From assembly GCA_038065495.1 (NCBI GenBank), contig JBBTQW010000002.1:362641-426640 (forward strand): a DNA stretch of 64,000 nt. Reading direction: 5' to 3'. The notes below the pieces were generated by a model, which worked only from the letters and a program-made list of their open reading frames with translations, was not told the origin of the DNA and did no database searches. Positions 1 to 64,000 of the stretch are shown here, one piece after another. Source of the stretch: Patescibacteria group bacterium. Its GTDB lineage: Bacteria; Patescibacteriota; Minisyncoccia; Phycocordibacterales; JACOZG01. Positions within the stretch are counted from its first letter, which is position 1. Each line of letters begins with the position of its first letter. The translations under genes were made by a program, and so were the position numbers.

Positions 1-107
1 TGCAATTGGCATACCAGAGTCTCCTTGTGAGAAAAAACGAAACCTCAACACAGCCACTTGATCCTAGGTCAAGCGCTAGTTGCTGCTACGCAACCAAGTC
101 CAATCCG

Positions 108-136
108 GGCCACTTCTTCGGAGGTGGCCTTTTTTC
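108..136 (+). terminator. Intrinsic terminator hairpin ggccacttc-ttcg-gaggtggcc followed by a T-tract, abutting the yidC stop
   Basis: GC stem of about 9 bp with one mismatch, then TTTTTTCTT on the plus strand. Confidence 0.5.
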
Positions 137-859
137 TTACCCCAAAATTTTCTCGGCCTGACGGCGGACGAACATTTCGTGGACGATAGCGAAGAGATTG
201 CTGGTGAGCCAGTAGAGCGGCACGGCGGCCGGGAGCGTGGCGGAGATGAAGATGACCATTGCAGGCATAAAGTAGCGCATCTGGAGGTTGAGACTGCGGC
301 TAAAGTCGGCTTGGAAGGACGGTGTGGCGGTCTCGCTCTTGTTAGCTGGCGGTGTGGGTGGCAGAGCCAAGCGCATCTGGAAGAACTGCGTGACACCAAC
401 TAAAATAGCCAAGTAATAATTGTGAGCGGTGATGTCTAAAAAGCCGAGAAATTGCGTATTGAGCGTCTCGGGATGCGTCACAAAACTGTAGAGAAACTCG
501 CGATTGAGTACGAAGCTGTCTTTGAAGACCCAAAACAAGGCTATTAGGATGGGTAACTGGATGATTAAGACAAGAAAACCGGCGAAAGGATTAACGCCAT
601 GCTCGCGGTACAGCGCCATCATCTGCTTGGCATGCTCGTTTTTATTATCTTTATATTTTTCTTTAAGGTTCGTGAGTTGGGGTTCGAGTTTCTTGAGCGC
701 CAACTGGGTTTTGCTCATCTTGTGCTGGAGCGGGAAGAGGAGAAATTTGACTAACAGCGTGAGAATGACGATCGCCAAGCCCACATCGGCGCCAGGCACC
801 ACAGAACTAAGCCAGATTAGGGCATTGTAGAGTGGCAAAAAGAAAATAGTGTGAAACAT
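137..859 (-). CDS. yidC: Membrane protein insertase YidC/Oxa1 family (short form)
   Basis: 240 aa. Conserved YidC core HGVNPFAGFLVLIIQLPILIALFWVF. Sits in the rpmH-rnpA-yidC arrangement. Confidence 0.85.
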   Translation of the reverse strand: MFHTIFFLPLYNALIWLSSVVPGADVGLAIVILTLLVKFLLFPLQHKMSKTQLALKKLEPQLTNLKEKYKDNKNEHAKQMMALYREHGVNPFAGFLVLIIQLPILIALFWVFKDSFVLNREFLYSFVTHPETLNTQFLGFLDITAHNYYLAILVGVTQFFQMRLALPPTPPANKSETATPSFQADFSRSLNLQMRYFMPAMVIFISATLPAAVPLYWLTSNLFAIVHEMFVRRQAEKILG

Positions 860-864
860 ATTAT

Positions 865-1212
865 TTACAGCACTTTAACTAACTTAGATTTAGTGAGTAA
901 CTCTGTTAGTTTAAGCTTTAGCTCCGCAAAAGACCAGTTTTTGACTTCTTTATTACAGAAAACTACCAACATCAAGCCGGGCAAGAGTTCTGGCGTTAAT
1001 TTAACCAAAATGGCTCTAACCCGGCGCTTGATCTGGTGCCGCGTCACAGCCAGCGGCACTTGCTTGGCTGGCACCACGATGGCAAAGCGCGACGGGAGAG
1101 CCTGATCGTCGAGCAAGGCTCTCAAAGTTAGAGCCTGATCGCCATAGCGCCGGCCGCCAGTCAGCACTTCGGCCACCTCGGTACGGGTTAATCGCTGACG
1201 GCGGGGGAGCAT
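865..1212 (-). CDS. rnpA: Ribonuclease P protein component
   Basis: 115 aa basic protein. Start overlaps the rpmH stop, the classic rpmH-rnpA arrangement. Confidence 0.8.
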   Translation of the reverse strand: MLPRRQRLTRTEVAEVLTGGRRYGDQALTLRALLDDQALPSRFAIVVPAKQVPLAVTRHQIKRRVRAILVKLTPELLPGLMLVVFCNKEVKNWSFAELKLKLTELLTKSKLVKVL

Positions 1213-1346
1213 TAGACCGTCAGCTTCTTGCGCCCTTTGCGACGGCGCGCCTGGACCACGCGGCGGCCGTTCTTGGTGGCCTGGCGGACCAAGAAGCCGT
1301 GCGTCTTAGCGCGTTTGCGCTTCTTCGGTTGATAGGTTATAGACAT
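1212..1346 (-). CDS. rpmH: 50S ribosomal protein L34
   Basis: Hand-translated 44 aa: [44 protein letters not shown]. Below the 60-aa ORF track cutoff. Confidence 0.85.
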
Positions 1347-1444
1347 GTGGAAGAGTCTAACATAGTTGTCCACAGTAATCCACTGATTATTAACAGTTTA
1401 GACTAGTTGGACAGAGCCGCCGAAGAGCATATACTTGGTCTGCG
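1347..1444. promoter_or_regulatory. dnaA upstream region with DnaA-box-like 9-mers (TTGTCCACA, TAATCCACT)
   Basis: ttgtccaca at about 1367-1375. Likely dnaA promoter or autoregulation site, or part of oriC. Confidence 0.4.
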
Positions 1445-2800
1445 ATGCAAGACCACAAAACACTTTGGAGCAATGCGTTGGTGGAAATTGAGCTAGAAGT
1501 CTCGCGCGCCAACTTTGGCACTTGGTTTAAGAACACGAAAATTGTCAAAGAAGATGACGGCATCATCCATCTCGGCGTGCCCAATGCTTTTGTCAAAGAC
1601 TGGTTGTTTAAGAAATATCACAAATCTATTCTCCGCTCACTGCGTAATCTCTTCCCAGAAATTCGCGCAGTTGAATATTTAATTATCAAAGCTGAAGTCG
1701 AGACAGAAAATGCCAAAGCCAATCTCCAGCCAACCCTCGTTAGTCCGCAGTTAAATTTAACCGAGCTCTACACTAATCGCGAGGACAACCTCAATCCCAA
1801 ATACATCTTCGAGTCATTTATTGTTGGGCCATTTAATGAACTGGCGCACGCAGCCACGCAAGCGGTGATCAAACAACCTGGCCAGAGCTACAATCCGCTC
1901 TTTATCTACGGTGGCACCGGCCTGGGCAAGACGCACTTGATCCAATCTGTCGGCAATTACATTAAGAAAAACTATCCGGGCAAAAAAGCATTCTACATTA
2001 CTTCCGAACAGTTTACGGTTGACTATGTTAACGCCATGCAGAACAACAAAGGCAATTTGTTTAAAGAAAAATACCGACGCTATGATCTCCTAATCATTGA
2101 CGATGTCCAGTTCTTCTCAAACAAAGAGCGCACGCAAGAAGAGCTTTTTCATCTCTTCAATCATTTTCACGATAATGGCAAGCAGATTATCTTCTCGTCT
2201 GATAAAGCGCCCAAGCAGATCCCCGATATCGAGGAGCGCTTGCGATCACGCTTTGAGGGCGGAATGATGGTCGATATCAGTAAGCCAGAATACGAGTCGC
2301 GTCTCGCTATTTTGCGCACCAAGAGTGGTCAATTACAGTTTAATCTACCGCCAGAGACGCTCGAGTATATTGCAGAAGTAATTCAGGATAACATCAGAGA
2401 GCTAGAGGGCTGCTTGAACACGATTATCTGCCAGAGTCAGCTCAAGAATAGACACTTGACGCTATCAGAAGTCAAAACGCTGATCAAGAACAATATCAAG
2501 CCGAAGAAAATGGCTTCGATCCAAGACGTGGCAAATATTATTTCTAGTTTCTACAACATCACTGAGAAGAACTTATACGAGAAAACAAGAAAGAAAGAAG
2601 TAGTTAAGCCCCGACAGGTGATGATGTACTTGTTGCGTGAAGACTTCAACACTTCTTATCCGTATATTGGCCAGAAGTTGGGCGGACGCGATCACACCAC
2701 CGTGATCCACGCTTATGAGAAGGTAAAAAAAGAAGTGCTAACTGATGATAATCTCAAGCGCGAGATCGAGCAAATTAGAAACCTAATTTATCAGGGATAA
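1445..2800 (+). CDS. dnaA: Chromosomal replication initiator DnaA
   Basis: 451 aa. AAA+ Walker A GGTGLGKTHL. C-terminal DnaA-box-binding domain. Confidence 0.95.
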   Translation: MQDHKTLWSNALVEIELEVSRANFGTWFKNTKIVKEDDGIIHLGVPNAFVKDWLFKKYHKSILRSLRNLFPEIRAVEYLIIKAEVETENAKANLQPTLVSPQLNLTELYTNREDNLNPKYIFESFIVGPFNELAHAATQAVIKQPGQSYNPLFIYGGTGLGKTHLIQSVGNYIKKNYPGKKAFYITSEQFTVDYVNAMQNNKGNLFKEKYRRYDLLIIDDVQFFSNKERTQEELFHLFNHFHDNGKQIIFSSDKAPKQIPDIEERLRSRFEGGMMVDISKPEYESRLAILRTKSGQLQFNLPPETLEYIAEVIQDNIRELEGCLNTIICQSQLKNRHLTLSEVKTLIKNNIKPKKMASIQDVANIISSFYNITEKNLYEKTRKKEVVKPRQVMMYLLREDFNTSYPYIGQKLGGRDHTTVIHAYEKVKKEVLTDDNLKREIEQIRNLIYQG

Positions 2801-3033
2801 ACTCGGGATAACTTAGGGAAAAGTTTGGGATAAGTCATGAATAAATTGCCCAGAAAAAAAGTTTAAAAAATTATTATCAAGTGTCGTCCCCAAGTTTAGA
2901 AAAAATAAAATGTCAGAAAAGCTTTATCTAGTAACAGTTTCTCGGACTTATCCACTTATTAACAAGTTTAATAATAAAATATTTTATTTAGCTAAATAAA
3001 TTAATTAATAACTAAAACAGAAAATAAAAAGTT
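2801..3033. promoter_or_regulatory. AT-rich dnaA-dnaN intergenic region, candidate oriC with a DNA-unwinding element
   Basis: Very AT-rich 230 nt. DnaA-box TTATCCACT at about 2949-2957 and degenerate boxes at 2811-2840. Confidence 0.5.
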
Positions 3034-4140
3034 ATGAAACTAGAATGCCAGAAAGAAAAACTAAAAGAAGTGATCGCGCTAGCCGAGCGGATGACGGGCA
3101 AGAATCTCTCACTGCCAGTCTTGGCGCGCGTGCTCTTGATCGCCGAAGAAAGGCATTTAATAATCAGAGCGACTAATTTAGATTTGGGCTTGGAATGGCA
3201 ATTGCCGGCGAAGGTGGAGAAAACTGGTCAGGTGCTGGTAAATGGTGCCGTGCTGGCGAATTTCTTGGCAAATATTGGCGTGGTGGAAGATAAAATTAAA
3301 CTGGAGCTGGCTGGTGAAAACTTAAGCTTAACTAGTACCAGACACAAGACTGTCTTGAAAGTTTATCCGGCCGAAGACTTTCCCACTTTGCCAGAGATTG
3401 CTGGTACGGGTAAGTTAGCTCTCCCGGCCAGTGATCTGCTCGCTGGTTTACGTTCGGTAGCTTATGCTGCGGCACTGAACGATATTAAACCGGAGATTGC
3501 CAGTGTTTACCTGCACACGCAGCCGGGCTGTTTATTACTCGTCGCCACGGATTCGTTTCGCTTAGCCGAGAGCAAGATTAGCTTGAGCCACAGTCTGGAG
3601 AACAAGCTTAGGTTAATTATCCCGATTCGGAATATTACGGAAATTATGCGTGTGCTAGAGCGTTTGCCGGCGCAAGTGGAGTTAATTTATGATCAGCATC
3701 AGTTATCACTCAAGGCCGAGCAAGTCACACTCACTTCGCGCTTGATTGATGGCATCTTCCCTGATTATCAACAATTAATTCCCACCAAATCAGCCACGCA
3801 AGTGACACTCGATAAAACCGAGCTATTATCCACGCTGCGCGTCGCCAATATCTTTACCGATAGACTCAACCACGTAACGCTCAAAGTGCGCCCAGAAGAG
3901 CAATTGGTGGAAATGGAGAGCCGTAGCGGCGAGGTTGGTGAGGATACTAGTTTGTTGCCAGCAACAATCAGTGGTGAAGAACTCATAATCAGCTTTAATT
4001 CACGTTACTTGATCGAAGGTTTACAGTCTGTGATGTCAGATAAAGTATTTCTACAGTTTAATGGCAAAACTAAAGCGATTGTGGTGACCGGTGCGGGCGA
4101 GCAAGCTTTTACTTATCTCATCATGCCACTGAACCGGTAA
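3034..4140 (+). CDS. dnaN: DNA polymerase III beta sliding clamp
   Basis: 368 aa, immediately downstream of dnaA. Three-domain clamp length. Confidence 0.9.
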   Translation: MKLECQKEKLKEVIALAERMTGKNLSLPVLARVLLIAEERHLIIRATNLDLGLEWQLPAKVEKTGQVLVNGAVLANFLANIGVVEDKIKLELAGENLSLTSTRHKTVLKVYPAEDFPTLPEIAGTGKLALPASDLLAGLRSVAYAAALNDIKPEIASVYLHTQPGCLLLVATDSFRLAESKISLSHSLENKLRLIIPIRNITEIMRVLERLPAQVELIYDQHQLSLKAEQVTLTSRLIDGIFPDYQQLIPTKSATQVTLDKTELLSTLRVANIFTDRLNHVTLKVRPEEQLVEMESRSGEVGEDTSLLPATISGEELIISFNSRYLIEGLQSVMSDKVFLQFNGKTKAIVVTGAGEQAFTYLIMPLNR

Positions 4141-4176
4141 TTTTTAATTTTAAAATAATAATAAAAATAGAATAGA

Positions 4177-4434
4177 GTGGAAAAATTAGCTTTATTTCTC
4201 GATAAATTTAAGTTACTCAAGACACTCGATTTTGATCTCAAAGCAGTGCTAACTTCTAGCATCAAGAAACACACGGGACTAGAAATTTTGCCGGAAGATA
4301 TTAGCGTCACGCGTCACGGTGTTTATCTTCAGATTTCTTCTAGCTTTAAGAGTGTGATTTTTATCAACCGTGAGAAAATCGAAGCAGATGTGTTGCAACA
4401 AACTAATTATCTTCAGCCGCCGAACGTGATTTAG
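4177..4434 (+). CDS. DUF721/DciA-like small protein (putative helicase-loader family)
   Basis: 85 aa. KKHTG...SVTRHGVYLQISSSFKSVIF resembles the DUF721 core. Position after dnaN is typical for this family. Confidence 0.4.
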   Translation: MEKLALFLDKFKLLKTLDFDLKAVLTSSIKKHTGLEILPEDISVTRHGVYLQISSSFKSVIFINREKIEADVLQQTNYLQPPNVI

Positions 4435-4450
4435 CTCCTAGTTTTCTAGA

Positions 4451-6922
4451 TTACTCAATATTGTTCAATAGCAAGTGCGTTTCGATTTCGTTTTTGTTAC
4501 CTACGCTGTCGCGGACGATCAAGCGCAAGAGATTGTCAGTTTTTAAATTATCAACGTCGGCCGGCACAAACGAGAATTCTACTGGTGGCTGCTTTACCGA
4601 GCCGAGATAAGCGCTATTGAGGAAATAATCCACTTGGCCAAGCGGGAAGCGCCCGCTGTAGCTGGCACTAATCTTGATTAAACTATTGGCCGGGTAACTT
4701 TTCTTCAAATCCGGCGCGAGTAAGACTAAATTAGGTTTGTAATCAGCGAGGTGCACGTCGTCTGTGGCTTGCGGTAGGTCAGTATCCGTTTGTTCGCGGA
4801 TATTTTGCGTTGCTAGCCAGCGGCGCACTGGCCCTTCCCACAGATCAAACTGCGGATCATCTTGGCGGTCGAGCCAGTAGAGAATCGAGTGGACTTGGGT
4901 GAGCACGCGCTCTTCTTGCGTCTCCGGTGGTGTGTATTCGGTCGCTAATTTACCCGACACTTTATCTACCAAGTAGCTCTTGCCGCCTTGCCAGAAGCCG
5001 CGCATCACCGGCGGCAGTTCGGTATTGAGTGGCTCTGGTTTAGTAAAAGTTTCAACTGGGATAACCTTGAAAGCTTCGGCCATAAAGGCGTGCCAGAGTG
5101 GCGCCACAATCAAGCCAGCCACCTTCTTCTCCATCGGACTATTGTCGTTATTGCCAGCCCAGGCGCCCACCGCAATATTTGGCGTGTAACCCACAATCCA
5201 GGCGTCTTTCGAGTCATTTGTTGTACCAGTCTTGGCGGCGACTGGCCGGTCAGAGAAATACAGCGGCGAATTAGCGCCATAAGCCGGCACGCGCGCCACG
5301 TTGTCTGACAAAATGTCAGAAATTAAACGCGCCGTATTGGCTGGCAAGACTTCGCGCGGCTTGGGTGTAAATTCTTCCAGAATATTGCCGGCGTCATCTT
5401 CTACTTTTAAGATCGCCGTGTATGGATTCCTGATGCCATCGTTGGCAAAGACGCCGTAGGCACTGGTCATGTCGAGTGGCGAGACTTCGCCACCGCCGAG
5501 CACCAGCGTGAGGCCGTATTGGCTCGCTGTCGTCAGACTCTCAATGCCCATGTTTTTTGCGAGATTAAGCGTATCTTTTAGACCCGCGAGATAAAGCACT
5601 TTTAGCGACGGAATGTTGATGGATTGTCCTAGCGCCTCGCGCATACTCATTGGGCCGCGGAATTTGTCGTCATAATTTTTTGGCTTATAACAATCGCCAC
5701 CGGTCTGATTACATGTGGTATCAAACTGCGTTTCGAGATCGAAGAGCATAGTCTCCGGCGTATAGCCTTTGTTGAAAGCCTCCGCATAAGCAAAAGGTTT
5801 AAACGCCGAACCCGGCTGGCGATGGGCGAGCGCGATATTAAAGTTTCCCTCATCTTTAGTATTAAAGTAATCTTTCGAACCAACCATCACTAGCACTTGG
5901 CCAGTCTTGGGATCAATCGCTACGAGGCTGGCGTTTTTCGCATTAAATTTCGCCAGATTTTCCTCCGCATATTGCTTCACAATTTCTTCGGCCTTTTGTT
6001 GGAGCGGGAAATCCAGTGTTGTTGTCACTTTTAAGCCGCGAGAATCCAGCGCCTCTTTGCCATACTTTTCTTCCAGATAATCACGGACCCAGAGCACAAA
6101 GTGGGGCGCCTTAATACCTTGCTCATTGGTCGTCAAGAAAGTCACTTTTTCTGCCAGCGCTTGCTCTTGTTCTACTTTAGTAATCAAGCTCAATTCTGCC
6201 ATGCGGTTTATTACCACATTTTTGCGTTTATCCAGATCAGCCCGGTGACTGCCATATGGTGAGTAATAAGTTGGCGCTTTCGGGATCGCCGCCAGGTAAG
6301 CCGCTTCGGCGAGAGTCGCTTCGCTAGCTGGTTTGCCAAAGAAAGTTTCCGAGGCTTCTTCCACACCGTAGATACTGCCGCCGTAAGGGATTTCGTTCAG
6401 GTAATGCGCCAAGATTTCGTCTTTGCCCATCACTTGCTCTAGCTTGAGTGAGAGAATCAACTCTTTGATTTTTCTCGCCCAACTCCGGTCTTGCGTTAGG
6501 AGCGAGTTTTTCACTAATTGCTGAGTAATAGTCGAGCCACCTTGCCGCACGCCACCAGCGCCGAGGTTGGCGATGAAAGCGCGCAAGATCGAGCTAATCA
6601 TCACGCCATTGTGCTGGTAAAACCGATCATCTTCGATCGCAATTGTGGCACTCTGGATATTCTTAGAGATTTCTGTAAGTGGTACAACCTGACGCTTGAT
6701 ATTGTTGTGGATGTCGTAGAGCAAAATCTTGCCGGTTTTATCGTAAATCTTAGTCGATTTGGTCACTACGCGTTCGGTAAAGTTATCAAAAGAGGGGATC
6801 TTGAGATTGGCGAACCACAAAGCGAGCAAGCCTCCACCGAGGAAGCAGGCAATTAGCACTATCAGCACGATTTTTACAGCCAGATGCTTAATATTCTCAC
6901 TATAACATTTTTCCCGTTTTTT
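4451..6922 (-). CDS. Class A penicillin-binding protein 1A (glycosyltransferase plus transpeptidase) with a long C-terminal extension
   Basis: GT51 motifs EDDRFYQHNG and QGGSTITQQLVKN. TPase SAFKPF (SxxK) and KTGTTND. True start is unresolved (see finding). The track ORF runs to 7108 through a low-complexity R/H/S-rich N-terminal stretch and a hairpin. Confidence 0.85.
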   Translation of the reverse strand, partial: KKREKCYSENIKHLAVKIVLIVLIACFLGGGLLALWFANLKIPSFDNFTERVVTKSTKIYDKTGKILLYDIHNNIKRQVVPLTEISKNIQSATIAIEDDRFYQHNGVMISSILRAFIANLGAGGVRQGGSTITQQLVKNSLLTQDRSWARKIKELILSLKLEQVMGKDEILAHYLNEIPYGGSIYGVEEASETFFGKPASEATLAEAAYLAAIPKAPTYYSPYGSHRADLDKRKNVVINRMAELSLITKVEQEQALAEKVTFLTTNEQGIKAPHFVLWVRDYLEEKYGKEALDSRGLKVTTTLDFPLQQKAEEIVKQYAEENLAKFNAKNASLVAIDPKTGQVLVMVGSKDYFNTKDEGNFNIALAHRQPGSAFKPFAYAEAFNKGYTPETMLFDLETQFDTTCNQTGGDCYKPKNYDDKFRGPMSMREALGQSINIPSLKVLYLAGLKDTLNLAKNMGIESLTTASQYGLTLVLGGGEVSPLDMTSAYGVFANDGIRNPYTAILKVEDDAGNILEEFTPKPREVLPANTARLISDILSDNVARVPAYGANSPLYFSDRPVAAKTGTTNDSKDAWIVGYTPNIAVGAWAGNNDNSPMEKKVAGLIVAPLWHAFMAEAFKVIPVETFTKPEPLNTELPPVMRGFWQGGKSYLVDKVSGKLATEYTPPETQEERVLTQVHSILYWLDRQDDPQFDLWEGPVRRWLATQNIREQTDTDLPQATDDVHLADYKPNLVLLAPDLKKSYPANSLIKISASYSGRFPLGQVDYFLNSAYLGSVKQPPVEFSFVPADVDNLKTDNLLRLIVRDSVGNKNEIETHLLLNNIE

Positions 6923-6924
6923 GG

Positions 6925-6968
6925 CGAAAAGAAAAAACGCCAGATCCCATTTCTGGGACGTGGCGTTT
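6925..6968 (-). terminator. Hairpin aacgcca-gatccca/tgggacg-tggcgtt with a T-rich tail on the minus strand
   Basis: 12-14 bp imperfect stem, then TTTTTCTTTTCGCC on the minus strand, downstream of the small gene 6991-7209. Confidence 0.4.
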
Positions 6969-6990
6969 GGTAGCAAGATCTGCTGGCCTG

Positions 6991-7209
6991 CTAGTCTCTC
7001 AAGATTAGTCTCTTGGTGACGACTGTATCTTGAACGGCTGTCTTGGTGGTGTGTTGTTCGACAACCTTCACCGTGACGTAAAGAGAGATGAAGGCAATAG
7101 CGAAGCAAGTAAGAATACTCAATGGTCTTTTTGCATGCTCAATAAACATCCCCGCCGCAAAAGTGACCATGAAAGATACCCCGATTGTAAGCAATACTAC
7201 ATTGGACAT
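6991..7209 (-). CDS. Small membrane protein (2 TM helices), hypothetical
   Basis: 72 aa from an internal Met (MSNVVLLTIGVSF...) with GGAG 7 nt upstream. Strong promoter TTGACA-N16-TGCTATAAT on the minus strand at 7270-7297. Confidence 0.5.
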   Translation of the reverse strand: MSNVVLLTIGVSFMVTFAAGMFIEHAKRPLSILTCFAIAFISLYVTVKVVEQHTTKTAVQDTVVTKRLILRD

Positions 7210-7269
7210 CGGAACACTCCAGTTTTGTAGGTTCATTCGAAGCAAGGACAATCCAAGCCTCCAACTCCT

Positions 7270-7297
7270 ATTATAGCAAGTCCACAGAACTTGTCAA
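7270..7297 (-). promoter_or_regulatory. Sigma-70 promoter with extended -10 (TTGACA / TGCTATAAT)
   Basis: Reverse complement reads cTTGACAagttctgtggacTTGCTATAAT. Near-identical spacer (ttctgtgga) to the promoter at 23303. Confidence 0.6.
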
Positions 7298-7360
7298 GAG
7301 GTAAAACGTGGCTCTAAATATAGCTGGTTTTGGTGTTAATTTTTGTGATAAGATATTGAA

Positions 7361-8524
7361 ATGAATAGTGATTTGCTCACCCGGGCTGTTTCTAATATCT
7401 ATCCAGCATCAGAAAAGCTGAAAAGCGCGCTGGAAAGTGGTCAGAAATTGCGTATTTACTTTGGCATTGACCCAACGGGGCCAACTTTGCACGTTGGGCA
7501 TTTGTCTGTTTTGCTAAAACTGCGTGATTTGCAGAACTTGGGTGAGCAGATCAAGATTGTGATCTTGTTTGGCGACTTTACGGCGCAGATTGGTGATCCA
7601 ACGGATAAGAGTGCTGTGCGGAAAATGTTGACGCCAGAAACTATTTCGGAAAATCTAAAAAATTATCGCGAACAGATTGGCAAAATTCTAGATTTAGAAA
7701 AAACGGAGTTTAGAAATAACAGCGAGTGGTTAGCGAAGCTTGGTTTGGAAAAATTATTGCCACTGGCATCAGAATTTACGGTGTCGCAAATGCTTGAACG
7801 CGACATGTTTCAAGAAAGAATCAAGAAAGAGTCACCGATTTATCTTCACGAATTTCTCTATCCGCTTTTGCAAGGTTACGATTCTGTTGTGTTAGAAGTA
7901 GATATGGAAATCGGCGGCAATGATCAGACTTTCAACATGCTTGTCGGTCGTGACCTCTTGAAAAAATTAAAAAGCAAAGAAAAGTTTGTGCTCGCGACTA
8001 AGTTACTGACAGATTCAGGTGGCGAGAAGATGGGCAAGACCACGGGCAACATGGTCGCTTTCGCTGACACTCCCACCGATGCTTATGGCAAAGTGATGAG
8101 CTGGCCGGATTCTCTTTTGCCACTAGCTTTTGAGCTCTGCACGAGATTAAGTGATGAAGAAGTAAAAAATATTTTGGCTGGTCATCCCAAAGAGGCCAAG
8201 ATGAAACTCGCGCACGAGATTGTCACACTAATTCATGACTCTAAATTAGCTGGCCAAGCAGAAGAATCTTTTGTGCAGACTTTTCAGAAAGAAGCAGAAC
8301 CAACTGAGTGGCAAGAGCTGACGGGGAAAGCGGGAGAGAAGATTTCAGAAATTTTAGTGAGTAATAGTGTAGTAAAGTCTAAAACTGATTTTAGAAATTT
8401 GGTGGAAGCCGGAGCGGTAGAGGAGTGGCCAAATAAAAATCCGATCGTTGCCGATCAGATTTTTACTGCGGAAATCAAGCTAAGGATTGGCAAGAAGCGC
8501 TTTGTGCGCATCCGGCCGGCTTAA
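7361..8524 (+). CDS. tyrS: Tyrosyl-tRNA synthetase
   Basis: 387 aa. HIGH motif (HVGHL). KMSKS variant KMGKT. C-terminal S4-like region. Confidence 0.9.
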   Translation: MNSDLLTRAVSNIYPASEKLKSALESGQKLRIYFGIDPTGPTLHVGHLSVLLKLRDLQNLGEQIKIVILFGDFTAQIGDPTDKSAVRKMLTPETISENLKNYREQIGKILDLEKTEFRNNSEWLAKLGLEKLLPLASEFTVSQMLERDMFQERIKKESPIYLHEFLYPLLQGYDSVVLEVDMEIGGNDQTFNMLVGRDLLKKLKSKEKFVLATKLLTDSGGEKMGKTTGNMVAFADTPTDAYGKVMSWPDSLLPLAFELCTRLSDEEVKNILAGHPKEAKMKLAHEIVTLIHDSKLAGQAEESFVQTFQKEAEPTEWQELTGKAGEKISEILVSNSVVKSKTDFRNLVEAGAVEEWPNKNPIVADQIFTAEIKLRIGKKRFVRIRPA

Positions 8525-8747
8525 CTACATCTCCAACTCGTCATCAAGCTCGTCATCATCTTCTTCGCCCGGGACTTTTTCGAGGTCGCTCTCTAATTCG
8601 TCATCGCCTAGGCCCATACCAGCTTCATTTTCGATATCGTCCATAAAATATTTAACTTAATTTTGCTACTTAATTTGTAACGCCCTCATTTTTAGCACCA
8701 TCAAGCTAGTTTGGCAAGAAGATTTCTGGCGACTTGTGGATAACTGT

Positions 8748-9224
8748 TTAGGCCCGCGCCAGCGCCGTTAGAGCCAGCCCAATCGCATCGTATTCGTCAT
8801 CATGTTTGATCGCTTTGTTTATTTTGATCAGCTTGGGCAACATTTGCATCATTTGCGCTTTATCTGCTCGGCCGTAGCCGGTGATTGTCAGTTTCACAGT
8901 GTTCGGCGAGTGTTCGGAAATTTCTAAGTTATTTTTCTCGGCCAGATAGATAATCATTCCGCGCACGCTCGCTACCGCCATCGCCGTCTTCTGATTCTTG
9001 GCGAAAAATAAATCCTCTAGTGCCAAGCAGTCTGGCTGATATTTCTTAATAATTTTTTCTAATTCTGTACCCAGCTTCAACAATCTTTTAGAAAAAGTAA
9101 GATTCTTAGATGTAATTAAACAGTCAGAGTAAATTAGAATTTCTTGATTATTAGTGTTTTTACTTTTTTCTACAATAGCGACACCCAATCGCTCATAACC
9201 CGGATCAATGCCTAAAATCTTCAT
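8748..9224 (-). CDS. ruvC: Holliday junction resolvase RuvC
   Basis: 158 aa. N-terminus MKILGIDPGYERLGVAIVE is typical of RuvC. Confidence 0.85.
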   Translation of the reverse strand: MKILGIDPGYERLGVAIVEKSKNTNNQEILIYSDCLITSKNLTFSKRLLKLGTELEKIIKKYQPDCLALEDLFFAKNQKTAMAVASVRGMIIYLAEKNNLEISEHSPNTVKLTITGYGRADKAQMMQMLPKLIKINKAIKHDDEYDAIGLALTALARA

Positions 9225-9760
9225 GCCAGATTGGTCACTATTTTTTTAATATCCTCGTGGCTTTCTAATTCTTCTAGTAAAATATTTATTTTCTCACGAT
9301 CTTCAGTGCCCACTTCTGTTGTCATTTCTGCTGTCCAGTCAGTATTATTTATTTTTTTGAAAGCCCAAGTCACCGAGCCAGGCGTGGCCAGATTCCCGCC
9401 ATGTTCGGCCAGCAAGTGCTTAATTTCCTGATTAGTTCTGTTGTTGTTATCCGTAATGCCTTCAATCAGAATCGCCACACCGCCCGGGCCATAAACCTCG
9501 TACAAGACTTCCTGCAGTTCTGCACCGCCTTTATCTGTCGCATTTTTAATCGCCCTGTCTATATTCTCATTCGGCATATTTGCCGTGCGCGCCTTCTCAA
9601 TCGCCGTGCGCAGGCCGGGCAAATTCCGATCGCCGTTTGCTTTTTTTGCTTCTACCGAGATAGTTTTGGCCAAGATGCCAAAGAGTTTGCTTTTCTTACC
9701 GTCCTCTGCGCCTTTTTGCCGCTTAATCTGCGACCATTTGTTATGTCCAGCCATTGCCAC
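9221..9760 (-). CDS. YebC/PmpR family DNA-binding regulatory protein
   Basis: 179 aa. N-terminus MAGHNKWSQIKRQKGAEDGKKSKLF matches the YebC family. Shorter than the typical 240 aa. Confidence 0.75.
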   Translation of the reverse strand: MAMAGHNKWSQIKRQKGAEDGKKSKLFGILAKTISVEAKKANGDRNLPGLRTAIEKARTANMPNENIDRAIKNATDKGGAELQEVLYEVYGPGGVAILIEGITDNNNRTNQEIKHLLAEHGGNLATPGSVTWAFKKINNTDWTAEMTTEVGTEDREKINILLEELESHEDIKKIVTNLA

Positions 9761-9800
9761 AGCTTATATAGTTTAGTTATTTAATGCAAAGTCTTAGCCC

Positions 9801-9828
9801 TTGACAAGTTCTGTGCATATGCTATGCT
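9801..9828 (+). promoter_or_regulatory. Promoter TTGACA-N16-TGcTATGCT
   Basis: cTTGACAagttctgtgcataTGCTATGCT upstream of the secreted-protein gene. Confidence 0.55.
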
Positions 9829-9948
9829 TGCATTAAGGCCCAGTTTTGGGCTGATTTTGGTCTTTTACAAGAGAGGAGAGTGATAGTTCCGCTGTTTGGG
9901 GGACGTGTTCTTAACTTTGGGGGACATTTCTGTGTGAAGGAGAAAGTG

Positions 9949-10614
9949 ATGAAGAAAGCTTGTTGTTTGGTTTTGGCGTTGGTTCTGGCGGTGCTCGCTT
10001 CGCCGTTCGCGGTGGAGGCCAGCCAGGTTTCCTCGTTCCATCAGAGTTGGAATGTGGGCGGTTTCCAGGCCAATTACGGCGGTGGCACGGACGAGTTCGG
10101 CGCTTGGGGTCACGTGTGGGCCGAGTCCCCAGTCCATCGGATAGAAGGAGTTTACGCGTCGTTCGATCACCCGCAAGGGTCCTCTGACGATGTCTGGATT
10201 TGGTCTGTTGGCGTGCGCGGTATCAAGAACAATTCGCTCAATCAACAGTCGAATAGCACTTGGACGAATCTCAGTATCGCCGGCGTGAGCTTCAGTCAGG
10301 GCGCCGCGGTCGGTTATTCTGATTGGAATGGTGGCTTCAATAACGCTTCCGCCAGTCTGAATGTCGGCCCATCGCAGGTCAGTGGCGCCTATCTCTGGTA
10401 CAACGAGTATTGGGAAGAATACGACGGCCTAACTCACTTCTCGATCAACGTGAACTTCTACGGAAGCTTCGGCGCTGACGAGGAGGGGAGAATGCTCGGT
10501 CGTTCGTACTTTGGCCTCACGCCGGAACCCGGCTCGCTTGGTCAGATGGGCCTCGCCGCTCTTCTGCTCCTCTGGCGTCGGCCGATGGCGCTGAACCTCC
10601 GTTGCTTGTTCTGA
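9949..10614 (+). CDS. Secreted protein with N-terminal signal peptide and a PEP-CTERM-like C-terminal sorting signal
   Basis: AAGGAG RBS before ATG 9949. Signal peptide MKKACCLVLALVLAVLASPFAVEA. C-terminus TPEPGSLGQMGLAALLLLWRRP. GC-rich relative to neighbouring genes. Confidence 0.6.
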   Translation: MKKACCLVLALVLAVLASPFAVEASQVSSFHQSWNVGGFQANYGGGTDEFGAWGHVWAESPVHRIEGVYASFDHPQGSSDDVWIWSVGVRGIKNNSLNQQSNSTWTNLSIAGVSFSQGAAVGYSDWNGGFNNASASLNVGPSQVSGAYLWYNEYWEEYDGLTHFSINVNFYGSFGADEEGRMLGRSYFGLTPEPGSLGQMGLAALLLLWRRPMALNLRCLF

Positions 10615-10653
10615 AAAACCTCACCAGCTAGACTACTAGCTTCTAGGGGGAGT

Positions 10654-10687
10654 CCCGCTTGGTCAATCGACTGAGCGGGATTTTTTA
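10654..10687 (+). terminator. Intrinsic terminator tcccgct-N13-agcggga plus T7
   Basis: 7-bp GC stem then TTTTTTA. Confidence 0.6.
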
Positions 10688-10705
10688 TGTTTAAAAATTT
10701 AGCTC

Positions 10706-10733
10706 TTGACAAAGATTTTGCCTGTGCTATGTT
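10706..10733 (+). promoter_or_regulatory. Promoter TTGACA-N16-TGcTATGTT
   Basis: cTTGACAaagattttgcctgTGCTATGTT. Confidence 0.5.
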
Positions 10734-10786
10734 CGTGGTTGGGAGTGCTGTGTTGCACTTTGTAAATCTACTGAAAGGGTAAATTC

Positions 10787-11230
10787 ATGAAGCGTTACTT
10801 GTTGCTCGGTTGGCCGTTTGCGGTGCTTCTTGCCGTGGGTTTTGCAGGAGGCAGTGAGCTGAGAATCACTTCGGGGCTTGGAACATTTCTGTTTGCTATC
10901 ATTGCGGCAGCTTGCGCGTGTTGTGCCGTTTTCGGCACCATCCACGCTCGTGGCTTTCCGGCGGACTATCAATTTTTGGTGAATCACGCCATTTACGAAG
11001 TCTTGAATGTTTATCAAGCAGAAGGCTCGCGCCAGGATGACAAGGGTTCTGTTTGGTGGTTAGTTCTCCGTCATCAGAACGGTGACCAGCTTGTCTATAG
11101 CTGGCAAGGTGTTCCGCCAGTTTGTAGTACTTCGGTGAAGGTAAGGAGGGTGACGGCAGGTTCCACAAATGGCGGCTTTGTTCTCGACCCTTACCCACCG
11201 CCAGCAGAAAAGCCGAAAACGGATGTCTGA
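10787..11230 (+). CDS. Hypothetical membrane/secreted protein
   Basis: 147 aa. N-terminal hydrophobic segments. No recognisable domain. Confidence 0.5.
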   Translation: MKRYLLLGWPFAVLLAVGFAGGSELRITSGLGTFLFAIIAAACACCAVFGTIHARGFPADYQFLVNHAIYEVLNVYQAEGSRQDDKGSVWWLVLRHQNGDQLVYSWQGVPPVCSTSVKVRRVTAGSTNGGFVLDPYPPPAEKPKTDV

Positions 11231-11256
11231 TTCTCAGTAAGTTCAGTCGAAACCGT

Positions 11257-11305
11257 CCCGCTAGAGTCACAACAAAATGTTGTTGATTCTGGCGGGATTT
11301 TTTTA
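11257..11305. terminator. Bidirectional intrinsic terminator between convergent genes (10787 gene and ruvB)
   Basis: cccgctaga...caacaaaatgttgttg...tctggcggg stem with A-tract before and T8 after. Confidence 0.6.
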
Positions 11306-11316
11306 TTGCCAAAAAT

Positions 11317-12339
11317 CTAAATTAGTTTTCCCTGCTTATCTTGTGGATAATCGTAGCCGAGGTGATCATAAGCTTTTTTCGTTGCTTGGCGGCCGCGCGG
11401 CGTGCGCTCCAGCATTCCCAATTGAATTAAATATGGTTCATGGACTTCTTCAATCGTCGCTTCTTCTTCGTGCGTCGCCGTGGCAATCGTGCTCACGCCG
11501 ACTGGCCCGCCGTTGAACTTCTCAATCATCACGGCCAGCATTTTGCGGTCGCCTTCGGTCAGTCCCAGCTCGTCCACGCCCATTAGGCTTAGCGCTTCCC
11601 GCGAGATTTGGTGATTGATTTTCTCGTTTCGCAGTTGCGCGAGATCGCGACATCGCTTCAAGAACTGATTGGCAATCCGGGGTGTAAACCGACTGCGCTG
11701 GGCAATCTCCAGCGCTGCTTTTTCTTCCAGATCTACACCCAAGATCTGCGCCGAGCGCTGGATGATACTTTTTATTTCCTCACTGGAGTAAAATTCAAGC
11801 CGAAAAGTGCCACCGGAGAAGCGCGAGCGCAGTGGCGCAGAGAGTAATGCCGGTCGAGTGGTCGCGGCTACGAGCGTGAAGGGTGGGAGATCGAGTTGGA
11901 TCACGCGCGCGCCGGGACCTTTGCCAATAATGATATTTAATTTGCCACTTTCCATCGCGGGATAGAGAATTTCTTCGATCATTTTGTTCAAGCGATGCAC
12001 TTCGTCTATAAAGAGCATATCGCCTGATGCTAAATTGGTGAGAATGCTCGCGAGATCGCCGACGCGCTCAATGGCTGGGCCGGAAGTAATTTTTAACTGC
12101 GCACCAATCTCTTTGGCAATCAAGTGGGCGAGTGTGGTCTTGCCGAGGCCGGGTGGACCGTAGAAAAGTAGATGTTCCGGCGGCTGACCACGCTCTTTGG
12201 CGGCGCGGAGCAAGATTTGGAGGTTGTCTTTGATATTTTTTTGGCCAATATAATCGGCCCAGGCGCTTGGTCGGAGCGCACTATCGAGGAACCACTCGGG
12301 CGAGGCGGTATTTGGCTGGTTGTTCTTGCTACTTGACAT
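11317..12339 (-). CDS. ruvB: Holliday junction branch-migration ATPase RuvB
   Basis: 340 aa. Walker A GPPGLGKTTLAHLIA. RuvB winged-helix C-terminal domain. Confidence 0.95.
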   Translation of the reverse strand: MSSSKNNQPNTASPEWFLDSALRPSAWADYIGQKNIKDNLQILLRAAKERGQPPEHLLFYGPPGLGKTTLAHLIAKEIGAQLKITSGPAIERVGDLASILTNLASGDMLFIDEVHRLNKMIEEILYPAMESGKLNIIIGKGPGARVIQLDLPPFTLVAATTRPALLSAPLRSRFSGGTFRLEFYSSEEIKSIIQRSAQILGVDLEEKAALEIAQRSRFTPRIANQFLKRCRDLAQLRNEKINHQISREALSLMGVDELGLTEGDRKMLAVMIEKFNGGPVGVSTIATATHEEEATIEEVHEPYLIQLGMLERTPRGRQATKKAYDHLGYDYPQDKQGKLI

Positions 12340-12361
12340 TTAATCTTGGTTATGCTAGGAT
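12333..12361 (+). promoter_or_regulatory. Plus-strand promoter TTGACA-N17-TGcTAGGAT overlapping the ruvB start codon
   Basis: cTTGACAtttaatcttggttaTGCTAGGAT. Same family as the other strong promoters. Would transcribe the 238-nt ruvB-pilB intergenic region on the plus strand. Confidence 0.4.
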
Positions 12362-12367
12362 GCCCTT

Positions 12368-12570
12368 TGGTTGGTCATCAAGGTCATAAACCTCTAAGCA
12401 ACTAAGCTCTTCCGGGTTTAAACGGGTTTAGCCAAAAGGACAAGGCAGTTACTAGCTTTCGGGCCAGTTTGCTTCCTTTATCCTTGCGGCTTTACCTCAC
12501 TCTCCGCTTTGGCGGAGGGGCTTGCTTAGAGGTTTATGCTCTCGATGTAAGGTGCCAACCGTTCGGGATT
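12368..12570 (+). ncRNA. Candidate structured ncRNA of about 200 nt with extensive 5'/3' end pairing, class unknown (6S-like or SRP-like rod topology)
   Basis: Perfect 17-bp long-range helix 12385-12401 / 12522-12538. Outer GGUUGG/CCAACC (12368-73 / 12555-60). Inner CUCUUCC/GGAGGGG. Local hairpin ctccgc-tttg-gcggag. No ORF. Confidence 0.35.
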
Positions 12571-12577
12571 TACTCTA

Positions 12578-14275
12578 CTACAGAATTTCTTCGTGGATAT
12601 CCACCACTCGGCTTAGTTCACCCAGATCCGTCTCGCCTTTTAGCACTTTTAGCACGCCGTCTTGCCGCATATCTAGGATCCCTTGCGGCCGAGCGGCGAT
12701 TTTGATCTCCCGCTCGCTCGGATTCTCTACCAAGAGCGCCGCCACCGCATTATCAATCATAATTGCCTCAAATAATCCTTGCCGGCCGCGGTAACCGGTG
12801 TGATTACATTCGTCACAGCCGCCGACTTTTGGCTGCAAGACTTGGTCCGTGCTTGGCAGCACTAGGGTCGGCCGCTTGACCTTGATAGATTCTAGCACAG
12901 CGTCCAGTAATTTTTTTTCTTCACTTGTTGGCGTGCGCTTTTCTTTGCAAACTGGGCACAAATTGCGCACAAGCCGTTGCGCCATCGCTAAGTTTAGTGC
13001 CGAGTCGATAATTTTGGGATTCACGTCCAGATCAATCAATCTTGGCACCGTACCAGCGGCGTTATTGGTGTGGAGTGTAGAAAAAACAAGGTGACCAGTG
13101 AGTGAGGCGTTAATTGCAATCTTGGCTGTTTCTTTATCCCGAATTTCGCCGACCATAATGATGTCCGGATCTTGGCGAAGAGCGCTGCGCAAACCGGTTA
13201 AGAAAGTGTAATTCTTGTCTGGATTCACTTGTGTCTGGTTAATGCCTTGCAAGTGATATTCGATTGGATCTTCGATCGTGATAATTTTATTTTCTGAGTT
13301 GCTGACATAACGCAGAAAAGCATACAAAGTAGTTGTTTTACCCGAACCGGTGGGGCCGGTGAGGAAGACGGCCCCATTCGGTTTGGTAATCTCTTTTTTT
13401 ACAATTTCAAAGAGTTGCGGTTCGATTCCTAATGTTTCGAAAGTAACGGCAATTGCCTCGGGATTGAGCAAGCGCAGCACGATTGACTCGCCATAAGCGC
13501 CGGGCAAGATCGAAGTTCTGATTTCAATGTCTGTTTCGTTTAATCTAATACTTAACCGGCCATCTTGCGCGGACTTTTTGATATTCAACTTCAAGCCTGA
13601 TAGCAACTTTACTCTAGACAAAATCTGATTGTATAACTTGTGCTCGAGAAAAGTAACATCATGCAAGACGCCGTCTAGTCTAAATCTGACTCTCACTCTT
13701 TCTGCCTGCGGCTCAATGTGGATGTCAGACGCTTTCGTCACAATCCCGCCAGCCAGCAAGACTTCCAGAAGATTAGAAATGCCACCAGCCGCCAGCGCTG
13801 TTACGCCTTCGGCCGAGAAGAGTTGGTTGAGGCTAGCCAGGTCATTAATTTTCTTAGTAAACTCGGCAATGGCCTCATTAGAAATATCAATTACGCCCGC
13901 CTCTGTTCTAGTAGAGCGCGAAATTTCTTTGTAACGACTCCAAGCGCGGTCCAGACTAGCCTGTGAGCCGAGATAGAGATTGAGATTATAATTTTTCTCA
14001 CGCAACTCTGCTAAAGCATTTTTCGTTTCCTGCTTCTCTGGCGAGATAGTGACGAGAAACAAATTCCGGCCACTAAGTTTAAAAGCCGCGAGACTACTCT
14101 TGCGCGCATCAGTTTCGCTAATCAGTCTCAACGCATCAGTATTGATAGGGAACTTAGAGAGATCGATGTAGGGGATCTGATATTTCGCCGAGAGCATATC
14201 GGCCAGCGCCTCGGCCTCATGGCCGTGGAGCTCGGCGAGCTTCTTAACCTCCGTTTCGTCACTAAATTTAAGCAT
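12578..14275 (-). CDS. pilB: Type IV pilus / type II secretion assembly ATPase (PilB/GspE family)
   Basis: 565 aa. Walker A FLTGPTGSGKTTTLYA. C-terminal tetracysteine CPVCK...CDECNHTGYRGRQG. N-terminal GSPII domain. Confidence 0.9.
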   Translation of the reverse strand: MLKFSDETEVKKLAELHGHEAEALADMLSAKYQIPYIDLSKFPINTDALRLISETDARKSSLAAFKLSGRNLFLVTISPEKQETKNALAELREKNYNLNLYLGSQASLDRAWSRYKEISRSTRTEAGVIDISNEAIAEFTKKINDLASLNQLFSAEGVTALAAGGISNLLEVLLAGGIVTKASDIHIEPQAERVRVRFRLDGVLHDVTFLEHKLYNQILSRVKLLSGLKLNIKKSAQDGRLSIRLNETDIEIRTSILPGAYGESIVLRLLNPEAIAVTFETLGIEPQLFEIVKKEITKPNGAVFLTGPTGSGKTTTLYAFLRYVSNSENKIITIEDPIEYHLQGINQTQVNPDKNYTFLTGLRSALRQDPDIIMVGEIRDKETAKIAINASLTGHLVFSTLHTNNAAGTVPRLIDLDVNPKIIDSALNLAMAQRLVRNLCPVCKEKRTPTSEEKKLLDAVLESIKVKRPTLVLPSTDQVLQPKVGGCDECNHTGYRGRQGLFEAIMIDNAVAALLVENPSEREIKIAARPQGILDMRQDGVLKVLKGETDLGELSRVVDIHEEIL

Positions 14276-14351
14276 CTTTGCTTAAGCTTAACGCTTTTCA
14301 CTTTCTCCCACAACCGCCAAATTAGCCTTATTTTGGGCCATTTTTTACCCC

Positions 14352-14379
14352 TTGACAAAATCTACCCATTTGCTATACT
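14352..14379 (+). promoter_or_regulatory. Promoter TTGACA-N16-TGcTATACT
   Basis: cTTGACAaaatctacccattTGCTATACTtagg. Confidence 0.55.
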
Positions 14380-14451
14380 TAGGCTAGTCTAGAGTTAAGT
14401 AAAAACATTGGCTTTTTGGCTTGAGATATAGCCTAGAAAGAGAAATTAGCC

Positions 14452-15048
14452 ATGAAAAGGTCTTTGATTTGGATTGCTGTTATCGTTCTTCTCTTCGTCG
14501 CGCAAGTCGCTTCGGCACAGAACTATTCTGCCGGACGCCATTCTTATGGCGGTGGATACTATGGCTTCGGTGGTGGTGTGCGGCCAAGTTTCTTGAGTTC
14601 TGGCCGGGGTTGTAATTCTGGTTACTATCAGAGTTACCGCTACAGCTCTTACTACTACAATCCTGCGCCGATTATCTACGCTCCGCCGCCGGTGATCTAT
14701 CGGCCTCAGCCGATCTACTACAGCCAGCCGGCAGTTGTTTATACACAACCAGCGCCGGTGGTGGTGAATGTGGTTCCGGTCAAGATTTGGACTGAAGCGG
14801 AACTGATCTCAGTGGTGAAGCAACGCTTTGAGATGAAATATCGCAGCGAGCTGAGCCAGATCAGCGACATCACGATCCAGCGTGTGGCCGGCAGTGAGGA
14901 GTATCACAAGAGCGGCGCCATGGAAGAGGTCAAGTACCTCGTTATCTGGAATTTCACTGAGAAATCTCGAGATGGCGTGGAGAAGACCACGATGAAAGAC
15001 AAGAAAGTCGAACTTGAGTTCGACAAGTTTGGGAATCTGGACGATTAA
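14452..15048 (+). CDS. Secreted low-complexity Tyr/Gly/Pro-rich protein
   Basis: Signal peptide MKRSLIWIAVIVLLFVAQVASA. GGYYGFGGG...YYYNPAPIIYAPPPVIYRPQPIYYSQP repeats. Confidence 0.55.
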   Translation: MKRSLIWIAVIVLLFVAQVASAQNYSAGRHSYGGGYYGFGGGVRPSFLSSGRGCNSGYYQSYRYSSYYYNPAPIIYAPPPVIYRPQPIYYSQPAVVYTQPAPVVVNVVPVKIWTEAELISVVKQRFEMKYRSELSQISDITIQRVAGSEEYHKSGAMEEVKYLVIWNFTEKSRDGVEKTTMKDKKVELEFDKFGNLDD

Positions 15049-15073
15049 GCATCTTCCAAATTGCCGGACAACC

Positions 15074-15106
15074 CAGCCCCAGCGGAAACGCCGGGGCTGT
15101 TTTTTA
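15074..15106 (+). terminator. Intrinsic terminator agccccagcg-gaaa-cgccggggct plus T6
   Basis: 10-bp GC stem with GAAA loop, then TTTTTT. Confidence 0.7.
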
Positions 15107-15125
15107 TGCTAAAATCGGGTAGTAA

Positions 15126-15557
15126 ATGGTAGAAAAGTTGAGCAAAAGTCTAGAGGAGACGAGAGAATTAGCCAGAGATTTCTTGGCTAGTTTGAACGCG
15201 AATAATACCAGCGCAACTGTTGTTGGTTTGTCTGGAGATCTTGGTTCTGGTAAAACCGCCTTCACGCAAGCCTTGGCGCGCGAGCTAGGCATCTCTGAAC
15301 CAATCACCAGCCCGACTTTTGTGCTTGAAAAAATATATAAACTAGAGAATCAGAAATTCGGGAAGTTAATTCACGTTGATGCGTATAGATTAGAGGGTGG
15401 CGCAGAATTATTGAAACTCGGTTTTGCAGAATTATTGCAAGATAAAAGTAATTTGATAATTATTGAGTGGGTCGAGAGAGTGCGAGAAATTTTGGGTGAG
15501 TTTAGAGAAATAGATTTTAAATTTATTGATGAACAAACTCGTGAAATCAAATACTAA
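15126..15557 (+). CDS. tsaE: tRNA t6A37 threonylcarbamoyladenosine biosynthesis protein TsaE
   Basis: 143 aa. P-loop GLSGDLGSGKTAFTQ. SPTFVL and HVDAYRL motifs of YjeE/TsaE. Confidence 0.8.
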   Translation: MVEKLSKSLEETRELARDFLASLNANNTSATVVGLSGDLGSGKTAFTQALARELGISEPITSPTFVLEKIYKLENQKFGKLIHVDAYRLEGGAELLKLGFAELLQDKSNLIIIEWVERVREILGEFREIDFKFIDEQTREIKY

Positions 15558-17910
15558 AGTTAAAACTAAAAATAAAAACAGCAAGAAGCTAATCTTGCTC
15601 GACGCGCATGCGATTATCCATCGCGCTTATCACGCGCTACCAGACTTCCAGAATAGCGCTGGTGTGCCCACGGGCGCGCTGTACGGTATCGCCGCGATGC
15701 TGGTGAAAATTATTAACGAACTCAAGCCGGATTATCTGGTGGCTTGTTACGACCGTGCGGAGGCCACTTTCCGGAAGCAGATTTATGATGATTACAAAGC
15801 TGGTCGGGCGAAGACGGAAGATAATCTGGTTGCGCAACTTGAGAGTTCACGTGAATTATTCACGAGCTTCAATATTCCCATCTATGATCTCGCCGGCTTC
15901 GAAGCTGATGACATGATTGGCACGATTGTAGAGCAGATTAAGCAAGATAAAACGCAGAAGAACACGCAAGTGATTATCGCGAGTGGCGATATGGACACAC
16001 TTCAGCTGGTTGATGATGAGAAAGTGGTGGTTTATACGCTCAAGAAGGGAATTAATGACACTATTCTGTATGACGAGCAGAAAGTGGTTGAACGCTTTGG
16101 CTTCAAGCCAGAACTCTTGCCGGATTGGAAAGGTTTGCGTGGTGATCCGAGTGACAACATCATCGGCATTGCGGGCATTGGTGAGAAAACGGCGACTATT
16201 TTGATTACTAAATTTGGCAAACTGGAAGAGATTTATAAAAAACTGAAAGATAAGAAAGTAGAGAAAGAAAATTTTAAGATTTTCAGAGAAGCGGGCTTAA
16301 CTGACAGAATTATTAAATTACTAAAAGATGGCGAAGAAGAAGCGATTTTTTCGAAAACGCTCGCCACGATTCGAAGAGACGCCGGAATTAAGTTTGTGTG
16401 GCCGGAGAAAGTCTGGCGGGAGAGTGTGGATCTCGAAAAAGTGGATGAGTTGTTTAAGAAACTGGAATTCCGAACACTTGGCACGCGTGTGAGATCAGCG
16501 CTAAGTGGCGAAGCGGTGATTAGCGCGAAAACTCCAGCTAAGCCAGAGCCAGAAATATTAGAATCAGAGCTGGCGATTGCGGTTGGCTTGCTGGATTCGG
16601 AAGTGGGCAGTGCGCCGACAAGAGAAGATCTGGAGCGCTTGGGCGGAGAAGAGAAAGTCTTAGCTGAACTAAAAAAGACTAATTTACAAAAAGTTTATGA
16701 AAATATCGAATTGCCACTTGTTGCTATTCTGGAGAAAGCGCAAGAGCACGGGATTCTGGTTGATGTAAAATATTTGAAAAAATTATCAGAGCAATATCAT
16801 GCCGAACAGACAGAAATAGAGCAGAGAATTTATAAAACCGTTGGTCAGGAGTTTAATCTTAATTCGCCGAAACAGCTTGCTGAAATCTTGTTTGATAAAT
16901 TGATGCTGAAAACGGGTAAAAAAACCGCCGGTGGCGCACGCAGTACGAAAGAATCTGAGCTAATTAAACTGCAAGATTCTCATCCGGTAATTGCTGATAT
17001 TCTCGCTTATCGCGAATTACAGAAATTGCTCTCCACTTACATCGATAGTTTGCCAAACTTGGTAGATAAAAACGGCCGACTGCACTCTAAACTGCATCAA
17101 CTCGGCGCTGCGACTGGGCGGATGTCTTCGTCTGATCCTAATCTCCAGAATATCCCAGCGAGTGGTGAGCGCGCAACGGAAATTAGGCGCGCTTTTCTGG
17201 CCAGTCCGGGCTACGCTTGGTGCGCTTGTGATTATTCGCAGATCGAGATGCGTGTGCTGGCAGCTCTCTCGGGAGATCAAGAATTGATCCGGATTTTCAA
17301 CGCTGGCGAGGATGTGCACACGAGTGTAGCCGTGCGCGTTTTCAAAGTTAAGCCAGAAAATGTCACAAAAGAAATGCGACGCCGCGCGAAGGTGATTAAC
17401 TTTGGCATTGTGTATGGCATGGGCGTTAATGCGTTGAAGGCGAATTTGGGAACGAGCCGAGACGAAGCGCAGAAATTCTATGACGATTATTTCGCAAACT
17501 TTCCCAGCATCCAGAACTATTTCGAAGAAGTTAAGACTAATGCACGGAAACTGGGTTATACCGAAACTTTCTTTGGCCGACGCAGATATTTCTCCGGACT
17601 CAAGTCTAGCTTGCCATTTGTGCGCGCGATGAACGAGCGCATGGCGGTGAATGCGCCGCTCCAAGGCACAGCGGCGGATATTGTGAAGATTGCGATGCGC
17701 GAAGTGGATGAGTTAATTCAGAAGAACAAGTGGCAAGATTCGGTGCACTTACTACTCCAAGTCCACGACGAGCTGATCTATGAGATCAAGAGTGAGAAAG
17801 TAGACGAGATTCTACCGCAAATCAAGCAAGCAATGGAGAATGTGAAAGGCTTGAGCGTGCCGCTGGTCGCCACAGCGGGGAGTGGGCCGAACTGGGCGGA
17901 GGTGAGGTAA
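15529..17910 (+). CDS. polA: DNA polymerase I (5'-3' exonuclease plus polymerase domains; 3'-5' exonuclease domain apparently reduced)
   Basis: 5'-nuclease LLDAHAIIHRAYHAL. Pol motif A DYSQIEMRVLA. Motif B RRRAKVINFGIVYGMG. Motif C QVHDELIYE. Confidence 0.9.
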   Translation: MNKLVKSNTKVKTKNKNSKKLILLDAHAIIHRAYHALPDFQNSAGVPTGALYGIAAMLVKIINELKPDYLVACYDRAEATFRKQIYDDYKAGRAKTEDNLVAQLESSRELFTSFNIPIYDLAGFEADDMIGTIVEQIKQDKTQKNTQVIIASGDMDTLQLVDDEKVVVYTLKKGINDTILYDEQKVVERFGFKPELLPDWKGLRGDPSDNIIGIAGIGEKTATILITKFGKLEEIYKKLKDKKVEKENFKIFREAGLTDRIIKLLKDGEEEAIFSKTLATIRRDAGIKFVWPEKVWRESVDLEKVDELFKKLEFRTLGTRVRSALSGEAVISAKTPAKPEPEILESELAIAVGLLDSEVGSAPTREDLERLGGEEKVLAELKKTNLQKVYENIELPLVAILEKAQEHGILVDVKYLKKLSEQYHAEQTEIEQRIYKTVGQEFNLNSPKQLAEILFDKLMLKTGKKTAGGARSTKESELIKLQDSHPVIADILAYRELQKLLSTYIDSLPNLVDKNGRLHSKLHQLGAATGRMSSSDPNLQNIPASGERATEIRRAFLASPGYAWCACDYSQIEMRVLAALSGDQELIRIFNAGEDVHTSVAVRVFKVKPENVTKEMRRRAKVINFGIVYGMGVNALKANLGTSRDEAQKFYDDYFANFPSIQNYFEEVKTNARKLGYTETFFGRRRYFSGLKSSLPFVRAMNERMAVNAPLQGTAADIVKIAMREVDELIQKNKWQDSVHLLLQVHDELIYEIKSEKVDEILPQIKQAMENVKGLSVPLVATAGSGPNWAEVR

Positions 17911-17912
17911 TA

Positions 17913-17941
17913 TTTACAAAAAAGTGTTATGTTGCTAATGT
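17913..17941 (+). promoter_or_regulatory. Promoter TTTACA-N17-TGcTAATGT
   Basis: Downstream of the polA stop. Drives a short non-coding transcript. Confidence 0.4.
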
Positions 17942-17948
17942 GTGGCTG

Positions 17949-18123
17949 ATGGTTGGCGGCTGGTGCCTTGATTCAAAATGAGACTCGACCTAACCATGTC
18001 CCATTGGGGCATCGACTACAACACAATACCACTGGATGCATCCGGTAATTAATCGAGGAGATCACACCAGCTGCCCCCATCATTTATCGCCCAGACATAC
18101 TGTCTAAGGGCGGTTTTTCTTTT
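17949..18123 (+). ncRNA. Candidate structured ncRNA of about 175 nt with its own promoter and intrinsic terminator
   Basis: Long closing helix UGAUGG-uu-GGCGGCUGGUG (17952-68) / CACCAGCUGCC-c-CCAUCA (18068-87). Internal palindrome GGATGCATCC. Terminator cgccc-agac...gtct-aa-gggcg plus T-tract 18088-18123. Only 10-24 aa ORFs, none with an SD. Confidence 0.35.
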
Positions 18124-18136
18124 CCCAAAACTTTCA

Positions 18137-18145
18137 TGCTATAAT
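18137..18145 (+). promoter_or_regulatory. Extended -10 TGCTATAAT for the mgtC-like gene
   Basis: tcaTGCTATAATctgc 25 nt upstream of ATG 18170. Confidence 0.5.
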
Positions 18146-18169
18146 CTGCTTAAGTAAAAAGAGCAAAAT

Positions 18170-18652
18170 ATGCTAGATATTGCCGTCAATAACTGGGAGA
18201 TTATCGCCAAACTGATTTTCGCTGTTGTCCTCGGCGGCGCGGTGGGCATTGAGCGCTCGCTGGCGGGCAAGACGGCGGGCATGCGCACCTATGCGCTGGT
18301 GAGCATGGGCTCGGCGCTCTTTGTGATTATCGCTGACCTGGTGACGCGGCAGTACTTGGCGCTGGGGATCCGCAGTTTTGACCCGCTCCGCGTGGCCTCG
18401 CAGATTGTGGTGGGCATCGGCTTCTTGGGCGCGGGTTTGATTATTTTCAAAGATCACAAGGTCAGTGGCCTCACCACCGCGGCGGGTGTGTGGGTCTCCT
18501 CCGGCATTGGCATGGCCGTGGGTTATGGTTTGTATACTCTGGGATTATTTGTTTCTATTCTCACGCTGTTGATTTTTACCGTTTTCTGGACTTTGGAAGA
18601 AAAAGTGGCGGGCAATCGCGCTGGTGGCGGGGCGGGCCGAGAAAAAGAGTAA
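18170..18652 (+). CDS. MgtC/SapB family membrane protein
   Basis: 160 aa. IIAKLIFAVVLGGAVGIERSLAGKTAGMRTYALVSMGSALF matches the MgtC N-domain. Confidence 0.75.
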   Translation: MLDIAVNNWEIIAKLIFAVVLGGAVGIERSLAGKTAGMRTYALVSMGSALFVIIADLVTRQYLALGIRSFDPLRVASQIVVGIGFLGAGLIIFKDHKVSGLTTAAGVWVSSGIGMAVGYGLYTLGLFVSILTLLIFTVFWTLEEKVAGNRAGGGAGREKE

Positions 18653-18659
18653 GCCAAGT

Positions 18660-19277
18660 ATGGTGACGAAGCTTAGTTTGGATCTAAGTGGGCGAACTGA
18701 AGCGCTGAAGAAAATAAAACAAGAAGTTCTAGCGCTAGAAAGCTCGCCACTGTATGAGTTTAGAATTGCGAATAAAAACTTGCCGGTGATCGGCGAAGGC
18801 GCTCACGACGCCAAAATTATGTTTGTAGGCGAGGCACCGGGCAAGAACGAAGCGGCGACTGGTCGGCCCTTCTGTGGTGCGTCGGGCAAATTGCTAGATG
18901 AACTATTAGCTTCAGTAAAAATTTCTCGCGAGTCTGTTTATATTACAAATATTGTGAAAGACAGACCGCCAGAAAACAGAGATCCCAGTCCAGAAGAAAT
19001 CAAAATTTATGGACCATTTCTCGATAAACAGATTGAGATTATCCAGCCAGAGATAATTGCCACGCTTGGGCGCTTCTCAATGCAATACATTATGACGAGA
19101 TTTGGTTTAGCGGATATTCTGCTCCCAATTAGCCAGATGCACGGGCAACTTTTTGAAACAGAAACGACTTATGGCAAAGTAAAAATCCTGCCACTTTATC
19201 ATCCCGCCGCGGCGATCTACAATCGCGCACTGCTGGATACGCTCAAATTAGATTTTGCCAAATTGCGAGAATTGTGA
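18660..19277 (+). CDS. Uracil-DNA glycosylase, family 4
   Basis: MFVGEAPGKNEAATGRPFCGASGKLL family-4 UDG motif. Start taken at the internal Met MVTKL; the track ORF begins at 18624. Confidence 0.8.
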   Translation: MVTKLSLDLSGRTEALKKIKQEVLALESSPLYEFRIANKNLPVIGEGAHDAKIMFVGEAPGKNEAATGRPFCGASGKLLDELLASVKISRESVYITNIVKDRPPENRDPSPEEIKIYGPFLDKQIEIIQPEIIATLGRFSMQYIMTRFGLADILLPISQMHGQLFETETTYGKVKILPLYHPAAAIYNRALLDTLKLDFAKLREL

Positions 19278-19339
19278 TAGTTGTATAAGTGGATATTGAA
19301 CAAATGTTTTGTGTTTCTTTGTAAAAAGGAGGTCCGAAA

Positions 19340-19744
19340 ATGGGCTGGACAAAAATGAAAGTATGGACTCGTGAGGAGGTTCTTGCTGGCGTGAAGGAGA
19401 TCTTGGTCGTCGCTCTTGGCGTGGACGAAGATGAGATCACAGAGGAGGCAACACTCACTGGCGATCTTGGGGCGGAGTCGATTGATTTTTTGGACATCGC
19501 TTTTCGCTTAGAGCGGGCGTTTGGGATTAAGATTCCGAAAGGCGAACTTTTCCCGCTCGATGGTTTGGGAGACAGCGTTCTAGACGACGGAGCGTTTTCT
19601 GCGAGCGGAGTGAGGTTTGTGAGGGAGATGCTCCCAGGTGTGGACATTTCGGAATTTGAGAAAGATCCACGTCTTGAGAAACTTCCCAACCTCTATACAG
19701 TTAAAACTCTGTTTAACTATGTGATGCACAAACTGGCCACTTGA
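19340..19744 (+). CDS. Acyl-carrier-protein-like (PP-binding) protein with a 55-aa C-terminal extension
   Basis: AAGGAGG RBS. LTGDLGAESIDFLDIAFRLERAFGIKIP resembles the ACP phosphopantetheine attachment site (DSLD motif as ESID). Confidence 0.55.
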   Translation: MGWTKMKVWTREEVLAGVKEILVVALGVDEDEITEEATLTGDLGAESIDFLDIAFRLERAFGIKIPKGELFPLDGLGDSVLDDGAFSASGVRFVREMLPGVDISEFEKDPRLEKLPNLYTVKTLFNYVMHKLAT

Positions 19745-19824
19745 ACTTCCTAGCCAACCCAAGCCCCGAATCGCGCAAGCGAGGAAGGGCTTTTTTCTTG
19801 CCTAAAAAATGCTAAACTCGGGAG

Positions 19825-20610
19825 GTGAAAACTTTTCTCTCTTGGAACGTGAACGGAATTAGGGCTGCGGAACGGAAAGGTTTCGTGGCTTGGCTGGCTG
19901 GCTGTGGGGCGCAGATTGTGGCCGTGCAGGAGACGAAAGTCAGTGATCATGGTGTGCTGAGTGCTGATTTATTAGCGCCGGACGGTTATGTGAGCTTCTG
20001 GCACGGCGCGACGGAGAAAAAAGGTTACAGTGGCGTGGCGTGTTTTGTGAAGAAAGATTTCTTGCCGAAGAAAGTAAAAACAGATTTCGGTAAAAATAGT
20101 TTGCTCAATAAAGAAGGCAGAGTAATAGAATTAGAATATGACGATTTTACTTTCTTAAACATTTACTTTCCCAACGGCGGCGCAAGTGAGGAGAGATTGA
20201 AGTTTAAACTAGAATTTTATGCGGAATTTTTGGATTATATAAAAAAGTTGGTGAAAAATAATAAGCAAGTAATTTTCTGTGGTGATGTGAACACGGCGCA
20301 TCAAGAAATTGATCTAGCCAGACCGAAAGAGAATGCGAACCATTCGGGATTTATGAGAATAGAACGTGATTGGCTGGATAAATTTGCAGAAAATAATCTG
20401 ATAGACACTTTCAGACATTTTTATCCGGACAAAGCTCAGCAATACACTTGGTGGGATCAGAAGACAGCCGCGCGCGAGCGCGATGTGGGCTGGAGAATAG
20501 ATTATTTCTATGTCAGTTCTAATCTGAAAAATAAAATTACAGATGCTTTTATTCTAGCTGATGTGCTTGGCTCAGATCATTGTCCGGTGGGTTTGAAAGT
20601 TGATCTGTAA
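19825..20610 (+). CDS. xth: Exodeoxyribonuclease III (AP endonuclease, Xth family)
   Basis: 261 aa. LSWNVNGIRA, CGDVNTAHQEIDL, WRIDYFYVS, SDHCPV. GTG start with GGGAGG RBS. Confidence 0.9.
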   Translation: MKTFLSWNVNGIRAAERKGFVAWLAGCGAQIVAVQETKVSDHGVLSADLLAPDGYVSFWHGATEKKGYSGVACFVKKDFLPKKVKTDFGKNSLLNKEGRVIELEYDDFTFLNIYFPNGGASEERLKFKLEFYAEFLDYIKKLVKNNKQVIFCGDVNTAHQEIDLARPKENANHSGFMRIERDWLDKFAENNLIDTFRHFYPDKAQQYTWWDQKTAARERDVGWRIDYFYVSSNLKNKITDAFILADVLGSDHCPVGLKVDL

Positions 20611-20625
20611 GATTTTAGAAAAATC

Positions 20626-21279
20626 ATGCTGTATTTATTTAATAATCTCGAAAAACTGCAAGCGCAGGTGGCGAAGTTTAAGGCGAAAAATCCGGCTGGT
20701 TCTGTGCACAAGTTTGATAGTGAGAACTTTCTAGCGCAACAAGAAAAATTAGAAGAATTATTGGCGAGCAATAATGGTTTATTTGGCGAGCAGAATCTGA
20801 TTATTCTCAACGAGATTGGTGATTTGAAAAAAGAGGAGAGAGAAGAACTGACAGAAAAGCTAAAAAATAGCGCGACGAAAGTTTTGTGGTTTGAGCGGGA
20901 AGCGAAGAAACCAGATTTTAATAAATCAGGCTTCAATATTTTTGCACTGACTGACGCACTCGGCGAGCGCGATCGGGGCGAATTGTGGTTGGCGTCACAA
21001 CAAGCGCACAAGGCCGGCATCGCTAGTGAGGAAATATTCTGGAAACTAGTCTGGCAGGTGAAGAATATGCTCTTGGTAGTGCAGATGAGTGCGGTTGATG
21101 CGAAAGTAACTAGCTTGAAGACGTTTGTGTTGGAAAAGTCTAAAAAAGCGAGCAAAAATTACTCTATTCCGGAGCTTTCCCATTTATCTGGCGAACTGGT
21201 GCGCTTGTGGCATGAGACTAAGCGGCATTCTGGTCGTGATTTCGGCTTAGAACTGGAACACTTGATGCTAAAGATCTGA
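20626..21279 (+). CDS. DNA polymerase III delta subunit-like (HolA), short
   Basis: N-terminus MLYLFNNLEKLQAQ and LFGEQNLIILNE...KVLWF resemble HolA. Weak similarity, by eye only. Confidence 0.4.
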   Translation: MLYLFNNLEKLQAQVAKFKAKNPAGSVHKFDSENFLAQQEKLEELLASNNGLFGEQNLIILNEIGDLKKEEREELTEKLKNSATKVLWFEREAKKPDFNKSGFNIFALTDALGERDRGELWLASQQAHKAGIASEEIFWKLVWQVKNMLLVVQMSAVDAKVTSLKTFVLEKSKKASKNYSIPELSHLSGELVRLWHETKRHSGRDFGLELEHLMLKI

Positions 21280-21345
21280 TTTGGGTGTAATATTTAGAGA
21301 TTAGCAGAGTAATATATAGTGAGGTCAGGTCGGTATTTAAGAGCT

Positions 21346-21954
21346 ATGGACAGTCTGTATAAACAAGAAAGTGATGAAGCAATCTTGGCTCGGTCGGTGA
21401 CCGAGCCGGGCTGTTTTGCGGAATTAGTGGAGCGTTACCAAGCGGCGTTCTATCGCAAAGGACGAGGAATTATTCATGACCCGGAAAAGCTGACCGACGT
21501 GGTACAAGAGACTTTTGTAAAGATTTATCTTAATGCGGCTAAGTTTAGAGAGCAAGAGAACGCCGCCAGCTTTCGTCCGTGGGCTTATAAAATTTTCTTA
21601 AACACCTGCTTTAGCGCTTATAAAAAAGAGAAGCGCGAGCGCGAATTTTTCTCAGTGTTGGATCCAGAGCTGATCGCGCTCGCGCCGGATGAGAAGAGCT
21701 TGAGCGCTGAGTCGCGCTGGGCTTGGGACGATCTGCTCGTGCTGGTCTCGCGTCTACCGCTCTTGCTCCGCCGCGTGGCGCTCTTGCACTTAGTCGAGGG
21801 CAGAAGTCAGGAAGAAGTTGCCCAGCTCGAGGGCGTGCCGGTGGGCACGATCCGCACGCGCCTGCACCGCGCGCGGCGAGCGCTACAGAAGCTGGTTCTC
21901 TCTGACCCAAATTTTAATTTGTCTCTTGCGAGCAACAACTTGAGTCATGTCTGA
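21346..21954 (+). CDS. ECF-type RNA polymerase sigma factor (sigma-70 family)
   Basis: Region 2 VQETFVKIYLNAAKF...FRPWAYKIFLN. Region 4 HTH SQEEVAQLEGVPVGTIRTRLHRARRALQ. Confidence 0.8.
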   Translation: MDSLYKQESDEAILARSVTEPGCFAELVERYQAAFYRKGRGIIHDPEKLTDVVQETFVKIYLNAAKFREQENAASFRPWAYKIFLNTCFSAYKKEKREREFFSVLDPELIALAPDEKSLSAESRWAWDDLLVLVSRLPLLLRRVALLHLVEGRSQEEVAQLEGVPVGTIRTRLHRARRALQKLVLSDPNFNLSLASNNLSHV

Positions 21955-22300
21955 TTTTTATCTCTATAGCCAGGCGCAAGCCGACGTGATGACACGTGTG
22001 CTCTTTCTCTATCGCCTCAAGCGCGTCTTGTTCTCACCTCTAACCCGAGCGGGCCTCCTGCTCGGTTTTTCTGTCCTCGCCTTTTTTGTCGTCTCTGTTC
22101 CGGCGATTATCGCCAATGCTCGCCAAACGTCGAGCTTTTTCGACAGTTTCGCCTATCTCTGGCGCTCGTTCCTCCACACCGCTTACCCGGTTCAAATAAT
22201 TGCTGTGATCACGCTCTTATTCGCTCTCTTGCTTGCCCGCGACACTTTTCGCTACTTCAAGCCTGTTTCTTTACTGCAAAATTTTAGATTTTTGAGTTAG
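21947..22300 (+). CDS. Putative anti-sigma factor / membrane protein co-transcribed with the ECF sigma
   Basis: ATGTCTGA start/stop overlap with the sigma gene. Two or three predicted TM helices. Confidence 0.4.
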   Translation: MSDFYLYSQAQADVMTRVLFLYRLKRVLFSPLTRAGLLLGFSVLAFFVVSVPAIIANARQTSSFFDSFAYLWRSFLHTAYPVQIIAVITLLFALLLARDTFRYFKPVSLLQNFRFLS

Positions 22301-22351
22301 ATTTCTTACTCCTCGACAAAGAGGCAGTTTTTACTTATGATGGCACTACTC

Positions 22352-22428
22352 GGGCTCCGTTAGCTCAGTTGGTAGAGCAGTTGCCTTTTAAGCAAACGGT
22401 CGCAGGTTCGATTCCTGCACGGAGCACA
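22352..22428 (+). tRNA. tRNA-Lys (anticodon TTT)
   Basis: GGGCUCCGUUAGCUCAGUUGGUAGAGCAGUUGCCUUUUAAGCAAACGGUCGCAGGUUCGAUUCCUGCACGGAGCA closely matches E. coli tRNA-Lys(UUU). No encoded CCA. Confidence 0.85.
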
Positions 22429-22442
22429 GATTTTATTTTAAG

Positions 22443-22775
22443 TTAGAGTGGCAAATCGAAAGCGAATAGCCCCGGGCCGGTGAGGGCGAGGGAGAGGAGA
22501 ATCGCGAGCATTAGCGCGCGGGCGGGCCAGCCAATTTGCCGATCGGGGCGGATTAAGATTAGAATGGCCATGACGAGTGCCGCTGGTTGAGTGCACAAGC
22601 CAATGATGAGCAAGACGGCCAGGGCTAGTTCAACCCAGCCGGCCAAGCGGCGTTTGGGCTCTGCCATTCTGGTAGACTGATAGCCGTGCCAGGCCAGCAG
22701 GCCGCCGGCTACGAGGCGCAGGATTACCGGCGCGAGCCAGTGATAAACCAGTAAACTAGGGAAAATGCTTAACAT
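22443..22775 (-). CDS. DoxX-like small membrane protein
   Basis: About 110 aa with 3-4 TM segments. Confidence 0.45.
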   Translation of the reverse strand: MLSIFPSLLVYHWLAPVILRLVAGGLLAWHGYQSTRMAEPKRRLAGWVELALAVLLIIGLCTQPAALVMAILILIRPDRQIGWPARALMLAILLSLALTGPGLFAFDLPL

Positions 22776-23244
22776 CACCTTAATCTTACACAATATCCGG
22801 AGCGCTCACAATGTTGGTTCTATTTTCCGGACTGCAGAATGCGCGGGAGTCAAAAAGATATTTCTAACCGGTTACACGCCGTCTCCAACAGATAAATTTG
22901 ATAGAGAAAATAAAGAAATTAGCAAAACGGCACTCGGCGCGGAGAAAATTGTGCAGTGGGAAAAAGAAGAGAATATCAAAACTCAAATTACAAAACTCAA
23001 AAAAGAGGGTTTTCAGATTATTGCGCTCGAACAGAGTGAGAAGAGTTTAGATTACAAAAATTTTGCCCGAGAAAATAAGAACGAGAAGCTAGCGCTAATT
23101 CTCGGCAACGAAGTGGGCGGGATTGAGGCAGAAATCCTCGCGCTTTGCGATCAAATTATCGAGATTCCCATGAGAGGCGAGAAGGAATCGCTCAATGTGA
23201 GCGTGGCGGTTGGAATTGCGATTTTCCGACTTTTGGAGCTTTAG
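22765..23244 (+). CDS. SpoU/TrmH-family RNA 2'-O-methyltransferase (TrmL-like)
   Basis: 159 aa. LILHNIRSAHNVGSIFRTAECAGVKKIFLTGYTP SPOUT motif I. C-terminal SLNVSVAVGIAIF. Confidence 0.8.
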   Translation: MLNITLILHNIRSAHNVGSIFRTAECAGVKKIFLTGYTPSPTDKFDRENKEISKTALGAEKIVQWEKEENIKTQITKLKKEGFQIIALEQSEKSLDYKNFARENKNEKLALILGNEVGGIEAEILALCDQIIEIPMRGEKESLNVSVAVGIAIFRLLEL

Positions 23245-23302
23245 AAAATAGGCTAAATACCGCTCTAGTTAGCCGTTTTTGGTAAAAATGAGGTTAAAAC
23301 AC

Positions 23303-23330
23303 TTGACAAATTCTGTGGATTTGCTATACT
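23303..23330 (+). promoter_or_regulatory. Promoter TTGACA-N16-TGcTATACT
   Basis: cTTGACAaattctgtggattTGCTATACT. Confidence 0.55.
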
Positions 23331-23336
23331 GGGGTC

Positions 23337-23513
23337 AGTACATTCAAGCAGTTGGTCAAAAAAAGCCAAGGTGCGTGCTCAGGCTCCAGAATACTGGGCG
23401 TATGTGTTTCTAAGCTCTTCAGCTTTTCTGGCTTTGGCGCTGGACCCGCTAGACTTGATGTATAGAGCTTATGGCTCCGCCTTGGGATTTCAATCCCAAG
23501 GCGTTTTTCTTTT
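23337..23513 (+). ncRNA. Candidate sRNA of about 175 nt (promoter to terminator, no plausible ORF)
   Basis: Terminator gccttggga-tttcaa-tcccaaggc plus TTTTTCTTTT at 23479-23513. 3' end is antisense to the 3' end of the convergent kinase gene. The only long ORF (GTG 23371) reads through the terminator. Confidence 0.4.
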
Positions 23514-24041
23514 GTCGAAATATCTTTCCCAGTCCTTGTCGCTAGTATCAATCTTGATGTGACGCAGAATCGTTTGTTGGCAAAGATTATCAAGATAGAT
23601 TTGTTGATTTTGATAATATTCCACGCGCTCTTCCAATGTTCCCGGCTTAGCTTTAGTCCAACTGTCACCACGGCGTTCGATTGTTTCCTTAATTCGTTCA
23701 GAAATTTGTTTCTCAGAGATTGTTAAGAGAACAACTAGAGTTGAGTGTTTTTTCAATCGTCGCTCTATTTCTTGGAATGAGGTGAGTGTTGAGTGTGTGC
23801 GAAACGCATGGGTGAAATGAAAACGATCAAGAATGATGTTTGTTTGTTCCAGTGTCTCGATTCTTTCTAGGATTTTATTTAGATAAGAAATCGATTGTGT
23901 CACGTCGCGATTATCAATGAGCGGCATCAGAGTTTCTGTTTCGTCAATCAGGGTTGAGTTTGGTAGACGATCTAGAAGCATTTTTTCGAGAGTAGTTTTA
24001 CCACTCGACGCAATGCCTTCGAAAATAAATAGTTTTTTCAT
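23490..24041 (-). CDS. P-loop NTPase, putative (deoxy)nucleoside or nucleotide kinase
   Basis: MKKLFIFEGIASSGKTTLEKML Walker A. No other assignable motifs. Confidence 0.5.
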   Translation of the reverse strand: MKKLFIFEGIASSGKTTLEKMLLDRLPNSTLIDETETLMPLIDNRDVTQSISYLNKILERIETLEQTNIILDRFHFTHAFRTHSTLTSFQEIERRLKKHSTLVVLLTISEKQISERIKETIERRGDSWTKAKPGTLEERVEYYQNQQIYLDNLCQQTILRHIKIDTSDKDWERYFDKRKTPWD

Positions 24042-24046
24042 GATAA

Positions 24047-24859
24047 TTATTTCTGACACTTATTACAAAAATGCGTTCCACGACCTCCAAACTTTATCTT
24101 GGTGATTACGCCAGTTTTGCAACGCTTACACTTTTCATTTTTTCGGCCGTAGACATTGAGATAGGGGACGAAACCGCCTTTGGTGCCGTCACTGCGCACG
24201 TAATTCTTGGCCGAAGTGCCTTTTTTAGAAATAGAAAGTTTTAATATTTTGATAATGCTGGTGTGCAGAAGTTTCTGTTCTGGTTTTGTTAAACTCTTCA
24301 CGATTCTGGTTGGCAAGATTTTGGCGAGGAAACAGCTCTCGTCCACATAGATATTTCCCAAACCAGCGATCAAGCTCTGATCGAGTAAGAACTGTTTCAG
24401 CTTTCTATTGGGATATTTTTGTAATAAATTTTGAAAAGTCTGGAAAGTGAATAATTTAGATAATGGCTCGACACCGTGTTTGTTTAATAACTTTTCTGAT
24501 TCTGTTTTGTTAAGCAATTTAATCCAGCCAAATTTGCGCAAGTCGTTGAAATATAATTTAGAATTATCAGTGAAAAGAAATTCCGCGCGCGTGTACTTGA
24601 ATGGATTCTTTTCTGGATGACCGCCAATAATCATTTTGCCCTTTTTTGGCTGATAAATCAGTTGCCCCGTCATCTTGAGGTGAACGAGTAATTTCTCGCT
24701 ATTGTCTAAGCTAATAATCAAGATTTTCGCGCGCCTTTCTACGCTGATTATTTTCTTATTTTTCAGTTCACGCGAGAAGATACTAGCAGTTTGGAATTTC
24801 TTGCCAATAATTACCACCAGCTCGCGCTTAAGTGTTTCGACTTCAGGCAGTTCGGGCAT
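24047..24859 (-). CDS. mutM: Formamidopyrimidine-DNA glycosylase (Fpg/MutM)
   Basis: N-terminus MPELPEVETLKREL (catalytic Pro2/Glu3). C-terminal zinc finger CKRCKTGV...THFCNKCQ. Confidence 0.9.
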   Translation of the reverse strand: MPELPEVETLKRELVVIIGKKFQTASIFSRELKNKKIISVERRAKILIISLDNSEKLLVHLKMTGQLIYQPKKGKMIIGGHPEKNPFKYTRAEFLFTDNSKLYFNDLRKFGWIKLLNKTESEKLLNKHGVEPLSKLFTFQTFQNLLQKYPNRKLKQFLLDQSLIAGLGNIYVDESCFLAKILPTRIVKSLTKPEQKLLHTSIIKILKLSISKKGTSAKNYVRSDGTKGGFVPYLNVYGRKNEKCKRCKTGVITKIKFGGRGTHFCNKCQK

Positions 24860-26129
24860 TTTTCAATTTCTCCAGTTCTTCGTGAGCCACGCTGGCATCG
24901 CTCCAGGGCGTTTTGGTATTTTTTGGTCCCATAATGTACGGATCTGTGCCTTTGCCAGTGATGATCACCACATCATCTTTCTTGGCCATTTGCACGGCCT
25001 TCCGGATCGCTTCACGGCGGTCTAGCACTATTTCGTAATTCCCCGATTTAATCCCGCTCGCCACTTCTTGCACAATTTTTTCTGGATCTTCGTCATACGG
25101 ATCTTCGTCTGTCAGAATTATTCTGTAACAGTAATCATCAGCAATCTGGCCCATCAGTGGCCGCTTCCAGTGGTCGCGCCCGCCGCCCGTGCCGCCGAGC
25201 ACACAGATTTTCCGGCGCTGGTTTAGCGTTTCGTAAACGGCTTTGAGAGAATCTGGTGTGTGCGCGTAGTCGACTAGCACATCGAACTCTTGCCAGCCGA
25301 CCGGTTCCATTCTTCCTCTGATTCCCGCAAAGCTTTCTAGTGCCGTTTTGATCGTTGCGACTGGTACTTGATAAGCGCGAGCAAGAGAGATGGCGCCGAG
25401 TAGATTGTAGAGATTAAACCGCCCGGGCAAACGCGTTTTGATTCTGCTGTTTTCGATCGTTAGTTCTGTGCTTTTGTCATCAGCATAGTGTGGTTCGGCA
25501 TCAGTTAGTTTATAAATAATTTTCTCCACTTGGCTCTCACCATCAACTGCTTGCAAAAATTTCTCATGTTCTTGATCATCGCCATTGACGACAATAAATT
25601 TATTTAATTTTTTAGATTTAGCTAGCTGTTTGGCAATTTCTAATTTGGCTTCTAGATATTTCTGATAAGAACCGTGGCTCTCGATGTGTTCTGGCGCCAG
25701 ATTGGTAAAAACTAAAGCATCTAGATCAATAAACTTGTGCCGAAATTGTTTAGCGCCTTCGCTCGTTAGTTCTATTATTGCATGCGTACAACCGGCCCTA
25801 ACCGCTCGACGCAAGAATCTCTGCAAGAAAAATCGCCCCTTGATCGTCATCTTGAACAAGTTTGGTTGCGAGTCGCCGGCGACTTTAATTCTTAGTGTGC
25901 CGGCCAGAGCGGTAATTTTGCCATCGGCTTCGAGGATCGCGTTAATCAGTTCCACGGTGCTGGTTTTGCCTTTTGTGCCCGTAACGGCAATCACAGTTAA
26001 TTCTCGCGAGGGAAAAAGATAAAAAACTGCACCAAACATGGCCAACAAATAATGATAAACCGGCTGTAAAGTTTGGAACAAACTTGCGGGAATCAGTGTG
26101 CGACCAAAATCTAGAATCTTTTCTAGCAT
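24843..26129 (-). CDS. murE: UDP-N-acetylmuramoyl-L-alanyl-D-glutamate--2,6-diaminopimelate (or L-Lys) ligase MurE-like Mur ligase
   Basis: VIAVTGTKGKTST P-loop. VDYAHTPDSL matches the MurE DYAHTPDAL motif. Confidence 0.75.
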   Translation of the reverse strand: MLEKILDFGRTLIPASLFQTLQPVYHYLLAMFGAVFYLFPSRELTVIAVTGTKGKTSTVELINAILEADGKITALAGTLRIKVAGDSQPNLFKMTIKGRFFLQRFLRRAVRAGCTHAIIELTSEGAKQFRHKFIDLDALVFTNLAPEHIESHGSYQKYLEAKLEIAKQLAKSKKLNKFIVVNGDDQEHEKFLQAVDGESQVEKIIYKLTDAEPHYADDKSTELTIENSRIKTRLPGRFNLYNLLGAISLARAYQVPVATIKTALESFAGIRGRMEPVGWQEFDVLVDYAHTPDSLKAVYETLNQRRKICVLGGTGGGRDHWKRPLMGQIADDYCYRIILTDEDPYDEDPEKIVQEVASGIKSGNYEIVLDRREAIRKAVQMAKKDDVVIITGKGTDPYIMGPKNTKTPWSDASVAHEELEKLKNARTA

Positions 26130-26131
26130 AT

Positions 26132-26716
26132 TTATTTGCTCAACTGCTTGAGCGCAAATTTTATCTTCTCACTCGTTTCTGTTACGCTTTCCGGCACGCG
26201 CTGGAGCGCCTCGCGGGCTTCGCGCAAGCTGTAACCCAGCGCTTGCAGCGCCTCAATCGCCTCGGCCTCACTTTGTCGTTCGGTAGACTTAGTATCTGCC
26301 AGCGCGATACTGCCCAGTTTATCTTTCAGTTCTAAAACTATTTTTTCCGCACTTTTCCGGCCAATGCCGGAAACTTTCGTGAGATAGCCAGCATCGCTTG
26401 CCGTGATCGCTTTCTCTAGCACTTCTGGCGGCGCGAGCGATAAAATTGCAATCGCGCTTTTCGGTCCAATCCCCGAAACGCCAATCAATAATTCAAAAAA
26501 GTCTAGCTCGCGTTGCTCCAAGAAGCCGTACAAGTCTAGTGCATTTTCTCGCACAATCAAGTGCGTCCAGAACTTTACTATCTCGTTCCCGTTCTCACTT
26601 TTTAGTCGCTTGAGTGCCTCCAGCGAGAGATTAACGCGGTAGCCGACGCCGTTGACGTCTAGGATAACGTGCTTCTCGCCACGCTTGGCGATAGTGCCGG
26701 TCAGTTGCCCAATCAT
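26132..26716 (-). CDS. ruvA: Holliday junction helicase subunit RuvA
   Basis: 194 aa. N-terminus MIGQLTGTIAKRGEKHVILDVNGVGYRV. HhH motifs. Confidence 0.9.
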   Translation of the reverse strand: MIGQLTGTIAKRGEKHVILDVNGVGYRVNLSLEALKRLKSENGNEIVKFWTHLIVRENALDLYGFLEQRELDFFELLIGVSGIGPKSAIAILSLAPPEVLEKAITASDAGYLTKVSGIGRKSAEKIVLELKDKLGSIALADTKSTERQSEAEAIEALQALGYSLREAREALQRVPESVTETSEKIKFALKQLSK

Positions 26717-26785
26717 GGCTCTGACTATAGCAAAAGTTTGCCTTTTTCTCTAATCTAAGTATACTAGCTGTACTTAATTAAATTT

Positions 26786-27025
26786 ATGGCAATTATCAAG
26801 TCAGCAAAGAAAGCTATCCGGAGTTCCGCCCGCAAGCGGACCTTTAATCTCCGTCGCCAGCGGACGATGCGCGAAGCGATGAAAGCTTTTGTAAAAGCGC
26901 CTAACGCCAAGCTCTTGCCAGACGTATATCAAGCGATCGATAAGGCCATGAAGCGGGGGATTATCAAGAAAAACAACGCCGCCAGGAAGAAAGCCAGATT
27001 GGCGAAGATGATTAAAACAAAGTAA
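26786..27025 (+). CDS. rpsT: 30S ribosomal protein S20
   Basis: 79 aa. N-terminus MAIIKSAKKAIRSSARKRTFNLRRQ. Confidence 0.9.
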   Translation: MAIIKSAKKAIRSSARKRTFNLRRQRTMREAMKAFVKAPNAKLLPDVYQAIDKAMKRGIIKKNNAARKKARLAKMIKTK

Positions 27026-27029
27026 AAAC

Positions 27030-27060
27030 AAAAACCGTCCAACTGGACGGTTTTTGTTTT
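27030..27060. terminator. Bidirectional intrinsic terminator accgtcca-ac-tggacggt
   Basis: A-tract then 8-bp stem then TTTTTGTTTT. Confidence 0.7.
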
Positions 27061-27146
27061 GGTGCGCGGGAGAGGATTTGAACCTCCATGCCCTTGCGGG
27101 CGTTACCACCTCAAGGTAGTGCGTCTGCCAGTTTCGCCACCCGCGC
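27060..27146 (-). tRNA. tRNA-Leu (anticodon GAG), CCA encoded
   Basis: Reverse complement GCGCGGGUGGCGAAACUGGCAGACGCACUACCUUGAGGUGGUAACGCCCGCAAGGGCAUGGAGGUUCAAAUCCUCUCCCGCGCACCA. Long variable arm. Matches E. coli tRNA-Leu(GAG). Confidence 0.85.
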
Positions 27147-27202
27147 TTGTTTCTTAGTGTAGTGCGCCCGCCTGCGGCGGGCAAGTCTGCCTCCGCGCGG
27201 TA

Positions 27203-27442
27203 TTAAGAGCTTAAAGTATTAAGGTATTCTCGTCCAGCACCACTTTTTAGGAATTTTTCTCTGATTCTAGCTTCACTATAGCTTTCGAATTTTTCAGTGT
27301 AGATGATTATTAAAGGAGCAGACAACTTTGTGCTTCGATTTCTTCCACCATTGTGTCGCTTCAGTCTGTCGGCCAGATCTCTGGTGATGCCGACATATTT
27401 AAAATTCTTTTTCAAACTTTGTATGACGTAAACAAAAATCAT
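27203..27442 (-). CDS. GIY-YIG nuclease family protein (UPF0213/YhbQ-like)
   Basis: MIFVYVIQSLKKNFKYVGITRDLADRLKRHNGG carries the GIY-YIG core, R and HN residues. Adjacent to tRNA-Leu. Confidence 0.75.
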   Translation of the reverse strand: MIFVYVIQSLKKNFKYVGITRDLADRLKRHNGGRNRSTKLSAPLIIIYTEKFESYSEARIREKFLKSGAGREYLNTLSS

Positions 27443-27537
27443 TTTGTGTCTGCCAGCTCGTCTGCCTACGGCAGATTTCGCCATCCGCCACAGGCGGACA
27501 AGCCCGCGCTTGTTTACTTGGGAGATTATAACAAAAA

Positions 27538-27978
27538 CTAAGCCGTCGCTGTTTCGGTCACTTCAGCCTCTGGTTTTGTTTCTACTTTTTCTGTCTCTTC
27601 ACCGAGGACTTCGTCAGCCTCGGCTTTAGTGGTAAAGAGGTTGCGCATCTGGCGGCGGACTTCTTTGGCCGCTTTCTCGCGTACGTAATAGAGTTTAGAA
27701 CGTCTGACTCGAGCCTTTTTCAAGACTTCAATTTTATCGATATTTGGGGAATAAATAGGCAGGATTTTCTCCACGCCAATGCCGCCCACGATCCGGCGGA
27801 CGGTAAAAGTGCCACCAGCTTCTTTGCCATGCTTACGCGCGATAACCAAGCCTTCAAACGCTTGCAGGCGAGTTTTGCCTTTTTCTTGAATTTTCTGCCA
27901 CACACGCACGGTGTAGCCAGCGCGCAAATCTAGTTTAGCGCGCTTGGTCACATCTACGGGGGAAATCTTAAATGCCAT
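27538..27978 (-). CDS. rplS: 50S ribosomal protein L19 with an acidic C-terminal extension of about 30 aa
   Basis: MAFKISPVDVTKRAKLDLRAGYTVRVWQKIQEKGKTRLQAFEGLVIARKHG. Confidence 0.9.
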   Translation of the reverse strand: MAFKISPVDVTKRAKLDLRAGYTVRVWQKIQEKGKTRLQAFEGLVIARKHGKEAGGTFTVRRIVGGIGVEKILPIYSPNIDKIEVLKKARVRRSKLYYVREKAAKEVRRQMRNLFTTKAEADEVLGEETEKVETKPEAEVTETATA

Positions 27979-28004
27979 AAGAGTCACAATCTAGCACAAG
28001 CTGG

Positions 28005-28676
28005 TTAAGTCTTCAAGTCTGCTAGGGCTTTGGCAAAATCCGCTGGAATTGGGGCTTCAAAAAATCTTTCTGTCTTATCTGGCATTGGCACGGTGAGCTG
28101 GTACGCGTGTAGTGCCTGACGCTCCAGCCCGGGCAGAGACTTAGTGTGCGGCGCATAGAGCCGGTCACTAGCAATCGGGAAGCCGAGATACTTAAAGTGC
28201 ACACGGAGCTGATGCGTGCGGCCCGTGACCGGTCTCGCTTCGAGATAAGTGTAGCCTTTGCCGCTACCACCACGCGCGGGGAAGTTCTGGAGAATCTGAT
28301 AATGTGTCACCGCTTCGCGCTTCTCACCCACGGCGTGACCGCCAGCAATCCGCCGGCGCGCATCGCTTGGATGCCGGCCAATCGCGGCGGTGATTGTCCC
28401 CGTCGGCCGACCGGCTTCCGCTTTCAAGTTTCCAGCCACAATCGCGCGATAGACTTTCTTAATTTTTCGCTCTTTAAATTGCGCTTTGAGCCACTCGCTC
28501 ATCTTTTCATTTTTCGCGAGCAATAACAGGCCACTCGTATCGCGGTCCAGTCTGTGCGCGAGCTTGATATTCTTGTCTTTCTTCGCCAATTGCGCTTCCA
28601 CAGCGTACACGTCCTCACCAACAGGCTTATTTACCACCAAGATGTTTTCGTCCTGATAGATTACGGGGATTCTCAT
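28005..28676 (-). CDS. RluA-family pseudouridine synthase
   Basis: HRLDRDTSGLLLLAKN catalytic motif with Asp. Confidence 0.85.
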   Translation of the reverse strand: MRIPVIYQDENILVVNKPVGEDVYAVEAQLAKKDKNIKLAHRLDRDTSGLLLLAKNEKMSEWLKAQFKERKIKKVYRAIVAGNLKAEAGRPTGTITAAIGRHPSDARRRIAGGHAVGEKREAVTHYQILQNFPARGGSGKGYTYLEARPVTGRTHQLRVHFKYLGFPIASDRLYAPHTKSLPGLERQALHAYQLTVPMPDKTERFFEAPIPADFAKALADLKT

Positions 28677-28797
28677 CTGCTCATCCTAGCATACTTGACT
28701 TCTTAACTCTAGTGTGATAGGGTGGGAGTCGGTACAAGTTCTTTGACTGACGATGGTCGTTGGTTAAGTTGAGATAACATTTTTGGAGGATATTCCC

Positions 28798-29238
28798 GTG
28801 AAGCCAATAATGGCCTTTGTACTGGCGGTAATTGTGGTGTTTGGCGGTGTCATCTGGGTTTTGTTTTCGGGCGATGCCTTCCTTGTGGAAAGACAAAAGA
28901 AAAGGACGGCAGCTTTTTATGCCTCTCTTCCGAAAGAAACTCGAGAGGCCAAAGACGAAATCAGGGCCGAATTGCCTAAGAGCAAGAGAGGTGATTTCAT
29001 TGTTTACGGAAAGGAGGTAGGAGATAAGCGAGACAGTGTTGAACCAGATGACATTGTCTGTGTTACAAAGATCAACGGTGGCAGAGTTTTTCTCCGATCT
29101 TGTGGTGGCCATGAATTTTCTCGCCATGTGGACGTAATGTATGTCTATGTTAGCGAAGTCGTTTCTTCTTCCGATCAGGTGAGATGGGCAAGTTTGGCTC
29201 ATAAGTATCTCACTGACTTTCGTGAGGGCGACAACTAG
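28798..29238 (+). CDS. Hypothetical membrane-anchored protein
   Basis: GGAGGA RBS and GTG start. One N-terminal TM helix. The overlapping antisense ORF 28681-29334 is judged spurious. Confidence 0.4.
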   Translation: MKPIMAFVLAVIVVFGGVIWVLFSGDAFLVERQKKRTAAFYASLPKETREAKDEIRAELPKSKRGDFIVYGKEVGDKRDSVEPDDIVCVTKINGGRVFLRSCGGHEFSRHVDVMYVYVSEVVSSSDQVRWASLAHKYLTDFREGDN

Positions 29239-29312
29239 ACTGGCATTGTTCCAAAGGTCGGATCGAGGTGTCCCCGAGTCCGCGCTCTCGCAAGGGAGAA
29301 AAAATAGGGCAC

Positions 29313-29343
29313 GAGTGGGGCAATCCAGCCTCACTCTTTTTTA
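29313..29343 (+). terminator. Intrinsic terminator gagtggggc-aatcca-gcctcactc plus T6
   Basis: 9-bp stem with one G·U pair, then TTTTTT. Confidence 0.65.
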
Positions 29344-29363
29344 TTCTCTAAATCTAGAAAGTT

Positions 29364-29392
29364 TGTCAGAACTCACTTTCTCACTTATGCTG
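29364..29392 (+). promoter_or_regulatory. Promoter TTGTCA-N17-TATGCT upstream of tRNA-Val
   Basis: TTGTCAgaactcactttctcactTATGCTgg. Confidence 0.4.
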
Positions 29393-29416
29393 GAGGGGGA
29401 AGTAAGGAAATGTTTT

Positions 29417-29488
29417 GGGCGATTAGCTCAGTGGTAGAGCAGCGCTTTTACACAGCGAAGGTCAGGGGTTCAAATCCCTTATCGCCCA
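29417..29488 (+). tRNA. tRNA-Val (anticodon TAC)
   Basis: GGGCGAUUAGCUCAGUGGUAGAGCAGCGCUUUUACACAGCGAAGGUCAGGGGUUCAAAUCCCUUAUCGCCCA. Anticodon loop UUUACAC. Confidence 0.85.
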
Positions 29489-29537
29489 CATTTGACTTGG
29501 CTTGATTGGGGTTAGAGTCTCATGCTATAATCCCTAT

Positions 29538-29849
29538 GTGCCGTACAAACTCAAAAAGGACTTATACGAAGCACAGAAAAGACATCGCCTGCGAGTCAGG
29601 GAACAACTATTCGAGTACCTGTCGTCGAAGAGGTGTGTTGATTGTGGAGAGGATGATCCGGTGGTACTTGAGTTTGACCACGTTCGTCCAAGCAAAAAGT
29701 TTAAGCAAATATCCAAAATGCTTTCTGGCCACTATTCTTGGGCGTCGGTTCGGCGGGAAATTGCCAAGTGCGAAATAAGATGTGCGAATTGCCATAGGCG
29801 GAAAACTTATGTACAGTTGAAGTGTTTCGGAAGAAGCAAGCCCCTGTAG
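29538..29849 (+). CDS. HNH endonuclease (His-Me finger with CxxC...CxxC zinc site)
   Basis: CVDCGEDDPVVLEFDHVRP...KCEIRCANCHRRK. Internal extended -10 TGCTATAAT at 29523-31 suggests a leaderless GTG start. The track ORF begins at 29502. Confidence 0.6.
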   Translation: MPYKLKKDLYEAQKRHRLRVREQLFEYLSSKRCVDCGEDDPVVLEFDHVRPSKKFKQISKMLSGHYSWASVRREIAKCEIRCANCHRRKTYVQLKCFGRSKPL

Positions 29850-29911
29850 TTAAATGGATATAACTGCGGACTTCTAAGCCGCTATTCGAGGTTCGATTCC
29901 TCGCGGGGGCA
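29840..29911 (+). tRNA. tRNA-Arg (anticodon TCT)
   Basis: GCCCCUGUAGUUAAAUGGAUAUAACUGCGGACUUCUAAGCCGCUAUUCGAGGUUCGAUUCCUCGCGGGGGCA. Arg-type D-loop. Overlaps the last 10 nt of the HNH ORF. Confidence 0.8.
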
Positions 29912-29914
29912 CAA

Positions 29915-30241
29915 CTAGATCGACGGATCAGTCACTTTTTCTGGCGCAATCAAGAGTGTGTCAAGCTTAGCCTGGCGGGCAGATAATTCGTCACTGTATT
30001 TTTGCAATTCAGCACGGTTGAGCTTGGGTAGAGTAGAACTGGCAGAAATGATAGCCGGGTTTTCTGGATCATTGCTCAGATTATTTAAATAAGCAGGATA
30101 ATTATTGAGCTGATAGTTTAGCCAAGCGTAAACGGCAAGCAAGATAATCACGCAAGCGAGAGCCCCGGCCAGCAACCAACGCCAATCGCGCTCGGGTTGG
30201 AAGGGTGGTGGTTTGGGATTTTTTTTAAATAAACTAAACAT
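29915..30241 (-). CDS. Small single-TM protein, last gene of the pilM operon (PilP-like or pilus assembly accessory?)
   Basis: 108 aa. One TM helix WRWLLAGALACVIILLAVYAWL. Position downstream of pilO. Confidence 0.35.
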   Translation of the reverse strand: MFSLFKKNPKPPPFQPERDWRWLLAGALACVIILLAVYAWLNYQLNNYPAYLNNLSNDPENPAIISASSTLPKLNRAELQKYSDELSARQAKLDTLLIAPEKVTDPSI

Positions 30242-30262
30242 GATTTTATTTTAAATGATTAA

Positions 30263-30793
30263 TTATAAATCCAGACTAGCTTGCAGTTGCCACTCTGGCG
30301 CTTTTTTATTTTCTTCTACACCTTGGCGACTCAGTGTGACTTGAGTAAAAGTAAACTGCGTGGGTAATTGCTCCAGCAAGGCCGCGTAGTGCCAGAGCTG
30401 GCTAAACGAGCCCTTGGCCGTGAGCGCAATCTTGAGCTTGCTCGTTTTATCAGCTGGAGTAACGCTATTGAGTGTTAGTTCCGTGCCGGTGCTGGTAGCG
30501 AGCGTCTCTAGTTGATCAATAAATTCCGGCAAAGCGTCGGCGCTAATGAGCGAATCGTGCAGAGCTTGGCGTGCCGTGACGGTCTCGGCCAGCATTGCCT
30601 GCCAGTCAGTTTCTTGCGAGGCTTCCAGATTAGCCACATTTTTCTCTAGCAGTAATTCTCGATATCTTTCTTGAGCGTGTAGGCCATACCAAATGCCACC
30701 AGCTAGCGCTAGCAAGGCGATTAGGTCGATAGCAATCACTAGCCAGCCGAGCGACAGGCTATTCTTGTTTTGCTGGTTATTATTTTCTGGCAT
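30263..30793 (-). CDS. pilO: Type IV pilus assembly protein PilO-like
   Basis: 176 aa. N-terminal TM helix then a periplasmic coiled-coil/ferredoxin-like domain. Operon context pilM-N-O. Confidence 0.5.
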   Translation of the reverse strand: MPENNNQQNKNSLSLGWLVIAIDLIALLALAGGIWYGLHAQERYRELLLEKNVANLEASQETDWQAMLAETVTARQALHDSLISADALPEFIDQLETLATSTGTELTLNSVTPADKTSKLKIALTAKGSFSQLWHYAALLEQLPTQFTFTQVTLSRQGVEENKKAPEWQLQASLDL

Positions 30794-30802
30794 GTTGATT
30801 GG

Positions 30803-31348
30803 CTAATTTTTGGCTCGCGCGAGTGTTAGTTTGAGTGTAAAGTCGATATCCTTGCTCCGGATCAGGTTGGAAACTGGCGACTCAACATTTGCAAATCTCT
30901 CGTCGCGCTTAAGTGTCTCGATAAACTGGAGCAATCCTGCTCGCGTCGCGGCTTGGCCGGCGATCTCGAGCGTGGCGCTCTCGGTGCCGGCGCCAGCCTG
31001 CCACCGCCAACCGGCTAGTGCCACACTAGCCGGTTGGCTGGCGAGCGTGGCTCGCCAGAGCGCGGTGAGAGCCGCGCGCGGTGGTAGACTCTTGATCGCT
31101 TGCAAGTCAGCACTCGCGGCTTGTAACTCTTGCTTGGTGGCTTGGCGGGCCAGTGCGGCGGCGTCTGGCTCGCTACTGGTCGTCGCTAGCGCATTAGTTT
31201 CGCGATGCAGTTGCCACAAAATCAAACTGCCCAGGATTAGCGCCACAATCAAGAGCGCTAAAATGATAAAACCAGCCACCACCAGTCTCCGGTGACGGAT
31301 TTCTTGTCTTAACTGCAGTTTGGTCGCTGGTGTGAGGAGGTTAATCAT
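30803..31348 (-). CDS. pilN: Type IV pilus assembly protein PilN-like
   Basis: Starts MINLLTPATKLQLRQEIRHRRLVVAGFIILALLIV, a typical PilN N-terminus. The track ORF 30803-31699 extends spuriously upstream into pilM. Confidence 0.55.
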   Translation of the reverse strand: MINLLTPATKLQLRQEIRHRRLVVAGFIILALLIVALILGSLILWQLHRETNALATTSSEPDAAALARQATKQELQAASADLQAIKSLPPRAALTALWRATLASQPASVALAGWRWQAGAGTESATLEIAGQAATRAGLLQFIETLKRDERFANVESPVSNLIRSKDIDFTLKLTLARAKN

Positions 31349-31352
31349 GAGT

Positions 31353-32453
31353 TTAGTTGGGGATAAAAGTCTTGAGGGCGAGGCCGATGGCTGTGGCATA
31401 GCGGAGCGAGGCGGTTTGGGATAAATCAGGCACAGTTTGATTGAGCTCCAGCACATTGTTCCAAACTTGGCCCAGCTCGACCTGGAGCGGCAAGTGAGCA
31501 TTGAGATACTCCACCAAGCCGGGCAGGGCCGCCTCGCCGCCGCAGAGCACGGCGCGCTGGAGCGCCACGCGTTCCTCCACCACTTGCCAATGATCATGCC
31601 AGAAGCTCTGGAGCTTAAGCACTTCGTCGCGGAGCACGGAGAGTGCCGGCACAATGGCCGTGAGGCGGGCTGCGCTATCCTCACCAGCCAGCAAGCCACG
31701 CGTGAACTTAACTTGTTCGGCTTCGGGCGTTTTTAAGTTCAGACTTTTCTCCAGCGCGCGAGTGATAATATCTCCGCCGAGTTGCGCCGAAGTGAAAGTG
31801 AATAAGACTTGCTGGCCGCGGACAATAAAGAAGCTCGTGCGCGTTTTGCCAAAGTCGATGATCATCGCCGTTTCGCGACTCGTCACTGGCACTAGCGCTC
31901 GCGCCACCGCTTGCGCTTCAATTTCAAAAGCGCGCGGCCGCAGACCAGCCGCTTGCAGGACTTCCTCATAATCTTGAACTAGTTGCGCCGGCAGGGCGGA
32001 GACTAAAGCCGCCGGCGCTAGCGAGGTGGTGTTGGGCCGGATCTGTACCGGCTCGTAATCAAAGACTGTCTCGCCCGGCGGCAAGGGCACGTATTCTTCC
32101 AGCTGCAGCTCAATCAATTCACGCCAGTCGCCATTGGCCGCTGCGCCCACGATTGGCATCCGGGCAATGTAGGCTTTTTCTTCCGGCAAGGCGGCCACCA
32201 CATTCTCTAGTTTCCATTCTAGTTTAGCCTGCTTAAGAATCTCAATTAAGGCCGGTTTATTTTTGATCTCGCCCGCTTGGACAATATCGAGCGGCAGAAC
32301 TTTCTCACCGTAAGCGCTAAGTTCTAAACTGCTTTTGCCCGTTCGCAAGCGCACAAACTTGAGTGACCGGTCAGACAAATCTAAACCATCAGCTGGTAAC
32401 GCCAAGTATCTTGGCGGCGGGAAGAGCTTGGCAAAGAGTCCCACTTTCATCAC
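31353..32453 (-). CDS. pilM: Type IV pilus assembly ATPase-like protein PilM (actin/HSP70 fold)
   Basis: 366 aa with an FtsA/PilM-like fold. Followed by pilN and pilO. Confidence 0.75.
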   Translation of the reverse strand: MMKVGLFAKLFPPPRYLALPADGLDLSDRSLKFVRLRTGKSSLELSAYGEKVLPLDIVQAGEIKNKPALIEILKQAKLEWKLENVVAALPEEKAYIARMPIVGAAANGDWRELIELQLEEYVPLPPGETVFDYEPVQIRPNTTSLAPAALVSALPAQLVQDYEEVLQAAGLRPRAFEIEAQAVARALVPVTSRETAMIIDFGKTRTSFFIVRGQQVLFTFTSAQLGGDIITRALEKSLNLKTPEAEQVKFTRGLLAGEDSAARLTAIVPALSVLRDEVLKLQSFWHDHWQVVEERVALQRAVLCGGEAALPGLVEYLNAHLPLQVELGQVWNNVLELNQTVPDLSQTASLRYATAIGLALKTFIPN

Positions 32454-32458
32454 TTATA

Positions 32459-32857
32459 TTATAACCTATCAAGATAAGTTTGGAGAATCAGCGCGGCGGC
32501 CGAGTCATCCATTCGCGCCATTTTTTTGCCAGAATTAGCCTGACCATCTAGTGCACGCTTGGCGAGCATCGAGGTTAGCCACTCCGGTTCCAGAATTATT
32601 TCTAAATTAGTCTTAGTTTCTAGATCTTTCTTAAATTCCCGAATCTCTTTCATAATCTGATTATCTTGGCGTTGATAATTTAGCGATTCACCAAGCACAA
32701 TTTTCCCCACTTTTTTCTGCCCACACAAGTTGGCGATTTTCTCCACCAAGTCTTTGCGGTTATTTAAAATACTTTCGGGGAAGGCGATTTTCCCCGATTC
32801 ATCAGACAAGGCGAGTCCAACTCTTTGCGCGCCGTAATCAATGCCAAGATAACGCAT
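32459..32857 (-). CDS. ruvX: Putative pre-16S rRNA nuclease / Holliday junction resolvase-like YqgF (RuvX)
   Basis: MRYLGIDYGAQRVGLALSDESG, a typical YqgF N-terminus with catalytic Asp. Confidence 0.8.
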   Translation of the reverse strand: MRYLGIDYGAQRVGLALSDESGKIAFPESILNNRKDLVEKIANLCGQKKVGKIVLGESLNYQRQDNQIMKEIREFKKDLETKTNLEIILEPEWLTSMLAKRALDGQANSGKKMARMDDSAAALILQTYLDRL

Positions 32858-32886
32858 AATTATTACTTATGTTAACATAGATAAAT

Positions 32887-33126
32887 ATGACAATGTTCAC
32901 AACCGAGACAGTACAACAATTAGTGCAGTTCTGGTGGCTTGGGCCACTGATCTTGGTGGACCTCGTCGCCAAGGGTTTTGGTCTCTGGTACGCGGCCAAG
33001 CGAGGGCAGAAGACTTGGTTCATCGCCATTCTGGTAGTCAACTCTTTTGCGATCTTGCCGTTGATTTATCTCTTCTTAGTCGCTAGGATTCAGGATGGTT
33101 CATCAAGCGAGAAACTTGGTGGGTAA
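32887..33126 (+). CDS. Small 2-TM membrane protein, hypothetical
   Basis: 79 aa, hydrophobic. Confidence 0.35.
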   Translation: MTMFTTETVQQLVQFWWLGPLILVDLVAKGFGLWYAAKRGQKTWFIAILVVNSFAILPLIYLFLVARIQDGSSSEKLGG

Positions 33127-33144
33127 GCAGGATGGAATAAGCCA

Positions 33145-33234
33145 GGATGGGTGGCCGAGTGGTTTAAGGCAACAGTCTTGAAAACTGTCATACGGGAAAC
33201 CGTATCGTGAGTTCGAATCTCACCCCATCCGCCA
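33145..33234 (+). tRNA. tRNA-Ser (anticodon TGA), CCA encoded
   Basis: GGAUGGGUGGCCGAGUGGUUUAAGGCAACAGUCUUGAAAACUGUCAUACGGGAAACCGUAUCGUGAGUUCGAAUCUCACCCCAUCCGCCA. Long variable arm. Confidence 0.85.
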
Positions 33235-33241
33235 GATAATC

Positions 33242-33841
33242 ATGAATAATTTTAAGGATCTGATTAGCCACGATGATTACGAGATAGTGATCTCTGGTCA
33301 AAAGATTTTGGTTAAAGATGGGGTTTTTACACCCGATTCGGTGGTTACCAATTCAACCTCGATTATTCTACGGCATTTGCCTGTTGTAAAAAATTGCGAT
33401 GTCTTGGATATGGGAACCGGTACTGGTGTAATAGCTATTGAGTGTGCTAGGAACCTGGCTCGCCATGTCGTAGCGGTGGATAACAGCGAAGTTGCGCTTG
33501 CTAACGCTCGAGAAAACATTTCTGCATCTAAATTAAAAAATATCGATTTAATAAAATCTGATTTGTATCAGAATGTGACTGGCAGTTTTGATTATATCTT
33601 CGCTAATTTACCGATTGATGATGAGATCTGGGACATGAAAGAACAAACCACGAGCTTGGTCGAGCGGTTTCTACAGCAATCGAGAGAGTATCTTAATAAA
33701 AATGGTCAGATTTATTTAACCTGGTTTTCAATTTCTGACCCTGCTAGAATAAAAGAGATTATAAATAAATTGGGGTACTATTATCAGGTGATTTCAGAAG
33801 AAAAGTTTGGTTTTACTTGGTGTTTATTCTTAATTAGTTAA
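33242..33841 (+). CDS. Class I SAM-dependent methyltransferase (HemK/PrmC- or RsmC-like)
   Basis: VLDMGTGTGVIAIE motif I. FANLPI resembles the NPPY-type motif IV. Confidence 0.65.
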   Translation: MNNFKDLISHDDYEIVISGQKILVKDGVFTPDSVVTNSTSIILRHLPVVKNCDVLDMGTGTGVIAIECARNLARHVVAVDNSEVALANARENISASKLKNIDLIKSDLYQNVTGSFDYIFANLPIDDEIWDMKEQTTSLVERFLQQSREYLNKNGQIYLTWFSISDPARIKEIINKLGYYYQVISEEKFGFTWCLFLIS

Positions 33842-33867
33842 CGCGTCATTCAAGTTAGCATTCCACT

Positions 33868-34542
33868 ATGGATTTATCGAAACAATACAATAATTTTGCG
33901 GGTGATTTTTCGAAGAATCAGGATCTTGGGGTAAAAAGCAATCGATTAAATCGAGAGATCTTTTATGGTCATCTTGATTTTGTAAAGCCAGGAATGCGGC
34001 TCCTTGATCTTGCTTGCGGTGACGGACTTGATCTGGTTTATTACAAAAATTTGGGCGCAGAGACATTCGGGCTAGACGCTTCAGAGGAGTTGGTCAAGAT
34101 TGCAAAAGAGAGAAATCCTGAGGCGGATATCAGAGTTGGCCTTTTCGAAAGTATACCCTTTGCAGATAATTTTTTCGATATTGTGCTTAGTAAATATGCT
34201 ATCCAGACTTCTACTGATATGAGACCTGTTTTTTCAGAAATTCATCGGGTTTTGAAGGCGGGAGGTGTGATGATGTATTTGGTGGTACACCCCTTTCGGC
34301 AATTTTTCGAGAAAAAACAAAATAATGCCGACTATTTTGAACAAAAGATAGTTGATTCAAATATTTTAAATAATTCGATTTTAGTCAAAGAGCCAACTCA
34401 CGTGATGACGGAGTTTTTAAACGATTTTTTGTTCCAAAATTTTGATGTTCAGGCCTACGACGAACGCTGGGATCCAGCGGCCGAGTTTATTGAGGGCAAA
34501 AAATATCCAGGTTTCTTTATTCTTAAAGCAAAGAAGCGCTAG
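33868..34542 (+). CDS. Class I SAM-dependent methyltransferase (Methyltransf_11/UbiE-like)
   Basis: LLDLACGDGLDL motif I. DIVLSKYAIQ. Confidence 0.7.
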   Translation: MDLSKQYNNFAGDFSKNQDLGVKSNRLNREIFYGHLDFVKPGMRLLDLACGDGLDLVYYKNLGAETFGLDASEELVKIAKERNPEADIRVGLFESIPFADNFFDIVLSKYAIQTSTDMRPVFSEIHRVLKAGGVMMYLVVHPFRQFFEKKQNNADYFEQKIVDSNILNNSILVKEPTHVMTEFLNDFLFQNFDVQAYDERWDPAAEFIEGKKYPGFFILKAKKR

Positions 34543-34611
34543 AGTTTCTCAGTCTGTGATTATAAACATAAGATGTCGCCAAAATTGTTTTTTAGTTCGT
34601 GTTATAATTAA

Positions 34612-35085
34612 TTGATGTCGACGATTGAAGTAATCGAGTGGTCAGCGCCAGAATATACTTATTATCCCAAGACCCAGAACTGGTACTGGGGCGTGGCCAC
34701 GGTGGCTGGCGTGCTGGTGCTCGTTGCGCTCTTTACTGTTAATCTCTTGCTGGCGATTATGATCGTGATTGCCGCCTTTGCGGTGATGATGTACGGCGCG
34801 CGGCCGCCAGAGGTGATCAAGTTCGCGCTCACGCGCAGGGGCGTGCGCTTCCACACTCGGCTCTATCCTTACGACCAACTCAAATCTTTCTGGATTATCG
34901 AGGATCACAACAGGCGGAAAATTATTCTGGAGTCTGATAGATTAGTCCTGCCACACATTGTGGTGCCGCTGGTGGAGAGCGTGAATGCCGAGACCGTGCG
35001 CGAATACTTAAGAAACCGCAACTTGCCGGAAGTGAGACAAGAAGAAAGTTTGGCTGACATTTTATCTGACTATTTCGGCTTCTAA
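34612..35085 (+). CDS. Hypothetical membrane protein
   Basis: 157 aa. Two TM helices near the N-terminus. Confidence 0.4.
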   Translation: MMSTIEVIEWSAPEYTYYPKTQNWYWGVATVAGVLVLVALFTVNLLLAIMIVIAAFAVMMYGARPPEVIKFALTRRGVRFHTRLYPYDQLKSFWIIEDHNRRKIILESDRLVLPHIVVPLVESVNAETVREYLRNRNLPEVRQEESLADILSDYFGF

Positions 35086-35109
35086 GCTTTTGTGTTAAGG
35101 TAAAAATAA

Positions 35110-35181
35110 GCTCTCGTAGTTCAATGGATAGAACGCAGGTTTGCGGAACCTGCGATGTAGGTTCGATTCCTACCGAGAGCA
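35110..35181 (+). tRNA. tRNA-Arg-like (anticodon reads GCG; Arg-type D-loop)
   Basis: GCUCUCGUAGUUCAAUGGAUAGAACGCAGGUUUGCGGAACCUGCGAUGUAGGUUCGAUUCCUACCGAGAGCA. Perfect acceptor and T-arm. Anticodon loop UUGCGGA. Confidence 0.7.
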
Positions 35182-35182
35182 C

Positions 35183-35692
35183 ATGTTGTTTACTGGCAAA
35201 GGCGACAGTGGTGAGACGAGCTTATTTGGCTCTAGCGCTAGAATCTCCAAAAATTCGAGTAGAATACAAGCGTTGGGAAGTTTAGATGAGTTAAATTCTT
35301 GGCTCGGCGTGTGCAAGGCGAAAGCTGGCGCTGAAGTTCAGTCAGAATTAGCCGAAGTGCAACAGAATTTGTTTATTATTCAAGCTGAGCTGGCTGGCGT
35401 GCCAAAAAATATTGAAGAAAGTAAAGTAAAAAATTTAGGCGAGAGAGTAGAACAGATAGAAAAGCTCTTGCCAGCGATTCACACTTTTTTCCTCCCCGGC
35501 GGGAGCGAACTGGCCGCGCACTTGGACTATGCGCGCACGGTGGCTCGCCGGGCAGAGCGGTCGGTGATTGGCGAGAAACTTGGCGAATTCTCGCTGGCTT
35601 ATTTGAACAGGCTATCTTCGCTCCTCTATGCGCTGGCTCGACTAGAGAACCATAAGTCTGGTATAAAGGAGGAGAAACCTACTTACGAGTAG
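35183..35692 (+). CDS. PduO-type ATP:cob(I)alamin adenosyltransferase-like protein
   Basis: MLFTGKGDSGETSL...LGSLDELNSWLG, the signature of the PduO/MMAB family. Starts 2 nt after the tRNA. The track ORF 35141 overlaps the tRNA. Confidence 0.7.
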   Translation: MLFTGKGDSGETSLFGSSARISKNSSRIQALGSLDELNSWLGVCKAKAGAEVQSELAEVQQNLFIIQAELAGVPKNIEESKVKNLGERVEQIEKLLPAIHTFFLPGGSELAAHLDYARTVARRAERSVIGEKLGEFSLAYLNRLSSLLYALARLENHKSGIKEEKPTYE

Positions 35693-35729
35693 GCGAAGGG
35701 AGACACGCCAGCCCGAGGCTGACAAGCAT

Positions 35730-35794
35730 GGTGCCTATGGTGTAACGGTTAACACTAGAGATTGTGGATCTCTCAATCTGGGTTCGATTCCCAG
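35730..35794 (+). tRNA. tRNA-His (anticodon GTG) with G-1 and encoded CCA
   Basis: GGUGCCUAUGGUGUAACGGUUAACACUAGAGAUUGUGGAUCUCUCAAUCUGGGUUCGAUUCCCAGUAGGCACCCCA. Confidence 0.85.
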
Positions 35795-35858
35795 TAGGCA
35801 CCCCAAATAGAGGACGTTGGAATAATCGATGACTTTTTGAGTTTAAACTGTTAGAGTT

Positions 35859-36581
35859 TTGAGTATGGAAACTGGCTACATTGGTGATTTCCAAAAGTTT
35901 CTTGATTATACAAATGAGAAAGAAGTTTTGCTGGCAGAAATCACGGAAGAATTGAGGCGGCATCAGTGCCGTTCTCTGCTCGATGTGGGCGCCGGCAATG
36001 GCCTGATGGCCATACCATTGTCACGACAAGTTTCGAAATATACTGCTGTTGAGACAAAGAAAGAATATGCTCTGGCGTTAAGAGAAGCTGGTTTGGAAGT
36101 AATAAACAGCGCTTTCCCAATAGAGCTTAGCCAAAAATATGACGCAGTCCTGTTTTCTCACGTTTTTTCTTATCTTCATCCTGATCACGAAGAATTTATC
36201 AACGCCGCGTGGCAGTTTCTTAACCAAAATGGCGTTCTGGTCATCGTTACTTATCGAGGCGAAGAAGACGATTGGACTAGGCTCATCAAGCAGCTTGGCT
36301 TACTTAACCCGGGAGATTATCCGGCAATCTTTGAGAATATGGTTAATCTCTTATCTTCGTTAGGGAAAACAACAGTCAGAAAAGTGGTCACGACCGTAAA
36401 AGCAGATAACATAGAGGACATGATCGCGGCATTATCTTTCGTCGCTAGCAACGGCGTGCCGGAGCGTAAGCAAAAGTTTATGACGCACCGAGAAGAAATC
36501 GTCGCTTTTCTGGAAAATTACAAAACAGATGATGGTTTCGCTTTTCCTTTCCAGCATTTTATTCTAGTGACGGAAAAATAG
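35859..36581 (+). CDS. SAM-dependent methyltransferase, hypothetical
   Basis: LLDVGAGNGLMAI motif I. Confidence 0.6.
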   Translation: MSMETGYIGDFQKFLDYTNEKEVLLAEITEELRRHQCRSLLDVGAGNGLMAIPLSRQVSKYTAVETKKEYALALREAGLEVINSAFPIELSQKYDAVLFSHVFSYLHPDHEEFINAAWQFLNQNGVLVIVTYRGEEDDWTRLIKQLGLLNPGDYPAIFENMVNLLSSLGKTTVRKVVTTVKADNIEDMIAALSFVASNGVPERKQKFMTHREEIVAFLENYKTDDGFAFPFQHFILVTEK

Positions 36582-36608
36582 TTCTAGTTTTATTGAGAGC
36601 TCTTGGTC

Positions 36609-36617
36609 TGCTATAAT
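36609..36617 (+). promoter_or_regulatory. Extended -10 TGCTATAAT upstream of the tiny uORF and ABC-F gene
   Basis: ggtcTGCTATAATtaa. Confidence 0.45.
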
Positions 36618-36647
36618 TAAACTTAATTAACAGCTAAGCAAAAAATT

Positions 36648-36710
36648 ATGGCGAAAGGGAATAATAGACAACAGAGAAACAAGAAAAAGCCGAAGAAAGT
36701 TAAGAAATAA
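36648..36710 (+). CDS. Tiny 20-aa poly-basic ORF (MAKGNNRQQRNKKKPKKVKK), possible leader peptide of the ABC-F gene
   Basis: Hand-translated. Sits between the TGCTATAAT promoter and the ABC-F ATG. No SD. Confidence 0.25.
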   Translation: MAKGNNRQQRNKKKPKKVKK

Positions 36711-36760
36711 GCGAGGGTCGGTGATATCGCGAGTGCGAGATTTGTGCTAGGCTCACAGCT

Positions 36761-38227
36761 ATGTCGCGCGACGAAGTTATTTTGCGTTTTGACGAAGTTA
36801 GCTTTGCTTACGAGCAGAATAAACCTATCTTGGAAGAGGTGAGTTTCTCTGTGCGTCGGAATTCTAAAATCACTATCATGGGGCAGAACGGTGGCGGCAA
36901 GAGCACAATTTTTAAACTAATTAATCGCGATCTCAAGCCAGAGTCGGGGAGCGTGATTGTCGGGCAAGGTCAGACTGTGGCGCTCTCGCGGCAGGTGATT
37001 CCCAGAGACGAATTAGATCTAACCGTGCGCGAGTTCTTTGCGAAAGGTTTTAAAAATAAAGTTTACGACATTGATCCCAAGATTGACGAAGTGTTGGAAG
37101 TCGTGAACTTGCGTGGTCATGTCAAAATGCATGAGCGAATCATGCGCTCGTTCTCGGGCGGTCAACAAGCGCGACTCTTGCTCGCTTCGGCACTAATCCA
37201 AAATCCGGATTTATTACTTCTTGATGAGCCGACTAACAACTTAGATAAAGCGGGCATCGCGCATCTCACAGATTTTCTCAAAAATTACGAGAAAACGGTT
37301 CTGGTAATTTCTCATGACTCAGACTTTCTCAACGCTTTTACTGACGGCGTTTTATATCTCGATATTTTTACGAGAAAAATTGAGCAATATCAGGGCAATT
37401 ATTTCGACGTGGTAAAGCAAATTGCGGCGAGAGTGGAGAAAGAGAATCGCAAAAATGCGCAGTTAGCGAAAGAGATTCAGGCTAATAAAGATAAAGCGAA
37501 CTTTTTTGCGAACAAAGGCGGGCAAATGCGCCTGGTGGCGCGCCGGATGCGCGACAAAGCCGAAGAACTGGAAGAAGCGAAAGTGGATACGAGACGTGAG
37601 GATAAAACGATTCGACCGTTTACGATTCCCACTCAGGCTAATCTGACTGGCAACATTCTCACGATTACAGACTTCACCACGCTAAATTTCAAAACGCATA
37701 AACCGGTCAAGCGCAAAGCGAATGTGATCTTGCGTCAGAAACAGCATTTGCTCTTGAGTGGGCCGAATGGTATTGGCAAGAGCACATTGCTCGAAGCAAT
37801 TGCGGAGAATAAAGCGAGTGGCTCGGTAATTCTGCCCGGCACAGTCGTTGGCTATTATCGTCAGGATTTCTCGACTTTAAATTTCGAAGACACAGTTCAT
37901 CAGTCGCTCTTGTCTGTAATGCGAGAGAAAGTAGAAGAAAATATGAGAGTCACCGCGGCGGGTTTTTTAATCACTTCGGACTTGATTAGAAGCAAAATTG
38001 GCAGTTTGTCGGAAGGGCAAAAAGGTTTAGTCGCTTTTGCGCGATTGGTTTTACAAAAGCCGGGATTATTAATTCTCGATGAGCCGACGAATCACATCAA
38101 CTTCCGGCACCTTCCTATAATCGCCGAGGCGCTCAATAAATACGAAGGCGCCATGGTCCTCGTGAGCCACGTGCCAGAATTTGTAGCGAAAATTCGGATT
38201 GACGAGACGTTAGATTTGGAGAAGTAA
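36761..38227 (+). CDS. ABC-F family ATPase (tandem ABC domains, no TM; translation factor or ARE-like)
   Basis: Walker A GQNGGGKST and GPNGIGKST. Signatures LSGGQQARL and LSEGQKGLV. Interdomain linker of about 80 aa. Confidence 0.9.
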   Translation: MSRDEVILRFDEVSFAYEQNKPILEEVSFSVRRNSKITIMGQNGGGKSTIFKLINRDLKPESGSVIVGQGQTVALSRQVIPRDELDLTVREFFAKGFKNKVYDIDPKIDEVLEVVNLRGHVKMHERIMRSFSGGQQARLLLASALIQNPDLLLLDEPTNNLDKAGIAHLTDFLKNYEKTVLVISHDSDFLNAFTDGVLYLDIFTRKIEQYQGNYFDVVKQIAARVEKENRKNAQLAKEIQANKDKANFFANKGGQMRLVARRMRDKAEELEEAKVDTRREDKTIRPFTIPTQANLTGNILTITDFTTLNFKTHKPVKRKANVILRQKQHLLLSGPNGIGKSTLLEAIAENKASGSVILPGTVVGYYRQDFSTLNFEDTVHQSLLSVMREKVEENMRVTAAGFLITSDLIRSKIGSLSEGQKGLVAFARLVLQKPGLLILDEPTNHINFRHLPIIAEALNKYEGAMVLVSHVPEFVAKIRIDETLDLEK

Positions 38228-38266
38228 GCTCGGGACTTTTAAAGCTTAAACTGCTAGAATTTTGGA

Positions 38267-38641
38267 ATGCAAAAAGTGAAACTCGGAGTGCTGCTTGTCG
38301 GTGTTTCGGACTTGAATAAGGCGAGACCGTTCTACGAGAATGTTTTTGGGATAAAAGTCACAGATTTCAGACCGCCATTTATGCAAGGGGAATTGGGTAA
38401 TATCGAGTTTAATATTGAAGAAAATGCCCCATATCGAAGTTCTGATTGGGGGATTAAGAACATTGGAAATAGAAAATCGTTTACGTTTCAAGTGGGTGAC
38501 ATTTTCAAGTTTTTAGAAGACGCTGAAAAGGCGGGAGCAAAAGTAGTAGAAAAGCCGATCAAACAGGAGTGGGGTTGGTACGATGCGGTAATTGCCGATA
38601 TGGATGGCAATGAATTTGTCATCGAACAGGAGATTAACTAG
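38267..38641 (+). CDS. VOC (glyoxalase/bleomycin-resistance) family protein
   Basis: 124 aa with a betaalphabetabetabeta-fold-like pattern. DMDGNEFVIEQ. Confidence 0.6.
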   Translation: MQKVKLGVLLVGVSDLNKARPFYENVFGIKVTDFRPPFMQGELGNIEFNIEENAPYRSSDWGIKNIGNRKSFTFQVGDIFKFLEDAEKAGAKVVEKPIKQEWGWYDAVIADMDGNEFVIEQEIN

Positions 38642-39914
38642 CACTCGCCGCTGAGCCAGCTACAAAGCCGGAAGTCCAGCAGAGTTGCAGGCTGTAGCCA
38701 CCGCTTGGGCGATCGATGTTGAGAATGTCGCCGATCAAGTAGAGATTGGGGTAAAGTCGGGAGCGCATATGTTTGAAATCAACTTCGTGGATCGCCACGC
38801 CGCCACTGGTGATTACCGCTTTCTCGACGCCCAATAATTTTTTTACAGCCAGTGGAACACTTTTTAGTGTTTGCACGAGCTTTATTCGCGCTTCGCGCGT
38901 CACACTGTGGCACGGCGTTTCTGGCGCAATCTCGGCGAGCTCGAGAATCACTGGCACTAGCGCGGTGGGGATAATCTCGGCTAGAGCATTGCGGAGCTTT
39001 TTCTTATCATGACTTTTAAATAATTCTTGCAGCGATTTATTTAACTCGCCATAATCTTGTTTTGGTAATAAATCGAGCACGAGTGTGACTTCGCCATACT
39101 TCAATAGTTCGCCAATATCTTTGCTTAAGTTGAGAATCATTGGCCCGGTCAGGCCCACATGCGTAAAGAGAATTTTGCCTTTTGCGATTTGCTGTTTCTG
39201 ATTGTTTTGCAGAACTGTAATTTTCGTATCAGCCAAGCTTACGCCGGCGAGATTCTTGATCCACTTATCTTTCAACATTACTGGCACCAGCGATGGTTCT
39301 GGCTCGATCACCGTGTGGCCCAGCGCTCTGAGCCACTTATAACCGTCACCAGTCGAGCCAGTTTCTGGTCGGGAAGTGCCACCAGTCGCAATAATAATAT
39401 TTCTACCCAGAATTATTTTTTTATTTTTCAATTTCACGCCGGTAATTACTTTATTCTCACAAATTATTTCTGTGACGCTAGAATTAGATAAAACAGTCAC
39501 TTTATTTTTCTGTAAATTCTCAACTAAAACATCCCAGACAGACTGCGCTGAGTTAGAAACCGGAAAAGTGCGCAATTCGTTTTCCACTTTTGTGGGCATG
39601 TTTCTGGTGTGGAAAAAGTCTAGAGTTTCGGCCACAGACCATTGCGCGAAAGCCGAAAAGAGGAATTTTCCGCCGCCTTTAAATTTTTCTAATAATTTTC
39701 GCGTATCAAATTCTGAATTGGTGACGTTACAACGCCCACCGCCAGTGATCAGCAATTTCTCGCCTAATTTATTATTTTTTTCTAATAAGATTACGCGCGC
39801 GCCACGCTCCGCCGCCGTGCCGGCGGCCATCATCCCGGCTGGTCCGCCACCAACAACGATTACGTCCCAGATCTTTTCTGTTGCGCCTAGAGCATTTTCA
39901 ATCATTTCTGCCAC
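38634..39914 (-). CDS. HI0933/BaiN-family FAD-dependent flavoprotein
   Basis: DVIVVGGGPAGMMAAGTAAERGARVILLEKNNKLGEKLLITGGGRCNVTN. Confidence 0.8.
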   Translation of the reverse strand: MAEMIENALGATEKIWDVIVVGGGPAGMMAAGTAAERGARVILLEKNNKLGEKLLITGGGRCNVTNSEFDTRKLLEKFKGGGKFLFSAFAQWSVAETLDFFHTRNMPTKVENELRTFPVSNSAQSVWDVLVENLQKNKVTVLSNSSVTEIICENKVITGVKLKNKKIILGRNIIIATGGTSRPETGSTGDGYKWLRALGHTVIEPEPSLVPVMLKDKWIKNLAGVSLADTKITVLQNNQKQQIAKGKILFTHVGLTGPMILNLSKDIGELLKYGEVTLVLDLLPKQDYGELNKSLQELFKSHDKKKLRNALAEIIPTALVPVILELAEIAPETPCHSVTREARIKLVQTLKSVPLAVKKLLGVEKAVITSGGVAIHEVDFKHMRSRLYPNLYLIGDILNIDRPSGGYSLQLCWTSGFVAGSAASAS

Positions 39915-40051
39915 TCTAGCAGAAAAGTGGCATTAGCTCTATTGGGGGAAAAGAGTCTTGCTTTTTGTTGTTCTCTGAGTAGTATCTTGGTTGGCACTTG
40001 GACATACGATATAGATATACAGAACTTCTACAAGAAAAGGAAGGTACAAAA

Positions 40052-40693
40052 ATGATTACTGTAGCTAGAACAAGAAGCGCTTTGTTGTCGGCTTATGACA
40101 AGACTGGCGTGGAAGATTTGGCTCAAGGTCTGACCGATCTTGGCTGGAACATTTTAGCTTCGTCAGGTACGCGGAAGTATCTGGTGGAGAAAGGCGTTGA
40201 GTCCAGAGACGTGGCTGACCTCGTTGGTGAGCCAATCTTGGACCATCGGGTGGTGACGCTTTCTCGCAAGATCCACGCTGGTCTCTTGGCTAGGAATAAT
40301 CTGGACGATCTGGCAGAGTTGAAACGAATCGACGCTCCGTTCATTGATTTGGTCTTCGTTGATCTCTACCCACTCCAAGACGAGATCAGCAAAGCAGATC
40401 GCACGCTCCGGTCGGTGATCGATAAGACTGACATCGGCGGGCCAACTCTCTTGCGGGCGGCGGCTAAGGGTCGTCGGCTTGTGCTTTGCAACCCGAATCA
40501 GATCTCGGGCATCTTGAATTACCTCAGGGTCAGTGCCACGGTAGGATCGGCGGAGAAGCACGAAAGTCTTGTTTCTGCCCTTGTCGCTCAGGCCGAGTTC
40601 TTGGTCGCAGACTACTGTCGCGCTTCGGCCTTGTTCCACCAAGGTGTGACCGGGGAACAGATTCGCGAATATCTTGGTAGCGCGACGAGTTGA
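40052..40693 (+). CDS. Stand-alone IMP cyclohydrolase domain (PurH N-terminal, MGS-like)
   Basis: ALLSAYDKTGVEDLAQGL...LASSGTRKYL...DLVFVDLYP...TDIGGPTLLRAAAKG matches the PurH cyclohydrolase domain. AAGGAAGG RBS. No AICAR-transformylase domain follows. Confidence 0.65.
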   Translation: MITVARTRSALLSAYDKTGVEDLAQGLTDLGWNILASSGTRKYLVEKGVESRDVADLVGEPILDHRVVTLSRKIHAGLLARNNLDDLAELKRIDAPFIDLVFVDLYPLQDEISKADRTLRSVIDKTDIGGPTLLRAAAKGRRLVLCNPNQISGILNYLRVSATVGSAEKHESLVSALVAQAEFLVADYCRASALFHQGVTGEQIREYLGSATS

Positions 40694-40708
40694 GTAAGTT
40701 GGAAGTTT

Positions 40709-40748
40709 TGGCCCCGCGCGTTTTACGCGCGGGGCCCTTCTGTTTATT
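40709..40748 (+). terminator. Intrinsic terminator ggccccgcgcg-tttta-cgcgcggggcc
   Basis: Perfect 11-bp GC stem, then cttctgtttatttg. Confidence 0.7.
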
Positions 40749-40789
40749 TGTACTTTTAATAATGAAATTGTGATAATGTTTTAATCAAC

Positions 40790-41422
40790 ATGAACAAATC
40801 TGGCAAAATCATTGCAATTGTGGGGGCGCCACGGAGCGGGAAATCTTTTTTGGCAAAAAAGTTGGCAGCGCATTATGATGCTAAATTATTTCTCGAGGGT
40901 GATAACGGTTCCGGCGCGGAAAAATTTCCCGATTGGCTAGCGGAAAGTATTGCCGAGGATAAGTGGCATCTCGGGCGGCAATTGTGGTTCCGTTCGCAAC
41001 TGGCCAAGAGCCAATTAGTCGCTCAACAAGAGCGAGAACTGGGCCGTGTGGTGATTATGGACACTTTTTGGATGAGCACTAGCCTTTATGTCGAGACGAC
41101 TTTATCTGGCTGGGAGCGCGACTTGATGCGAGAAGTGATAGATCTAGATCGTAATTGGCTCAGCTTGCCTGACCTGGTGATCTGGCTTAAGATATCAGAG
41201 GCGGGTATCAGGCGTTTCTTGGCATCCGGCGGGCGAGCCTTTGATCAATCAGAGGCTTATCTGCAGAATACCGTTTTGCCAGTCAACGACTTGCATGCCA
41301 AGTTCTTTACAGCAGATAAAACAGGAATGAAGGTGCTAACAGTCGAGCGCGAGTCGCTGGACTTTGCGAACAATCACGACTTCCTTGCTCTCGTGGAGCA
41401 GGTGGAGTCTCGGCTCAAATAA
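40790..41422 (+). CDS. P-loop kinase, deoxynucleoside-kinase-like
   Basis: IIAIVGAPRSGKSFLAKKLA Walker A. Size and layout like dNK/dNMP kinases. Confidence 0.5.
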   Translation: MNKSGKIIAIVGAPRSGKSFLAKKLAAHYDAKLFLEGDNGSGAEKFPDWLAESIAEDKWHLGRQLWFRSQLAKSQLVAQQERELGRVVIMDTFWMSTSLYVETTLSGWERDLMREVIDLDRNWLSLPDLVIWLKISEAGIRRFLASGGRAFDQSEAYLQNTVLPVNDLHAKFFTADKTGMKVLTVERESLDFANNHDFLALVEQVESRLK

Positions 41423-41471
41423 ACTAGGACCAAAACAGTAAAACCAGAAAATATTTCAGAAGGAGAGTTAC

Positions 41472-42116
41472 GTGTTTAAGAAAGTTATTTTTGATGTTGA
41501 CGGTGTCTTGGTGGATAGCGCGCCAGAGATGTATCGAGGTTGTCGGGCGGTCTTTGCTCAGCTGGGTCAGGGTTTGAGAGTGCCTAGCTACGACGACTTT
41601 CTGAAGACAGTCCAGACACCTTTCTCGGTTTACTATCGAGAGCTTGGTGTTAAGGGTACTGACGAGGAAATTACCCGGGCCTATTTCTCGGCGGCAAGAC
41701 ATGATGAGGCGCCACTCTTCCCTGACGTGATCAACACGCTTCAGGCGCTTGCCGATGCTAATGTGCGCTTGGCAATCGTGAGCGGGCATCATCAGGCGAG
41801 CTTGGAGAAGCGCTTTACCGAGCGGGGTTTGGCCGACTACTTCGATGCTATTGTTGGCAATGCTTCTAACAAGGTTGAGGCGATCAGACGTCTCTGTGCC
41901 AGTGCTGGTGTGGATCCAGAATCGACTTGCTTGGTTGGAGATCTGATCTCGGATGCACGCGATGGCCGTGATGCCGGTGTGAAGGTGGTTGGTTGTACCC
42001 GTGGCAATCCCACGATGCATGCGCTTCGGCACGCCGGTGCTCACCATGTGATCAGAGATCTGGACGGGCTGGTTCACTTGATCCATTCTAATCCGTCTGT
42101 CGCCGCTTCCTGTTGA
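41472..42116 (+). CDS. HAD-superfamily hydrolase (phosphoglycolate-phosphatase-like)
   Basis: VIFDVDGVLVDS motif I (DxDG). Motif III/IV region VGDLISDARDG. Confidence 0.8.
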   Translation: MFKKVIFDVDGVLVDSAPEMYRGCRAVFAQLGQGLRVPSYDDFLKTVQTPFSVYYRELGVKGTDEEITRAYFSAARHDEAPLFPDVINTLQALADANVRLAIVSGHHQASLEKRFTERGLADYFDAIVGNASNKVEAIRRLCASAGVDPESTCLVGDLISDARDGRDAGVKVVGCTRGNPTMHALRHAGAHHVIRDLDGLVHLIHSNPSVAASC

Positions 42117-42156
42117 GTCTGCTTCTGCTGTGGCCTTAAAACCACAGAAATCCCAA

Positions 42157-42195
42157 GCCCCGGGCGCGTTACTGCGCTTGGGGCTTTCTTTTTCT
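42157..42195 (+). terminator. Intrinsic terminator gccccgggcgc-gttact-gcgcttggggc plus T-rich tail
   Basis: 11-bp stem with 2 G·U pairs, then TTTCTTTTTC. Confidence 0.6.
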
Positions 42196-42223
42196 TAATC
42201 CAGATAATCCACTGTCCGAACGC

Positions 42224-42253
42224 TTGACAGCCCGCTACCTTTTAGACTAGACT
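42224..42253 (+). promoter_or_regulatory. Promoter TTGACA-N18-TAGACT
   Basis: cTTGACAgcccgctaccttttagacTAGACT. Confidence 0.35.
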
Positions 42254-42382
42254 AAAGTCTGCTGTGATTGTCTTGTTTCTGGCGCCGCGCGGCGTCCCAA
42301 GATGATCAAAAAACAAATTGTTCTTTCCCAATCGAACAACATTGAGGGGAAGAAGTTGAGTTTGTAGAAGGAGGAAAGTGTC

Positions 42383-42592
42383 ATGGTTATTTTTGATGGC
42401 TCTAAAGATGGTCCCCATCGAACTGAACCTTATTCCGGTGATTCAGTTCCACAGATCCAGACTCCGCGGGGAGAGATCGTTGGCTTTTTTACCCACGGAT
42501 CGTCTAAGTCTGAAGGGGGATCTCTCCCCAAGGGTCCCGGGCCGCCTAAACCCGAAAAACCCTTTGCCCCACATCCACAGTCAACCCGATAG
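42383..42592 (+). CDS. Small Pro/Gly-rich hypothetical protein (69 aa)
   Basis: GAAGGAGGA RBS 8 nt upstream of the ATG. Confidence 0.35.
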   Translation: MVIFDGSKDGPHRTEPYSGDSVPQIQTPRGEIVGFFTHGSSKSEGGSLPKGPGPPKPEKPFAPHPQSTR

Positions 42593-42640
42593 TTTTCTTT
42601 CATGTCTTGGGGGGTTAAAAATTAGAAAAGGATTTCTGTA

Positions 42641-43003
42641 ATGAACGCTCCAGCGGTAGTGGAAAAAAGTGTCCATGTCCATATTGGGCAACTCATTATT
42701 GGCGGTCGTGATGATCTGGTGTTTGGTAAGTTGGCGATGATTGATGTTAGATCCAACGCTTTCATCGAGCCGTCTCCGACTCTACGCCAGAGGAAGGCCA
42801 AGGTCTTTTCCATCGGACACGATGGAAAGCTTACCCCCGTGGCCATACCCAGGGATGGCAGGATCAGGATGGCCGCTTCGCAAGTTTTTAAGGTTATGCC
42901 TATGGACGGGAGATCAACCGTCTTCATTGGCCGGACCGGTGTGGCCACAGAACTGGGGACAAAGTTTATTTTTCCAGATGAGTGGCCACCATACCCCAAC
43001 TGA
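42641..43003 (+). CDS. Hypothetical protein (120 aa)
   Basis: Co-oriented with the 42383 gene. Followed by two GC hairpin terminators (43026-43064, 43103-43120). Confidence 0.35.
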   Translation: MNAPAVVEKSVHVHIGQLIIGGRDDLVFGKLAMIDVRSNAFIEPSPTLRQRKAKVFSIGHDGKLTPVAIPRDGRIRMAASQVFKVMPMDGRSTVFIGRTGVATELGTKFIFPDEWPPYPN

Positions 43004-43160
43004 TTCCTCAATGTTCGATTCCAAGCGCCTAGTCTGGTTTATCCGGCCTGGGCGTTTTTTTTGACTTGACTTTCGCTGGCGCTTAGCCCATACTAGCCCT
43101 AAGCCCCCGGGGCGTTTTTTAAACTAAATAAATCAGTTAAAATACTATAAAATAAACAAA

Positions 43161-43340
43161 ATGGGATTAGCTAATTATTTTCGCGAGACGAGAGTGGAAC
43201 TGCGACAGGTCACTTGGCCCACGCGGCGCCAAACTCTTGTCTACACTATCGTTGTTGTCGTCTTGTCGCTTGGCGTGGCGCTATTCTTGGGTCTGTTTGA
43301 TGTGATCTTTAGCTGGTTGTTAAAATTAATTTTTAGCTAA
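43161..43340 (+). CDS. secE: Preprotein translocase subunit SecE
   Basis: Hand-translated 59 aa: MGLANYFRETRVELRQVTWPTRRQTLVYTIVVVVLSLGVALFLGLFDVIFSWLLKLIFS*. Below the ORF track cutoff. Immediately precedes nusG. Confidence 0.75.
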   Translation: MGLANYFRETRVELRQVTWPTRRQTLVYTIVVVVLSLGVALFLGLFDVIFSWLLKLIFS

Positions 43341-43342
43341 AC

Positions 43343-43888
43343 ATGAGCAAACAAGAACTGCCACCAGAGCGACAATGGTATGCCATCCACACTTATGCCG
43401 GCTACGAGAACGCCGTGGCGCGTAACTTGCGGCAGAGAATTGAATCGCTCGACATGGGCAATAAAATCTTTCAAGTTATCGTGCCCACGGAGAAAAAGGT
43501 GAAAGTCAAAGGCGGTAAGCGCGTGACGGTGGAAGAAAAGATTTACCCCGGCTATGTGTTGGTGGAGATGATGGTGACGGAAGATTCTTGGTACGTGGTG
43601 CGCAATACGCCACGCGTGACGGGCTTCGTCGGCTCGGGTGTGGTGCCAGTGCCGCTGGACGCTAGCGAGATTGCTGGCTTGTTTGCGCGCATGGACACAG
43701 ATAACGTGAAGCACAAGATCGACTTTTCCATCGGTGAGGCGATCCAGATTACGGACGGACCGTTTAAAGATTTCGAAGGTAAAGTGAGCGAGCTGGACGA
43801 TGAGCGGGGCAAAGTGAAGGTGCTGGTCTCCCTCTTCGGCCGCGAGACACCGGTGGAGATCGACTTCTTGCAAATCAAGAAGATTTAA
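43343..43888 (+). CDS. nusG: Transcription termination/antitermination factor NusG
   Basis: 181 aa. NGN domain WYAIHTYAGYENAV. C-terminal KOW. Confidence 0.9.
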   Translation: MSKQELPPERQWYAIHTYAGYENAVARNLRQRIESLDMGNKIFQVIVPTEKKVKVKGGKRVTVEEKIYPGYVLVEMMVTEDSWYVVRNTPRVTGFVGSGVVPVPLDASEIAGLFARMDTDNVKHKIDFSIGEAIQITDGPFKDFEGKVSELDDERGKVKVLVSLFGRETPVEIDFLQIKKI

Positions 43889-43913
43889 GGTAGTTTAAAG
43901 TCTCAACTAGATT

Positions 43914-44339
43914 ATGGCTAAACAAATTACTAAAAAGCTCAAACTCGTGATCCCAGGCGGCGCGGCCGTGCCGGGGCAGAAGTTGGGTCCAGCTCTCGGT
44001 CAGGCCGGTATCCCGATCGGCGACTTCGTTAAGCGCTTCAACGACGCTACAGCGAATATGAAAGGCGATCTGATCCCGGCCGAAATTACTGTTTATGCTG
44101 ACAGATCATTTGATTTTATTCTCAAAACGCCGCCAGTTTCGTCATTACTTTTCAAAGCAGCAGGTGTAGAAGGTGGTTCGGGCAAGAATAATCAGAAGAA
44201 AGCCGGCAAAGTGACAATGAAGCAAATCCGCGAGATTGCGGAGAAGAAACTGCCTGACTTGAATGCTACAACTATCGAATCAGCTGTAAAAACAGTTTTA
44301 GGCTCGGCTCGCTCGGCGGGGATTGAGGTGGTTGGTTAG
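43914..44339 (+). CDS. rplK: 50S ribosomal protein L11
   Basis: MAKQITKKLKLVIPGGAAVPGQKLGPALGQAGIPIGDFVKRFN. Confidence 0.95.
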   Translation: MAKQITKKLKLVIPGGAAVPGQKLGPALGQAGIPIGDFVKRFNDATANMKGDLIPAEITVYADRSFDFILKTPPVSSLLFKAAGVEGGSGKNNQKKAGKVTMKQIREIAEKKLPDLNATTIESAVKTVLGSARSAGIEVVG

Positions 44340-44347
44340 TTTTTAAA

Positions 44348-45025
44348 TTATTTCTTTCGCAATTCGCGATCGCGCCACAGGGTCGGCAGCATCATTTCTG
44401 GTTTCCAGGTTTTTTCTAACTTTTTAATATCCGTCGTTTTGTTGTATTTGCCGGTTTTAGTGTAATCGTCACCCATAATTTCGCCAGTTTCAAAGAAGAT
44501 CATCTGCGCGATTCTGCGGCCGACAACTAGGGGAATACTGTATCGTGTAGAATTATTGGTAATTTCCATCGTCCAGCGATTGGTGTAGCCCACATCGCCC
44601 CAGCCAGCACACTTGCAGACAGAGATGAAGACTCGGCCGAAGGATGAGCGCGCCTTCATCATGGTGGTGATGTGCTTCTTGCCACCGATAAATTCATTGG
44701 TGTGGCCAAGGATTGTCTCGCCCGGCTCAAGCAGAATAATCCGGTCATCCGGACTGATATTATCGTAATCAAAGTTGAAGCGTTGGAAGACGTCCTTGGC
44801 CTTCTCGGCCCGATAAGGTTTCTCGCCCCACACGTAATCTGTATCCGCTTTGCTATAAATATTGTAGATTTTGTGATGATACTTAGAGTGATGCTGTTCG
44901 CGATAGAACCATTCGCCCAGCGTTAAGTCATAACTAGAAGTCGCGAGATTAGCGCGCTTAAAAGGCGAAATCACAATATCGCCTTTCCCCATTTCTTCTA
45001 AGATTCGCTTATCTGATAGCGCCAT
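44348..45025 (-). CDS. dcd: dCTP deaminase-family protein (Dcd/dUTPase superfamily, long form with insertion)
   Basis: MALSDKRILEEMGKGDIVISPF...ATSSYDLTLG, a Dcd N-terminal signature. In a thyA-folA-dcd operon. Confidence 0.7.
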   Translation of the reverse strand: MALSDKRILEEMGKGDIVISPFKRANLATSSYDLTLGEWFYREQHHSKYHHKIYNIYSKADTDYVWGEKPYRAEKAKDVFQRFNFDYDNISPDDRIILLEPGETILGHTNEFIGGKKHITTMMKARSSFGRVFISVCKCAGWGDVGYTNRWTMEITNNSTRYSIPLVVGRRIAQMIFFETGEIMGDDYTKTGKYNKTTDIKKLEKTWKPEMMLPTLWRDRELRKK

Positions 45026-45054
45026 GTTTTTTGTGATTTAGTTGCCCGAGTGTA

Positions 45055-45543
45055 TCACAGCCGTTCCCACACCGTAAAGCGCAGGGCGTAGCGATTTTCT
45101 GAATTGGTTGATTGGAGTTTTTCTTCACGCAAGAGCCATTGGTGCCACAAGATTTCCGGAAAATAAGTGTCGCCAGTAAAGCTCGCGCCGATCTGGGTGA
45201 GATAAAGCTCGCTGGCGTGAGGCAAGAATTGTTGATAAATACTGGCGCCGCCAATCACGAAAATCTTTTCTTCTGGTCTAGCGAGAATTTGCTCGAGATT
45301 ATTGATAATCTCACAATCTGGGTGAGAGAAGTCTGGATCACGCGTGAGAATAATATTTGCTCTCATTGGTAACGGCCGCGCGCCGATAGATTCGAAAGTT
45401 TTCCGGCCCATCACAATTGGCGAGCCAAGTGTTGTGCGCCGGAAGTGCTGCATATCAGCCTTAATTCTAGGCCAGGGCAGGCCATTGCCTCGGCCGATCA
45501 AGCCATTCTCGTCCAGCGCTGTGATAATCGCGATTTTACTCAT
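45055..45543 (-). CDS. folA: Dihydrofolate reductase
   Basis: MSKIAIITALDENGLIGRGNGLPWPRIKADMQHFRRTTLGSPIVMGRKTFESIG. Confidence 0.85.
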   Translation of the reverse strand: MSKIAIITALDENGLIGRGNGLPWPRIKADMQHFRRTTLGSPIVMGRKTFESIGARPLPMRANIILTRDPDFSHPDCEIINNLEQILARPEEKIFVIGGASIYQQFLPHASELYLTQIGASFTGDTYFPEILWHQWLLREEKLQSTNSENRYALRFTVWERL

Positions 45544-45553
45544 GATTTTTAAA

Positions 45554-46381
45554 TTAAACCGCCATCGGTGCAGAGATCGCCGGATGATGCTGGTAATCTA
45601 CTAATTCTATATCTTCCATTTTAAAATCAAACAGATTTTTCACTTCTTGATTTAATTTTAATTTTGGCAGAGGGAGTGGCTCGCGCTTTAATTGCTCGTT
45701 CACAGCGTCGAAGTGATTGTGATAAATATGCGCATCGCCAAGCGTGATGATTAATTCGTGAGCGGATAAATCTGTAACTTGCGCCAGCATTTTTAATAAT
45801 AAAGCATAAGAAGCAATATTAAACGGCACGCCGAGGAACATGTCGCAAGAGCGCTGGAACATGTGGAGCGAGAGCCGACCTTTGGCCACAAAACATTGGA
45901 ACATCATATGGCAAGGCGGGAGCGCCATCTGCTCCAGTTCGCCTGGGTTCCAGGCGCTTACAATCAAGCGCCTATCACTCGGATCTTTCTTAATTCTCGC
46001 GACTAAATCTGCCAACTGATCTAGTTCAGAACCGTCCGGACGCTTCCAGTGTCGCCACTGCACGCCATAGACTCGCCCAAGATCGCCGGGGAATTTCGCT
46101 TTAGCCTTCCAGTAATCAGCATTCGCATTATCCGTCCAAATTGTTCGCTCTTTTCCCAGAATTTCTTGCAGTCTATTGTCATCGCCCGAGCCTTCGATAA
46201 ACCACAAGAGTTCGCTCACCACACTTTTCCACGCCAGCTTTTTCGTTGTCATCGCCGGGAAGCCTTCGTCTAATTTAAATCTCATTTGAAGAGTAAACAG
46301 CGCGCGCGTGGCGCCATTCCGGCCTTCGCGGTCAATGCCGTTCTTCATAATCTCTTTCAGAGCTTCTTGATACTGGCGCAT
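45554..46381 (-). CDS. thyA: Thymidylate synthase (ThyA)
   Basis: 275 aa. DREGRNGATRALF...PPCHMMFQCFV (catalytic Cys)...DMFLGVPFNIASYALL. Confidence 0.95.
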   Translation of the reverse strand: MRQYQEALKEIMKNGIDREGRNGATRALFTLQMRFKLDEGFPAMTTKKLAWKSVVSELLWFIEGSGDDNRLQEILGKERTIWTDNANADYWKAKAKFPGDLGRVYGVQWRHWKRPDGSELDQLADLVARIKKDPSDRRLIVSAWNPGELEQMALPPCHMMFQCFVAKGRLSLHMFQRSCDMFLGVPFNIASYALLLKMLAQVTDLSAHELIITLGDAHIYHNHFDAVNEQLKREPLPLPKLKLNQEVKNLFDFKMEDIELVDYQHHPAISAPMAV

Positions 46382-46442
46382 GTTAAGAGAATTATAACAG
46401 AATCATAACGTCTCTCTAGTCCAGAGGTATTTTCTTTTCATC

Positions 46443-46472
46443 TTGACAGTTACAGCTTACTCGTGCTAGTTC
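46443..46472 (+). promoter_or_regulatory. Promoter TTGACA-N18-TGcTAGTTC (weak -10)
   Basis: cTTGACAgttacagcttactcgTGCTAGTTC. Confidence 0.3.
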
Positions 46473-46517
46473 TATAAACGGAGAAGGCCTTTAACTTACT
46501 TTCTGAAAGGGAAAATC

Positions 46518-46964
46518 ATGATTGTTTTCGAATGCGACGTGTCGGTGGTCGAAAGCTTTGCCAGAATTCTCGATTCTTGTCATGCTCAAAATATGCCAGA
46601 GTGCGTGGTCAAGTTCGGCCCGACTCCGGCGAGACCGGGCAAGACCAAGAGTGGAGAGAAAGTCATCCCCTTCGTTCTGATTACTGATGACAAAAACAAT
46701 TCGATCACCTTTGGACCAGCTAGAGGGGAGTTTGATGGCGACTCCTACGAACTTGATGTCCGAACTTTTGTGCCTACCATCGAGCTACCTGGCGAACCAG
46801 GAGAAATCGCCAAAGCTTTTTTGGCAGCCGTTGCTCTCGCCACAGAGGGGGATAGCATCCGGATCGAGAAGGATGATCGGGTACTCAAGTTCTGGGTTTT
46901 TCCCGTTCCAACGAAAAAGGTCACGATTGATTCCGGACTGGCGACTCGAGTGACCAGAGAATAG
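46518..46964 (+). CDS. Hypothetical protein (148 aa)
   Basis: RBS GAAAGGGAAAAUC. Followed by GC terminator gccccg...cggggc plus T6 (46988-47020). Confidence 0.4.
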   Translation: MIVFECDVSVVESFARILDSCHAQNMPECVVKFGPTPARPGKTKSGEKVIPFVLITDDKNNSITFGPARGEFDGDSYELDVRTFVPTIELPGEPGEIAKAFLAAVALATEGDSIRIEKDDRVLKFWVFPVPTKKVTIDSGLATRVTRE

Positions 46965-47150
46965 TGGAGTAGTGATTGTCTACCAGTGCCCCGCGCGTTC
47001 TACACGCCGGGGCTTTTTTGTTTGCCCAAAATACCGCTCAACCTAGGCCTGGAACCAGCCCTAAGAATAAGGCCAATTTCACCCTCTTTCCCAAATAAGG
47101 CTAAGAATATAGCTTTTCTGACTTCCAAAAGCTTGATCTTGCAAAAACAC

Positions 47151-47180
47151 TTGACAAGTATATGCCACTTATGCTATACT
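47151..47180 (+). promoter_or_regulatory. Promoter TTGACA-N18-TGcTATACT
   Basis: cTTGACAagtatatgccacttaTGCTATACTtaggg. Confidence 0.55.
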
Positions 47181-47262
47181 TAGGGTTGGTAAGTAGTTCT
47201 TTGACTTGCGGTGTAGCAGTCAAAGGCAAAACGATAAACAAGGCAATTTAAGGAGTTTTGTT

Positions 47263-47490
47263 ATGAAGAAGTCTTTTAGAGCTTTTCCGGTCGGTTCGGC
47301 TCAGTACGTAGTTGCTCATGCTGTTTGGCAGAGGTCGCGTGGTCGAGGCCCTTCTTGCTGTTTTGGCGAGGAACGAGAACCTCGTCAGGCCCTGCGGAGC
47401 GCATTTTCTTCCATCAAGACCAGCATCATGCGGGCTGATGGTAACAGACCTCAGACCACCCACTTACTTGACTTGCTCAAAGCAAGATAA
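47263..47490 (+). CDS. Small hypothetical protein (75 aa: MKKSFRAFPVGSAQYVVAHAVWQRSRGRGPSCCFGEE...)
   Basis: AAGGAG RBS 7 nt upstream. Strong promoter. Terminator cacac-aatcgg-gtgtg plus T-rich tail at 47522-47549. Confidence 0.35.
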   Translation: MKKSFRAFPVGSAQYVVAHAVWQRSRGRGPSCCFGEEREPRQALRSAFSSIKTSIMRADGNRPQTTHLLDLLKAR

Positions 47491-47586
47491 CGCTTACCAG
47501 ATACGCGTCAAACTGGAAGCTCACACAATCGGGTGTGGGCTTTTCTTATGCTCAAAAATCTATGCTAGACTGGCGAAAAGATGAGT

Positions 47587-47660
47587 CCCGTTAGAAGTCA
47601 CAGGAGGCGAAGTCTGGCGGGATATTACAAACAGTAAGTAAATATTTAACTTCTAACGGG
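47587..47660 (+). promoter_or_regulatory. glyA 5' leader hairpin: perfect 12-bp inverted repeat cccgttagaagt / acttctaacggg abutting the glyA ATG
   Basis: Arms 47587-47598 and 47649-47660. 50-nt loop contains AGGAGG. Would occlude the glyA translation initiation region. Confidence 0.35.
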
Positions 47661-48863
47661 ATGAAAGATAAACAGATCGAGAAACTGATAAAACGCGAAC
47701 AAAAACGGCAGAAAAGTGTCACTAATTTGATCGCCTCGGAGAATTATGTCTCGCGTGACGTGCTAGATGCGCTGGGTTCGGAATTGAATAATAAATACGC
47801 CGAGGGTTATTCTAAGTTGAGATATTACGGTGGGAATGAAGTGGTGGATGAAGTAGAGAATCTCTGTAAAGAACGCGCTTTAAAACTTTTTAAATTAAGT
47901 GATAAGAAGTGGAATGTAAATGTGCAGGCTTTGTCTGGATCGCCGGCTAATCTCGCCGTTTATCTCGCGCTCGTGCCCTTCGACTTCGCTCAGGGCAAGC
48001 CGGGGAAAATCATGGGTATGAGCCTGGATCACGGCGGACATCTGACGCACGGGCATAGAGTGTCGGCGACTGGCAAAATCTGGCAACAAATTGCTTATGG
48101 TGTTGATCAGAAAACAGAGCAACTTAATTACGCTGAACTCATGAAAATCGCGAAGCGCGAGAAACCGGATATTATTGTGGCTGGTTATACGGCTTATCCG
48201 AGAAAGATAGATTTTAAAAAGTGGCGCGAAATTTCTGATGAAGTGGGAAGTATTCTGATGGTGGATATGTCGCACACGGCTGGGCTGGTCGCTGGCGGGG
48301 CTTATCCTTCGCCTTTCAAGTTTGCCGATGTGGTCACAACCACGACGCACAAGACTCTGCGCGGACCACGCGCGGCGCTGATTTTCTCTAAAATTGATAA
48401 GCGCGAATTGGGTAAAAAAATCGACAAAGCGGTTTTCCCCGGTTTGCAAGGCGGACCGCATGCGAATCAGATTGCTGGTGTGGCCGTGGCTCTGCAAGAA
48501 GCAATGAAGCCGGAGTTTAAGAAGTATGCCAAGCAAGTGGTGGCCAATGCGAAAATTCTCGCACAAGAGCTGAAAAAGCTTGGCTGGAGAATAGTTTCTG
48601 GTGGCACAGACTCGCATTTGATTCTCGTAGACACTTGGCTGGGTGGGGCTGGCGTGAGTGGGAAGGTGGCGAGTGATGCGCTGGAGAAAGCCGGAATTAT
48701 TGTGAACAAGAACACAATCCCAAATGACACGCGCAGTCCAATTGATCCATCGGGGATTAGACTGGGCACGGCGGCGGAGACGACGCGCGGGGCAGGAGCC
48801 AAAGAGATGAAGCAAATTGCCCAGAAAATTGCTAAGATACTGACTAAAGCAAAACATGGCTAA
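47661..48863 (+). CDS. glyA: Serine hydroxymethyltransferase
   Basis: 400 aa. SGSPANLAVYLAL...HGGHLTHGH...TTTHKTLRGPR (PLP-Lys). Contains the in-frame FDFAQGKP repeat insertion. Confidence 0.95.
   Translation: MKDKQIEKLIKREQKRQKSVTNLIASENYVSRDVLDALGSELNNKYAEGYSKLRYYGGNEVVDEVENLCKERALKLFKLSDKKWNVNVQALSGSPANLAVYLALVPFDFAQGKPGKIMGMSLDHGGHLTHGHRVSATGKIWQQIAYGVDQKTEQLNYAELMKIAKREKPDIIVAGYTAYPRKIDFKKWREISDEVGSILMVDMSHTAGLVAGGAYPSPFKFADVVTTTTHKTLRGPRAALIFSKIDKRELGKKIDKAVFPGLQGGPHANQIAGVAVALQEAMKPEFKKYAKQVVANAKILAQELKKLGWRIVSGGTDSHLILVDTWLGGAGVSGKVASDALEKAGIIVNKNTIPNDTRSPIDPSGIRLGTAAETTRGAGAKEMKQIAQKIAKILTKAKHG
47975..48003 (+). repeat. 29-nt in-frame intragenic repeat copy 1 (in glyA): gcccttcgacttcgctcagggcaagccgg
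   Basis: 27 of 29 identical to the copy at 62310-62338. Encodes PFDFAQGKP. Confidence 0.7.
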
Positions 48864-49560
48864 AAATCAGAAAACTGGCAAGTTTATTGTGATCGACGGC
48901 ATTGACGGCTCGGGCAAAGGAACGCAGACCACCTTGCTGGTGAAGAAATTAAAGAAACTGGGCGTGCCCGTGAAGACGATTGATTTTCCCCAGTATTACA
49001 AAAACTTTTTTGGTGAACTCTTGGGTGAATACTTGGCCGGGGAATATGGCGATTTTACGCAAGTGGATCCTAGAGTTGCTTCTGTTTTATACGCGGCAGA
49101 CAGATTTGAATCTAGTCAGCAGATCAAGAGCTGGCTGGACGCTGGCTACAACGTGGTCGCCGATCGTTATGTGAGCGCCAACCAGATTCATCAAGGTGGG
49201 AAAATCGCTGACTCAAAAGAGCGGAAAGAGTTTATGGCTTGGCTCGCCAAGATGGAGTATCAGATTTTCCAGATTCCCAAGCCGAGTCTGGTGATTTATC
49301 TGGACGTGCCGTTTGAGGTGAGCAAAGAATGGCTGAAGCAGAAGATTGCTAAAATAAAGAAGAAATATCTCAAAGGTCGGCAGGATGTGGCGGAAGAGAA
49401 CTTAACTTACCTCAAGAATTCCCGCCAGAGCGCGCTGATGCTGGTGGAAGAGAATAAAAATTGGCGCAAGATTGAGTGTTGCCAGGGGATGACTTGTCTG
49501 CCGGTAGAGGCGGTGCATGAGCGCGTCTTTGCCATTGCGCAAGAGCATTTAAATAAATAA
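48856..49560 (+). CDS. tmk: Thymidylate kinase
   Basis: KFIVIDGIDGSGKGTQ P-loop. DRY motif. Overlaps the glyA stop. Confidence 0.9.
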   Translation: MAKNQKTGKFIVIDGIDGSGKGTQTTLLVKKLKKLGVPVKTIDFPQYYKNFFGELLGEYLAGEYGDFTQVDPRVASVLYAADRFESSQQIKSWLDAGYNVVADRYVSANQIHQGGKIADSKERKEFMAWLAKMEYQIFQIPKPSLVIYLDVPFEVSKEWLKQKIAKIKKKYLKGRQDVAEENLTYLKNSRQSALMLVEENKNWRKIECCQGMTCLPVEAVHERVFAIAQEHLNK

Positions 49561-49584
49561 CAGAACACTAATTTATCCTAAATA

Positions 49585-51201
49585 ATGCTTAGCGAAAAGA
49601 TCAAAACTTGGCTGGGTGATGAGCGAGCGCAGGTGATGCCAACGGAAAACTTGGCGAATGGCGATTATGCCAGCAACTTGGCGCTAGTCACCAAGCAAGA
49701 TGCGAGTGTTCTGAAAGCCAGATTAGAACAGAATTTATTGCCAGAGATAGAAAAAATAGAAGTGGCTGGCGGTTTCTTGAACTTTTTTCTTAAACCAGAG
49801 TATTTTGCGCAAAATTTGCAGAATATTACTGAACAGCAAGATAAATTTGGCTGGAATAATAATCTGGAACAGAAAAAAATAATTGTTGAGTATACTGATC
49901 CCAATCCGTTCAAAGAATTCCACATCGGGCACTTGATGAGCAACGCTATCGGCGAGAGCATTTCGCGTTTAATTGAAGCAAATAATGCCGAAGTGAAGCG
50001 CGCTTGTTATCAAGGCGATGTGGGCTTGCACGTGGCGAAAGCTATTTGGGGTTACAAGAAAGGAGGAAAAGGTGGTTTTGAATTTGGCAAAGCTTATGCC
50101 CTTGGTTCTTCTGCTTATGAAAATGAGGAGAAGGCAAAAGAGGAAATCCAGAACATTAACCAAAAGATATACGATCGTTCTGATCCAGAAATAAATGAAA
50201 TTTATGATCTTGGTAGAGGAAAAAGCCTTGAGAACTTTCTTTTGATCTATGAGAAGCTTGATACAGACTTTGATTTCTTTTTCTTTGAGAGCGAAACAGG
50301 GGAGCTGGGCAAGAAAATTGTGGAAGAAAATGTGGGGGGGATTTTTGAAAAGAGCGAGAACGCTGTTGTTTTCCATGCCGAAAAGTTTGACGCTAAATTG
50401 CATACGCGCGTCTACATTACAGCGCAAGGTTTGCCGACTTATGAGGCCAAAGAGCTGGGTTTGCATCTCAAAAAGTCGCAAGTTTTCCCTTTCGACCGCT
50501 CGCTGATTATCACCGCCAACGAGCAGGATGGCGTCTTTCGTGTTGGCTTGGCCGCGCTCCGGCAACTTGATCCGGAATTGGCCGATAAAACTCAACATCT
50601 CTCGCACGGCATGTTGCGCTTGCCGACGGGCAAAATGAGTTCCAGAACTGGCGATGTGATTACGGCCGAAAGTTTGATTGCTGAAGTGAAAGAGAAAGTT
50701 TTAGAGAAAATGCCTGCCCGCGCAGGTGGGGAAGAGAAAGATGAGCAGGTTGCCGAGCAAGTCGCCGTGGGGGCGATCAAGTACGCGATTCTCAAGCAGG
50801 CGCCTGGACGGGATGTGATCTTCGACTTTGCCAAATCACTTTCTTTCGAAGGTGACTCCGGTCCGTATCTTCAATACACTTACGCGCGGGCCAAGTCTGT
50901 TCTAGCCAAAGCAAATTCTGGGTCAGAGAAAGTGAACTTAGAAAATTTAGAGCTTAGTGACACAGTTAGACTGCTAGCCCGTTTCCCAGAGATTGTCGCT
51001 CGTGCGAGTGCGGCTTATGCGCCGCAACTCTTGCTTAATTATCTCATTAATTTGGCGAGCAGTTTCAACAGCTTCTACGCGCAGAACAAAATTATTGGCG
51101 GTCCGGAAGAAAAATCTCGCCTCGCGCTCACCCAAGCCGTAGCACAGGTTATGAAAAATGGCCTGTGGTTGCTGGGTATCCAAGCGCCGGAGAAGATGTG
51201 A
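49585..51201 (+). CDS. argS: Arginyl-tRNA synthetase
   Basis: 538 aa. HIGH motif (HIGHLMSNAIGESISRL). DALR anticodon-binding C-terminus. Confidence 0.9.
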   Translation: MLSEKIKTWLGDERAQVMPTENLANGDYASNLALVTKQDASVLKARLEQNLLPEIEKIEVAGGFLNFFLKPEYFAQNLQNITEQQDKFGWNNNLEQKKIIVEYTDPNPFKEFHIGHLMSNAIGESISRLIEANNAEVKRACYQGDVGLHVAKAIWGYKKGGKGGFEFGKAYALGSSAYENEEKAKEEIQNINQKIYDRSDPEINEIYDLGRGKSLENFLLIYEKLDTDFDFFFFESETGELGKKIVEENVGGIFEKSENAVVFHAEKFDAKLHTRVYITAQGLPTYEAKELGLHLKKSQVFPFDRSLIITANEQDGVFRVGLAALRQLDPELADKTQHLSHGMLRLPTGKMSSRTGDVITAESLIAEVKEKVLEKMPARAGGEEKDEQVAEQVAVGAIKYAILKQAPGRDVIFDFAKSLSFEGDSGPYLQYTYARAKSVLAKANSGSEKVNLENLELSDTVRLLARFPEIVARASAAYAPQLLLNYLINLASSFNSFYAQNKIIGGPEEKSRLALTQAVAQVMKNGLWLLGIQAPEKM

Positions 51202-51207
51202 GCTGAC

Positions 51208-51236
51208 TTGACAGGAGTTATACATTATGCTAGCTT
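51208..51236 (+). promoter_or_regulatory. Promoter TTGACA-N17-TGcTAGCTT
   Basis: cTTGACAggagttatacattaTGCTAGCTTaagg. Confidence 0.45.
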
Positions 51237-51297
51237 AAGGGCGGCGTTTTGTTGAATTTTGATCCTCGTAAATTTTGAAACAGGAAAGGAATTGTGT

Positions 51298-51915
51298 ATG
51301 TCAGTTGAAAAAGTTGTGCCTCCACTGGAGGAATTGGGAACTATTTGCCAGATTCTGTCTGGGATGGGGGTGGAAGATCAAAGACCGTTAGCGACCACCC
51401 TTCGCAAGATCTGTCAGCAAGCAGAAACCTCTCTCCTCTCGTTTGCTCCGCAGGGTTTGGAGTCGTTGATCCATGTTTTTGGGGTTATCCTGGAAGCTGA
51501 TATCCATTTGCCGAATGTCTGGTGTGCCCGGTTACGACTTACACCAGAGAGTTGGCCTAGCTTGGCGATCGTCTCTAAGTTTCAGCTGGTAGATCCGAGA
51601 GAAGCGGTCTGGAAAGCGTTTCCTCGTGACCAGCATCCTATTGTCAACGCCTATCAGGCAAAGGAGTGTATCGTCAACATGTTGGCGAGTCGTGGATTGA
51701 GGTTGGCCACGGAGACCGAAATTACTATGGCACAGACTTTACTGGCAACCAACATTTTTGCCGGGAAAAAGCTTTGCCAGTTGGGTTCTCTCGAGCCAGA
51801 AGCTCAATTCCATGCCCAGATGGATTGGCCTCTTTGTTCAGCTGGGTCGGAGAGGTTCCTGTGGGTTCCTGCAATGCCGGCGGATGTTGAGTCTTGCAAC
51901 GGGCCGCTCAAGTAG
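51298..51915 (+). CDS. Hypothetical protein (about 205 aa), GC-rich
   Basis: RBS AAAGGAAUUG. Followed by terminator gcccc-aagt-ctcga...tcgag-aggc-ggggc plus T7 (51937-51979). Confidence 0.4.
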   Translation: MSVEKVVPPLEELGTICQILSGMGVEDQRPLATTLRKICQQAETSLLSFAPQGLESLIHVFGVILEADIHLPNVWCARLRLTPESWPSLAIVSKFQLVDPREAVWKAFPRDQHPIVNAYQAKECIVNMLASRGLRLATETEITMAQTLLATNIFAGKKLCQLGSLEPEAQFHAQMDWPLCSAGSERFLWVPAMPADVESCNGPLK

Positions 51916-52018
51916 TTCGTTCTCCGCTGGTCCGACAGCCCCAAGTCTCGATTAATTTCGAGAGGCGGGGCTTTTTTTGTGCCAAAAAACGCGAAAAATG
52001 CTAGGATGGTTAAACAAA

Positions 52019-55000
52019 ATGTCTGATCCCGAGAATAAAAAGTCTAAAAGTAAAGTCGCTGAGCGGGAGGAGAAAACGCTCGCTTTTTGGCGTGAGCAGA
52101 AGATTTTTGAGAAATCTGTAGAAAAAACAGCTCCAAGGGGGGATTTTGTCTTTTATGACGGTCCACCGTTTGCGACTGGTCGACCCCACTTCGGACACAT
52201 TATGACGGGAACGATTAAAGATGTGACTCTGAGATACAAAACGATGCGCGGTTATCGCGTGCCCCGGCGCTGGGGCTGGGATTGTCACGGTTTGCCAGTG
52301 GAAAACTTGGTGGAGAAAGAATTAAATCTCGCGACCAAGAAAGAAATAGAGAAATTTGGCATCGATAAATTTAATGAAAAAGCGCGGGCGAGTGTCTTGC
52401 GTTACGAAGAAGTGTGGAAAGAGATAATCCCGCGCACGGGACGCTGGGTGGACATGGATCATCCGTACAAGACGATGGACGCGAACTACACAGAATCTGT
52501 GTGGTGGTCGTTCAAAACTTTATTTGAGAAAAAACTGATTTATCAGGGCTTTAAGAGTATGCACTTGTGTCCGAGATGTGAGACAACGCTATCTAACTTC
52601 GAAGTGTCGCAAGGCTACAAAGATATCACGGATATTTCGGTTTACGCGAAATTTAAATTATTAGATGAAGAAAATACTTATTTATTAGCCTGGACTACAA
52701 CGCCGTGGACTCTGCCGGGCAATGTGGCGCTGGCTGTAAAAAGTGATGGAATTTATGTGAAAGCAAAATTAAAAAATAGCGAAGAAAATTATATTTTGCT
52801 GAAAAGTTTAGTGGAGAAAGTGTTAAAAACAGATTTTGAAATTCTAGAAGAATTTGCTGGTGAAAAATTAATTGGCAAAGAATATAAAACTTTGTTTGAT
52901 TATTATGCGAAAACTGGGAAAGTCTACGGTGCCGAATTTGTGAGTACAGAAGAAGGAACGGGGATTGTGCACATTGCGCCAGCTTTTGGTGAAGAAGATT
53001 ATCAGCTTTCGCTGCAAGAAAAATTGGCTTTTGTGCAACATGTGGGAACCGACGGGAGATTCAAGCCAGAAGTCACGGACTTTGCGGGAGAATTGGTAAA
53101 GCCAAAAGAAGCGCATCAAGAAACAGATATCAAGATTATCAAATATCTGGCGGGGAAAAATTTACTTTTTGCGAAAGAGAAAATCGTGCACAGTTATCCG
53201 CACTGTTGGCGTTGCGATACGCCACTCTTGAACTACGCTTCTAGTTCGTGGTTCTTGAAAGTGACTGATCCGGAACTGAAGAATAAAATAATTGCGGAGA
53301 ATCAGAAGGTGGCGTGGACGCCGGCGGAAATCAGAGATGGGCGGTTTGGGAAATGGCTGGAAGGCGCCCGCGATTGGGCGATCTCGCGCTCGCGTTACTG
53401 GGGCGCGACTCTGCCGGTCTGGGTTTGTGAGAAGTGTGAAGCGCAGAAAGTGGTGGGAAGTGTTGAAGAACTAAAAAACTTGTTGCCGAAGTCGGGCAAT
53501 AACTATTTCTTGATACGTCATGGCGAGGCGGAGAGTAATGTGCGCGGAATTGTGACTTCCGAAATGACGGGAAATGGTTTGACGGAGAAAGGTCGGGAGC
53601 AAGTTTTAGAAAAGTTAGGATTTTTTAAAGAAAAAAAGATTGAGTTAATTTTGGCTTCTGATTTATTGCGAGTGAAAGAAACGGCAGAAATTGTTGCTAA
53701 TGGTCTGGGTTTTGATTCAACAAAAGTTATTTATGACGAACGATTGCGCGAACTGAATTTCGGCGATTACAGTGGCGAAGAAATCGCGACTTATCATCAG
53801 CATTTTATTAGCGAAGATGCGCGGTTCACAGTCCGTCCGCCAAAGGGTGAGAATCTCACTGATCTCAAGAAGCGGGTGATGAATTTATTGTATGAATTGG
53901 AAAATAAATATCAGAATCAGAATATTTTGCTGATTTCTCACGGCGATCCAACTTGGTTGATGCAGGAAAAATCTGATGCCACTTATTTACAAAATGGCGA
54001 AATCAAAGAGCTAAATTTTACAGCACTGCCCCACAATTCTGACTATGAATTAGATCTTCACCGGCCGTATATTGATGAAGTAAAACTGAAGTGTGAGAAG
54101 TGTGCGGGAGGAATGACCAGAGTGCCGGAAGTCTTTGACACTTGGTACGATTCTGGCTCGGTGCCATTTGCGTCGCAAAATTTGCGTCAATTAGTGCCGG
54201 CGGATTTTATCGCCGAAGGCTTAGATCAAACTAGAGGTTGGTTCTACACTTTGCTAGTTTTATCTACTGCGCTGTTTAATAAATCGCCTTACAAACAGGT
54301 AGTGGTAAACGGTTTAATACTCGCCGAAGATGGTAAGAAGATGAGCAAGCGCTTGAATAATTATCCGGAACTAACAGACGTGCTGGACAAATATGGCGCG
54401 GATGCACTGAGATATTACTTGATGGCCAGCCCGGCGGTGCGCGCGGAGGACGTGGCTTTCTCCGAGAAAGGCTTAGATGAAGTGGTGAAGAAGATAATTT
54501 TGCGGTTGGAGAATGTGGTGGCTTTCTATGAGTTGTATCAACAAGAGAATCCAGAAAATAAAAATAATTCAGAAATAAAAAAATCAGAAAAAAATAGCGA
54601 AAATATTTTAGACCAGTGGATTCTCGCGCGCTTGGCTCAGTTGAATACAGAAGTGACTGAAAGTCTAGAAAATTACGAATTAGATCAAGCGTCCCGGCCG
54701 TTTAGTTTATTCGTTGACGATTTATCAACTTGGTACTTGCGGCGTTCTAGAAAACGCCCGGAAGCGCTGGTAGTGCTAAAAAAAGTTCTACTAGAATTAG
54801 CAAAACTGCTCGCACCATTTATGCCGTTTATCGCGGAAGAAATTTATCAGAAGTTTAGAGAAAGTTCTGACCCAAAAAGCGTGCATCTGGAAAATTGGCC
54901 TAAAACGGAAAAATCTAACACAGAATCTGATCATGTTTTAGCAGCGATGTCTTTTGCGCGTAGCTTTGTCACAATGGCGTTGATGCAACGGGCTGAGAAA

Positions 55001-55417
55001 GGTATAAAAGTGCGGCAACCTCTTTCGCTTTTGCTGATTAAGCATTCATCTGATTTAGAGCTACCTTTCTGGGATGAAATATCAGAGATTATTAAAGAAG
55101 AAGTGAACGTTAAGAAGGTCGAATTATCTGCTGAATTGACACAGGATGATCCTCCAATTGTTATTTATCTTGATCTGGAAATTACAGCGGAGTTAAAAGC
55201 CGAAGGCGAGTTTCGTGATTTAATCCGCGCGGTGCAAGATGAAAGAAAAAAACTAAAATTAGTACCCGGCCAAATGGCCGAATTAACTCTTAATCCAGAC
55301 AAACAAGCTTTGCTAGAAAAAACTGATAATAAATTAGAATTACAGAAAACTTGTTCTGTTTCTCTGATTAAATTTGACGATCAATGTCCCACCAACTCTA
55401 TCAGACTGAAGGTTTAA
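52019..55417 (+). CDS. ileS: Isoleucyl-tRNA synthetase with an embedded histidine-phosphatase (PGAM-type) domain
   Basis: HIGH (PHFGHIMTGTIKD). Editing site GTGIVHIAPAFGEEDY. KMSKS (KMSKRLNN). Split zinc knuckle CEKCEAQ...CEKCAGG flanking an insert of about 165 aa (LIRHGEAESN...LLISHGDP). Confidence 0.95.
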   Translation: MSDPENKKSKSKVAEREEKTLAFWREQKIFEKSVEKTAPRGDFVFYDGPPFATGRPHFGHIMTGTIKDVTLRYKTMRGYRVPRRWGWDCHGLPVENLVEKELNLATKKEIEKFGIDKFNEKARASVLRYEEVWKEIIPRTGRWVDMDHPYKTMDANYTESVWWSFKTLFEKKLIYQGFKSMHLCPRCETTLSNFEVSQGYKDITDISVYAKFKLLDEENTYLLAWTTTPWTLPGNVALAVKSDGIYVKAKLKNSEENYILLKSLVEKVLKTDFEILEEFAGEKLIGKEYKTLFDYYAKTGKVYGAEFVSTEEGTGIVHIAPAFGEEDYQLSLQEKLAFVQHVGTDGRFKPEVTDFAGELVKPKEAHQETDIKIIKYLAGKNLLFAKEKIVHSYPHCWRCDTPLLNYASSSWFLKVTDPELKNKIIAENQKVAWTPAEIRDGRFGKWLEGARDWAISRSRYWGATLPVWVCEKCEAQKVVGSVEELKNLLPKSGNNYFLIRHGEAESNVRGIVTSEMTGNGLTEKGREQVLEKLGFFKEKKIELILASDLLRVKETAEIVANGLGFDSTKVIYDERLRELNFGDYSGEEIATYHQHFISEDARFTVRPPKGENLTDLKKRVMNLLYELENKYQNQNILLISHGDPTWLMQEKSDATYLQNGEIKELNFTALPHNSDYELDLHRPYIDEVKLKCEKCAGGMTRVPEVFDTWYDSGSVPFASQNLRQLVPADFIAEGLDQTRGWFYTLLVLSTALFNKSPYKQVVVNGLILAEDGKKMSKRLNNYPELTDVLDKYGADALRYYLMASPAVRAEDVAFSEKGLDEVVKKIILRLENVVAFYELYQQENPENKNNSEIKKSEKNSENILDQWILARLAQLNTEVTESLENYELDQASRPFSLFVDDLSTWYLRRSRKRPEALVVLKKVLLELAKLLAPFMPFIAEEIYQKFRESSDPKSVHLENWPKTEKSNTESDHVLAAMSFARSFVTMALMQRAEKGIKVRQPLSLLLIKHSSDLELPFWDEISEIIKEEVNVKKVELSAELTQDDPPIVIYLDLEITAELKAEGEFRDLIRAVQDERKKLKLVPGQMAELTLNPDKQALLEKTDNKLELQKTCSVSLIKFDDQCPTNSIRLKV

Positions 55418-55977
55418 TTCTCGCCGCGCACGACTACGGCGAGGCGAACGGTTTTTATCAGTTGCTAACGCCGGATCTGGGCTTGATCGGCGCGAGTGCG
55501 CAAGGCGTGCGACACCTTAAGTCTAAACTGCGCCCCCAGCTTGGCAGTTTGAGTCATGCCAAGCTCACGCTGGTGCGTGGCCGCCAAGTGTGGCGGCTAG
55601 TGGGCGCGGAGGCGAGTGGCCTGCTCGCGTCAGTTTTGAGTGAAGCCAGCAAGCACCGCGCTTGGGCGCGAGTGGCCTTGTTGGCACGCCGCTTGATCCG
55701 CGGCGAGGCGGCTGATGCGAGGCTGTACGAAGATCTACTCGCTGGCCTGACAGTTTTGAACCAGATCGAATCAGCGCAAGTGGTGGACTTTGAGGCTGTC
55801 ATAGTTTTGCGTTTGCTAAACAGTTTGGGTTATGTGCAAGAGTCAGTGGCGCTAGCGCCGTGGTTGCAGGCCGATCTGTGGCCAAGTGGTGCTGGTTTGG
55901 CGCTTGCTTTGCCGGCACCAGAACGCGAACGGGTGATTAGCGTGATTAATTACGGTTTGGAACACAGTCAGCTCTAG
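55384..55977 (+). CDS. recO: DNA repair protein RecO (short form)
   Basis: N-terminus YQTEGLILAAHDYGEANGFYQLLTPDLG... resembles the RecO OB-fold N-terminus. GC-rich. Confidence 0.65.
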   Translation: MSHQLYQTEGLILAAHDYGEANGFYQLLTPDLGLIGASAQGVRHLKSKLRPQLGSLSHAKLTLVRGRQVWRLVGAEASGLLASVLSEASKHRAWARVALLARRLIRGEAADARLYEDLLAGLTVLNQIESAQVVDFEAVIVLRLLNSLGYVQESVALAPWLQADLWPSGAGLALALPAPERERVISVINYGLEHSQL

Positions 55978-55997
55978 CATGTTATAATTAGCGCAAG

Positions 55998-57938
55998 ATG
56001 ATGGAAGGCGAAATTGGAAACGAGAAAGAGAATCGCTTAGAGCGTCTCAAGCGCTTGCTGTATGCGCGCCAGCGCGGGCTCAAGCCACTGCGGCGCTCGG
56101 GTTTGGAATCGAGAACCAACGAAACTCCCACCGCTTGGCGCCACGTGGAGCCGCTCAAGCTCGCCTCGAGTTTGCCTTCAACAAAGTTGCTCAAGAGAAT
56201 TCTCTGGTGGACGGCAGGATTCTTCTTGTTGGCGGCCGCGGTGGCGCTGTTTGTTTTTTATCGTGGTAATAATTTAATTTTAGCGAGCAATGTGGTGCTA
56301 AAAGTGACTGGGCCATTAGAAATTGCCGCTGGGCAGGAATTGAGTTTGCAGGTGGAGGTGGAAAATAAGAACAACGCCGCGCTGGAGCTGGCCGACTTGA
56401 TTGTGGAATATCCGAGCGGCACGCGCCAAGCTGGCGCGGTGGACAAAGCCCTGGCGCGGGAGCGCCTGCCGCTCGGCACGATCGCGCCTGGCCAGAGTGC
56501 GCGCAAGCTGGTACGCGCCGTGCTCTTTGGCGAGAAGGGGGCTCGCGTGCCAATCAAGTTGACGGTGGAGTATCGCCTGGCGCAATCAAGTGCGATTTTT
56601 GATAAAACGGAAAATTACGAAGTGACGATTGGCTCCACACCACTCTTGCTTTCGCTCAACGTTCCGGCGGAGGTAAATAGCAATCAAGAGATTTTGTTGG
56701 AAGTGGAAGCGCAGTCCAATGCCGAGAGCGTGATCACTAATCCAGTGTTGATCATGAGCTATCCGGCTGGCTTCCGGTTTATCCAAGCCACGCCGGTGCC
56801 CACGCGCGGCCAGAATATTTGGTCGCTGCCGTCGCTCAAGCCCGGTGCTCGTGCGCGAGTCCAGATCCGCGGGACGCTGGAGGGCCAAGATGACGAACAA
56901 GAATCCTTCCGCGCTGCGGCTGGTACAATCGAAACTGACACGGCGCTGGAGTTAGCCGCCACTTATGGTTCGGCTTTCGAGACTGTCACCATCAAGCGAC
57001 CGTTTGTGGGCCTAGACGTGGCACTTAATCAGAGCACGGCCAGCGAATATATTGCCGATAGCCGCGAGCCGGTGCGCGTGGATATCGGCTGGGTCAACAA
57101 CTTGCCTGGTGAGATCACCGCTGGCGAGATCCAAGCTACGCTGGCTGGCCGGCCGCTGGATCCCACCTCAGTTTCAGCACCAAAAGGTTTCTATAATTCC
57201 ACGCAGAACACGATTCTCTGGAATCAGACCAGTGATAGCAAGCTAGCGCAGATTAGCGCTGGTGATGCGGGGCAAATTTCTTTTACTTTTGCATCACTCT
57301 CACTCGTGAGTGCGGAGGGTGCGGCTTTGCGTCAGCCGGTCTTGGATTTAGTTGTTAAATTTAAAGGCAAACACTTAGACGACAATGGTAAAGCCGTCCC
57401 AGTTTATTCCGAAGTAAAACGCAAAATCAAATTTAGCTCAGCCGTGCAACTGGCGGCAAAAACGTTGCAACGCACTGGCGCTTTCACCAATCACGGACCA
57501 TTGCCGCCAAAAGTTGGCGCCGAAACTAGTTACACTATTGTGTGGTCAGTTCTCAACTCCGCTAATTCGCTTGACGCGGCGCAAGTCAGCGCCACTCTGC
57601 CGCCATATGTGCGTTGGCTGGGCGCCACTAAGCCAAGCAGTGAGACGGTCAAGTTTAGTGGCGCAGAATCCAGTGGTGGGGAAGTGGTCTGGCAATTGGG
57701 CCAAGTGGCACCGGGCACCGGCACGGCGGGGCCGGCGCGTGAGGTTTCCTTCCAAGTCGCGCTCACGCCGAGCGTGAGCCAGGTTGGCTCGGCGCCGGTG
57801 CTGGTGAGCGAGGCCACGCTCTCGGCCTTTGATACCTTTACCAAAGCCACTCTGACTGCTAAGCTCAAGCGGGCGCTGGATACGGTGCTGGTGAACGAAG
57901 CCGGCTTCCAGCTTGGCGAAGACCGCGTGGTTAAGTAG
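55998..57938 (+). CDS. Large membrane-anchored surface protein with repeated beta-rich (DUF11/CARDB-like) domains, hypothetical
   Basis: N-terminal basic cytoplasmic tail, one TM helix WWTAGFFLLAAAVALFVF, then about 570 aa extracytoplasmic. Very GC-rich. Confidence 0.45.
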   Translation: MMEGEIGNEKENRLERLKRLLYARQRGLKPLRRSGLESRTNETPTAWRHVEPLKLASSLPSTKLLKRILWWTAGFFLLAAAVALFVFYRGNNLILASNVVLKVTGPLEIAAGQELSLQVEVENKNNAALELADLIVEYPSGTRQAGAVDKALARERLPLGTIAPGQSARKLVRAVLFGEKGARVPIKLTVEYRLAQSSAIFDKTENYEVTIGSTPLLLSLNVPAEVNSNQEILLEVEAQSNAESVITNPVLIMSYPAGFRFIQATPVPTRGQNIWSLPSLKPGARARVQIRGTLEGQDDEQESFRAAAGTIETDTALELAATYGSAFETVTIKRPFVGLDVALNQSTASEYIADSREPVRVDIGWVNNLPGEITAGEIQATLAGRPLDPTSVSAPKGFYNSTQNTILWNQTSDSKLAQISAGDAGQISFTFASLSLVSAEGAALRQPVLDLVVKFKGKHLDDNGKAVPVYSEVKRKIKFSSAVQLAAKTLQRTGAFTNHGPLPPKVGAETSYTIVWSVLNSANSLDAAQVSATLPPYVRWLGATKPSSETVKFSGAESSGGEVVWQLGQVAPGTGTAGPAREVSFQVALTPSVSQVGSAPVLVSEATLSAFDTFTKATLTAKLKRALDTVLVNEAGFQLGEDRVVK

Positions 57939-57950
57939 GTTAGAAAATTT

Positions 57951-59627
57951 ATGTCAGAAAAAGAAAAACGAGATGCAAATTTATTAGAGAAAATCGTGTC
58001 GCTGTGCAAGCGGCGTGGTTTTATTTATCCCGGTTCGGAGATTTATGGTGGCTTGGCCGGCACTTACGATTATGGTCCACTTGGTGTGGCGCTCAAGAAT
58101 AATTTAAAAAATCTCTGGTGGAAAAACTTTGTAAGCAACAGAGAAGATATGTATGGCTTGGATGCCGCGATTATTATGAATCCCAAAACTTGGGAAGCAA
58201 GCGGTCACGTGGCTGGCTTTGCTGATCCGCTTATTGGTTGTTTAACATGTTCAGAAAAATTTAGAACGGATCATCTGATTGATACTAAGGCATTCAATGA
58301 ATATCGACTCAATTTGGTCAGAGAACATTGGAGAGAAATAATGGATGTATCAGAAAAAATGGTAACAGAAACCGAGGGTAATAAAGAATATCTTTCCAAA
58401 GTTGAGTCTGCCATTAAAGTTTTGGAGCAAAATAATTTACCCAAAGATATTGAAGAAATAATGGCCAGTGCATTGAAAGCCCATATGCTCGCTTCTGTAA
58501 GTAAGGCTAGGAAAAATCTAAAAGATCTGGTTGCAGAAATAAAACCAAGCGCTGCTCCTGAAGGATTTAGTGAGACTAAAAACTTTTCTGGTCATCTTAC
58601 TCAGCTCTTTCTTGCGGAGAATAAAATTAAATGTCCCAACTGTGGTTCCATCGAATGGAATGTTCCTTCACAATTCAACATGATGTTGAAAACAAATGTT
58701 GGTGTGGTTGATGATTTATCCTCAACCACTTACTTACGTCCAGAAACTGCTCAGGGCATGTTCGTTAATTTCAAAAATATTATCGATTCGTTCCACCCTA
58801 AACTGCCATTTGGTTTGGCGCAAATTGGTAAAGCTTTTAGAAATGAAATTGCTCCCAGAGACTTTTTATTTCGCACAAGAGAGTTTGAACAAATGGAAGT
58901 GGAATATTTTGTGAAAGCAGAAGATTGGCAGAAATATTTCGAAGAATGGCGCGTTCTAATTCAGAATTATTTTGCAGAAATTGGTTTAGATTCTAGTCAC
59001 GTGCATGAGTTAGAAGTCCCAGACGGCGATCGCGCGCATTATTCGGCGCGAACTATTGATTTCGAATTTGACTTTTCGTTTGGCAAAAAAGAATTATCAG
59101 GCTTGGCTTACAGATCTGATTACGATCTCAAGCAACATCAGGAATTTAGCAAACAAGATTTAACTTATTTTGATGAAGAAAGTAAAACCAGATTCTTGCC
59201 ACACGTAATTGAGCCTTCGCTTGGCTTAGATCGCATCTTGTTAGCTGTTTTAACAGATGCTTATACCGAAGATGAACTGGGTGGGGAAGCGCGGACTTAT
59301 CTGAAGTTAAATAAAAATATTGCGCCAGTGAGATTAGCTATTTTTCCACTGCTCAAGAATAAACCGGATTTAGTTAATAAAGCGCGCGAAGTTTATCAGA
59401 ATCTTAAAGTGCAAATGCCACATCAGACTGTCGTTTTCGATGACAATGGCAATATCGGCAAGCGTTATCGCCGGCAAGATGAGATTGGCACGCCACACTG
59501 CATTACTATTGATTTTGACACGCTCGGTGAAGGCGGTGAAGATAAAAAAGATACTGTCACGGTGCGCGATCGAGATACCGGCGAGCAGGAGAGGGTGAAA
59601 ATCTCTGAATTGACAAGTAAACTCTAG
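57951..59627 (+). CDS. glyQS: Glycyl-tRNA synthetase (alpha2 dimeric class II type)
   Basis: YPGSEIYGGLAGTYDYGPLG...class II motifs. 558 aa. Confidence 0.9.
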   Translation: MSEKEKRDANLLEKIVSLCKRRGFIYPGSEIYGGLAGTYDYGPLGVALKNNLKNLWWKNFVSNREDMYGLDAAIIMNPKTWEASGHVAGFADPLIGCLTCSEKFRTDHLIDTKAFNEYRLNLVREHWREIMDVSEKMVTETEGNKEYLSKVESAIKVLEQNNLPKDIEEIMASALKAHMLASVSKARKNLKDLVAEIKPSAAPEGFSETKNFSGHLTQLFLAENKIKCPNCGSIEWNVPSQFNMMLKTNVGVVDDLSSTTYLRPETAQGMFVNFKNIIDSFHPKLPFGLAQIGKAFRNEIAPRDFLFRTREFEQMEVEYFVKAEDWQKYFEEWRVLIQNYFAEIGLDSSHVHELEVPDGDRAHYSARTIDFEFDFSFGKKELSGLAYRSDYDLKQHQEFSKQDLTYFDEESKTRFLPHVIEPSLGLDRILLAVLTDAYTEDELGGEARTYLKLNKNIAPVRLAIFPLLKNKPDLVNKAREVYQNLKVQMPHQTVVFDDNGNIGKRYRRQDEIGTPHCITIDFDTLGEGGEDKKDTVTVRDRDTGEQERVKISELTSKL

Positions 59628-59708
59628 TTTGCTAAAAATTCGCTAGTCGCGTCCGGACGTTCCGTGACGCAAGAGTACCTTACACACATCGGCAACGGAG
59701 GAGTCTCT

Positions 59709-60152
59709 ATGGCTATTGCTCTCGGTCGTAACTTTAAGTTAGTTGATCCCACTCTGATGACAAAGCTGAGGGCAGATCCCAGTCGCGTGCCCAAGGATTG
59801 GGGAGAACCGCGGAAACCTGGTTCTCCAGACACCGTCTACATTTCTCGAGAGTTAATCGCGGATGGACATGGTGGATTCACAATTCTCGGGTTATGGCAC
59901 GACGGGACGCACTGGCGCAAGATTGATTATCTCGAGATTTTTGCGGACAGGGCCTTCACAGAACCACCGGTTTCCGCGCCAGCGCAAGTCGTTAACCCAG
60001 TCGCCAACGTGGATCCGGCTCACGCTGAGCCGCCCAAGAAGGCAAAGGCGAAGGCAAAGAAGGGAGATAGTGATGTTATCATCTCTCTGGAACCTGAACC
60101 TGAAGCTCTGACGAAAAAAGAAAAGCCGGCTCTGGCCGGCGCCCCCGCCTAG
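59709..60152 (+). CDS. Hypothetical protein with a Lys/Ala/Pro-rich C-terminal tail
   Basis: GGAGG RBS before the internal Met MAIALGRNF. The track ORF begins at 59664. Confidence 0.4.
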   Translation: MAIALGRNFKLVDPTLMTKLRADPSRVPKDWGEPRKPGSPDTVYISRELIADGHGGFTILGLWHDGTHWRKIDYLEIFADRAFTEPPVSAPAQVVNPVANVDPAHAEPPKKAKAKAKKGDSDVIISLEPEPEALTKKEKPALAGAPA

Positions 60153-60228
60153 GGGGTATTTTTATTTGCTAAAAACGGCCTTAATTAGCCATATCTTGGC
60201 AAAAACACGCTAAAAACTAGACAGAATA

Positions 60229-60255
60229 CTTGACAAATAAACAAGCTTGTGATAG
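60229..60255 (+). promoter_or_regulatory. Promoter TTGACA-N15-TGtGATAGG (weak -10)
   Basis: cTTGACAaataaacaagctTGTGATAGGcttata. Confidence 0.35.
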
Positions 60256-60261
60256 GCTTAT

Positions 60262-60487
60262 AACGGAAGGCTGGATGTGGACATCTGGCCGAAGTGGACC
60301 CCAAAAGTGGAAGGATCGTGTCATGGGAAGAATCATTTGTTGGCTCACGGACTCTCTCACGCTGGATGAGTTGCGAGATCGGCAAGAAGTCTGTGCGTGG
60401 TAAGTGCTTTCCGGAGAGGAAGCGAGAGAAGTGAGAAAGAAGTAACAATCCCGTCGTGCCAAGCGCATGACGGGATTTCTGTTTCTT
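60262..60487 (+). ncRNA. Promoter-to-terminator transcript of about 225 nt upstream of the AI-2E transporter gene. Candidate structured leader/ncRNA, or mRNA for a 41-aa peptide
   Basis: 5' hairpin GGCUGGAUGU-gg-ACAUCUGGCC. Purine-rich middle. Terminator cccgtcgtg-ccaagcg-catgacggg plus AUUUCUGUUUCUU (60450-60487). Possible small ORF ATG 60273 (MWTSGRSGPQKWKDRVMGRIICWLTDSLTLDELRDRQEVCAW) with a GGAAGG SD. Confidence 0.35.
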
Positions 60488-60521
60488 GGCAAAAGATTTT
60501 TTTAATAGTAGAATCAAGCTA

Positions 60522-61592
60522 ATGGCCGACAATGGCAAAACTCTCAATATTGAGGTGACCGTAGGCACAGTGCTCAAGATTATCTTGGTGCTAGCCGGCG
60601 TTTTTCTCTTGTATTATTTATTTGATCTGGTCCTCGTCATTCTGCTTTCAATCGTCATTGCGTCTTCCGTTGAGCCAGCTACGCGCTCGCTGGCGCGCTA
60701 TCGCGTACCAAGAGTTTTGTCGGTGTTGTTTGTGTATGTTTTTGCTTTCTTTATCTTTGCCGTTTTGATTCCCGTTTTCGTCTTCCCAATCTTCAGCGAT
60801 TTGTCTGACTTAACAGCCACTTTGCCGGCCAGGATTACGAGCTTGCCGTTCTTCTCGCAAGCGCCACCACTCTTGGTGGCCTTTACTGGCAAGCTTTCTG
60901 TGTCTGACATCGTCTCCGGCTTGAGTACCGGCCTTGCGGCAATTCCCCATGGCATTACCGAGACAGCCAGTGTGGTTTTCAATAGTTTGTTTAAATTAAT
61001 TCTGGTAATCGTCATTTCGTTTTATCTGGCTGTACAGCCCAAAGGTATTGAGAGTTTCTTGCGCCTCGTCACGCCAATCCCGCGAGAGCGTTATGTGTTG
61101 GATCTGTGGCAACGTGTCCAGCAGAAGATCGGCATGTGGATGCAAGGTCAGCTCTTGCTCGGCCTCATCATGGGCGTGCTCGTCTTCTTGGGCTTGAGCA
61201 TTTTGCAAGTAGAGCATGCGCTCTTGCTCGCGCTCTTGGCTGCGCTTTTCGAGATTATTCCGTTCTTCGGGCCGGTACTTGCGGCAGTGCCGGCGGTTTT
61301 GCTCGCCTTTAGCTCCAGCCCCACGCTCGGCTTTATGGTTATCGGTCTCTATATCATCATGCAGCAATTTGAGAATCACTTGATTTATCCACTCGTCGTG
61401 CGCAAGATTGTGGGCGTGCCGCCACTACTCGTGATTTTGTCGTTGATTATCGGCGCGCAATTGGCCGGCTTTATGGGCCTCATTCTCGCTGTGCCGGTAG
61501 CGACGATCTTGATGGAAATGTTGTCAGATTTTGAGAAGAGCAAATATCTCTTTGAGAAAGTGGAAGAAAAAGTGGAACAAGCGAATGCCTAA
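60522..61592 (+). CDS. AI-2E family transporter (UPF0118/PerM-like permease)
   Basis: About 356 aa, 7-8 TM helices. Conserved C-terminal region LIYPLVVRKIVGVPPLLVILSLIIGAQLAGFMGLILAVPVA. Confidence 0.8.
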   Translation: MADNGKTLNIEVTVGTVLKIILVLAGVFLLYYLFDLVLVILLSIVIASSVEPATRSLARYRVPRVLSVLFVYVFAFFIFAVLIPVFVFPIFSDLSDLTATLPARITSLPFFSQAPPLLVAFTGKLSVSDIVSGLSTGLAAIPHGITETASVVFNSLFKLILVIVISFYLAVQPKGIESFLRLVTPIPRERYVLDLWQRVQQKIGMWMQGQLLLGLIMGVLVFLGLSILQVEHALLLALLAALFEIIPFFGPVLAAVPAVLLAFSSSPTLGFMVIGLYIIMQQFENHLIYPLVVRKIVGVPPLLVILSLIIGAQLAGFMGLILAVPVATILMEMLSDFEKSKYLFEKVEEKVEQANA

Positions 61593-63030
61593 ACGGTTCT
61601 ATCTCACTACCACGTTGCCTTATGTTAACGCCGATCCTCACATCGGCTTTGCTTTAGAAATTATCCAGGCGGATATCATTGCGCGTTATCGCGAGCTACT
61701 GGGCGAAGAAGTTTTCTTCAACACCGGCACTGATGAGCACGGTTTGAAAATTTACAGGAAGGCGCAAGAATTAAATCGCGGCCCGCAAGAATATGTGGAT
61801 GAGTTTGCAAGCAAGTTCAAGAATTTGCAAAATATTTTGGGTCTGAGTGAGAAGTTAAATTTTATCCGGACAACCAATCCTGAACACAAAAAATCAGCGC
61901 AGAAATTCTGGGAAATTTGTCAGACTAATGGTTTTATTTACAAAAAAGATTATCAAGTCAAGTATTGCGTGGGTTGCGAACTGGAGAAAACTGATTCTGA
62001 ACTAGAAAATAATAAATGCGCGATTCATCCAAACTTAGAAATAGAATTAATTTCTGAAGAGAATTACTTTTTTAAATTTTCTAGTTTTCAGGAGAAATTA
62101 CTAGATTTATATAATAAAAATCCGGACTTTGTTATTCCAAATTCGCGTCTAAACGAAATAAAAAGTTTTGTGGCGCGGGGCTTAGAAGATTTCTCTATCT
62201 CAAGACTGAAAAATAAAATGCCTTGGGGCGTGGCCGTGCCGGGCGATCCCGAACACGTGATGTATGTGTGGTTCGACGCGCTGGTGAACTACATTTCTTG
62301 TCTCGGCTGGCCCTTCGACTCCGCTCAGGACAAGCCGGATAATTTTGTAAAGTTCTGGCCGGGCGTTCAATTTGCTGGCAAAGATAATCTGCGCCAGCAA
62401 GCGGCGATGTGGCAGGCGATGTTGCTCGCGGCCGGATTGCCAAACTCGAAACAGATTATCATCCACGGCTTCATCACCTCAGCTGGCCAGAAGATGAGCA
62501 AAAGTTTGGGGAATGTTATCGATCCGGTGAAATTAGTAGCAGAATATGGCACGGATGCTCTGCGCTATTATCTCGCGCGGCATGTGCAGCCGTTTGAAGA
62601 TAGTGATTTCACGCTAGAAAAGTTCAAAGAAGCTTACAATGCTAATCTCGCGAATGGCTTGGGAAATTTAGTGAGCCGTGTGATGAAGATGGCGACGGAT
62701 AATTTAGAAAAACCGGTAGAAATTAACTGGCGAAATATTTCTGACTTTGCTGATCTCACAAAATATTTAAATAATTACGAATATAGTCAGGCGCTAGATG
62801 AGATCTGGAAGCACATCGCCAAGCATGACGAATATATTCAAGAAACGAAGCCGTTTAGTTTGATCAAAACTGATCCAGATCAAGCGCGAGAAATTATTGC
62901 TAAACTGGTGCAAGGTTTGGCAGATTTGGCCGTTTGCTTAGAACCAATCATGCCCTCAACTTCGGCAAAAATAAAACAAGCAGTTCAAGGAAATAAAATG
63001 CCGGAGGCGCTCTTTCCAAGAAAAGAATAA
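61585..63030 (+). CDS. metG: Methionyl-tRNA synthetase (short form, no C-terminal Trbp111 domain)
   Basis: TTTLPYVNADPHIGFALE (HIGH-type). KMSKSLGNVIDP. Contains the in-frame PFDSAQDKP repeat insertion. Confidence 0.9.
   Translation: MPKRFYLTTTLPYVNADPHIGFALEIIQADIIARYRELLGEEVFFNTGTDEHGLKIYRKAQELNRGPQEYVDEFASKFKNLQNILGLSEKLNFIRTTNPEHKKSAQKFWEICQTNGFIYKKDYQVKYCVGCELEKTDSELENNKCAIHPNLEIELISEENYFFKFSSFQEKLLDLYNKNPDFVIPNSRLNEIKSFVARGLEDFSISRLKNKMPWGVAVPGDPEHVMYVWFDALVNYISCLGWPFDSAQDKPDNFVKFWPGVQFAGKDNLRQQAAMWQAMLLAAGLPNSKQIIIHGFITSAGQKMSKSLGNVIDPVKLVAEYGTDALRYYLARHVQPFEDSDFTLEKFKEAYNANLANGLGNLVSRVMKMATDNLEKPVEINWRNISDFADLTKYLNNYEYSQALDEIWKHIAKHDEYIQETKPFSLIKTDPDQAREIIAKLVQGLADLAVCLEPIMPSTSAKIKQAVQGNKMPEALFPRKE
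62310..62338 (+). repeat. 29-nt in-frame intragenic repeat copy 2 (in metG): gcccttcgactccgctcaggacaagccgg
   Basis: Encodes PFDSAQDKP within a variable surface linker of MetRS. Confidence 0.7.
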
Positions 63031-63037
63031 AAAGATA

Positions 63038-63448
63038 ATGCCTAAACCTGATATTTGGAAAGCGGCGGGAGTGATTATCAGAGACCGGAAGTTGTTGGTC
63101 AATAAATCAGCCAAGTATGATTTTTATCTCTCGCCGGGCGGCAAGATTGAGCTTGGCGAGACGCCAGCTCAGTCGCTGATCAGGGAACTGAAAGAGGAAT
63201 TAAATATTGATGTGACTGAGTCTGATTTTTATTACACGAGCACGATCGAGGAACCAGCCGCGAATGATCCGAGTAAAATTCTCAAGATGGAAATATTTTT
63301 TGTTAATAATTGGCGAGGTGAACTGAAAGCGAGCAACGAGATAATCGAGATTAAGTGGATTGATTCCACTTATCCGCGAGAGCGGCTTGGTTCGGTCATT
63401 GCTAGCCACATTATCCCGGACCTGAAGGCTAAAAATCTGATTGACTAA
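63038..63448 (+). CDS. NUDIX hydrolase
   Basis: Nudix box GGKIELGETPAQSLIRELKEELNI. Confidence 0.8.
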   Translation: MPKPDIWKAAGVIIRDRKLLVNKSAKYDFYLSPGGKIELGETPAQSLIRELKEELNIDVTESDFYYTSTIEEPAANDPSKILKMEIFFVNNWRGELKASNEIIEIKWIDSTYPRERLGSVIASHIIPDLKAKNLID

Positions 63449-63449
63449 A

Positions 63450-64000
63450 ATGCTCAAACTAATCGACGTTCACGCTCATCTCAACTTCGCTAATTATGAC
63501 GAAGACCGAGAAGCTGTCTTCGCTCGCGCGAGCGAGGCGGGGATTGGGATGATAAATGTGGGCACAGATCAGAAAACTTCAGAATTTGCGGTTGATTTGG
63601 CCCAAAAATACTCAAATACTTGGGCTACGGTCGGTCTTCATCCCACGGATTTTGTTGAGGGCTTTGATTACGAGGTTTATCTTAATTTAGCAAAACACGA
63701 GAAAACCGTGGCGATAGGCGAATGTGGCTTGGATTATTTTCATCAGAAAAGTGCCGAAGAGCAAGAGAAACAAAAAGAGATATTTATTCAGCAGATTAAG
63801 TTGGCAAATGAAGTCGGCAAGCCACTGATGTTGCATATCCGGAATGCATACAAAGATGCTTATGAAATCTTGAAGAGTGAGGCAAGAGTGAAAGGGAATG
63901 CGCACTTCTTCGCTGGGACTTGGGACGAGGCTAAGTTATTTCTCAATCTCGGTTTCACTTTATCATTTGGCGGCGTCACCACATTTGTTCGCGATTATGA
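63450..64000 (+). CDS. TatD-family metal-dependent DNase/hydrolase (partial, continues past the window end)
   Basis: LIDVHAHLNF...GECGLDYFH...LMLHIRNA. Confidence 0.8.
   Translation, partial: MLKLIDVHAHLNFANYDEDREAVFARASEAGIGMINVGTDQKTSEFAVDLAQKYSNTWATVGLHPTDFVEGFDYEVYLNLAKHEKTVAIGECGLDYFHQKSAEEQEKQKEIFIQQIKLANEVGKPLMLHIRNAYKDAYEILKSEARVKGNAHFFAGTWDEAKLFLNLGFTLSFGGVTTFVRDY

Follow-up and report, generated by a model that had tools for sequence, protein, structure and literature searches.

A 24-nt hairpin repeat present in frame in glyA and metG of a Patescibacteria genome and dispersed across bacterial phyla

INTRODUCTION

Elhai et al. in 2008 reportedly found in Nostoc punctiforme and its relatives a series of small dispersed repeats, SDR1-8, of 21-27 nt, which are said to form hairpins with compensatory changes, to be embedded in heptamer arrays, to nest within copies of themselves and to have no associated gene, with recent mobility being their deduction. 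Rickettsia palindromic elements (RPE) are likewise said, from the work of Ogata et al. in 2000, to be selfish and to lie in frame in genes, essential ones included, as well as in RNA genes. They are 100-150 bp in length and confined to Rickettsia and its close relatives. The GC clusters of yeast mitochondria and the 'byp' elements are small GC-rich hairpins inside the coding and rRNA genes of AT-richer genomes, and short insertions in conserved proteins and RNAs are a known oddity of the genomes of the candidate phyla radiation. REP and REPIN sequences are short GC-rich dispersed hairpins for which mobilization in trans by RAYT, a Y1 HUH enzyme, with recognition of the hairpin in single-stranded form, has been proposed; REPs are extragenic and species- or genus-specific, have a GTAG/CGTC tag, often come as inverted doublets and are neighbors of a RAYT gene (PMC3116915; PMC3733652). 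SDRs are reported only in Nostocaceae (PMC5861425).

The repeat considered here has a unit of 24 nt, with two copies in a 64-kb stretch of Patescibacteria DNA (64,000 nucleotides, hereafter the window). Compared with SDR1-8 by description only, it is like them in unit size, in occurring in many unrelated contexts (at least 120 loci), in having a hairpin with compensatory changes, in being embedded in heptamer arrays and nested in itself, in probable recent mobility, and in that no associated gene was found. It differs from them in being present in at least 12 phyla, Patescibacteria included, instead of Nostocaceae alone, and further in its documented presence inside RNase P RNA and, in frame, inside essential genes. 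Over its first 100 kb the N. punctiforme plasmid pNPUN01 has 0 copies. With RPEs it shares in-frame, stop-free insertion in genes (glyA, metG, argS, valS and rpoC), tolerated in surface regions, but its unit is 24 nt and in many phyla as against 100-150 bp in the Rickettsia group. The best reading is that it resembles both the Nostoc SDRs and the Rickettsia elements and is far more widespread than either.

The likeness to REP/REPIN sequences is that of a short GC-rich hairpin dispersed in many copies. However, neither GTAG nor CGTC is at an end of CCCTTCGACTNCGCTCAGGRCAAGCC or of its complement, about half of the copies are within long ORFs, arrays are direct and no recurrent neighbor family was found at the 120 listed loci. 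GC clusters and byps are also small GC-rich hairpin inserts that land inside genes, but they are elements of eukaryotic organelles with unrelated sequences, and byps need translational bypassing whereas the present insert is probably simply translated, judging from its in-frame and stop-free state. Other classifications were rejected. MITEs have terminal inverted repeats and a target-site duplication and are roughly 100-400 bp, while the unit here is 24 nt and its clean insertion in argS has neither such repeats nor a duplication; diversity-generating retroelements, CRISPR repeats and inteins are of the wrong size, and there is no adenine-specific variation and there are neither spacer arrays nor splicing motifs.

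THE COPIES IN glyA AND metG

The original prediction was of a 29-nt sequence shared, in frame, by two unrelated genes. Identity at 27 of 29 nt between glyA 47975-48003 (GCCCTTCGACTTCGCTCAGGGCAAGCCGG; + strand) and metG 62310-62338 (GCCCTTCGACTCCGCTCAGGACAAGCCGG; + strand) was confirmed and its origin by chance can be dismissed, with 0 matches in 100 dinucleotide-preserving shuffles. On inspection of the ORFs both segments are in frame in long coding sequences, those of serine hydroxymethyltransferase (SHMT; glyA, 47661-48863, + strand, PF00464) and methionyl-tRNA synthetase (MetRS; metG, 61585-63030, + strand). The metG start is the ATG at 61585 of the database protein, the mechanical ORF running from 61531. 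The glyA segment translates to PFDFAQGKP, SHMT residues 106-114, and that of metG to PFDSAQDKP. As each of the two proteins is identical on three contigs (sources NCBI, Logan and ENA), an assembly artefact is unlikely.

That the repeat is in both genes stands, but its length needed amendment, as the unit proper is 24 nt, or 26 with the usual trailing CC. The extra shared 5′ G of the 29-nt match belongs to a native codon (that for Val or Trp, preceding the unit) and the 3′ G or GG to further native codons (Pro, then Gly or Asp); the 24-nt boundary is backed by the copy in a sister MetRS (L133), which ends ...GCCGAAT. The unit in glyA, CCCTTCGACTTCGCTCAGGGCAAG (47976-47999, + strand), has 0 mismatches to the pan-bacterial consensus, and with CC it makes a 26-mer through 48001. 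That in metG, CCCTTCGACTCCGCTCAGGACAAG (62311-62334, + strand), differs from the glyA copy solely at two positions, both of them polymorphic throughout the family. In G+C the motif stands at 65%, the window as a whole at about 46%. There is no third copy within the 64 kb, even with half-motifs and 3 mismatches allowed; a hairpin-like match at about 33640-33665 (− strand), inside a methyltransferase ORF, was set aside as probably due to chance.

Placement in surface loops is borne out by confident structure models, both inserts being in coil or turn between elements of secondary structure. In the SHMT model (mean pLDDT 83.7) the insert is between helix 93-104 and strand 116-120 and directly precedes the conserved GGHLTHG block, as had been predicted, with the nearest relatives having a short loop there. 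In MetRS (mean pLDDT 91.8) it comprises residues 243-251, a coil flanked by two short helices, and confidence drops there, with block 241-250 averaging 70 versus 91 and 86 for its neighbors.

RELATIVES WITH AND WITHOUT THE INSERT

The insert is not ancestral, with close relatives of both SHMT and MetRS being without these residues. The nearest SHMT relatives (L121 and L122, 92-93% identical in amino acids) have a 3-residue loop in place of the repeat, and the glyA genes of relatives without this copy are about 84% identical to that of the window at the nucleotide level. The metG copy is also in the MetRS of L133 (91% identical), is missing from that of L134 (84%), and is likewise lacking in MetRS relatives whose identity is 84% or lower. 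Taking each protein in turn, more than 110 of 120 homologs have no insert, the nearest neighbor of every bearer being among these; those with an insert in the same loop fall in at least four SHMT lineages and at least five MetRS lineages, each with insert-free nearest neighbors. Since the metG copy is common to the 91%-identical relative it is probably the older of the two, and the perfect consensus of the glyA copy, together with its absence from relatives of about 84% nucleotide identity, suggests that it is the younger. Older copies have decayed at both synonymous and non-synonymous sites (PFNSAQVKP, PFDIAQGKP, FDKAQGKPSDDTQGKP...).

The two window copies are not clean insertions. Each is patch-like, with about 9-12 nt of native loop (6-9 nt on another reckoning) replaced by 27 nt, giving a net change of +18 nt in glyA and +15 nt in metG. 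Native codons at the junctions are already element-like (CCCTT...GGGC in the SHMT loop and G^CCG at both sites), and each copy is followed directly by a native Pro codon (G^CCG). All SHMT bearers have KPGK where their neighbors have GGT, and two of the proteins (P0012 and P0114) share a derived GGT AAA. This one SHMT loop has been occupied repeatedly and in both orientations. In L140 it has a replacement with a net gain of 6 nt, the native sequence being GCG CTT GTC CC, and a second SHMT loop of the same genome has a clean +24 nt.

Sister genomes differ in which of their genes bear the repeat. L122, whose glyA has none, has in argS exactly 24 nt of it, in reverse orientation and read as LALSGVEG, at a site that is empty in the window (TGG CTG / GGT GAT, 49609-49620, + strand, with the break between 49614 and 49615, as found by comparison with L122). 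This insertion has neither target-site duplication nor terminal inverted repeats. Being clean, and with the window site empty, it points to gain that is recent and ongoing.

DISTRIBUTION, CONTEXTS AND READING FRAMES

The family consensus is CCCTTCGAC-TN-CGCTCAGGRCAAG, 24 nt and usually followed by CC. A scan with the 26-mer of one genome per species (2 × 596 Gb) showed the motif to be abundant outside the window, with at least 120 loci from 12 or more phyla; by our own arithmetic the 23 specified bases would lead one to expect about 0.02 matches in a search of that size. Among the matches listed, Acidobacteriota account for 30, Chloroflexota for 28, Patescibacteria for 20, Cyanobacteria for 16, Proteobacteria for 8 and Bacteroidota for 5, with others besides. 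Among cultured bacteria the repeat is in strain genomes and in complete plasmids, those of cyanobacteria and of Methylomonas, and cultured carriers include Anabaena, Nodularia and Planktothrix as well as Methylomonas; 5,426 E. coli genomes have 0 copies. Exact copies per genome are apparently few, 2 in the 64-kb window and 1-6 loci among the matches listed. Phages were considered as vectors and rejected, with only 7 IMG/VR contigs having the repeat and matches in cultured phages being at chance level. A small number of viral contigs are rich in copies. Rfam has no family matching the hairpin, the searchable literature gave no description of the repeat sequence (by motif, loop, peptide strings or topic), and we know of no resemblance to conserved segments of rRNA, tRNA, tmRNA, RNase P or SRP RNAs.

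Unit ends are sharp and the flanks unrelated, with information content of about 0 bits. The contexts are intergenic DNA, heptamer arrays (about ten of them, at L001, L007, L008, L013, L049, L059, L094 and other loci), tandem arrays in direct orientation with a 24-nt period, other copies of the repeat, RNase P RNA (one copy) and genes, about half of all copies being within long ORFs. In at least four cases (L131, L132, L071 and L040) one copy is nested in the loop of another, at GACT^CCGCTC. Five of the six frames are free of stops, and all five are used while the stop-containing one never is; the PFDxAQGK frame is the commonest in long ORFs, with 26 of 62. In-frame copies are in rpoC, ValRS (twice), an S9 peptidase, HsdS, a radical-SAM enzyme and ArgRS. 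Codon constraint, which had been raised as a possible source of the nucleotide identity, is ruled out, as the same 26-mer is present between genes and within RNA genes and is read in five different frames.

THE HAIRPIN

The unit can be folded with a short stem, CCCT/AGGG, closing a 12-nt loop, TCGRCTNCGCTC, and followed by the tail CAAG (usually then CC). The stem has only 3-5 bp. Across the family the loop is kept and the stem varies, with more than 20 different complementary stems, and 24 of the 28 cases that do not have CCCT retain at least 4 contiguous base pairs. Stem covariation is 0.618 versus 0.198 in shuffles, none of 500 reaching 0.618, and in a control with slid partners it is at most 0.164. 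On the coding strand the folds of the two window copies are no better than those of shuffled sequence, and of the four combinations of strand and copy three have non-significant folding energies, the other being the minus strand of metG (z = −2.2). Support for the hairpin comes from covariation across the family and not from folding energy.

ORIGIN OF THE COPIES

We give a probability of roughly 0.7 to the reading that the window segments are copies of a mobile hairpin repeat, very small and non-autonomous, which spreads as DNA with the help of a putative trans-acting factor and is tolerated in permissive loops. The factor, a protein or ribonucleoprotein, would recognize the loop plus the stem and copy or move the unit, and our preferred guess is an HUH/Y1 enzyme that handles single-strand hairpins (RAYT or IS200-like). 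Among 2,523 ORFs at the 120 listed loci, all-against-all clustering gave no mobilizing gene and only generic families (response regulators, ABC transporters, TPR proteins, TonB receptors, HsdS and SdhA). A unit of eight codons, stop-free in five of six frames and yielding peptides rich in Pro, Gly, Asp and Ser, would escape purifying selection when it lands in a permissive loop of an essential protein, as it may also do at the periphery of RNase P RNA. Copies would stand out most in Patescibacteria genomes, which are gene-dense and have little intergenic space, and once inserted would decay as ordinary coding sequence. The earlier description of a tiny dispersed repeat tolerated in frame in surface loops is supported by the relatives, the distribution and the structure models. 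It had been left between the footprint of a miniature mobile element and a gene-conversion tract; the dispersed repeat is upheld, and both alternatives are still live for the two window copies since neither is a clean insertion.

Could such a repeat have spread with no enzyme dedicated to it? Template switching guided by microhomology, or else gap repair over a short patch (ectopic gene conversion), is the less probable course, though one deserving serious attention. A nascent strand ending CCCTT, CC or CTTGTCC would anneal to an existing copy, copy about 20 nt and return, with the corollary that sites whose native codons resemble the element ends would be hot spots. In keeping with this, native bases have been replaced and not simply interrupted (a net +18 nt in glyA, +15 nt in metG and +6 nt in the main loop of the L140 SHMT). 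So, too, are the match of native sequence to element ends (CCC TTG GGC, G^CCG and GCG CTT GTC CC), the repeated striking of one loop in both orientations and the lack of any linked enzyme found near copies in the 120 listed loci. With element-like junctions and net gains of 18 and 15 nt, microhomology-guided copying fits the window copies as well as transposition does, and from the KPGK/GGT pattern and the GGT AAA shared by P0012 and P0114, some same-site recurrences could be patch transfer from allele to allele. However, targets as unrelated as argS, the second SHMT loop, some ten heptamer arrays and at least four nested copies all have the same 24-nt ends, and the 12-nt loop is conserved across at least 12 phyla while the stems covary. 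Loop conservation together with stem covariation argues for recognition specific to sequence and structure, a pattern that passive copying would not maintain.

That PFDxAQGKP is instead a selected functional peptide acquired at the protein level, for instance a site of binding or modification, and that the nucleotide identity only reflects a recent gene-to-gene transfer, is highly improbable. While its frame is the commonest in long ORFs (26 of 62) and it recurs at the same SHMT and MetRS loops, the same DNA is also read in four further frames and is present in either orientation and in intergenic DNA, heptamer arrays and RNase P RNA, older copies drift non-synonymously, and the closest relatives function without the peptide. 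This explanation is already largely refuted. Scarcely credible is a segment that is an ancestral loop lost from the relatives, or an artefact of assembly or binning. The segment is indeed present in several distant lineages of SHMT and of MetRS, but the more than 110 of 120 homologs of each protein that are without it include the nearest neighbor of every bearer, precise deletion from PFDFAQGKPGK could not yield the PLGGT of the neighbors, and the window copy is a perfect consensus of 65% G+C in a gene of 46%. Against artefact there is also the finding of each protein on three contigs (NCBI, Logan and ENA), and of the element in finished plasmids and cultured-strain genomes.

Returning to the mobile hairpin repeat, a broader proposal, against which we would wager somewhat, is that no mobile genetic element of pan-bacterial range is smaller. 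The 12-nt loop of its 24-nt hairpin might be recognized by a putative single-strand DNA or RNA handling activity, either horizontally shared or universal to hosts, with insertion being precise and preferring hairpin loops and element-like sequence, so that essential proteins and RNAs of gene-dense genomes (e.g. Patescibacteria) might have their surface loops continuously remodeled. If the repeat is mobile as proposed, a sequence of 24 nt with no gene of its own is being copied intact across much of the bacterial tree, which would imply an unrecognized and widely shared mobilizing activity and lower the known size limit for mobile DNA. It would also provide a concrete route for short loop insertions in aminoacyl-tRNA synthetases, SHMT, RNA polymerase and RNase P RNA.

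Sites that are filled in one strain and empty in another make sharp strain-level markers, and unmasked copies can produce spurious local similarity between unrelated proteins. The repeat is, we presume, also the source of a large class of the 'junk' peptides that recur in metagenomic protein databases (PFDxAQGK, LRLRSGQA, PSTSLRAS, LALSEVEG and ACPERSRR).

Two insertions in essential genes

The window comes from a genome of the Patescibacteria (candidate phyla radiation). The 29-mers at 47975-48003 (+) and 62310-62338 (+), each in frame in its host, glyA (serine hydroxymethyltransferase, SHMT; ORF 47661-48863) and metG (methionyl-tRNA synthetase, MetRS; ORF 61531/61585-63030), agree at 27 of 29 positions, with no match for the pair in 100 dinucleotide-preserving shuffles; the shared segment of the original prediction is real. 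Its G+C content is 65% versus ~46% for the window, and no further copy, whole or half motif, was found across the 64 kb. The window's SHMT and MetRS are each encoded identically on three contigs from NCBI, Logan and ENA (the longest 443 kb), which makes an assembly artefact unlikely.

The proposed alignment with close relatives does reveal near SHMT and MetRS relatives without the insert. In most of the best 120 SHMT homologues the loop reads ALV-PLG-GKIMGM and in the window ALV-PFDFAQGKP-GKIMGM, the three closest homologues (92-93% amino acid identity) having PLG or PLNS at the site. The closest insert-free gene, glyA of relative L122 (84% nt identity), has GTC CCC TTG GGC GGT CGA ATC; the window DNA there is GTG CCC TTC GAC TTC GCT CAG GGC AAG CCG GGG AAA ATC. 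A MetRS relative at 91% identity also has the insert (FDSAQGKP), so the metG copy is the older of the two; the next relatives (≤84%) have GWP-xDx-E and no insert. On these alignments both segments are insertions rather than ancestral sequence. In AlphaFold models, the structural mapping also proposed, the SHMT insert falls between helix 93-104 and strand 116-120, and that of MetRS lies in a coil with pLDDT falling to 70, against 91 and 86 in the neighbouring blocks. The segment had been taken for a 29-nt insertion: it was indeed gained, but the unit is 24 nt and both window sites are replacements, not clean insertions. What is seen here is a 24-nt hairpin repeat caught soon after entry into two essential genes.

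Anatomy of the unit

Flanks of copies aligned on the core carry ~0 bits of information, giving sharp ends, and copies found by the inner core alone still start CCCT and finish AAGCC. Copies arranged head to tail share the terminal CC, hence a 24-nt period, as returned by Tandem Repeats Finder for the arrays of L109 (4.1 copies, 97% match) and of the L135 MetRS gene. One of the six frames contains a stop and the other five are open; among the matches listed 62 of 122 copies lie in long open frames, read as PFDxAQGK (26), PSTSLRAS (9), LRLRSGQA (10), LALSEVEG (11) or ACPERSRR (6), the stop-containing frame being used by none of the 62. Some 60 degraded copies with 3-7 mismatches accompany intact ones; the reversed-sequence control found none.

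The element is read in frame in genes for RNA polymerase beta' (L119), an S9 peptidase, HsdS, a NiFe-hydrogenase-like protein and a radical-SAM enzyme, among others, and twice in ValRS genes, in L015 and in L107, where the site directly follows LGW-P, the structural position of the insert in the window's MetRS. HsdS (type I restriction-modification specificity) genes contain the element in three different cyanobacteria (L036, L048 and plasmid NZ_CP016480.1 5245-5271). A Saccharibacterium has the motif at 1638-1663 within its RNase P RNA gene (L018 1472-1855, minus strand); flanks are similar at two patescibacterial loci, L106 and L099, which match nothing in Rfam, perhaps owing to divergent RNase P RNAs.

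Searched alone, the 12-nt string TCGRCTNCGCTC occurs in the CCCT/AGGG form and in 28 instances with other flanks, at least four contiguous complementary bases abutting the loop in 24 of the 28 (for instance TTCGTTCGTT/AACGAACG, TGTTGGCT/AGCCAACA, GGTC/GACC and GGGGT/ACCCC). Among 35 hairpins picked by loop only, each of the four loop-adjacent pairs occurs as several types of Watson-Crick pair. Covariation scores 0.618, versus 0.198 in shuffles, none of 500 attaining 0.618, and ≤0.164 with slid partners. The loop is conserved and the stem free, a combination that implies recognition of both sequence and structure. No Rfam family matches the hairpin. A hairpin-like aaaccgc-TCGACCAAGCTC-gtggttt at ~33640-33665 (-) of the window, inside a methyltransferase ORF (33242-33841), has a 7-bp stem and a loop two mismatches from that of the family, and is probably due to chance (0.1 expected per window).

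Distribution among bacteria

The pattern CCCTTCGACNNCGCTCAGGNCAAGCC, with 23 specified bases and by our own arithmetic ~0.02 chance matches expected, matched at least 120 loci in GTDB representatives (one genome per species). Among the matches listed, with host groups taken from record titles, Acidobacteriota have 30 loci, Chloroflexota 28, Patescibacteria 20, Cyanobacteria 16 (including cultured Nodularia, Anabaena, Sphaerospermopsis, Nostoc and Leptothoe), Proteobacteria 8, Bacteroidota 5, Planctomycetota 3, Desulfobacterota 2, and Ignavibacteria, Verrucomicrobia, Nitrospirota, Gemmatimonadota and Spirochaetes one each; 3 are unclassified, and Firmicutes, Actinobacteria and Archaea have none. 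Complete plasmids of cultured Planktothrix, Microcystis, Picosynechococcus, Nostoc, Pseudanabaena and Methylomonas carry it, and no copy was found in 5,426 E. coli genomes. The suggestion of a tiny dispersed repeat was essentially correct, and with a range of many bacterial phyla the repeat is more remarkable than one window could reveal.

It is essentially absent from cultured phages and present in only 7 IMG/VR contigs. Three such viral or proviral contigs (L131, L132 and L128) have 4-7 family members per 9-14 kb, a density far above that of bacterial loci, including nested copies and variants with 3' tails pairing to the 5' flank.

Signs of recent mobility, and recurrence at the same loops

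The window's argS has an empty site, TGG CTG|GGT GAT GAG CGA..., at which L122 has exactly 24 nt, CTT GCC CTG AGT GGA GTC GAA GGG, a reverse-oriented copy read as LALSGVEG, with neither target duplication nor target loss. Another relative's ArgRS has a decayed form, LALSKSEG; in the closest ArgRS relative (87%) the site is empty. Upstream of argS, L122 also has an intergenic copy (12405-12430, minus strand) just past a terminator-like hairpin, where the window has a 25-nt spacer. A second SHMT loop in L140 has gained a clean 24 nt, in frame 2, its stem covaried to CCCC/GGGG. Some copies hold a 24-nt unit nested in their loop at GACT^CCGCTC, in L131 and three times in L132, with like cases in L071, L040, L074, L020 and L083. 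At ~10 loci a unit interrupts a tandem heptamer array precisely at the boundary of two heptamers.

Four lineages have the element at one SHMT loop (homologues P0001, P0012, P0030 and P0114) and at least five at one MetRS loop, one with four tandem units; the element is missing from the nearest neighbours of every bearer, at identities as high as 93%. Selection acting as a filter surely accounts for part of this recurrence, because the loop tolerates inserts. Perfect GC hairpins unrelated to the element occupy the same SHMT loop in relatives (L138 6001-7197 and L139 172-1374), CCCTGCCTG-CCGG-CAGGCAGGG encoding ALPAGRQG and CCCCGCC-AAA-GGCGGGG encoding LPRQRRG, and so several families of hairpin mini-inserts colonise it. 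To judge from the sites themselves, local DNA sequence also matters: native CCC TTG GGC is like the element's ends, CCCTT...GGGC, native GCG CTT GTC CC resembles the reverse-strand start CTTGTCC, and G^CCG is present at both window sites. Events at such codon-resembling sites are replacements, net +18 (glyA), +15 (metG) and +6 nt (main SHMT loop of L140). SHMT bearers all have KPGK, with GGT in neighbours at that position, and P0012 and P0114 have derived synonymous changes in common, so some recurrences may be patch transfer from allele to allele.

How the repeat might move

The 24-nt unit has defined ends, inserts without target duplication, in both orientations and within hairpin loops, and filled sites differ between closely related genomes. 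Among the matches listed no linked gene was found near copies. A trans-acting activity would recognise the hairpin. RAYT/REP and IS200/IS605 systems likewise have precise ends without duplications, and on that analogy our preferred candidate is an enzyme that handles single-strand hairpins in trans. The main rival is enzyme-free template switching or patch repair guided by microhomology. For the two window copies it is no worse an explanation than transposition, but it leaves the upkeep of the loop sequence across phyla unexplained. The insert-free relatives, the spread across phyla and the anatomy of the unit leave effectively no room for a selected peptide motif, for ancestral sequence or for an assembly artefact.

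Relation to known repeats

The small dispersed repeats (SDRs) of Nostoc punctiforme (Elhai and colleagues, 2008) are reportedly 21-27 nt long, form hairpins with compensatory changes, sit in heptamer arrays, show nesting of one copy in another and are inferred to be mobile. They are the closest description of the element, which agrees with them in every structural feature tested but not in restriction to Nostocaceae. The first 100 kb of N. punctiforme plasmid pNPUN01 contained no copies. SDR-like repeats had not been found outside Nostocaceae (PMC5861425). Rickettsia palindromic elements (cited in PMC3184786) similarly colonise essential genes in frame; the present element is about one-fifth their size. 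It lacks the defining features of REP/RAYT elements and of MITEs, and no paper with the motif, loop or encoded peptides was found in the searchable literature. Very small dispersed mobile repeats and in-frame selfish repeats are known kinds, of which the element is a variant.

Other features of the window

The window's IleRS (51977-55417, plus strand; 1146 aa) has a complete His_Phos_1 (histidine-phosphatase) domain at residues 511-662, within the catalytic core. A related genome's ileS (L140 7774-10004) has the same architecture, and an RHGE-type domain is similarly placed in the ValRS of L015.

In this otherwise compact genome the ~700 nt upstream of glyA (46965-47660) lack a convincing ORF, and no Rfam family matches even at an E-value of 1. 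A possible 75-aa basic ORF starts there at ATG 47264 after an AAGGAG Shine-Dalgarno, and an inverted repeat (~47584-47600/47646-47661) overlaps the glyA start codon. There is also a promoter-like box, cttgacaag...tgctatact (~47151-47181). A 38-nt promoter-like conserved repeat, CTTGACAA-N17-TGCTATACT..., lies upstream of several genes or operons, at ~7273, 9800, 14351, 23302 and 47151, and is probably the organism's strong housekeeping promoter.

Follow-up and report, generated by a model that had tools for sequence, protein, structure and literature searches.

Aminoacyl-tRNA synthetases (aaRSs) are among the best-studied enzymes, and to our knowledge the modules inserted in them, such as the editing domains and the leucine-specific domain, have always proved to serve aminoacylation or its fidelity. 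The isoleucyl-tRNA synthetase (IleRS) gene analyzed here, ileS, raises the question of what a phosphatase would be doing inside such an enzyme. The gene lies in a 64,000-nucleotide stretch of a Patescibacteria group bacterium genome (assembly GCA_038065495.1, contig JBBTQW010000002.1; hereafter the window), and an earlier note made from the sequence had described a histidine phosphatase domain embedded in the encoded protein.

The ileS gene and its neighborhood

The gene, the signatures of its synthetase body, and its conserved neighbors are located as follows.

49585..51201, + strand: argS (ArgRS), conserved upstream neighbor (PF00750, PF05746, PF03485; synteny recurs in related loci)
52019..55417, + strand: ileS, type-2 isoleucyl-tRNA synthetase, 1132 aa from ATG 52019 (ORF, TIGR00392)
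52187..52198, + strand: HIGH signature, His57-Phe-Gly-His60, synthetic site (sequence)
52691..52717, + strand: CP1 editing-domain motif WTTTPWTLP, residues 225 to 233 (sequence)
54338..54352, + strand: KMSKS signature, Lys774-Met-Ser-Lys-Arg778 (sequence)
55384..55977, + strand: recO, conserved downstream neighbor (RecO_N; synteny recurs in related loci)

The ileS ORF is uninterrupted on the + strand, beginning at 51977, 51998, or 52019 by choice of start and ending at 55417; TTG 51977 gives the longest ORF, and ATG 51998 is the start in NCBI MEK7650863.1. Its product is identical to cluster P0034/MEK7650863.1. The translation reads VWVCEKCEAQKVVGSVEELKNLLPKSGNNYF, with LIRHGEAESN ... LLISHGDPTWL downstream, which agrees with the peptide that the earlier note quoted for positions 53507 to 53992 and confirms its continuous IleS frame.

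TIGR00392 (ileS) matched at 858.6 bits (cutoff, 621.4), the match being split into two stretches that flank the insert. Across 112 homologues, His57 and Gly59 of the HIGH signature, W225 to L232 of the editing motif, and Lys774 and Lys777 of the KMSKS signature are invariant, and His60 is kept in at least 90%. The enzyme is a type-2 IleRS (IleRS2, eukaryote-like), the closest structures being 8C8V, yeast 8WND, and 1ILE (30 to 34% identity), whereas the type-1 IleRS structures 8C9E and 1QU2 are only 21 to 22% identical to it. The MupA/MupB mupirocin-resistance models (NF000257/NF000258) scored 740 and 729 bits, below the cutoff of 1900, and no second ileS was found within the 64-kb window.

The recO and ileS frames share 34 nt, recO starting before ileS ends. 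Upstream of ileS, Rfam gave no match to a T-box or other known RNA leader in the region from 51100 to 52100 (E ≤ 1). The 800-bp gap between argS and ileS holds an ORF with no Pfam, PADLOC, or PHROG match, which bears no relation to the one found in the equivalent place in a 72%-identical relative (L020).

Position and extent of the insert

53426..53437, + strand: CP3 zinc knuckle, first half, Cys470-Glu-Lys-Cys473 (sequence)
53486..54052, + strand: His_Phos_1 module inserted in IleRS, residues 490 to 678 (comparison with empty-site IleRS)
53507-53962, + strand: Pfam core of the insert, residues 497 to 648 (PF00300)
54017..54052, + strand: clade-specific linker, F667-x-x-L-P671-H672-N673-x-x-Y-E677-L, between the phosphatase and the native CP3 sequence DLHRPYID (alignment)
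54092..54103, + strand: CP3 zinc knuckle, second half, Cys692-Glu-Lys-Cys695 (sequence)

Compared with the empty-site IleRSs of other Patescibacteria, the insert is 189 to 190 aa long, and the family HMM covers residues 491 to 680 of the window's IleRS. Residues 9 to 488 and 679 to 1083 of this protein match an uninserted ileS in which 6 codons separate the two matches; a contig scan with window-specific peptide patterns yielded five loci, all with insert-less IleRS, and gave the empty site L004. An initial size estimate of about 165 aa has therefore to be raised to about 190 aa on the empty-site comparison, the span of 53507 to 53992 first proposed comprising the Pfam core and leaving out the last beta-strand and the conserved linker.

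The two CxxC pairs flank the module, as expected from the earlier note, which had placed the insertion between the two halves of the zinc knuckle; its assignment of the site to CP2 was wrong, the knuckle belonging to CP3 (PMC7191050). This subdomain, which is peripheral and structurally variable among IleRSs, carries the IleRS zinc motif, including the CxxC...CxxC of T. thermophilus IleRS (PMC7191050). The first-half cysteines are kept in only 77 of the 112 insert-bearing IleRSs and are lost jointly with those of the second half (kept in 77/112 and 73/112); with the cysteines gone in about a third of the insert-bearing proteins, the knuckle is, judged from the alignment, dispensable. A 13-nt string coding for CEKC, identical in both halves, is the only direct repeat flanking the insert.

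Conservation is higher in the linker than in most of the inserted domain (counts among 112 sequences: F, 101; P, 108; H, 102; N, 98; E, 97; Pro in 95 of the 96 ungapped cluster representatives of the 50%-identity set), and the linker is present neither in stand-alone phosphatases nor in uninserted IleRSs. Its pLDDT in the full-length AlphaFold model is 92 to 93. From this clade-specific conservation and the high modeling confidence we infer that the phosphatase domain is docked, not floppy.

An apparently intact histidine phosphatase

53516..53524, + strand: RHG motif, Arg500-His501-Gly502, with the nucleophilic His501 (alignment)
53669..53671, + strand: Arg551, second phosphate-binding Arg, in the motif S-x-x-x-R-x-x-x-T-A (alignment)
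53750..53752, + strand: Glu578, expected proton donor (alignment)
53939..53941, + strand: His641, second catalytic His, in S-H-G (alignment)

The His_Phos_1 profile PF00300 matched far beyond chance, with 110.8 bits over residues 497 to 648 of the whole protein (E = 8.7e-32) and 115.3 bits for the excised peptide (E = 3.6e-33; cutoff, 21.7). Arg500 and His501 are present in 112/112 insert-bearing IleRSs and again in 112/112 independent cluster representatives at 50% identity, with Gly502 in 111/112 of the former. Arg551 was found in 112/112 homologues and 111/112 representatives, Glu578 in 111/112 homologues (Glu in 101 and Asp in 9 of the 112 representatives), and His641 in 112/112 in both sets. 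These sets span 32 to 100% identity, and the predicted catalytic set (Arg500, His501, Arg551, Glu578, and His641) is essentially invariant in >200 insert-bearing IleRSs, consistent with a complete and apparently active phosphatase. As a whole, the inserted domain evolves faster than the IleRS core (42% versus 65 to 70% pairwise identity).

The full-length AlphaFold model had a pLDDT of 90.7 and a pTM of 0.83 (pLDDT of 86 to 97 in the insert portion), and the insert modeled alone gave a confident histidine phosphatase fold (pLDDT, 95.3; pTM, 0.91). Foldseek matched the latter model to PspA, Rv2419c, and PhoE with probability 1.00, E values of 4e-13 to 3e-11, and a TM score of ~0.7. The nearest solved relatives are PhoE, the phosphoserine phosphatase PspA, glucosyl-3-phosphoglycerate phosphatase, a riboflavin-pathway phosphatase, and alpha-ribazole phosphatase. 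Pfam and NCBIfam profiles, catalytic motifs, and Foldseek all agree with the earlier note's call of a branch-1 histidine phosphatase; its further typing as PGAM/mutase does not hold, the domain falling below the curated cutoffs for cofactor-dependent phosphoglycerate mutase (dPGM) and being PhoE/PspA-like instead. The domain is acidic, with a mean net charge of -6 (-9 in the window's copy).

One PHROG of unassigned function matched the insert (E = 3e-22), which we read as generic His_Phos_1 similarity. PADLOC gave no defense-system match for the insert.

Distribution and authenticity

Among the matches listed, PF00300 was present at the same insertion site in 120/120 IleRS homologues, all from independent NCBI, JGI, ENA, and Logan assemblies of Parcubacteria-type Patescibacteria. 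By this homologue search, the insert is a lineage trait of these bacteria, which answers the question of lineage specificity that the earlier note had left. The insert-bearing architecture occurs in at least 120 clusters (90% identity) on contigs of up to 981 kb, and a family search gave 125 representatives at E ≤ 1e-30. The set clustered at 50% identity comprises 112 host-embedded representatives. A word-indexed search with the insert only matched just 3 fragmentary insert-bearing IleRSs, whereas the full-length query gave the 120 listed.

An artifact, whether a chimeric assembly, a gene-calling error, an intein, or a mobile element, has next to no probability. Misassembly is rejected because the architecture recurs, with the same in-frame layout at the same site, in independent assemblies, and the window's IleRS protein was found identical on three contigs; the recurrence bears out the earlier description of a domain insertion rather than a chimera or fusion artifact. 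The absence of an intein, also claimed from the outset, was borne out too: the junctions SGNNYF/LIRHG and NSDYEL/DLHRP are not intein-like, being without Cys/Ser...His-Asn-Cys/Ser/Thr, and there was no match to a Hint/intein family. An intein or mobile element was rejected on this ground, no inverted repeats flanking the insert having been found and the segment being a His_Phos_1 fold; the GC content of the insert (0.40 to 0.44) lies inside the range of the rest of ileS.

Several variants were seen elsewhere. Fragmented versions (P0001 to P0003) belong to assemblies that have low coverage or are error prone, where frameshifts also affect the neighboring genes. Extra phosphatase copies occur inside some IleRSs, four in tandem in P0190 and one at a second site in P0283, and one subclade has ~27 residues of the cap subdomain deleted. 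Other Patescibacteria IleRSs contain unrelated domains, GNAT and even an IS200-transposase-like one (P0111, P0181).

Probable origin from a gene upstream of ileS

The closest non-IleRS relatives of the insert are ~190-aa stand-alone proteins of Patescibacteria with an uninserted IleRS, their genes lying 0 to 1.6 kb upstream of ileS in the order argS-phosphatase-ileS-recO. Residues 494 to 649 of the window's IleRS match the gene upstream of the uninserted ileS in L008, L012, L018, and L023. In L021, argS is directly followed by an insert-bearing ileS with no stand-alone copy between them, and no relic of a stand-alone phosphatase was found among the six-frame ORFs of the window, in which the family HMM matched nothing but the insert. 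A neighbor-joining tree, rough and built on a short domain, placed the inserted domains in one clade, sister to the ileS-adjacent stand-alone clade, and it is on this tree that the inference of a single origin rests. Since the stand-alone relatives adjoin ileS upstream, the insert therefore appears to be a neighboring gene transplanted once into ileS: a phosphatase gene already cotranscribed with ileS would have been copied once into the CP3 loop of its neighbor, and the upstream stand-alone copy would have been lost after the insertion.

In the stand-alone clade the loop SSWPEK..PLTEKG, R577, and N585 are 91 to 98% conserved, as against ~30% in the inserted one; the stand-alone set came from a word-indexed search, which may have inflated this motif conservation, and stand-alones found without word-index bias carry the same WPE motif. 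The drop in conservation suggests that substrate specificity, or a former protein-protein interface, changed after the insertion.

Possible roles of the inserted domain

Overall, the data point to a bifunctional polypeptide, a complete type-2 IleRS hosting a complete PhoE/PspA-like branch-1 phosphatase in its CP3 loop. The joint explanation that we consider probable is that a former ileS-neighbor gene, inserted once, now forms an independent, docked small-molecule phosphatase within a working IleRS. The domain would follow the canonical phosphohistidine mechanism as a phosphomonoesterase whose substrate is small and soluble, and its chemistry would be independent of aminoacylation, while the IleRS body would go on charging tRNA-Ile. 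The fusion would secure 1:1 coexpression and colocalization of an activity already operon-linked to ileS.

That the insert is a degenerate, noncatalytic passenger tolerated in a permissive loop is hardly credible. It does evolve faster than the core, CP3 is variable, and other unrelated domains occur in Patescibacteria IleRSs (P0111, P0181; NCBIfam ileS_w_GNAT), but in two independent sets the five catalytic residues are kept in 110 to 112 of 112 sequences, the models of the fold are confident ones, and reduced genomes would seldom retain, throughout a whole radiation, 570 nt of dead sequence inside an essential gene. It is also very improbable that the domain is the cell's dPGM hitchhiking in IleRS, even though the superfamily name and some automated annotations point to PGM and the best NCBIfam match of the excised domain is dPGM_arch (NF038349). 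That match reached 85 to 90 bits against a cutoff of 225; pgm_1 scored 22 versus 81.7, the gpmA-type models 20 to 49 versus 305 to 366 (PRK14115, 20 versus 305), and GpmB 56 to 61 versus 261 bits. Hallmarks of dPGMs are H-G-N after the second catalytic His and the substrate motif E-R-H-Y-G, in place of which the window has S-H-G-D and E-L-N-F-G, and the residue after His641 varies among the 112 sequences (G in 42, E in 39, D in 15, N in 11, and also Q). The domain, moreover, is ~190 aa long, without the dPGM C-terminal tail, and its nearest solved relatives are phosphatases.

The domain might instead couple to tRNA-Ile, removing a 2'- or 3'-phosphate, such as one left when a 2',3'-cyclic phosphate is opened, from damaged tRNA 3' ends, or from other RNA or nucleotide intermediates, with the healed end passed directly to the synthetase. 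The conserved ileS adjacency in insert-less lineages would fit such a role, as would the retention of the fusion across a large radiation and the conservation of the linker for docking. The disappearance, after insertion, of the substrate loop typical of the family would fit it too, and so would the deletion of ~27 cap residues in one subclade, by which larger substrates would gain access to the active site; next to distant Lachnospiraceae homologues lie genes for a YbaK-like tRNA_edit protein and a 2H phosphoesterase (2_5_RNA_ligase2). However, the Lachnospiraceae context is one species-level locus at 32 to 34% identity, the domain carries a mean net charge of -6, hence is acidic, and has no accompanying RNA-binding module, all the closest solved relatives are small-molecule phosphatases, and no branch-1 histidine phosphatase is known to us to act on RNA ends, all of which makes this role unlikely. 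We give little credence to a regulatory one, with the domain acting as a phospho-metabolite sensor that gates aminoacylation allosterically, through its ligand or its phospho-His state, or as a SixA/PGAM5-like protein phosphatase on IleRS or a partner. Insertion in a connective peptide with a rigid conserved linker is the topology expected of allosteric coupling, the specificity positions were relaxed or changed after insertion, and the cap deletion of the subclade recalls the minimal protein-directed histidine phosphatases, which the shortened domain presumably resembles. Yet the SixA model scored 30 bits against a cutoff of 74.5, no kinase partner was seen in the gene neighborhoods examined, descent from a stand-alone protein speaks for an enzyme sufficient in itself, the zinc knuckle framing the insert is dispensable, and CP3 is peripheral and variable (PMC7191050). 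In more general terms, the phosphatase could be an accessory activity of the aaRS, docked on CP3 via the linker and acting on a ligand or regulator of IleRS, which is conceivable but unlikely. It would then either heal 2'/3'-phosphorylated tRNA-Ile ends before charging or sense or hydrolyze a phospho-metabolite, thereby gating isoleucylation, and the stand-alone genes close to ileS would represent, in other CPR bacteria, this partnership in noncovalent form.

The reading that we prefer, an independent small-molecule phosphatase, may underestimate the functional link to IleRS. The tight ancient adjacency to ileS, the conserved linker, the changed loop on the active-site side, and the extra copies are hints at more than a link in expression.

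Novelty and implications

A search of the full-text literature found no description of a phosphatase-in-IleRS architecture, in agreement with the earlier note, which knew of no such domain in an aaRS. Public databases have listed proteins of this kind since about 2015 (KKT81487.1, UniRef A0A1G2SE31), so the architecture is unstudied rather than unseen. The NCBI pipeline names insert-bearing IleRSs only "class I tRNA ligase family protein," and JGI labels some of the stand-alone phosphatases "isoleucyl-tRNA synthetase"; metabolic reconstructions may go wrong where they take His_Phos_1 hits for phosphoglycerate mutase.

What stands out is a predicted intact phosphomonoesterase, with no evident role in aminoacylation, kept inside the essential IleRS of a whole ultra-small, genome-reduced radiation. 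Together with the ileS-adjacent sister genes, the insert would constitute a "Rosetta-stone" signal linking isoleucylation to some dephosphorylation step. The transplantation of a neighboring gene into the middle of another, rather than an end-to-end fusion, would be a clean, datable rare event. The host organisms are hardly culturable, and the recombinant protein is directly testable.

Comparison with known systems

The synthetase body has the same fold as type-2 IleRSs of solved structure, among them those of Thermus thermophilus (1ILE) and Priestia megaterium (IleRS2, 8C8V), with Foldseek E values of 1e-84 to 4e-68 and TM scores normalized to the target of 0.80 to 0.88. It shares with them the HIGH, KMSKS, and editing motifs and, with T. 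thermophilus IleRS, the CxxC...CxxC knuckle of CP3 (PMC7191050). The difference lies in the few residues between EEL and DLHRPYID, which in the window are replaced by a ~190-aa domain found in no solved IleRS.

For the insert, the best sequence match among solved structures is PhoE (YhfR) of Geobacillus stearothermophilus (1EBB/1H2E; E = 4e-12). PhoE, PspA (4IJ5/4IJ6), Rv2419c (4PZ9), CobC, and the riboflavin HFP (9MMH) share its fold and catalytic residues, and PhoE-type phosphatases are similar in size (about 200 aa) and likewise have a short cap. The insert is only 21 to 25% identical to them, however, and is embedded in another enzyme, and the inserted clade has lost the G/S-W-x-D/E loop.

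Insertion of an autonomous domain is a principle common to class Ia synthetases, as in the CP1 editing domain, the leucine-specific domain of LeuRS, and the GNAT-IleRSs of NF040702. GNAT-bearing IleRSs occur in the same phylum, sometimes in the same protein as the phosphatase insert (P0111). The window's IleRS scored 325.6 bits with NF040702 (ileS_w_GNAT), far below the cutoff of 1999 and so outside the GNAT-IleRS family, and had no GNAT Pfam match. The editing and leucine-specific domains act on aminoacylation, whereas a phosphomonoesterase has no evident role there. A branch-1 phosphatase fused to a nucleic-acid enzyme is also seen in the Rv2228c-type RNase H/CobC-like acid phosphatase (NF005567), whose phosphatase part aligns with the insert at 69 to 73 bits (far under the cutoff of 326); that protein is an end-to-end fusion with a different partner enzyme, in contrast to the insertion in the window.

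The stand-alone phosphatases (P0004, P0007, P0013, P0428; "broad specificity phosphatase PhoE" in JGI) are separate genes that keep the SSWPEK loop, R577, and N585 and are without the PLPHN..YEL linker. They nonetheless match the insert along its full length with 36 to 48% identity, and they share with it the K-N-x-Y-F lead-in to RHG, the same operon, and a sister-clade relationship.

Identity and host of the inserted domain

The ileS gene of the window is a single ORF on the + strand ending at 55417, with possible starts at 51977 (TTG), 51998 (ATG, used by NCBI), and 52019 (ATG); IleRS residues are numbered here from ATG 52019. Both the uninterrupted ORF and the translation of nt 53507 to 53992, FLIRHGEAESNVRG...LLISHGDPTWLMQEKSDATYLQ, match the account of an embedded peptide given in the earlier note. 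Against TIGR00392, the NCBIfam equivalog for isoleucine--tRNA ligase, the whole protein scores 858.6 bits (cut-off, 621.4), the match being split in two by the insert. In Foldseek searches the closest folds to the IleRS body were type 2 (eukaryote-like) IleRS, the nearest being Priestia megaterium IleRS2 (8C8V, E = 1e-84), with yeast IleRS (8WND) and Thermus thermophilus 1ILE also near; all lie within 30 to 34% identity, compared to only 21 to 22% for type 1 IleRS structures. A full-length AlphaFold2 model, computed from a 112-homologue alignment, had a mean pLDDT of 90.7 and a pTM of 0.83 (insert blocks, pLDDT 86 to 97).

Signature motifs of the window's IleRS, invariant or nearly so in the 112 homologues
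HIGH signature: His57-Phe-Gly-His60
KMSKS signature: Lys774-Met-Ser-Lys-Arg778
Editing motif WTTTPWTLP: residues 225-233

The retention of these motifs, together with the absence of a second ileS within the 64-kb window, indicates that the protein is a working IleRS and not a paralogue of uncertain function.

Residues 497 to 648 match Pfam His_Phos_1 (PF00300) with an E value of 8.7e-32 in the whole-protein search, and the excised insert peptide does so with 3.6e-33 (115 bits; gathering score, 21.7). The His_Phos_1 domain in this IleRS is real and well outside chance. Modelled alone, the insert adopts a branch 1 histidine phosphatase fold (pLDDT 95.3, pTM 0.91), and its best structural matches are small-molecule branch 1 phosphatases (Foldseek E = 4e-13 to 3e-11; TM, ~0.7). 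Among the top matches were phosphoserine phosphatase PspA (4IJ5/4IJ6), mycobacterial glucosyl-3-phosphoglycerate phosphatase, riboflavin-pathway phosphatase 9MMH, alpha-ribazole phosphatase, and PhoE (1H2E), PhoE/YhfR being also the nearest solved protein by sequence (E = 4e-12). The Pfam and Foldseek results bear out the branch 1 assignment of the earlier note but not its label of phosphoglycerate mutase type. A cofactor-dependent phosphoglycerate mutase (dPGM) is disfavored, since the insert stays under the curated cut-offs of the archaeal (90 bits; cut-off, 225) and bacterial (20 to 61 bits; cut-offs, 82 to 366) dPGM models, and the mutase-type motifs H-G-N and E-R-H-Y-G are absent or variable in the inserted domains.

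Insertion site

Defined against empty-site Patescibacteria IleRS, the inserted segment comprises ~189 residues (490 to 678; nt 53486 to 54052) and takes the place of a ~6-residue loop between both CxxC halves of the zinc knuckle. The empty site reads ...VWVCEKCEELKVVGSIEELGEEHKDMDLHKPYIDKVTFQCKCGGEMKR... in L004 (loop, GEEHKDM) and ...IWVCDKCNKRKVIGSIKELEKLSGQKITDLHKHFVDKITFNCECGGTMKR... in L008, two uninserted ileS loci, and the occupied site in the window reads ...VWVCEKCEAQKVVGSVEELKNLL[PKSGNNYF...phosphatase...ELNFTALPHNSDYEL]..., where the bracketed part is the inserted segment. The position between the knuckle halves is hence as previously proposed; the size of ~165 aa was an underestimate, and the assignment to CP2 needs correction, as the zinc motif of IleRS belongs to the CP3 subdomain, which connects CP2 with the second half of the Rossmann fold (PMC7191050). 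CP3 topology varies among the Candida albicans, T. thermophilus, and Staphylococcus aureus enzymes, of which only that of T. thermophilus binds zinc at this motif (PMC7191050). CP3 is a peripheral, evolutionarily plastic element, and consistent with this plasticity, all four zinc cysteines are present in only 73 to 77 of 112 insert-bearing IleRS and jointly lost in the remainder.

An intein was rejected, in agreement with the earlier note: no Hint/intein family matched and the junction residues are not intein-like. No inverted repeats flank the insert, and its GC content (0.40 to 0.44) falls inside the range of the remaining ileS. An exact 13-nt direct repeat, TGTGAGAAGTGTG, is found at 53426 to 53438 and 54092 to 54104, with Cys-Glu-Lys-Cys encoded in both knuckle halves. 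In most relatives the second half is C-x-C, one residue shorter, so that the window's second half resembles a copy of the first; the repeat could reflect a small conversion or duplication, or else coincidence.

Conservation of the catalytic center

In the close set of 112 homologues, Arg500, His501, Arg551, and His641 are each present in every sequence, Glu578 and Gly502 in 111, and Asn507 in 107. An independent set of 112 more divergent representatives gave a similar picture: Arg500, His501, and His641 in all, Arg551 in 111, and at position 578 either Glu (101/112) or Asp (9/112). Over its full length, the domain belongs to the faster-evolving regions, with a mean pairwise identity of 0.42 (Rossmann halves and editing domain, 0.64 to 0.70; anticodon domain, 0.55; C-terminal domain, 0.40). 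That the catalytic set alone is selectively kept, in both sets of sequences, argues for an active enzyme and disfavors a dead passenger. At the sequence level, the IleRS insert thus shows an intact, constrained branch 1 histidine phosphatase catalytic center.

Distribution across lineages

A first search with the insert and short flanks returned only three fragmentary domain-bearing IleRS, a scarcity explained by the method's reliance on shared words. With the full-length IleRS as the query, the best 120 clusters all carried both PF00300 and PF00133 (53 to 100% identity, 1,038 to 1,352 aa). These clusters came from NCBI, JGI, ENA, and Logan, on contigs of up to 981 kb, which argues against a misassembly and, in line with the earlier note, against a fusion artifact. 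Source names included Nomurabacteria, Zambryskibacteria, Yonathbacteria, Vogelbacteria, Azambacteria, Paceibacterota, and Minisyncoccota, Parcubacteria-group membership being confirmed in the taxonomy for Yonathbacteria only; taxonomic breadth is judged here from these names and the sequence clusters rather than from a species tree. An exhaustive HMMER search covering the representatives of 1.84 billion clusters (50% identity) yielded 125 matches at E ≤ 1e-30. The best 150 HMMER matches were mostly long proteins with the insert and both flanks in one stretch near residues 450 to 540, and 112 of the representatives had a host-embedded, near-complete domain.

NCBI lists the IleRS of the window as MEK7650863.1 ([quoted passage not shown]); it occurs on three contigs, of up to 443 kb. 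Another insert-bearing member (KKT81487.1/OHA82701.1/UniRef A0A1G2SE31) has been in public databases from the time when CPR genomes were first released. The fragmentary clusters P0001 and P0003 derive from low-quality assemblies with argS and ileS broken by frameshifts and the gene order unchanged. The insert is a lineage trait, not an artifact.

Probable origin from a neighboring phosphatase gene

Outside IleRS, the insert is most closely related to stand-alone proteins of ~190 aa (36 to 48% identity), which align with it end to end, including the K-N-x-Y-F lead-in to RHG. The family comprises at least 441 clusters (90% identity) at E ≤ 1e-15, commonly labeled "broad specificity phosphatase PhoE" at JGI. 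Its gene neighborhoods were sampled in five lineages.

Gene order around stand-alone phosphatases
L008: argS, phosphatase (8 nt past argS, 12 nt ahead of ileS), ileS of 946 aa without insert, recO
L018: argS, 179-aa ORF, phosphatase, ileS of 961 aa, 158-aa ORF, recO
L012: argS, two 300-aa ORFs, phosphatase, ileS start
L023 ("Candidatus Pacebacteria"): phosphatase, three small genes, ileS of 980 aa, recO
L010: argS, phosphatase; no ileS seen in the ~700 nt left to the contig end

By tblastn, residues 9 to 488 and 679 to 1083 of the window's IleRS match uninserted ileS, 6 codons apart, and residues 494 to 649 match the gene upstream of it. In the insert-bearing relative L021, ileS begins 40 nt past argS with no gene in the phosphatase slot, and a second His_Phos_1 was found neither in the window nor in the L020 and L021 flanks (L020 being another insert-bearing relative, 72% identical). 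Patescibacteria thus show the phosphatase in three states: inserted, stand-alone upstream of ileS, or, as in L004, absent. In a neighbor-joining tree the inserted domains form one clade whose sister is the ileS-adjacent stand-alone clade; short "stand-alone" sequences within the inserted clade have IleRS flanks and are therefore fragments.

The simplest history, and our principal new result, is that the insert originated in the neighboring phosphatase gene. In an ancestor of Parcubacteria-type lineages, this gene would already have shared a transcript with ileS; a single copying event would have placed it in the neighbor's CP3 loop, and the upstream copy would later have been lost. That this happened once, and in this direction, is inferred from a rough sequence tree. 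What the comparisons show is an ancient genomic linkage of phosphatase and ileS turned covalent.

In the window, the argS-ileS gap (51202 to 52018), which is the position of the stand-alone gene in relatives, holds an orphan ORF from TTG 51259 or ATG 51289 (ribosome-binding-like site, AGGAAAGGA) to 51915 (~208 to 218 aa). This ORF had no Pfam, PADLOC, or PHROG match and is dissimilar to the ORF at the corresponding place in L020; a phosphatase HMM detected no relic in the gap. A terminator-like hairpin with a U-run lies at ~51939 to 51978, just ahead of the ileS start (fold z = −2.4), and Rfam found no T-box or other leader before ileS. The recO start overlaps the ileS end by 34 nt (55384 to 55417), and the order argS-ileS-recO-DUF11/CLIPPER protein-GlyRS is common to the window, L020, and L021.

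Changes after insertion

A linker, F667-x-x-L-P671-H672-N673-x-x-Y-E677-L, joins the last phosphatase strand to the native CP3 DLHRPYID and is missing from both stand-alone phosphatases and uninserted IleRS. Its residues are kept in 97 to 108 of 112 inserted sequences, exceeding most of the domain, and among the 112 more divergent representatives its Pro and Asn/Asp are still found. With a pLDDT of 92 to 93 in the full-length model, the linker may be a docking element that fixes the domain's orientation.

The family-typical loop SSWPEK..PLTEKG, kept in the stand-alone clade (W 96%, P 98%, K 91%) together with R577 (98%) and N585 (96%), is down to ~30% at these positions in the inserted clade, according to uncurated alignments made in this analysis; the difference was also seen for stand-alones from searches not seeded with the motif. 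This would reflect either a shift in substrate specificity or a trans interface made dispensable. In a subclade of 1,038 to 1,080 aa, ~27 residues of the cap between Glu578 and Glu611 (family-HMM positions ~95 to 121) are deleted, with all catalytic residues kept.

Members of the cap-deleted subclade
P0046, P0048, P0050-P0057, P0061-P0065, P0069, P0073, P0074, P0079, P0125

Several unusual forms were also encountered. P0190 has four tandem His_Phos_1 domains following the IleRS N-terminal part; P0283 (L022:1932-6191, a single 8-kb contig) has a second one between the catalytic and anticodon-binding domains; P0181 carries, besides a GNAT domain, an IS200-like Y1 transposase domain within the editing region; P0111 combines the phosphatase with a GNAT domain at 285 to 415; and P0097 is an IleRS of 1,352 aa. 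Patescibacteria IleRS is, by its sequences, a hot spot for extra domains, most of the unusual forms being singletons.

Proposed function

Members of this superfamily hydrolyze phosphomonoesters via a phospho-His intermediate. The insert would do so through phospho-His501; Arg500, Arg551, and His641 would bind the phosphate, and Glu578 would donate a proton to the leaving group. The substrate is most likely a small soluble ester, because the close solved relatives are all small-molecule phosphatases, the domain is acidic (mean net charge, −6; window, −9), and the ancestor worked as a free ~190-aa protein. The conserved cluster around ileS is rich in nucleotide salvage and thymidylate genes (in the window, SHMT and a thymidylate/deoxynucleoside kinase; in relatives, ThyX, dUTPase, nucleoside deoxyribosyltransferase, NUDIX, and MazG), so that a nucleotide or related ester would be a reasonable guess for the substrate.

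Alternatively, the insert may heal tRNA ends. Distant stand-alone homologues from Lachnospiraceae (P0016/P0019; 32 to 34% identity) lie in a cluster (L014 to L016) with NUDIX, YbaK-like tRNA_edit, 2H phosphoesterase (2_5_RNA_ligase2), CN_hydrolase, and His_Phos_1 genes, a context that, from a single species-level locus, hints at RNA/tRNA end processing. The domain may also have an allosteric or sensor role or act as a protein phosphatase. Taken together, four features (conserved proximity to ileS, the putative docking linker, the altered loop, and additional domain copies) hint at something beyond coexpression.

Annotation and other features of the window

Automated annotation is evidently confused by the phosphatase-IleRS architecture. 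At NCBI the insert-bearing IleRS go by the bare name "class I tRNA ligase family protein," one of them being entered as "GNAT family N-acetyltransferase," and JGI labels some stand-alone phosphatases (P0362, P0426) "isoleucyl-tRNA synthetase." GC content is strongly uneven over 48000 to 58000, down to 0.33 to 0.45 in places in argS/ileS and 0.55 to 0.63 in the downstream recO and DUF11 genes.

Additional features
27060-27146, − strand: tRNA-like gene (ARAGORN; 87 nt, identity undetermined, two-base "anticodon" tg)
57951-59627: GlyRS-like class II synthetase (558 aa; ~250 residues ahead of the class II core match, residues 254-434)

The L021 orthologue of the latter has a faint GlyRS_ins_1 match, and this GlyRS-like enzyme may be another insertion-rich synthetase.

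Comparison with known inserted synthetases

The earlier note knew of no such architecture, and our literature search agrees: no mention of a histidine phosphatase in or beside IleRS was found across 8 million full texts, and targeted reading of a 2017 article about CPR synthetases and a domain-insertion survey from 2026 gave none either. As the sequences are public with automatic Pfam annotation, the architecture is "unstudied" rather than "unseen." No long-standing question depends on the embedded phosphatase, and its likeliest function may prove mundane; a constrained phosphomonoesterase within an essential synthetase across a whole radiation would nevertheless surprise the aminoacyl-tRNA synthetase specialist and is immediately testable. 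Inserted modules are well known from class Ia synthetases, the CP1 editing domain and the leucine-specific domain being examples, so that this kind of architecture is not new. NCBIfam NF040702 is a curated family of IleRS with an N-acetyltransferase domain, and IleRS bearing GNAT or IS200 transposase-like domains occur in the same phylum as the window, sometimes alongside the phosphatase (P0111, P0181).

Follow-up and report, generated by a model that had tools for sequence, protein, structure and literature searches.

The unit of about 225 nt that runs from promoter to terminator directly upstream of an AI-2E transporter gene (60229-60521) is most probably a separate, previously unannotated small-protein gene, which is restricted to one clade and flanked by conserved untranslated regions (UTRs). 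Positions are those of the window, i.e. the whole stretch of 64,000 nt of DNA that was analysed, the source genome of which has been placed in the Patescibacteria. A preliminary description of the same DNA had left three readings side by side: a riboswitch-like leader of the transporter gene, a small RNA (sRNA) or a peptide gene. The features on which these were based (TTGACA promoter, 5' hairpin, purine-rich tract, terminator and AI-2E transporter) are all present in the sequence, and the peptide gene is the reading that is retained here, albeit with a different start codon.

The gene order in this part of the window is GlyRS, an orphan ORF of 162 aa, the unit, the AI-2E transporter (PF01594, E = 7.8e-54), MetRS and a Nudix gene. 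The ATG of the transporter is at 60522, and the terminator of the unit ends approximately 33 nt short of it. There is a single copy of the unit per locus, and no second copy is found elsewhere in the window. The contigs of relatives were reached through homologues of the transporter, and homologous units were located on them by nhmmer and inspection. Seven lineages, all from one Patescibacteria (CPR) clade and the only ones in the alignment, carry the unit, and ten related loci were compared. The features of the unit are listed in Table 1.

Table 1. Positions and conservation of the features of the unit and of its borders in the window.
Feature	Position	Strand	Conservation or basis
Conserved block upstream of promoter, AAAAACGGCC..GCCATATCTTGGC	60171..60200	+	alignable in L010-L014 and L023
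-35 hexamer TTGACA of putative small-gene promoter	60230..60235	+	invariant in 10/10 homologues
Extended -10 TGaTAGGCT, 17 nt past the -35	60250..60258	+	spacing and TANNNT conserved
GAAGG at putative 5' end of transcript	60266..60270	+	invariant throughout alignments A4 and A7
P1, 5'-terminal hairpin GGCUGGAUGUGGACAUCUGGCC, 8 conserved pairs	60269..60290	+	covariation
Shine-Dalgarno (SD) sequence GGAAGGA, 7 nt ahead of ATG	60309..60315	+	SD-like block in all homologues
Small ORF, 26 codons plus TAA, predicted product MGRIICWLTDSLTLDELRDRQEVCAW	60323..60403	+	frame open in 7 lineages
P2 hairpin GCUUUCC-GGAGA-GGAAGC, from 2 nt past stop codon	60406..60423	+	near-invariant motif
Polypurine spacer GAGAGAAGUGAGAAAGAAGUAAC	60424..60446	+	purine-rich in most homologues; sequence and length vary
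Intrinsic terminator, 13-pair stem (60447-60477) and T-rich tail TCTGTTTCTT	60447..60488	+	scanner call
Putative promoter of transporter, TTGGCA-17-TAGAAT, 7 nt ahead of ATG 60522	60486..60514	+	scanner, 10/12 matches; outside the small gene

The -10 hexamer of the unit is TAGGCT (60253-60258), with an upstream TG at 60250-60251. All 10 homologues retain TTGACA, the 17-nt spacer and a TANNNT -10 element, which takes the forms TAGGCT, TAAGAT, TATACT and TAGCAT and usually follows a TG. The promoter was missed by a consensus scanner, since only 3 of the 6 bases of its -10 agree with TATAAT. Within the spacer there is a perfect 10-nt palindrome (ACAAGCTTGT, 60241-60250), which is partially conserved in relatives (ACAAGCTTAT in L013) and may be an operator or a product of chance.

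The conserved block upstream of the promoter follows GlyRS, or a gene inserted behind GlyRS, in all six loci in which it can be aligned. In L011 it takes the form of a clean hairpin with a T-run behind it, and the block is probably a relic of the GlyRS terminator. GlyRS itself (57951-59627) has 558 aa in the window and 401-437 aa in relatives; an in-frame insert (58232-58728; ~430-500 nt, 34-39% GC) separates the two halves of the zinc-knuckle region, where L010 has only 68 nt. The orphan ORF (59664-60152; 162 aa, or 147 aa from ATG 59709) is inserted between GlyRS and the putative relic terminator block. It has a lysine/alanine-rich tail and its own terminator (60141-60157), no match in Pfam, and an identical sequence as its sole database match (cluster P0121). 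On the L011 contig a 144-aa ORF is found at the same position, and in L023 there is a methyltransferase at the equivalent place.

Coding evidence and the peptide family

In all homologues (10 sequences) an SD-like purine block is located 6-8 nt ahead of an aligned, invariant ATG; the blocks seen are GGAAGGA, GAAAGGA, AAGGAG, GAAGGAG, AGAGGAG and CAGGAGA. The aligned frame is 26-43 codons long in the seven lineages, with a stop codon -1 to +5 nt from the P2 motif. Frame 0 is free of stops in 9 of 9 sequences and frames +1 and +2 carry stops; frame 0 is also open in L026. For the six independent lineages tested, the joint probability of an open frame arising by chance is ~5e-4. ORFs of 32-43 aa were predicted independently by gene callers in six of the loci (L012, L014, L020, L023, L025 and L026).

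The peptides share the core L-T-(L/V)-D-(E/D)-(I/L/V)-R-(D/E)-x-A, the codons of which (columns 11-20 of the codon alignment) differ mostly synonymously. All four Thr codons (ACG, ACT, ACC or ACA) are used for the conserved Thr; the conserved Leu is encoded by CTG, CTT, CTC or TTG, Asp by GAT or GAC, Arg by CGA, CGG, CGC or AGA, and Ala by GCG, GCC or GCT. This pattern is a signature of translation and not of RNA pairing.

The start codon proposed in the preliminary description had to be replaced. It had reported a 41-aa ORF with an ATG at 60273. An ORF is present there, with an in-frame ATG at 60275 (inside the 5' hairpin) and 42 codons, but this start is not conserved: L011 has ATC in its place, a stop separates it from the main frame in L012, and in L013 it belongs to another frame. 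The conserved start is instead the ATG at 60323, preceded by the second SD and giving a product of 26 aa. Translation of P2 by stop-codon read-through was rejected as well, the motif being found in different frames in L013, L020 and L025.

With 26 aa, the window product is the shortest of the family, which has 32-43 aa in related lineages. In its C-terminal third, 7 of 10 residues differ from those of L010 and the flanks are identical; this segment is within a divergent patch of a mosaic. The shortening and C-terminal divergence may reflect relaxed constraint in the window lineage. The mosaic was observed between 58729 and 62697 in comparison with L010, which has an identical transporter protein. 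Stretches of 100% identity alternate with patches of 60-120 nt at 62-78% identity (e.g., 59389-59448, 60349-60468, 62089-62148 and 62269-62328), which suggests frequent inter-strain recombination or a chimeric assembly. A diversity-generating retroelement was considered as the cause of the differences from L010 and discarded; the differences are not adenine-specific, and the similar patches along the whole locus point to mosaic recombination.

The peptides are acidic and amphipathic. For a 39-aa homologue (P0122), AlphaFold2 predicted three helices (residues 6-9, 12-20 and 24-37), the two long ones forming a hairpin (mean pLDDT 80.8). The longer homologues are predicted to be helical hairpins of this kind, and the window version retains only the first (N-terminal), conserved helix. 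The mini-protein, we infer, most likely acts by binding another macromolecule.

The search for peptide homologues that the preliminary description had called for recovered members of the clade, and profile searches found no relatives outside it. A word-indexed peptide profile search returned the three known peptides and two weak chance matches (P0125, P0126) only; in an exhaustive HMMER search these three were joined by just one repeat-driven artefact (P0127). No family member has a Pfam match at E <= 10. Nothing was found for the family in NCBIfam or PHROGs, and nothing significant by Foldseek against the PDB or by profile and sequence searches of the PDB. The peptides contain the pattern A-x-x-G-x-x-x-A-x-x-L-x-x-x-G, which we take to resemble half of a Sel1-like repeat; assignment to a single Sel1-like/TPR repeat was rejected, given that neither Pfam (none at E <= 10) nor the PDB profile and Foldseek searches (none significant) provided profile support.

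Conserved RNA elements and proposed working of the gene

Mean pairwise nucleotide identity between lineages is 72% in the promoter, 64% in the 5' UTR, 53% in the ORF, 67% in the first 25 nt after the stop codon (3' UTR) and 50% in the remainder through the terminator. Because the UTRs surpass the ORF in nucleotide conservation, the RNA itself may have a role. The 233-nt RNA of the unit folds better than 200 of 200 shuffled sequences (z = -2.85).

P1 begins inside the GAAGG motif, which itself begins 8-9 nt downstream of the -10 element. Over the 8 pairs of P1, 98.6% of cells are paired, compared with 12-54% when the partners are slid, and compensatory double changes occur at three pairs (with L026 included). 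The hairpin at the stop codon, P2 (GCUUUCCGG), is almost invariant. Its motif (GCTTTCCGG) is exact in 8 of 10 sequences, and L024 and L026 have one C-to-T change each, by which the pair is kept as U-G. P2 adjoins the stop codon, and all homologues tested can form it (-3.2 to -13.2 kcal/mol). It is followed by purine-rich sequence, the entire tract spanning 60413-60446. A strong hairpin with a T-run terminates the unit in every homologue, with unrelated sequences; when the window is compared with L010, pairing in the stem is preserved through one double compensatory change and three one-sided ones. The central 80-130 nt are of variable length and have no conserved fold.

A long-range pairing of the 5' GAAGG, or of the SD, with GCUUUCC was also considered. 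Five or six pairs could form, but neither side varies among the sequences, and the flanking position is G in 4 and A in 5 sequences opposite an invariant C. This position does not covary, and the pairing is regarded as unsupported.

From these elements a mode of operation can be proposed. The near-consensus sigma-70-type promoter (TTGACA, 17 nt, TGnTAGGCT) would start the RNA at approximately 60265, as judged from promoter geometry. Only 3-4 unpaired purines (of GAAGG) would then precede the 5'-terminal P1. In other bacteria, 5' stem-loops and polypurine stabilisers shield mRNA from 5'-end-dependent decay, and the 5' end with P1 might protect this mRNA in the same way. The strong SD (GGAAGGA) would drive translation from ATG 60323, an unusual arrangement where most genes look leaderless. 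At the stop codon, a terminating ribosome would have to open the adjoining P2. The intrinsic terminator would end the transcript and insulate the promoter of the transporter directly downstream, which appears to yield a leaderless mRNA. So read, the unit is most probably transcribed on its own and carries a single gene, the product of which is a very small acidic protein.

Distribution and relation to the transporter gene

The unit is present at loci where the transporter is 100% (L010), 95% (L011), 83% (L012, and L024 with a partial unit), 80% (L013, of which L018 is a duplicate, and L014), 69-70% (L020, L021 and L025) or 69% (L023 and L026) identical to that of the window. It was not found in L015 and L016, where the transporter is 73% identical and the gap between GlyRS and transporter is 41 nt. 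Similarity to the unit was also not found in nine species-level relatives (L001-L009) with transporters of 45-61% identity. In these, the transporter is located behind GlyRS or an M16 peptidase, usually by <200 nt (~350 nt in L006 and L008). An M16 peptidase is found between GlyRS and transporter in L001, L005, L009 and L014; in L014 it is intact, and the unit lies between it and GlyRS. In L013 the unit is 1.2 kb upstream of the transporter, ahead of the apparent start of an M16 peptidase. A metagenome pattern scan for more homologues gave only the L013 duplicate and two chance matches. Based on its presence or absence and its neighbours across these loci, the unit follows the chromosomal position after GlyRS and not the transporter.

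Some of the same contigs share a second short element with the window. It comprises ~80 nt (47582-47663) between a leaderless-type promoter with ATG (47582) and the ATG (47661) of a 400-aa ORF, and is bounded by inverted repeats (TCCCGTTAGAAG / CTTCTAACGGGA); its predicted fold is a long hairpin (-24.2 kcal/mol, z = -3.8), and it contains a short Arg-rich ORF (MSPVRSHRRRSLAGYYKQ in the window, MNPVRSCRRRSSAGDIIKSK in L013). The same element is found in L013 (1392-1475, ahead of the M16 peptidase) and, in a longer form, in L008 (~2610-2895) and in L006 upstream of 3223, ahead of the AI-2E transporter. It has no Rfam match; a MITE-like insertion at start codons and a leader of the uORF type are both conceivable.

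The transporter promoters of the related loci have a common layout (T(T)GGACA or TTGGCA, 17 nt, TAGAAT or TAGTAT). Whether transporter or M16 peptidase, the gene downstream of the unit always has its own promoter-like element, 7-9 nt ahead of an ATG that lacks an SD. In a crude first-ATG analysis of the long ORFs of the window, 23 of 53 have TAnnnT 5-16 nt ahead of the ATG and no SD, and 5 of 53 have an SD. Leaderless expression seems to prevail in this Patescibacteria genome; a literature search on leaderless mRNA in CPR found nothing directly useful. Because most genes look leaderless, a promoter followed by a terminator ahead of a gene is, in these genomes, less likely to be a cis-regulatory leader than a small gene in its own right. 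The SD-less ATG of the transporter would be internal on a read-through transcript and poorly placed for initiation. Judged by sequence, the transporter is served by a promoter of its own and is not under the control of the unit.

Two readings would nevertheless couple the unit to the genes downstream. One is a metabolite-sensing riboswitch that controls the AI-2E transporter by transcription termination. It agrees with the terminator between promoter and transporter, with the well-folded RNA (z = -2.85) and with a weak likeness to a PyrR binding site (UCCGGAGAGG), which was the best result of a permissive Rfam scan (E <= 10) of 60100-60600. However, that match has 19.3 bits (E = 3.1) against a gathering score of 54 and is regarded as a sub-threshold coincidence; cmscan against Rfam returned only tRNAs for the whole window, in accordance with the preliminary description, which had recognized no known riboswitch class in the unit. 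The would-be aptamer region is coding and structurally unconserved: only the 8-pair P1 covaries, and the centre is a coding frame of variable length. There is no consistent link to a regulated gene family either, as the unit is absent from the orthologous transporter loci L001-L009, L015 and L016, precedes an M16 peptidase in L013 and L014, and is followed by a transporter with its own promoter. A literature search for an AI-2E-linked riboswitch found none. The preliminary description had named, as observations that would speak against its leader, a lack of conservation upstream of orthologous transporters and of an alternative pairing that competes with the terminator. Since the unit is conserved in one narrow clade only and no competing pairing is conserved among nine homologues, its riboswitch reading is contradicted in its own terms, and we give the riboswitch next to no chance. 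The other reading is a leader-peptide attenuator, in which translation of the short ORF sets terminator formation and so tunes read-through into the M16, AI-2E or MetRS genes. Promoter, short ORF, terminator and same-strand genes succeed one another as in classical attenuators, the order of ORF (60323-60403) and terminator (60447-60488) is common to all homologues, and with the stop codon -1 to +5 nt from P2 a ribosome that terminates there would alter the RNA structure immediately ahead of the terminator. Against this, truncated transcripts of nine homologues were folded with the 3' arm of the terminator withheld, and no conserved antiterminator was found; the partner taken up by the 5' arm differs from lineage to lineage and is non-homologous. 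A run of regulatory codons is absent from the peptide, the conserved residues of which are mid-peptide, 10-20 codons ahead of the stop. Furthermore, the downstream gene varies (M16 peptidase in L013 and L014, transporter elsewhere), and its separate, conserved promoter-like element 7-9 nt from an SD-less ATG seems ill-suited to translation after read-through. Attenuation is accordingly rated as quite improbable.

The remaining alternatives concern the RNA and the origin of the unit. An sRNA, noncoding or dual-function, might act via P1, the hairpin at the stop codon and the polypurine tract, with the ORF secondary or incidental. The independent promoter-to-terminator unit of ~225 nt, which stood up from the earlier sRNA reading, is consistent with this, as are RNA motifs that are better conserved than the peptide, including the covarying P1 and a P2 5' arm that is almost invariant although the ORFs share only ~53% nucleotide identity. 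What did not stand up is the absence of a coding signal: a frame that stays open, an SD and ATG that are conserved and codons that change synonymously are hard to explain without translation. In addition, the central 80-130 nt lack a conserved fold and vary in length, and there is no match to an Rfam family. ARAGORN found no tRNA or tmRNA, and SRP RNA, 6S RNA, RNase P RNA and T-box motifs, which were compared by eye, were dropped once the coding signal appeared. An sRNA with a secondary or incidental ORF is hence unlikely, as is a purely noncoding one. There is a small but real chance of a dual-function, clade-specific RNA, in which the stop-codon hairpin and the SD-like polypurine tract constitute a translation-coupled switch or a binding platform; it could, for example, titrate 30S subunits or an RNA-binding protein, or allow autoregulation by the peptide. 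If true, this would account for UTRs that are better conserved than the coding sequence. Finally, the unit might be a decaying remnant without present function, e.g. of an M16 peptidase gene such as relatives have at this position. This is suggested by the M16 peptidase between GlyRS and transporter in four of them and by the window peptide, which is the shortest of its family and diverging quickly. Yet tblastn of the M16 peptidase against the window gave nothing at the unit (best match anywhere E = 0.24), the unit coexists with an intact M16 gene in L014, and every element from promoter, SD and ATG to P1, P2 and terminator is conserved and shows no damage, which makes decay very improbable.

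Comparison with known systems

With the small-protein gene as the preferred reading, a false riboswitch candidate is removed, and a new unannotated small-protein family is gained together with its regulatory signals, in an uncultured lineage with a reduced genome where most small genes are invisible to annotation. For the study of translation and mRNA decay in Patescibacteria, the nearly invariant P2 hairpin offers a modest lead.

With riboswitches that act by termination the unit shares its layout upstream of a transporter gene, namely promoter, structured RNA and terminator. The unit differs in that it has no aptamer match or switching helix, a coding centre, and no linkage to the transporter across genomes. 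Attenuators of the trpL, hisL and pheL type also have a short ORF and then an intrinsic terminator upstream of same-strand genes, whereas the unit lacks a conserved antiterminator, a pause helix and a regulatory codon run, and its downstream gene has its own promoter. The mRNAs of type I toxin-antitoxin systems are similar in carrying a small ORF in a structured mRNA with a 5' hairpin and SD-like and anti-SD-like elements. Their toxins are hydrophobic membrane peptides; in contrast, the peptides of the unit are acidic, amphipathic and predicted to be soluble, and no antisense (minus-strand) promoter-like site was found in 60229-60521.

Among 5' mRNA stabilisers, the ompA type consists of a 5'-terminal stem-loop, and Bacillus has polypurine or STAB-SD elements. 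The unit is comparable in that a conserved hairpin is positioned <=~4 nt from the putative 5' end, behind the invariant, SD-like GAAGG; in contrast to the ompA and STAB-SD elements, its stabilising role is putative, and its 5' end is placed from promoter geometry only.

Finally, the unit can be compared with stand-alone bacterial small proteins of <=50 aa. One of these, Sda of Bacillus subtilis, is a helical hairpin of 46 aa that inhibits a kinase, and it is mentioned as an analogy only. The peptide of the unit has no sequence, family or fold relationship with known small proteins and occurs in one Patescibacteria clade only. What it has in common with them is the organization as a single gene with its own promoter, SD and terminator, and a product (here a soluble helical hairpin of ~30-40 aa, as predicted) of the kind that is missed or inconsistently annotated.
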